From: a virus
UHGV virus genome: UHGV-0195695
DNA: 19,996 bases
Strand: one strand, 5' to 3'
Under the pieces are notes generated by a model. The model saw only the letters and a program-made list of their open reading frames with translations. It was not told where the DNA came from and did not search any database. The number at the start of each line of letters is the position of its first letter. Positions within the stretch are counted from its first letter, which is position 1. Made by a program: the position numbers and the translations under genes. Shown piece by piece: positions 1 through 19,996 of the stretch.

Positions 1-64
1 ATTTCCATCTATAAGCCACCTCGATGTGGCGTCAATGAGTGTAGCACTGACTTTTGTTTCGTCC

Positions 65-87
65 ACAAAAAAGCCCGCAGCGCGGGT
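65..87 (-). terminator. Putative intrinsic terminator for leftward transcription
   Basis: GC-rich inverted repeat CCCGC/GCGGG at 74-86, preceded on the + strand by an A-run (65-72) that gives a U-tract on the - strand transcript. Confidence 0.35.
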
Positions 88-696
88 TTACCAAAACTTG
101 TACCACGGGGATTTATCCTTCAATGGACAATCCTTCCATCGTGTGGCCAGCCATTCATATTCTTTGTCTTTTCTTCAGTACCGGCTTTGCATCTTCTACA
201 CCCTGAAAGATGTCGTTTTATGGTGTATCTGATGATTTATTCCCTAACAATAGATATTCGAAAAATTAATCAGTTAAAACAATTATTTGGATAATTTCAG
301 GTAAAAACTATCTTAATCTACTGGTGGATCTCAATGCGCCGTGACGGTATCGGGATTAAGGGCGTGGATATTCGCGATATATGCCGCTACACCCCTCAAC
401 AGTAATAGATATGCGCTTTTCACGCTCTCCTTTCACTGCTGAGAACGGCAACAACGTGCCACAGGAACGCGCTGTAATCGATTCTGACGCACTTAATTGC
501 GTTGGGTAATGGTTTGCCAGCCTGTGGGGGTAACTCTGTTTTATGAGGCTTTGGCTATAGTGCAAAAATGCACTTTGTCTTGCCTCTCAATTTGATGAGA
601 CTGGAACGACAACAGGACAGACCACCAGCAACAGTTACCGTATTCAGCCGTTCTGTGGCACCAGTGGAACTATCCACCCCTGCTTTCAGCAATGTG

Positions 697-852
697 TTTG
701 CGGGTTATTTTGGGGCGTTTGCGGGTTATTTGGGATGTTTTGCGGGTTATGCGATGCTTGAATAATGAACAGTGCATTTTGCAACATATTGATACTAAAG
801 AACAAAAAATAGTTAGCACGCTAAGATAACCCGGTAACCCGCATAACCCGCA
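697..852. repeat. Iteron cluster copy 1 (ori/crr-like): direct GCGGGTTAT repeats, AT-rich spacer, inverted TAACCCGC repeats
   Basis: TTTGCGGGTTAT at 697-708, 718-729 and 739-750 (21-bp phasing); AT-rich spacer 760-825; inverted copies TAACCCGG/TAACCCGCA at 827-852. Same motif and architecture as the cluster at 9922-10051. Confidence 0.6.
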
Positions 853-1236
853 CTGTTTTGTATATATATACGAAAAATTGCATTCAGGAGGGGGGATCGA
901 AATCCCTACAACCCATTGCTTATGGGACCGCCGCCTCGTCAAATTTTTACACCCGCGAAATAAAAAAATACTTCACGCTGGTGGGCATGATGCTGATATG
1001 GGAGGGTTCCATAACGCCACCATTCGAAACTATGCAAATCTGCATAGAAAAGGGGATGCCTGATACAATACCCTCGCCCGATAAAATCACACCGATAAAC
1101 TCATCTGCCACGAGTAGAAAGAGCGAACGAACCCGATACGCAGTAATGCTTGTCGGGTCCAGCTTTTTAAGGCGGCTGTAGATATCAGGCCATCCGTGAT
1201 CATCCACCAGCGTAATTGCTGAACGCTTTAAAAAAA

Positions 1237-1260
1237 CGTGTACATAAGGGTGTACATAAT
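1237..1260. repeat. TGTACATA tandem site, copy A (candidate integrase arm-type or operator site)
   Basis: CGTGTACATAAGGGTGTACATAAT; 22/24 identical to 1449-1472 about 210 bp downstream. Confidence 0.55.
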
Positions 1261-1378
1261 CAAAAACCGCATTAGAAAGAAACCAGCTACAATGCGGCAT
1301 TGAAGCCAACACTCTACAAACAGATTCAGAATATCGAATAAGCTATCAGTAAAAATCACCAAGCAGCAAAAAAACACA

Positions 1379-1406
1379 AAGCCCGCGAAATGTCGGGCTT
1401 TTTTGT
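1379..1406 (+). terminator. Putative intrinsic terminator
   Basis: Stem GCCCG(1381-1385)/CGGGC(1394-1398) with 8-nt loop, extended by AA/TT, followed by a T-run at 1399-1405. Confidence 0.5.
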
Positions 1407-1448
1407 TATCATGAGCTATCATAACGACGCAACAAAGCGCACAATGTG

Positions 1449-1501
1449 CGTGTACATAGAGGTGTACATAATGACTTTCATGTACATTGCTTTATGTACA
1501 C
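1449..1501. promoter_or_regulatory. TGTACATA site array immediately upstream of the integrase start (copy B plus two extra half-sites)
   Basis: CGTGTACATAGAGGTGTACATAAT at 1449-1472, then ATGTACAT at 1480-1487 and ATGTACAC at 1494-1501; it ends about 30 bp before the int ATG at 1530. Confidence 0.5.
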
Positions 1502-1529
1502 ACCCATATTCGATATTCAGGTATTCGCA

Positions 1530-2798
1530 ATGCCAAAACTCACAGATATGCAGATCCGCGCATGGATAAAGGCGGGAGACAGATTTGATGGCAAGGCAGA
1601 CGGCAACGGCCTTTATATTTGCTACCCCAAAAACTACACAGTCCCGTTCTGGCGATTCCGCTATAAGCTCGCAGGAAAGCAGCGGGCTATGGTTATAGGC
1701 TCTTACTCCGAACTGTCACTATCAAAAGCCAGAGAAACAGCAAAAGAGCTGTCAGCCAGAGTTGCTCTTGGCTATGACGTAGCAGCAGAGAAACAGGAAC
1801 GGAAAGCTGAAGCATTGGCAAAAATGGAGGCTGAGAAAAACGCCATGCGCGTTTCAGATCTGGCCTCCGAATACTTCGAGCGCCAGATACTTCCGAGATG
1901 GAAACATCCCGATATCCTTCGCCGGAGAATTGATAAGGATATTAACCCCTGCATTGGGCATATGAAGGTAGAGGACGTTAAGCCACGCCATATTGACGAC
2001 ATGCTGAAAGGTATCGTTGACCGAGGAGCACCAACGATAGCAACAGATGTATTACGCTGGACACGCCGTATCTTTGACTATGGGATAAAACGCCATGCTC
2101 TGGAGATAAACCCTTGTTCAGCGTTTGAAGTATCTGATGCTGGTGGTAAAGAGGTTTCCCGTGACCGTTGGCTAACTCGCGATGAGCTTATCAGGCTATT
2201 CGAGGCTATGCGCACCGCAAAAGGATTCAGCCGCCAGAACGAACTGACATTTAAGCTATTGCTGGCACTGTGCGTTCGTAAGATGGAGTTATGCGCCGCA
2301 CGATGGGAAGAGTTTGATTTAGATGGTGCGGTATGGCATTTGCCGGAAGAACGCAGCAAAAACGGAGACCCTATTGATATACCTCTACCTTCTCCAGCCG
2401 TTGAATGGTTGAGAGAGCTACACACCTTTTCATGTAATAGCGCATGGGTGCTTCCGGCCAGGAAGATGCAAAACAGAATGATCCCACATATTCAGGAAAG
2501 CACTTTACCCGTAGCACTGGCTAAGGTTCGCGCCGAAATGCCGGATGTGCCTAATTTCACGATTCACGACTTCCGGCGTACCGCACGTACTCATTTAGCA
2601 GCATTGGGGGTTGATCCTGTCGTAGCGGAACGATGCCTCAATCATCGCATTAAGGGTGTAGAGGGGATTTATAACCGCCATCAGTATTTTGATGAGCGTA
2701 AAGCTGCGCTGGCACAGTGGGCTGATCTGCTGGTGGAACTGGAAAGCGGAAATGACTACAACGTAACGCCATTCGATAAAGCCCGGAGGCAAATGTGA
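1530..2798 (+). CDS. int: Tyrosine recombinase, P4-type phage integrase (422 aa)
   Basis: N-terminal block LTD..I.A.K...DG.GL.....W.FRY..AGKQR...IGSY..LSL..AR characteristic of P4-family integrases; C-terminal catalytic region with HDFRRTARTHL and a tyrosine in GIYNRHQY. Start chosen at the internal ATG 1530 (MPKLTDMQIRAW), not the upstream in-frame extension from 1446, which reads through the TGTACATA repeats. Confidence 0.93.
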   Translation: MPKLTDMQIRAWIKAGDRFDGKADGNGLYICYPKNYTVPFWRFRYKLAGKQRAMVIGSYSELSLSKARETAKELSARVALGYDVAAEKQERKAEALAKMEAEKNAMRVSDLASEYFERQILPRWKHPDILRRRIDKDINPCIGHMKVEDVKPRHIDDMLKGIVDRGAPTIATDVLRWTRRIFDYGIKRHALEINPCSAFEVSDAGGKEVSRDRWLTRDELIRLFEAMRTAKGFSRQNELTFKLLLALCVRKMELCAARWEEFDLDGAVWHLPEERSKNGDPIDIPLPSPAVEWLRELHTFSCNSAWVLPARKMQNRMIPHIQESTLPVALAKVRAEMPDVPNFTIHDFRRTARTHLAALGVDPVVAERCLNHRIKGVEGIYNRHQYFDERKAALAQWADLLVELESGNDYNVTPFDKARRQM

Positions 2799-3445
2799 AC
2801 AACATCTTGAGAAAATCGCCAATCGAACGGCTTTGTTCATCTGTATCGATTACCCCTCATGAAATGGCTGTGGCCTTGGCTGGCCTAAACCCATCTATGC
2901 GCATTAGCGATGTGCCTGAGGAAAATTTCGAATATGTCGATTTTGTCAGAACTCATCTTGCCAGAGCTATCAAGGTGTACAGAGGTGAAAAAACTAGTAA
3001 AGACGAGCCTTGCCATGCCCTTGATATTTTCTTAGCTTCTTACCCATTTATTGACACAAATACACCAGAAATAATTGTTCAGAAAATATCAGAAGCGATT
3101 GATGATTTGCGTGGCACCAAGGGCTGGGAAGAAAAAGCCCGAAACCTTGGAGGACTCCAGTTAGTAAACTACATCAAAGAAACCAACCGCAGCGGACGTG
3201 GGCAGCATAGAAAGCAGGATGAGGAAAACGGGACAATGAAAATGATGGGGTTGATAGTACATCTGCTGATAAAAAAATCAGGCTCATCTTCCTACATCCA
3301 AAATGGGAAACCTAATCGCACAGCTATATACCGTGACATAGAAACCTTAATCAAGGATGAAGGGATATCCCATAAAGGAATAGCAAAAGCCACATTCCTA
3401 GAAAAAATCTCACGGGCTTTATTAGCTGTCCACGATCTCGACTAA
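2795..3445 (+). CDS. Hypothetical protein (216 aa), low-GC orphan ORF between int and alpA
   Basis: Long ORF with a GTG start overlapping the int stop (2795-2797 GTG, int stop 2796-2798). Clearly more AT-rich than its neighbours. I recognise no motif in it. Confidence 0.55.
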   Translation: MNNILRKSPIERLCSSVSITPHEMAVALAGLNPSMRISDVPEENFEYVDFVRTHLARAIKVYRGEKTSKDEPCHALDIFLASYPFIDTNTPEIIVQKISEAIDDLRGTKGWEEKARNLGGLQLVNYIKETNRSGRGQHRKQDEENGTMKMMGLIVHLLIKKSGSSSYIQNGKPNRTAIYRDIETLIKDEGISHKGIAKATFLEKISRALLAVHDLD

Positions 3446-3916
3446 TCACTTTTCACGCCCCTCCAAAGCAATGGCGGGGCATTACCTGTTTACCCATCTC
3501 CACCAGCATAGATAATTCTATGCCTAGCCATTGCTATATCTGTTCGGCTTAGTTCATCTGTAATCACCCCATCTCTAAAAGATACGCCAGCTATCATTAG
3601 CCATTTTAAGCCATCATGAGCCATTATAAACCGACTCAACCAATTGAATAATAAAAGATAAAAGGAAATGTAAAAACATGATGAATGACGATGAAAGATA
3701 TAACTCTTTGATAAAACAATGATTTTTTAAACTGGTAACTAATTGAAAATAAAGAAAATAATTATCCCACCTGCATTTGCAATCTTTCAGTGGATCGGTG
3801 TTTTTTCAATAGATTTATAATTTCTTTCAATAGATTCTAGTCTTAATAGAAATACTGTATGGGCAACCACTAAACTTTAAGTAACTTCATGAGCTATCAG
3901 AGAGGTTACTAGAGAT

Positions 3917-4135
3917 ATGACAGCACACAAGCCAGCATCATCAGCTATCCCAACAACTGGATACATCCGTCGCTTTCGCATGCCGGAATTGCTAGGTGTT
4001 TCACTGCCTACTATTGATAGATGGGTTAAAAATGGCACTCTTCCACGCCCAGTGAAGCTGACAGATAACGTGACTGCGTTTGATGCGGTGGAAATTAATA
4101 ACTGGCTGGCAGAACGCCGAAACACATCAGCCTGA
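3917..4135 (+). CDS. alpA: AlpA-family phage transcriptional regulator / excisionase-like HTH protein (72 aa)
   Basis: YIRRFRMPELLGVSLPTIDRWVKNGTLPRPVKL...AFDAVEINNWL matches the AlpA-type HTH pattern; GAGAGG RBS upstream; canonical position downstream of a P4-type int. Confidence 0.8.
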   Translation: MTAHKPASSAIPTTGYIRRFRMPELLGVSLPTIDRWVKNGTLPRPVKLTDNVTAFDAVEINNWLAERRNTSA

Positions 4136-4209
4136 TTAAATGACTACGGGGGATGACGTTCAACCCCACCAGCAAACAAAAGTAACTTAATTTAATAGCA
4201 GGTGTTTTT

Positions 4210-4908
4210 ATGAAACTGCGAAAAACGCCCGTACAGGGGCAGGGCTTCGTTCGGCCTGAAACCAGCATGAGCGATATTCTGGTTCGCCACAAAGCGGAGT
4301 CGCGCATTGATTCCCGCTTATTTGCTGAGCGTATTGGCATAAAGCACAAAAACCTTTATTCGCTCATTCAGAAGCACAAAACCGGATTGCGTGAACTGGG
4401 CATCCTTCCGTTTCAAACGGAGCGATTAAAAACCCGTCAAAACGGGGAGCGTGAACATAAGTTTGCCCTCCTGAATAGCGATCAGTTTGATTACATGTGT
4501 CGCATTGTGCGCGGTCGTGATGATGAACGCATGAACCGCTTCAAGCTGGATGTTACGAAGGCATTCGCAAAACATCGCGCTACCGAGCCTGTACGCCGTG
4601 AATATCTGCCAGGCTATCACGAAAGCCGTGACGGGCTTAAAGCACTGGGCGCAGAACGTCACCATTACATCAATCTGGCACGCGCAGAGAACCGTGTTAC
4701 AGGTCTGGTAACTGGCGAACGAGGCACAGCCAGCGAGCAGCAGTTAGGCTTGCTGATTGTCATGCAGAAAATCGAACAGGCCGCATTTGAGGAGGCGATA
4801 CAGAACGGCATGACACCTACCGAAGCAGTGCGGGAGGTTGCCCGACGCATGGAGACATTCGCCAGCCTGATGACATCTGAGCCGTATCTGGGGGTAAATC
4901 ATGCTTAA
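4210..4908 (+). CDS. Rha-family phage regulatory protein (antirepressor-type)
   Basis: Residues from MSDILVRHKAESRIDSRLFAERIGIKHKNLYSLIQKH ... FQTE ... NGEREHKFALLNSDQFDYMCRIVRG ... FKLDVTKAF follow the Rha-domain pattern. The true start may be the internal ATG at 4264; 4210 has the better RBS (AGGTG). Confidence 0.7.
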   Translation: MKLRKTPVQGQGFVRPETSMSDILVRHKAESRIDSRLFAERIGIKHKNLYSLIQKHKTGLRELGILPFQTERLKTRQNGEREHKFALLNSDQFDYMCRIVRGRDDERMNRFKLDVTKAFAKHRATEPVRREYLPGYHESRDGLKALGAERHHYINLARAENRVTGLVTGERGTASEQQLGLLIVMQKIEQAAFEEAIQNGMTPTEAVREVARRMETFASLMTSEPYLGVNHA

Positions 4909-5644
4909 GGATTTCGCCGCAATTATTCCGGTATCACCTGGCATTATTGGCGGACATGAAACAGCCATTGTCAGCGCCAGAGCGTTACATAAGGCGCTTG
5001 GTGTGAAGCGTGATTTCACTACATGGATTAAAGGGCGTATTGATCAGTACGGATTTAAAAATGGCGTGGATTTTGAGTTTGTAGAAAATTTGACCTCCCC
5101 CAATCCGGTGAGCGCAAAATCTCGCCAACGTGTAGAGCACGACTACCTGAGTACCATCAACATGGCGAAAGAACTTGCGATGGTCGAGCGTACCGAACAG
5201 GGCCGCGCTATTCGTCAGTACTTCATCAAATGCGAGGAGGAGCTACACAAAGTAGCGCCAGTGCGTTCCGCAGCGTTACGCCGTGAACTGAAAGCCCGTA
5301 TTACCGTTGCCAGCTACTTTAAGCCGATGTGTGCCGCGCTGGAGGCGTACCGCGCTGAACTGGGTAAAAACACGCTCCAGCACCACTACACCACGGAAGC
5401 CAATATGCTGGCGCGTATCGTGCTGGGTGGCATGACTGCAAAACAGTGGGCGCAGGCGAACGGCATCACAGGCGAACCACGCGACCACATGAGCACGCTG
5501 CAGCTTGAGCACCTTTCTTACCTTGAGCAGAGCAATATCACGCTGATTGAGTTAGGCCAGGACTACCACCAGCGGAAAGCTGAATTAATTCGCCTTTCGC
5601 AACGCTGGTTAGCCCGCCGCATGGAGGTGAGCAGCCATGCGTAA
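4901..5644 (+). CDS. Phage antirepressor, AntA-like N-terminal domain with ORF6C/KilAC-like C-terminal region (247 aa)
   Basis: ARALHKALGVKRDFTTWIKGRIDQYGFKNGVDF is an AntA-type block; downstream LSTINMAKELAMVERTEQGRAIRQYFIKCEEEL resembles the ORF6C/KilAC region. Start overlaps the upstream gene by 8 nt. Confidence 0.75.
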   Translation: MLKDFAAIIPVSPGIIGGHETAIVSARALHKALGVKRDFTTWIKGRIDQYGFKNGVDFEFVENLTSPNPVSAKSRQRVEHDYLSTINMAKELAMVERTEQGRAIRQYFIKCEEELHKVAPVRSAALRRELKARITVASYFKPMCAALEAYRAELGKNTLQHHYTTEANMLARIVLGGMTAKQWAQANGITGEPRDHMSTLQLEHLSYLEQSNITLIELGQDYHQRKAELIRLSQRWLARRMEVSSHA

Positions 5645-6194
5645 ACCTGTCTTTTATGCCGGTCGCACTGAAATCTCTGTCATTAAATTCGATGACATTC
5701 AGGTGCGCATAGTGAGTATCAACGGCGAGCCGTGGTTTGTTGGCGCTGATGTGTGTGCCGCGCTGGAAATCAGCAATGTTACTGATGCCGTTTCAGTTCT
5801 GGATAACGATGAGGTAATGACCCTAGCTTTAACCGAGGGTCATTCCGGTAAGCGTGGTGGTGCCAGAAGCTGGAATGTTGTCTCTGAATCAGGTTTCTAC
5901 AAACTGATCGCCCGCAGCCGTAAAGCTTCCACACCAGGCACATTTGCGCACCGTTTCAGTAACTGGGTATTCCGCGAGGTGATTCCTTCAATCCGCAAAA
6001 CGGGGGGTTATGGTGTTCCGTTTGCCATGCTGAATGATTTCAGTAAACGTCAGGCTGCATATCAACAGGAAGCCAGCAAACGCGGTTACAGGTTACAGCA
6101 ATGCAAAGAGGCAAAAGATGCACTGGAACGAGAAGAGCGGGCGCTATGGCGTAAATATCAGCCTGATTTTCTGGAGGGTGAAAACAATGTGTAA
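5637..6194 (+). CDS. Bro-N domain protein (phage antirepressor-like), 185 aa
   Basis: F..DDIQVRIVSINGEPWFVGADVCAALEI ... SESGFYKLIARSRKA ... FSNWVFREVIPSIRKTGGY is the classic Bro-N signature; GGAGGTGAG RBS; start overlaps the upstream stop. Confidence 0.8.
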   Translation: MRKPVFYAGRTEISVIKFDDIQVRIVSINGEPWFVGADVCAALEISNVTDAVSVLDNDEVMTLALTEGHSGKRGGARSWNVVSESGFYKLIARSRKASTPGTFAHRFSNWVFREVIPSIRKTGGYGVPFAMLNDFSKRQAAYQQEASKRGYRLQQCKEAKDALEREERALWRKYQPDFLEGENNV

Positions 6195-6243
6195 CGATCC
6201 GAACGTTACAGAAAGAAAAAGCGCTACGTTGCTGGATAACTGG

Positions 6244-6272
6244 CAAAACAAAGGCGACCGGGATAGGTCGCC
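6244..6272 (-). terminator. Putative intrinsic terminator for the leftward regulator gene
   Basis: Perfect inverted repeat GGCGACC(6253-6259)/GGTCGCC(6266-6272) with 6-nt loop, preceded on the + strand by AAAACAAA (a U-rich tract on the - strand transcript). Confidence 0.45.
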
Positions 6273-6362
6273 AGTGGGAACAAAGGAAATCAAACGCATC
6301 GCCAACAATGCCACATTTGCGGCTGGTGGGCAATGTGATCAGTGTGCTGGCTTGCTGGTGGG

Positions 6363-6668
6363 CTATTCCTGCTCTTTGGCTTTGCGCCGCTGGAGTTCTT
6401 CACGCGCAACGGCGACGAGTTGCCCGATCTCCTCGGCAGCTTTGACACCGATTTTTTCCACCTGCGCCAGTGCATCGAGCGAAGAAACCAGGGGATTTTC
6501 TCCTCTTCCTTCTGCCTGGCGGCGGGCGATCTCACCGCGCATGGCGGTTACGATGAATCCGGCGTTGCTTTCGCCGTCCAGTTTTACGGATTCCATGCCT
6601 TCAAAAGCATCATGTGGGATACGAATTGAAATCTGTTTTGATTTGTCGTTGATAGTGTTTTTTGCCAT
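6363..6668 (-). CDS. Small divergently transcribed protein (101 aa), candidate repressor/regulator
   Basis: ORF with AGGAGA RBS 6 nt upstream of ATG (MAKNTINDK...); diverges from the rightward operon across a region carrying palindromic operator-like sites. Function is inferred from position only. Confidence 0.55.
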   Translation of the reverse strand: MAKNTINDKSKQISIRIPHDAFEGMESVKLDGESNAGFIVTAMRGEIARRQAEGRGENPLVSSLDALAQVEKIGVKAAEEIGQLVAVAREELQRRKAKEQE

Positions 6669-6690
6669 GTGCATTCTCCTAAACAAAAGA

Positions 6691-6766
6691 TGTGATTCAG
6701 TATACACAAAAAAGAATCACAAAAAACACTTGACCTGTGATTCGGTTGAATTTAATTTAAATCACA
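6691..6766. promoter_or_regulatory. Divergent promoter region with two palindromic operator-like sites
   Basis: TGTGATTC(6691-6698)-15 bp-GAATCACA(6714-6721) and TGTGATTC(6736-6743)-16 bp-AATCACA(6760-6766); -35-like TTGACC at 6730-6735 for the rightward promoter; TATACT (complement of 6699-6704) as a -10-like element for leftward transcription. Confidence 0.5.
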
Positions 6767-6855
6767 CCTCAGTAAGAGGATGTAAACGACAACGCCCCGA
6801 ACTGTTTGCGGCAGTAGTGGGGCGTCTAACCAAACCGTTAAATGAGGTAACGATT

Positions 6856-7221
6856 ATGGCTGGAACACAGCATACCCAAACTCACCCCGAATTTATATAC
6901 ACCTGTACGGCACTACACCGCGACCGCATGGCTGACGGCGTAACTACGGTACACGTAGCCGCTGACACGCTGGTTGATGCCCGCAGGATGGTTAAAGAGA
7001 TGGGCTACGTTGCGGCGTTCTGGAAAGGGCGCAAAGAAAACACGCTGTTTATTCAGAAATGCGAAAACAATTTTATCTGGCGTTTTATCGCCCTGAGCAC
7101 TGCACAACCGCGCGTGATTACCATTGAGGCCACCAGCGAACAGGAAGCACGTCAGCAATCTCCGGCTGGCTGCGTGATGGTATTTACTGCCCGCATCCGT
7201 CAGGGGGAACACTATGCGTGA
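6856..7221 (+). CDS. Icd-like / Ash-family-like small protein (121 aa) with an internal tandem duplication
   Basis: GAGG RBS before ATG 6856. Two similar halves (FIYTCTALHRDR...VHVAADTLVDARRMV and FIWRFIALSTAQPRV...IEATSEQEARQQS) resemble the short Icd-like proteins I recall from P4-type islands. The 395-aa track ORF 6034..7221 is a read-through artefact. Confidence 0.5.
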   Translation: MAGTQHTQTHPEFIYTCTALHRDRMADGVTTVHVAADTLVDARRMVKEMGYVAAFWKGRKENTLFIQKCENNFIWRFIALSTAQPRVITIEATSEQEARQQSPAGCVMVFTARIRQGEHYA

Positions 7222-7471
7222 TGAACGATTTATTCTTCTGGAGCAAAAATTCAGCGAAGCGCCAAAAAATGAAATTGATGCTCTTTTGCATATCGCGAAT
7301 ATGCTAAAAGTAGCAACGTTCCTTATAGTTTCGAATCTGGAGCATGAAACGGCGTTAGATATACTGAACAGTGCTGTCGATTATTCTGAATATATTGCCG
7401 AGGATAAATACAGGCAATTACCAGATTTGTTAGCCCATAAATATAAAGAAGAACCTCACACCGGGAAATAA
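7214..7471 (+). CDS. Hypothetical protein (85 aa)
   Basis: ORF translationally coupled to the upstream gene (ATG 7214 overlaps the stop at 7219-7221); AT-rich; no recognised motif. Confidence 0.45.
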   Translation: MRDERFILLEQKFSEAPKNEIDALLHIANMLKVATFLIVSNLEHETALDILNSAVDYSEYIAEDKYRQLPDLLAHKYKEEPHTGK

Positions 7472-7473
7472 AC

Positions 7474-7776
7474 ATGAAGAAGATTAAATTTACTGGCTTA
7501 AATGCCAGCGGACAGACTCACCCGAAAATCAGGATCGGGGATATTTTCCGGGATAAATATGGCGACAGCGTGGTTATTAATTCCGTGTATGAACGGCACA
7601 TTACATACCGCCGCGCAGGGTACGACTATGACTGTGTGATGCCCGTTCATCAGTTCCGGCGTGATTTTTCACTGGTATGTGCAGCACCACGCAGTAAGCC
7701 CACCAGTAAAGAGAAAGCACGGGCAAATATTCAGGTAATAAAGAACATGATTAACGCATTCAGGGGCAAGAAATGA
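7474..7776 (+). CDS. Hypothetical small protein (100 aa), possibly DUF4222-like
   Basis: ORF in operon context; its stop overlaps the start of the replication gene (ATGA). Motif IRIGDIFRDKYGDSVVINSV is loosely reminiscent of small prophage DUF proteins. Confidence 0.45.
   Translation: MKKIKFTGLNASGQTHPKIRIGDIFRDKYGDSVVINSVYERHITYRRAGYDYDCVMPVHQFRRDFSLVCAAPRSKPTSKEKARANIQVIKNMINAFRGKK

Positions 7777-19996: not shown

What the first reader, a model, noticed from the sequence alone, without database searches (positions are those of the whole stretch)
2795..3445. Low-GC orphan ORF in the int-alpA slot with a long AT-rich region behind it
Seen directly: a 216-aa ORF, clearly more AT-rich than int and alpA, starting with a GTG that overlaps the int stop, followed by about 470 bp of very AT-rich non-coding DNA (3446-3916). 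Established knowledge: the int-proximal region of P4-like and PICI-like satellites is a recognised variable hotspot that often carries anti-phage or accessory genes. The protein has no motif I recognise, so it is a candidate single-gene defence or accessory function.
Basis: partly seen in the sequence, partly recalled or inferred. Interest (0 to 1): 0.55.

Follow-up and report, generated by a model that had tools for sequence, protein, structure and literature searches.

The report
Integrase-coupled gene upstream of satellite switch
The 216-codon gene is real and under selection, but it is not a swappable defence gene: it belongs to a small uncharacterised protein family that always sits directly behind the integrase of enterobacterial phage satellites, and it may regulate the satellite's master switch gene alpA.

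Summary
A 216-aa GTG ORF (2795-3445) overlaps the int stop and has a GGAGG ribosome site. A 471-bp, 34% GC spacer separates it from alpA.

It is not an orphan. It belongs to a rare Enterobacterales family (35 clusters among 1.84 billion proteins). The family has no Pfam, NCBIfam or PADLOC hit, and a confident AlphaFold model (pLDDT 90.6) has no fold relative.

- **Position:** in all 36 loci with upstream sequence, the family gene follows a P4-type integrase, usually overlapping its stop, and precedes alpA.
- **Range:** it occurs in several satellite types and down to 21% identity.
- **Cargo:** real swappable cargo (Abi_alpha, Mrr nuclease, a STAND-like NTPase, an IS) lies between this gene and alpA.
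- **Alternatives:** islands whose integrase is 85-97% identical carry unrelated genes in the slot instead.

The spacer is structured: hairpins, 10-bp iterons, an AT-rich stretch, then four TTCAATGGAAT-like repeats starting about 120 bp before alpA. That array is found only where the family is present and does not follow AlpA similarity.

Best reading, inferred only: a DNA-binding regulator of the alpA promoter. Defence is unlikely but not excluded.

The parts
1530..2798 (+). P4-type tyrosine integrase (Arm-DNA-bind_3, Phage_int_M, Phage_integrase domains). Its last codons carry the ribosome site and start codon of the ORF.
2785..2789 (+). GGAGG Shine-Dalgarno sequence, 5 nt before the GTG and inside the int coding sequence.
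   Evidence: similar sites lie before every family member examined
2795..3445 (+). The 216-aa ORF (WP_001059729.1). It is a member of an uncharacterised integrase-coupled family. It is all-helical, with an acidic N-terminal part (residues 1-130), a conserved basic loop GRGxHRKxDE (134-143) and a basic C-terminal three-helix part.
3457..3523 (+). Two hairpins just after the stop codon (3457-3480, GC-rich, and 3506-3523). They are terminator-like but lack a clear U tract. The first is conserved in related islands.
3589..3628 (+). Four 10-bp phased iterons (AGCYATNNNN), including two copies of TCATNAGCCAT.
   Evidence: Comparable 10-bp tandem iterons of different sequence occur at the same place in other family-bearing islands, and their copy number varies from 0 to 9 between near-identical islands.
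3629..3787 (.). AT-rich spacer (overlapping 300-bp windows 3451-3900 are 29-36% GC). In related islands this is where cargo genes or an IS are inserted.
3788..3851 (+). Array of four direct repeats: CAGTGGAT at 3788, CAATAGAT at 3807, CAATAGAT at 3828 and TAATAGAA at 3844, spaced 19, 21 and 16 bp. The first lies about 126 bp before the alpA ATG. This is the candidate operator array.
3887..3899 (+). TCATGAGCTATCA, 18 bp before the alpA ATG. It is identical to a 13-mer at 1409-1421, which lies between the att core and the integrase start.
3917..4135 (+). alpA (Phage_AlpA HTH), the master activator of Gram-negative PICIs according to the literature.
   Evidence: PMC6092414; PMC11773190

Best explanation
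The ORF encodes a sequence-specific DNA-binding regulator. It is made together with the integrase from the int transcript (shown: overlapping stop and start codons with an internal ribosome site). It acts on the promoter region of alpA, the satellite's master activator. The proposed mechanism is inferred, not shown. The basic C-terminal part (a conserved Arg-Gly loop followed by three helices) binds the four TTCAATGGAAT-like repeats that start about 120 bp before alpA, and possibly also the 10-bp iterons 200 bp further upstream across the AT-rich spacer. The acidic, fast-evolving N-terminal part mediates oligomerisation or contact with a helper-phage protein. The likeliest polarity is a repressor that keeps alpA silent in the integrated state until a helper phage relieves it. 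That would be a functional analogue of the Stl/Rpr repressors of Gram-positive PICIs. An activator or sensor role fits the data equally well. The stretch between the ORF's hairpins and the repeat array is an insertion-tolerant hotspot. It holds no annotated gene in this island.
For: 1. Fixed position and coupling. In 36 of 36 loci with upstream DNA, the integrase ends within -38 to +98 nt of the family gene's start, mostly -4, -1 or +1. A Shine-Dalgarno-like site lies inside int in each. This holds in E. coli yicC islands, O157 islands, ssrA-site islands, Klebsiella, Yersinia, Serratia, an induced 16.5-kb capsid-forming satellite deposited as a phage, and an excised 12-kb circular form.
2. An alpA-like gene always follows, at 309-666 bp, or at 1.9-5 kb when cargo or an IS is inserted.
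3. Repeat array. Under the strict pattern, the scanned loci that carry the TGGAAT-type family each show at most one cluster, always on the + strand between the family gene and alpA. Several further loci, L161 and L163-L165 (also L037/L038, where no array was read), fall below it; their arrays were read by eye. The first repeat lies 117-126 bp from the alpA ATG in six islands.
4. The array was also seen in loci not used to define it: L022 by the pattern, and L161, L163, L164 and L165 by eye.
5. The array follows the family and does not follow AlpA similarity. AlpA proteins of array-bearing islands are only 17-58% identical to the window's and have different recognition helices. Islands L011-L013 have AlpA 61-70% identical and integrase 85-97% identical to the window's, but they have another slot gene, a 106-112-bp spacer and no array.
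6. One protein-DNA covariation. The ssrA-site subfamily replaces the otherwise near-invariant Lys204 and the Ser/Ala-Thr/Ser pair of the last helix with GRGTFYEVLK. It has a different repeat, ATCCGGAC three times about 21 bp apart, at the same place.
8. Literature. The phage-encoded inducer of alpA is unidentified, and whether Gram-negative PICIs have a global repressor is described as unclear (PMC6092414). In EcCIMP1 the region from -449 to +50 of alpA confers helper-dependent induction (PMC11773190).
Against: - No experiment bears on this protein.
- The helix-turn-helix assignment is not established. HMM searches of PDB sequences and three fold searches gave nothing significant.
- The repeat motif was defined on some of the same loci. 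The strict pattern misses several arrays that were read by eye.
- Only two or three independent array-less lineages serve as negative controls.
- The array could instead be bound by AlpA (a known autoactivator), a host factor or the helper's inducer. In that case the association with the family would reflect only shared descent of one cassette.
- EcCICFT073 appears to have no gene between int and alpA (the gene after alpA is called ORF3) yet is helper-inducible. The family is therefore not a universal part of the switch.
- Repressor versus activator polarity is not addressed by any data here.
Confidence: 0.4

Rival explanations
1. The ORF is an integrase accessory factor. It is made in fixed ratio with Int and helps assemble or bias the recombination complex, or it autoregulates the int promoter.
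For: Start and stop codons are tightly coupled to int in every context, across integrase clades only 24% identical. In the window, a 13-mer TCATGAGCTATCA between the att core and int recurs 18 bp before alpA. In the O157 island the adjacent 12-mer CATAACGACGCA is shared in the same way (each about p = 0.015 against shuffles).
Against: Integrases 85-97% identical to this one sit in islands without the family, so Int does not need it. The sharing of sequence between the int upstream region and the spacer is absent in nine other family-bearing islands. At 216 aa with two domains it is unlike known small excisionase-type directionality factors, and AlpA already covers the excision requirement in studied PICIs.
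Confidence: 0.2
2. The ORF is a single-gene anti-phage or accessory cargo protein carried in the int-proximal hotspot.
For: The int-alpA interval is variable between islands with near-identical integrases. PICIs are reported to carry immune systems at their 5' ends (PMC11364771). The gene has lower GC than its neighbours. The family diverges fast: 21% identity where the integrases are 72% identical.
Against: There is no PADLOC hit. It was never found away from an integrase or inside other defence contexts. Recognisable defence cargo lies downstream of it, between conserved flanks formed by the family gene (92% identical) and alpA (96% identical). It has no enzymatic or nucleotide-binding motif. 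It comes with a conserved cis-element array, which cargo genes do not.
Confidence: 0.12
3. The ORF and the iteron-rich spacer form a second replication, partition or packaging module, with the protein acting as an iteron-binding initiator, centromere-binding or packaging-site protein.
For: The spacer has two sets of repeats flanking an AT-rich stretch, which is the layout described for PICI origins (PMC6092414). In the capsid-forming satellite, one spacer repeat set reads TGTTCATC, which I recall resembling the P4 origin iteron (my own recollection, not checked here).
Against: The island already has a canonical origin right after its primase gene: TGCGGGTTA twice, an AT-rich stretch, then TAACCCGCA four times inverted, at 9923-10050. 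Those iterons are unrelated to the ones in the spacer. The TGGAAT array keeps a fixed distance to alpA, which points to a promoter element. The excised chimeric element L014 combines this cassette with a different primase module.
Confidence: 0.08

Closest known systems
Stl/Rpr master repressors of Gram-positive PICIs (SaPIs)
   Same: Both are satellite-encoded and co-oriented with int. Both lie next to the switch region that controls excision and replication genes. Both are highly diverse between islands, and in both cases accessory genes can be inserted close by (PMC6092414). The two-part design, a putative DNA-binding part plus a fast-evolving part, fits a sensor-repressor.
   Different: There is no sequence or fold similarity. 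Here the gene lies downstream of int and points the same way as the regulated gene, whereas Stl/Rpr is divergent from it. No repression or phage-protein binding has been shown.
AlpA/Vis/excisionase-type regulators of P4-like elements and Gram-negative PICIs
   Same: They sit in the same neighbourhood, are putative DNA binders of the same switch region, and are found in the same satellite types.
   Different: AlpA is about 70 aa with a Phage_AlpA/HTH_17 domain. The ORF is 216 aa, has no such domain, and only one of 19 members gives a chance-level AlpA hit (E 0.024). The repeat array does not follow AlpA similarity.
Alternative occupants of the same slot: the 281-, 316- and 260-aa hypothetical proteins of E. 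coli 042-type yicC islands
   Same: They hold the same position between a near-identical integrase and alpA, in the same orientation, and also lack any Pfam domain.
   Different: They are not homologous to the family (hhalign probability below 1%). They are not overlapped with int (gaps of 18-95 nt) and are followed by only 106-112 bp without repeats. They share with one another a roughly 40-aa N-terminal motif.
DNA-binding domains with a minor-groove Arg-Gly arm next to a helical bundle (Hin/resolvase and homeodomain-like domains; the Q/RGR motif of H-NS and Lsr2). This is a lead recalled from memory.
   Same: There is an invariant Arg135-Gly136 in a basic loop (GRGxHRK) directly before a basic three-helix segment, and AT-rich target DNA lies next door.
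   Different: No sequence or structure search supports any relationship. It remains a resemblance only.

Membership tests
phrog_30524 (PHROGs, unknown function) | Full-length match to the family profile | tested here: met
   E = 3e-34, residues 11-209 against profile positions 14-213 of 220.
Known anti-phage defence systems (PADLOC-DB 2.0) | Match to any defence protein model | tested here: not met
   0 families at E up to 1.
Defence or accessory cargo of a satellite hotspot | Variable presence between conserved flanking framework genes, and occurrence in other defence contexts | tested here: not met
   The gene is itself the conserved flank. L005, L008 and L162 share the family gene and alpA but differ in the cargo between them. 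The gene was never seen away from an integrase. However, the whole cassette is replaced by unrelated genes in islands L011-L013.
Stl/Rpr-type PICI master repressor | Helix-turn-helix DNA-binding domain | tested here: inconclusive
   The C-terminal three-helix segment is basic and gives only weak helix-turn-helix hints. No significant match was found.
Stl/Rpr-type PICI master repressor | Divergent arrangement with the regulated operon and operators in the shared intergenic region | tested here: not met
   The gene is co-directional with alpA. A candidate operator array is present upstream of alpA.
Stl/Rpr-type PICI master repressor | Represses island genes and is relieved by a helper-phage protein | not testable with these tools
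   This needs reporter, deletion and interaction experiments.
Excisionase / recombination directionality factor (AlpA, Vis, Xis) | Small (under about 100 aa) winged-helix or HTH_17/Phage_AlpA domain protein | tested here: not met
   The protein is 216 aa with no such domain above threshold.
Phage-inducible chromosomal island / phage satellite (the host element) | int, an alpA-type regulator and a primase-replicase with an adjacent iteron origin; no phage structural or lysis genes; size about 10-20 kb | tested here: met
   int, alpA, a DUF927 primase and the origin at 9923-10050 are present. A 12,152-bp excised circular relative exists. By SatelliteFinder's criteria, int plus AlpA plus primase is only a low-completeness 'Type C' PICI (PMC10085698). 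Helper-dependent induction was not testable.

The most novel reading that the evidence does not exclude
The family is the missing link in the induction of Gram-negative phage satellites. It would be a regulator with a fold that has no known relative, co-translated with the integrase. It would hold the alpA promoter through the TGGAAT repeat array and be switched by a helper-phage protein through its fast-evolving N-terminal part. The unrelated proteins in the same slot of other islands would then be analogous sensors for other helpers.
Probability: 0.25. Interest if true: 0.8.

Novelty: new variant of a known kind. Interest (0 to 1): 0.55.

Why it matters
How a helper phage switches on alpA is an open question. 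[quoted passage not shown]

This family gives a concrete candidate that can be cloned, and the repeat array gives a defined DNA target. Both can be tested by gel shift and reporter assays in a widespread set of E. coli (including O157), Klebsiella, Yersinia and Serratia satellites.

The result also relocates the 5' cargo hotspot. In family-bearing islands the insertion zone lies between this gene's hairpins and the repeat array. That helps the search for defence genes and prevents this gene from being scored as one.

Tried and rejected
- **Family libraries:** Pfam, NCBIfam and PADLOC gave nothing for the ORF. A Pfam scan of 19 members gave only chance-level hits.
- **PDB sequence profiles:** the whole family and the C-terminal part alone gave nothing.
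- **Homology to the other slot proteins:** rejected. An eyeballed resemblance between N-termini got hhalign probability 0.18%.
- **Rfam on 2700-4300:** only a sub-threshold CRISPR-repeat hit at the hairpin.
- **Promoter and terminator scan:** no better than shuffles.
- **Reverse search for the repeat array in viral contigs:** it returned 120 unrelated tandem repeats with no int, alpA or family gene, so it was uninformative.
- **Viral-contig searches with distant members P0022, P0028 and P0032:** nothing found. P0032 was not on record.
- **Spacer as the replication origin:** rejected, because the origin lies after the primase gene and uses different iterons.
- **The motif TCATNAGCYAT as a general link between the int promoter and the spacer:** not general.
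- **K-12 CP4-57 as a control:** too distant to be informative (integrase 48% and AlpA 21% identical).
- **Literature:** the Cell 2022 paper on PICI immune systems is not held. No paper mentions the accession numbers or the PHROG.

Full report
**Observation**

The window carries an E. coli island, and bases 1400-4200 are 100% identical to NZ_CP064847. In that record the island lies between yicC and dinD. Its gene order is int, hypothetical, alpA, Rha, AntA, Bro-N, Icd-like, DUF927 primase, SSB, ProQ/FinO and PerC, followed by four large unknown genes.

The ORF at 2795-3445 is as described: 216 aa with a GTG start. The GTG overlaps the int stop codon (GTGA), and a GGAGG lies 5 nt upstream, inside int. 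GC content is 0.43 for the ORF, 0.49 for int, 0.48 for alpA and 0.34 for the 471-bp spacer. Between alleles, non-synonymous differences are 0.11-0.27 per site while synonymous sites are saturated at 0.77-0.88. It is therefore a selected coding gene.

**What the protein is**

Pfam, NCBIfam and PADLOC give nothing. PHROGs places it in phrog_30524, of unknown function.

A word-indexed search found 19 relatives of at least 65% identity. An exhaustive profile search of 1.84 billion cluster representatives found only 35, down to about 23% identity. Named sources are E. coli, Salmonella, Klebsiella, Buttiauxella, Yersinia, Serratia and Rouxiella.

Conserved positions are Thr90-Pro91, Gly119, the loop GRGxHRKxDE (Arg135 nearly invariant, Gly136 invariant) and Gly195 with a following S-T-F-Y-x-K helix.

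**Context**

Every family member whose neighbourhood could be read lies directly after a P4-type integrase. In 36 of 36 loci the integrase end is within -38 to +98 nt of the family start, mostly -4, -1 or +1. A ribosome site lies inside int in each case.

The contexts examined were:
- the O157:H7 yicC island, where the family protein is 68% identical;
- Klebsiella;
- Yersinia and Serratia yicC islands, 21% identical;
- ssrA-site islands of E. coli, 23% identical, in a cluster of 1438 sequences;
- other sites;
- a 16.5-kb induced element deposited as Escherichia phage vB_KppS-Ant, which has terminase, capsid and portal genes, no annotated tail genes apart from one labelled tape measure, and an int-family-regulator-primase layout;
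- a 12,152-bp circular 'plasmid' that is an excised island carrying the identical protein.

An alpA-like gene always follows.

**Is it cargo?**

Two observations pull in opposite directions.

First, islands at the same site with integrases 97, 93 and 85% identical carry unrelated 281-, 316- and 260-aa genes in the slot. hhalign probabilities against the family are below 1%. Their alpA alleles are only 66-74% identical to the window's. The match to the window ends about 24 nt before the end of int. In the circular element, the block int-ORF-spacer-alpA is window-type, and the sequence from the 3' part of alpA onwards is 042-type. So the ORF, the spacer and most of alpA travel together as one block.

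Second, within the ssrA-site subfamily the family gene (92% identical) and alpA (96% identical) are conserved flanks, and the content between them differs:
- three genes in one island;
- a 1490-aa STAND/NACHT-like gene in another;
- Abi_alpha plus an Mrr-type nuclease in a third.

An IS256-like transposase sits in the same interval of another lineage.

The gene is therefore a framework gene that bounds the hotspot, not the hotspot's content. About 203 of the 335 E. coli genomes with this integrase clade carry the family.

**The spacer**

The spacer has an ordered layout:
- hairpins after the stop codon;
- four 10-bp phased iterons at 3589-3628;
- a 29-36% GC stretch;
- four direct repeats (CAGTGGAT, CAATAGAT, CAATAGAT, TAATAGAA) at 3788-3851.

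The same layout recurs in every family-bearing island examined. The iterons differ in sequence between islands and vary from 0 to 9 copies among near-identical islands, which explains spacer lengths that differ in 10-bp steps.

The alpA-proximal repeats keep a TTCAATGGAAT-like consensus from E. coli to Yersinia, Serratia and the capsid-forming satellite. Spacing is similar, and the first repeat lies 117-126 bp before the alpA ATG. With a strict pattern, each locus that scores has exactly one cluster, and it lies at this place. The looser arrays of L161 and L163-L165 fall below the pattern and were read by eye.

Islands L011-L013 lack the family. They have 106-112-bp spacers and no array, although their AlpA proteins are 61-70% identical to the window's. 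AlpA proteins of array-bearing islands go down to 17-31% identity and have different recognition helices.

The ssrA-site subfamily differs in the last helix (GRGTFYEVLK, lacking the otherwise near-invariant Lys204). It has a different repeat, ATCCGGAC three times, at the same position.

The island's replication origin is elsewhere and uses other iterons: 9923-10050, after the primase gene.

**Interpretation**

The tight coupling to int, the basic C-terminal part with an invariant Arg-Gly loop, and a conserved repeat array that follows the family and not AlpA all point to a DNA-binding regulator of the alpA promoter. This is an inference.

The literature leaves room for such a factor. AlpA is the activator needed for induction, its transcription is switched on by the helper phage through an unidentified inducer, and the existence of a repressor in Gram-negative PICIs is called unclear (PMC6092414). 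In EcCIMP1, the region from -449 to +50 of alpA confers helper-dependent induction (PMC11773190).

I put this reading at 0.4. The rivals are:
- an integrase accessory role, 0.2. It is weakened because near-identical integrases occur without the family, and because the shared 13-mer between the int upstream region and the spacer is not general;
- a defence protein, 0.12;
- a replication or packaging module, 0.08.

The remainder is unassigned.

**Comparison with known systems**

In function it would work like the Stl/Rpr repressors of Gram-positive PICIs, but it is not a member of that group. It shows no homology, and the gene is co-directional with the gene it would regulate, where Stl/Rpr genes are divergent. 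It is not an AlpA/Xis-type protein and not a PADLOC defence protein. No paper in the library mentions its accession numbers or its PHROG.

**Verdict**

The finding is a real, uncharacterised, integrase-coupled family with an associated cis-element array, and it is of moderate interest. It would be of high interest if binding to the array and control of alpA are shown.

Noticed in passing
window 12136-19797 (+): Four co-directional, abutting genes of 843, 686, 918 and 104 aa lie at the island's 3' accessory end. None has a Pfam or PADLOC hit at E up to 1e-3, and all are annotated hypothetical. This is a candidate unknown multi-gene cargo, possibly a defence system.
   Followed up: partly
window 1-1341: The left part of the window is not yicC as in NZ_CP064847. 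It looks like the right end of a second, related island in tandem. It carries the same origin iterons (TGCGGGTTA-type at 696-750 and 826-852) and GTGTACATAA repeats at 1239-1261. These mirror the repeats at 1448-1500 across the att core CAGATTCAGAATATCGAATAA at 1320-1341.
   Followed up: partly
window 9923-10050: A canonical PICI-type replication origin lies directly after the DUF927 primase gene: TGCGGGTTA twice, a 45-bp AT-rich stretch, then TAACCCGCA four times in inverted orientation.
   Followed up: yes
window 1409-1421 and 3887-3899; L002 10626 and 12793: A 13-mer TCATGAGCTATCA between the att core and int recurs 18 bp before alpA. TCATNAGCYAT occurs 5 times in the window against 0.13 expected. 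In the O157 island the adjacent 12-mer CATAACGACGCA is shared in the same way. This is not seen in nine other islands. It remains unexplained.
   Followed up: partly
L015, L023-L039 (spacer after the family gene): Among near-identical capsid-forming satellites the spacer length changes in 10-bp steps from 576 to 666 bp, because the iteron CAGCATTCAA varies from 0 to 9 copies.
   Followed up: yes
L014 (NZ_CP148430, 12,152 bp, circular): A record deposited as a non-mobilizable plasmid is an excised satellite. Its int-ORF-spacer-alpA block is 99% identical to window 1230-4119, joined inside alpA to a 042-type replication module.
   Followed up: yes
L011 7356-8201, L012 7273-8223, L013 7311-8093: The unrelated proteins that fill the int-alpA slot in other yicC islands share with one another a roughly 40-aa N-terminal motif (LPxxxFxSLxRAAxLLxCEVxDL), and two of them share a C-terminal stretch. 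They have no Pfam domain.
   Followed up: partly
window 3490-3639 (-): A 49-aa TTG ORF on the minus strand lies inside the spacer. It is not annotated in any of 113 E. coli records, and the region aligns with frame-breaking gaps in related islands. It is probably not a gene.
   Followed up: partly
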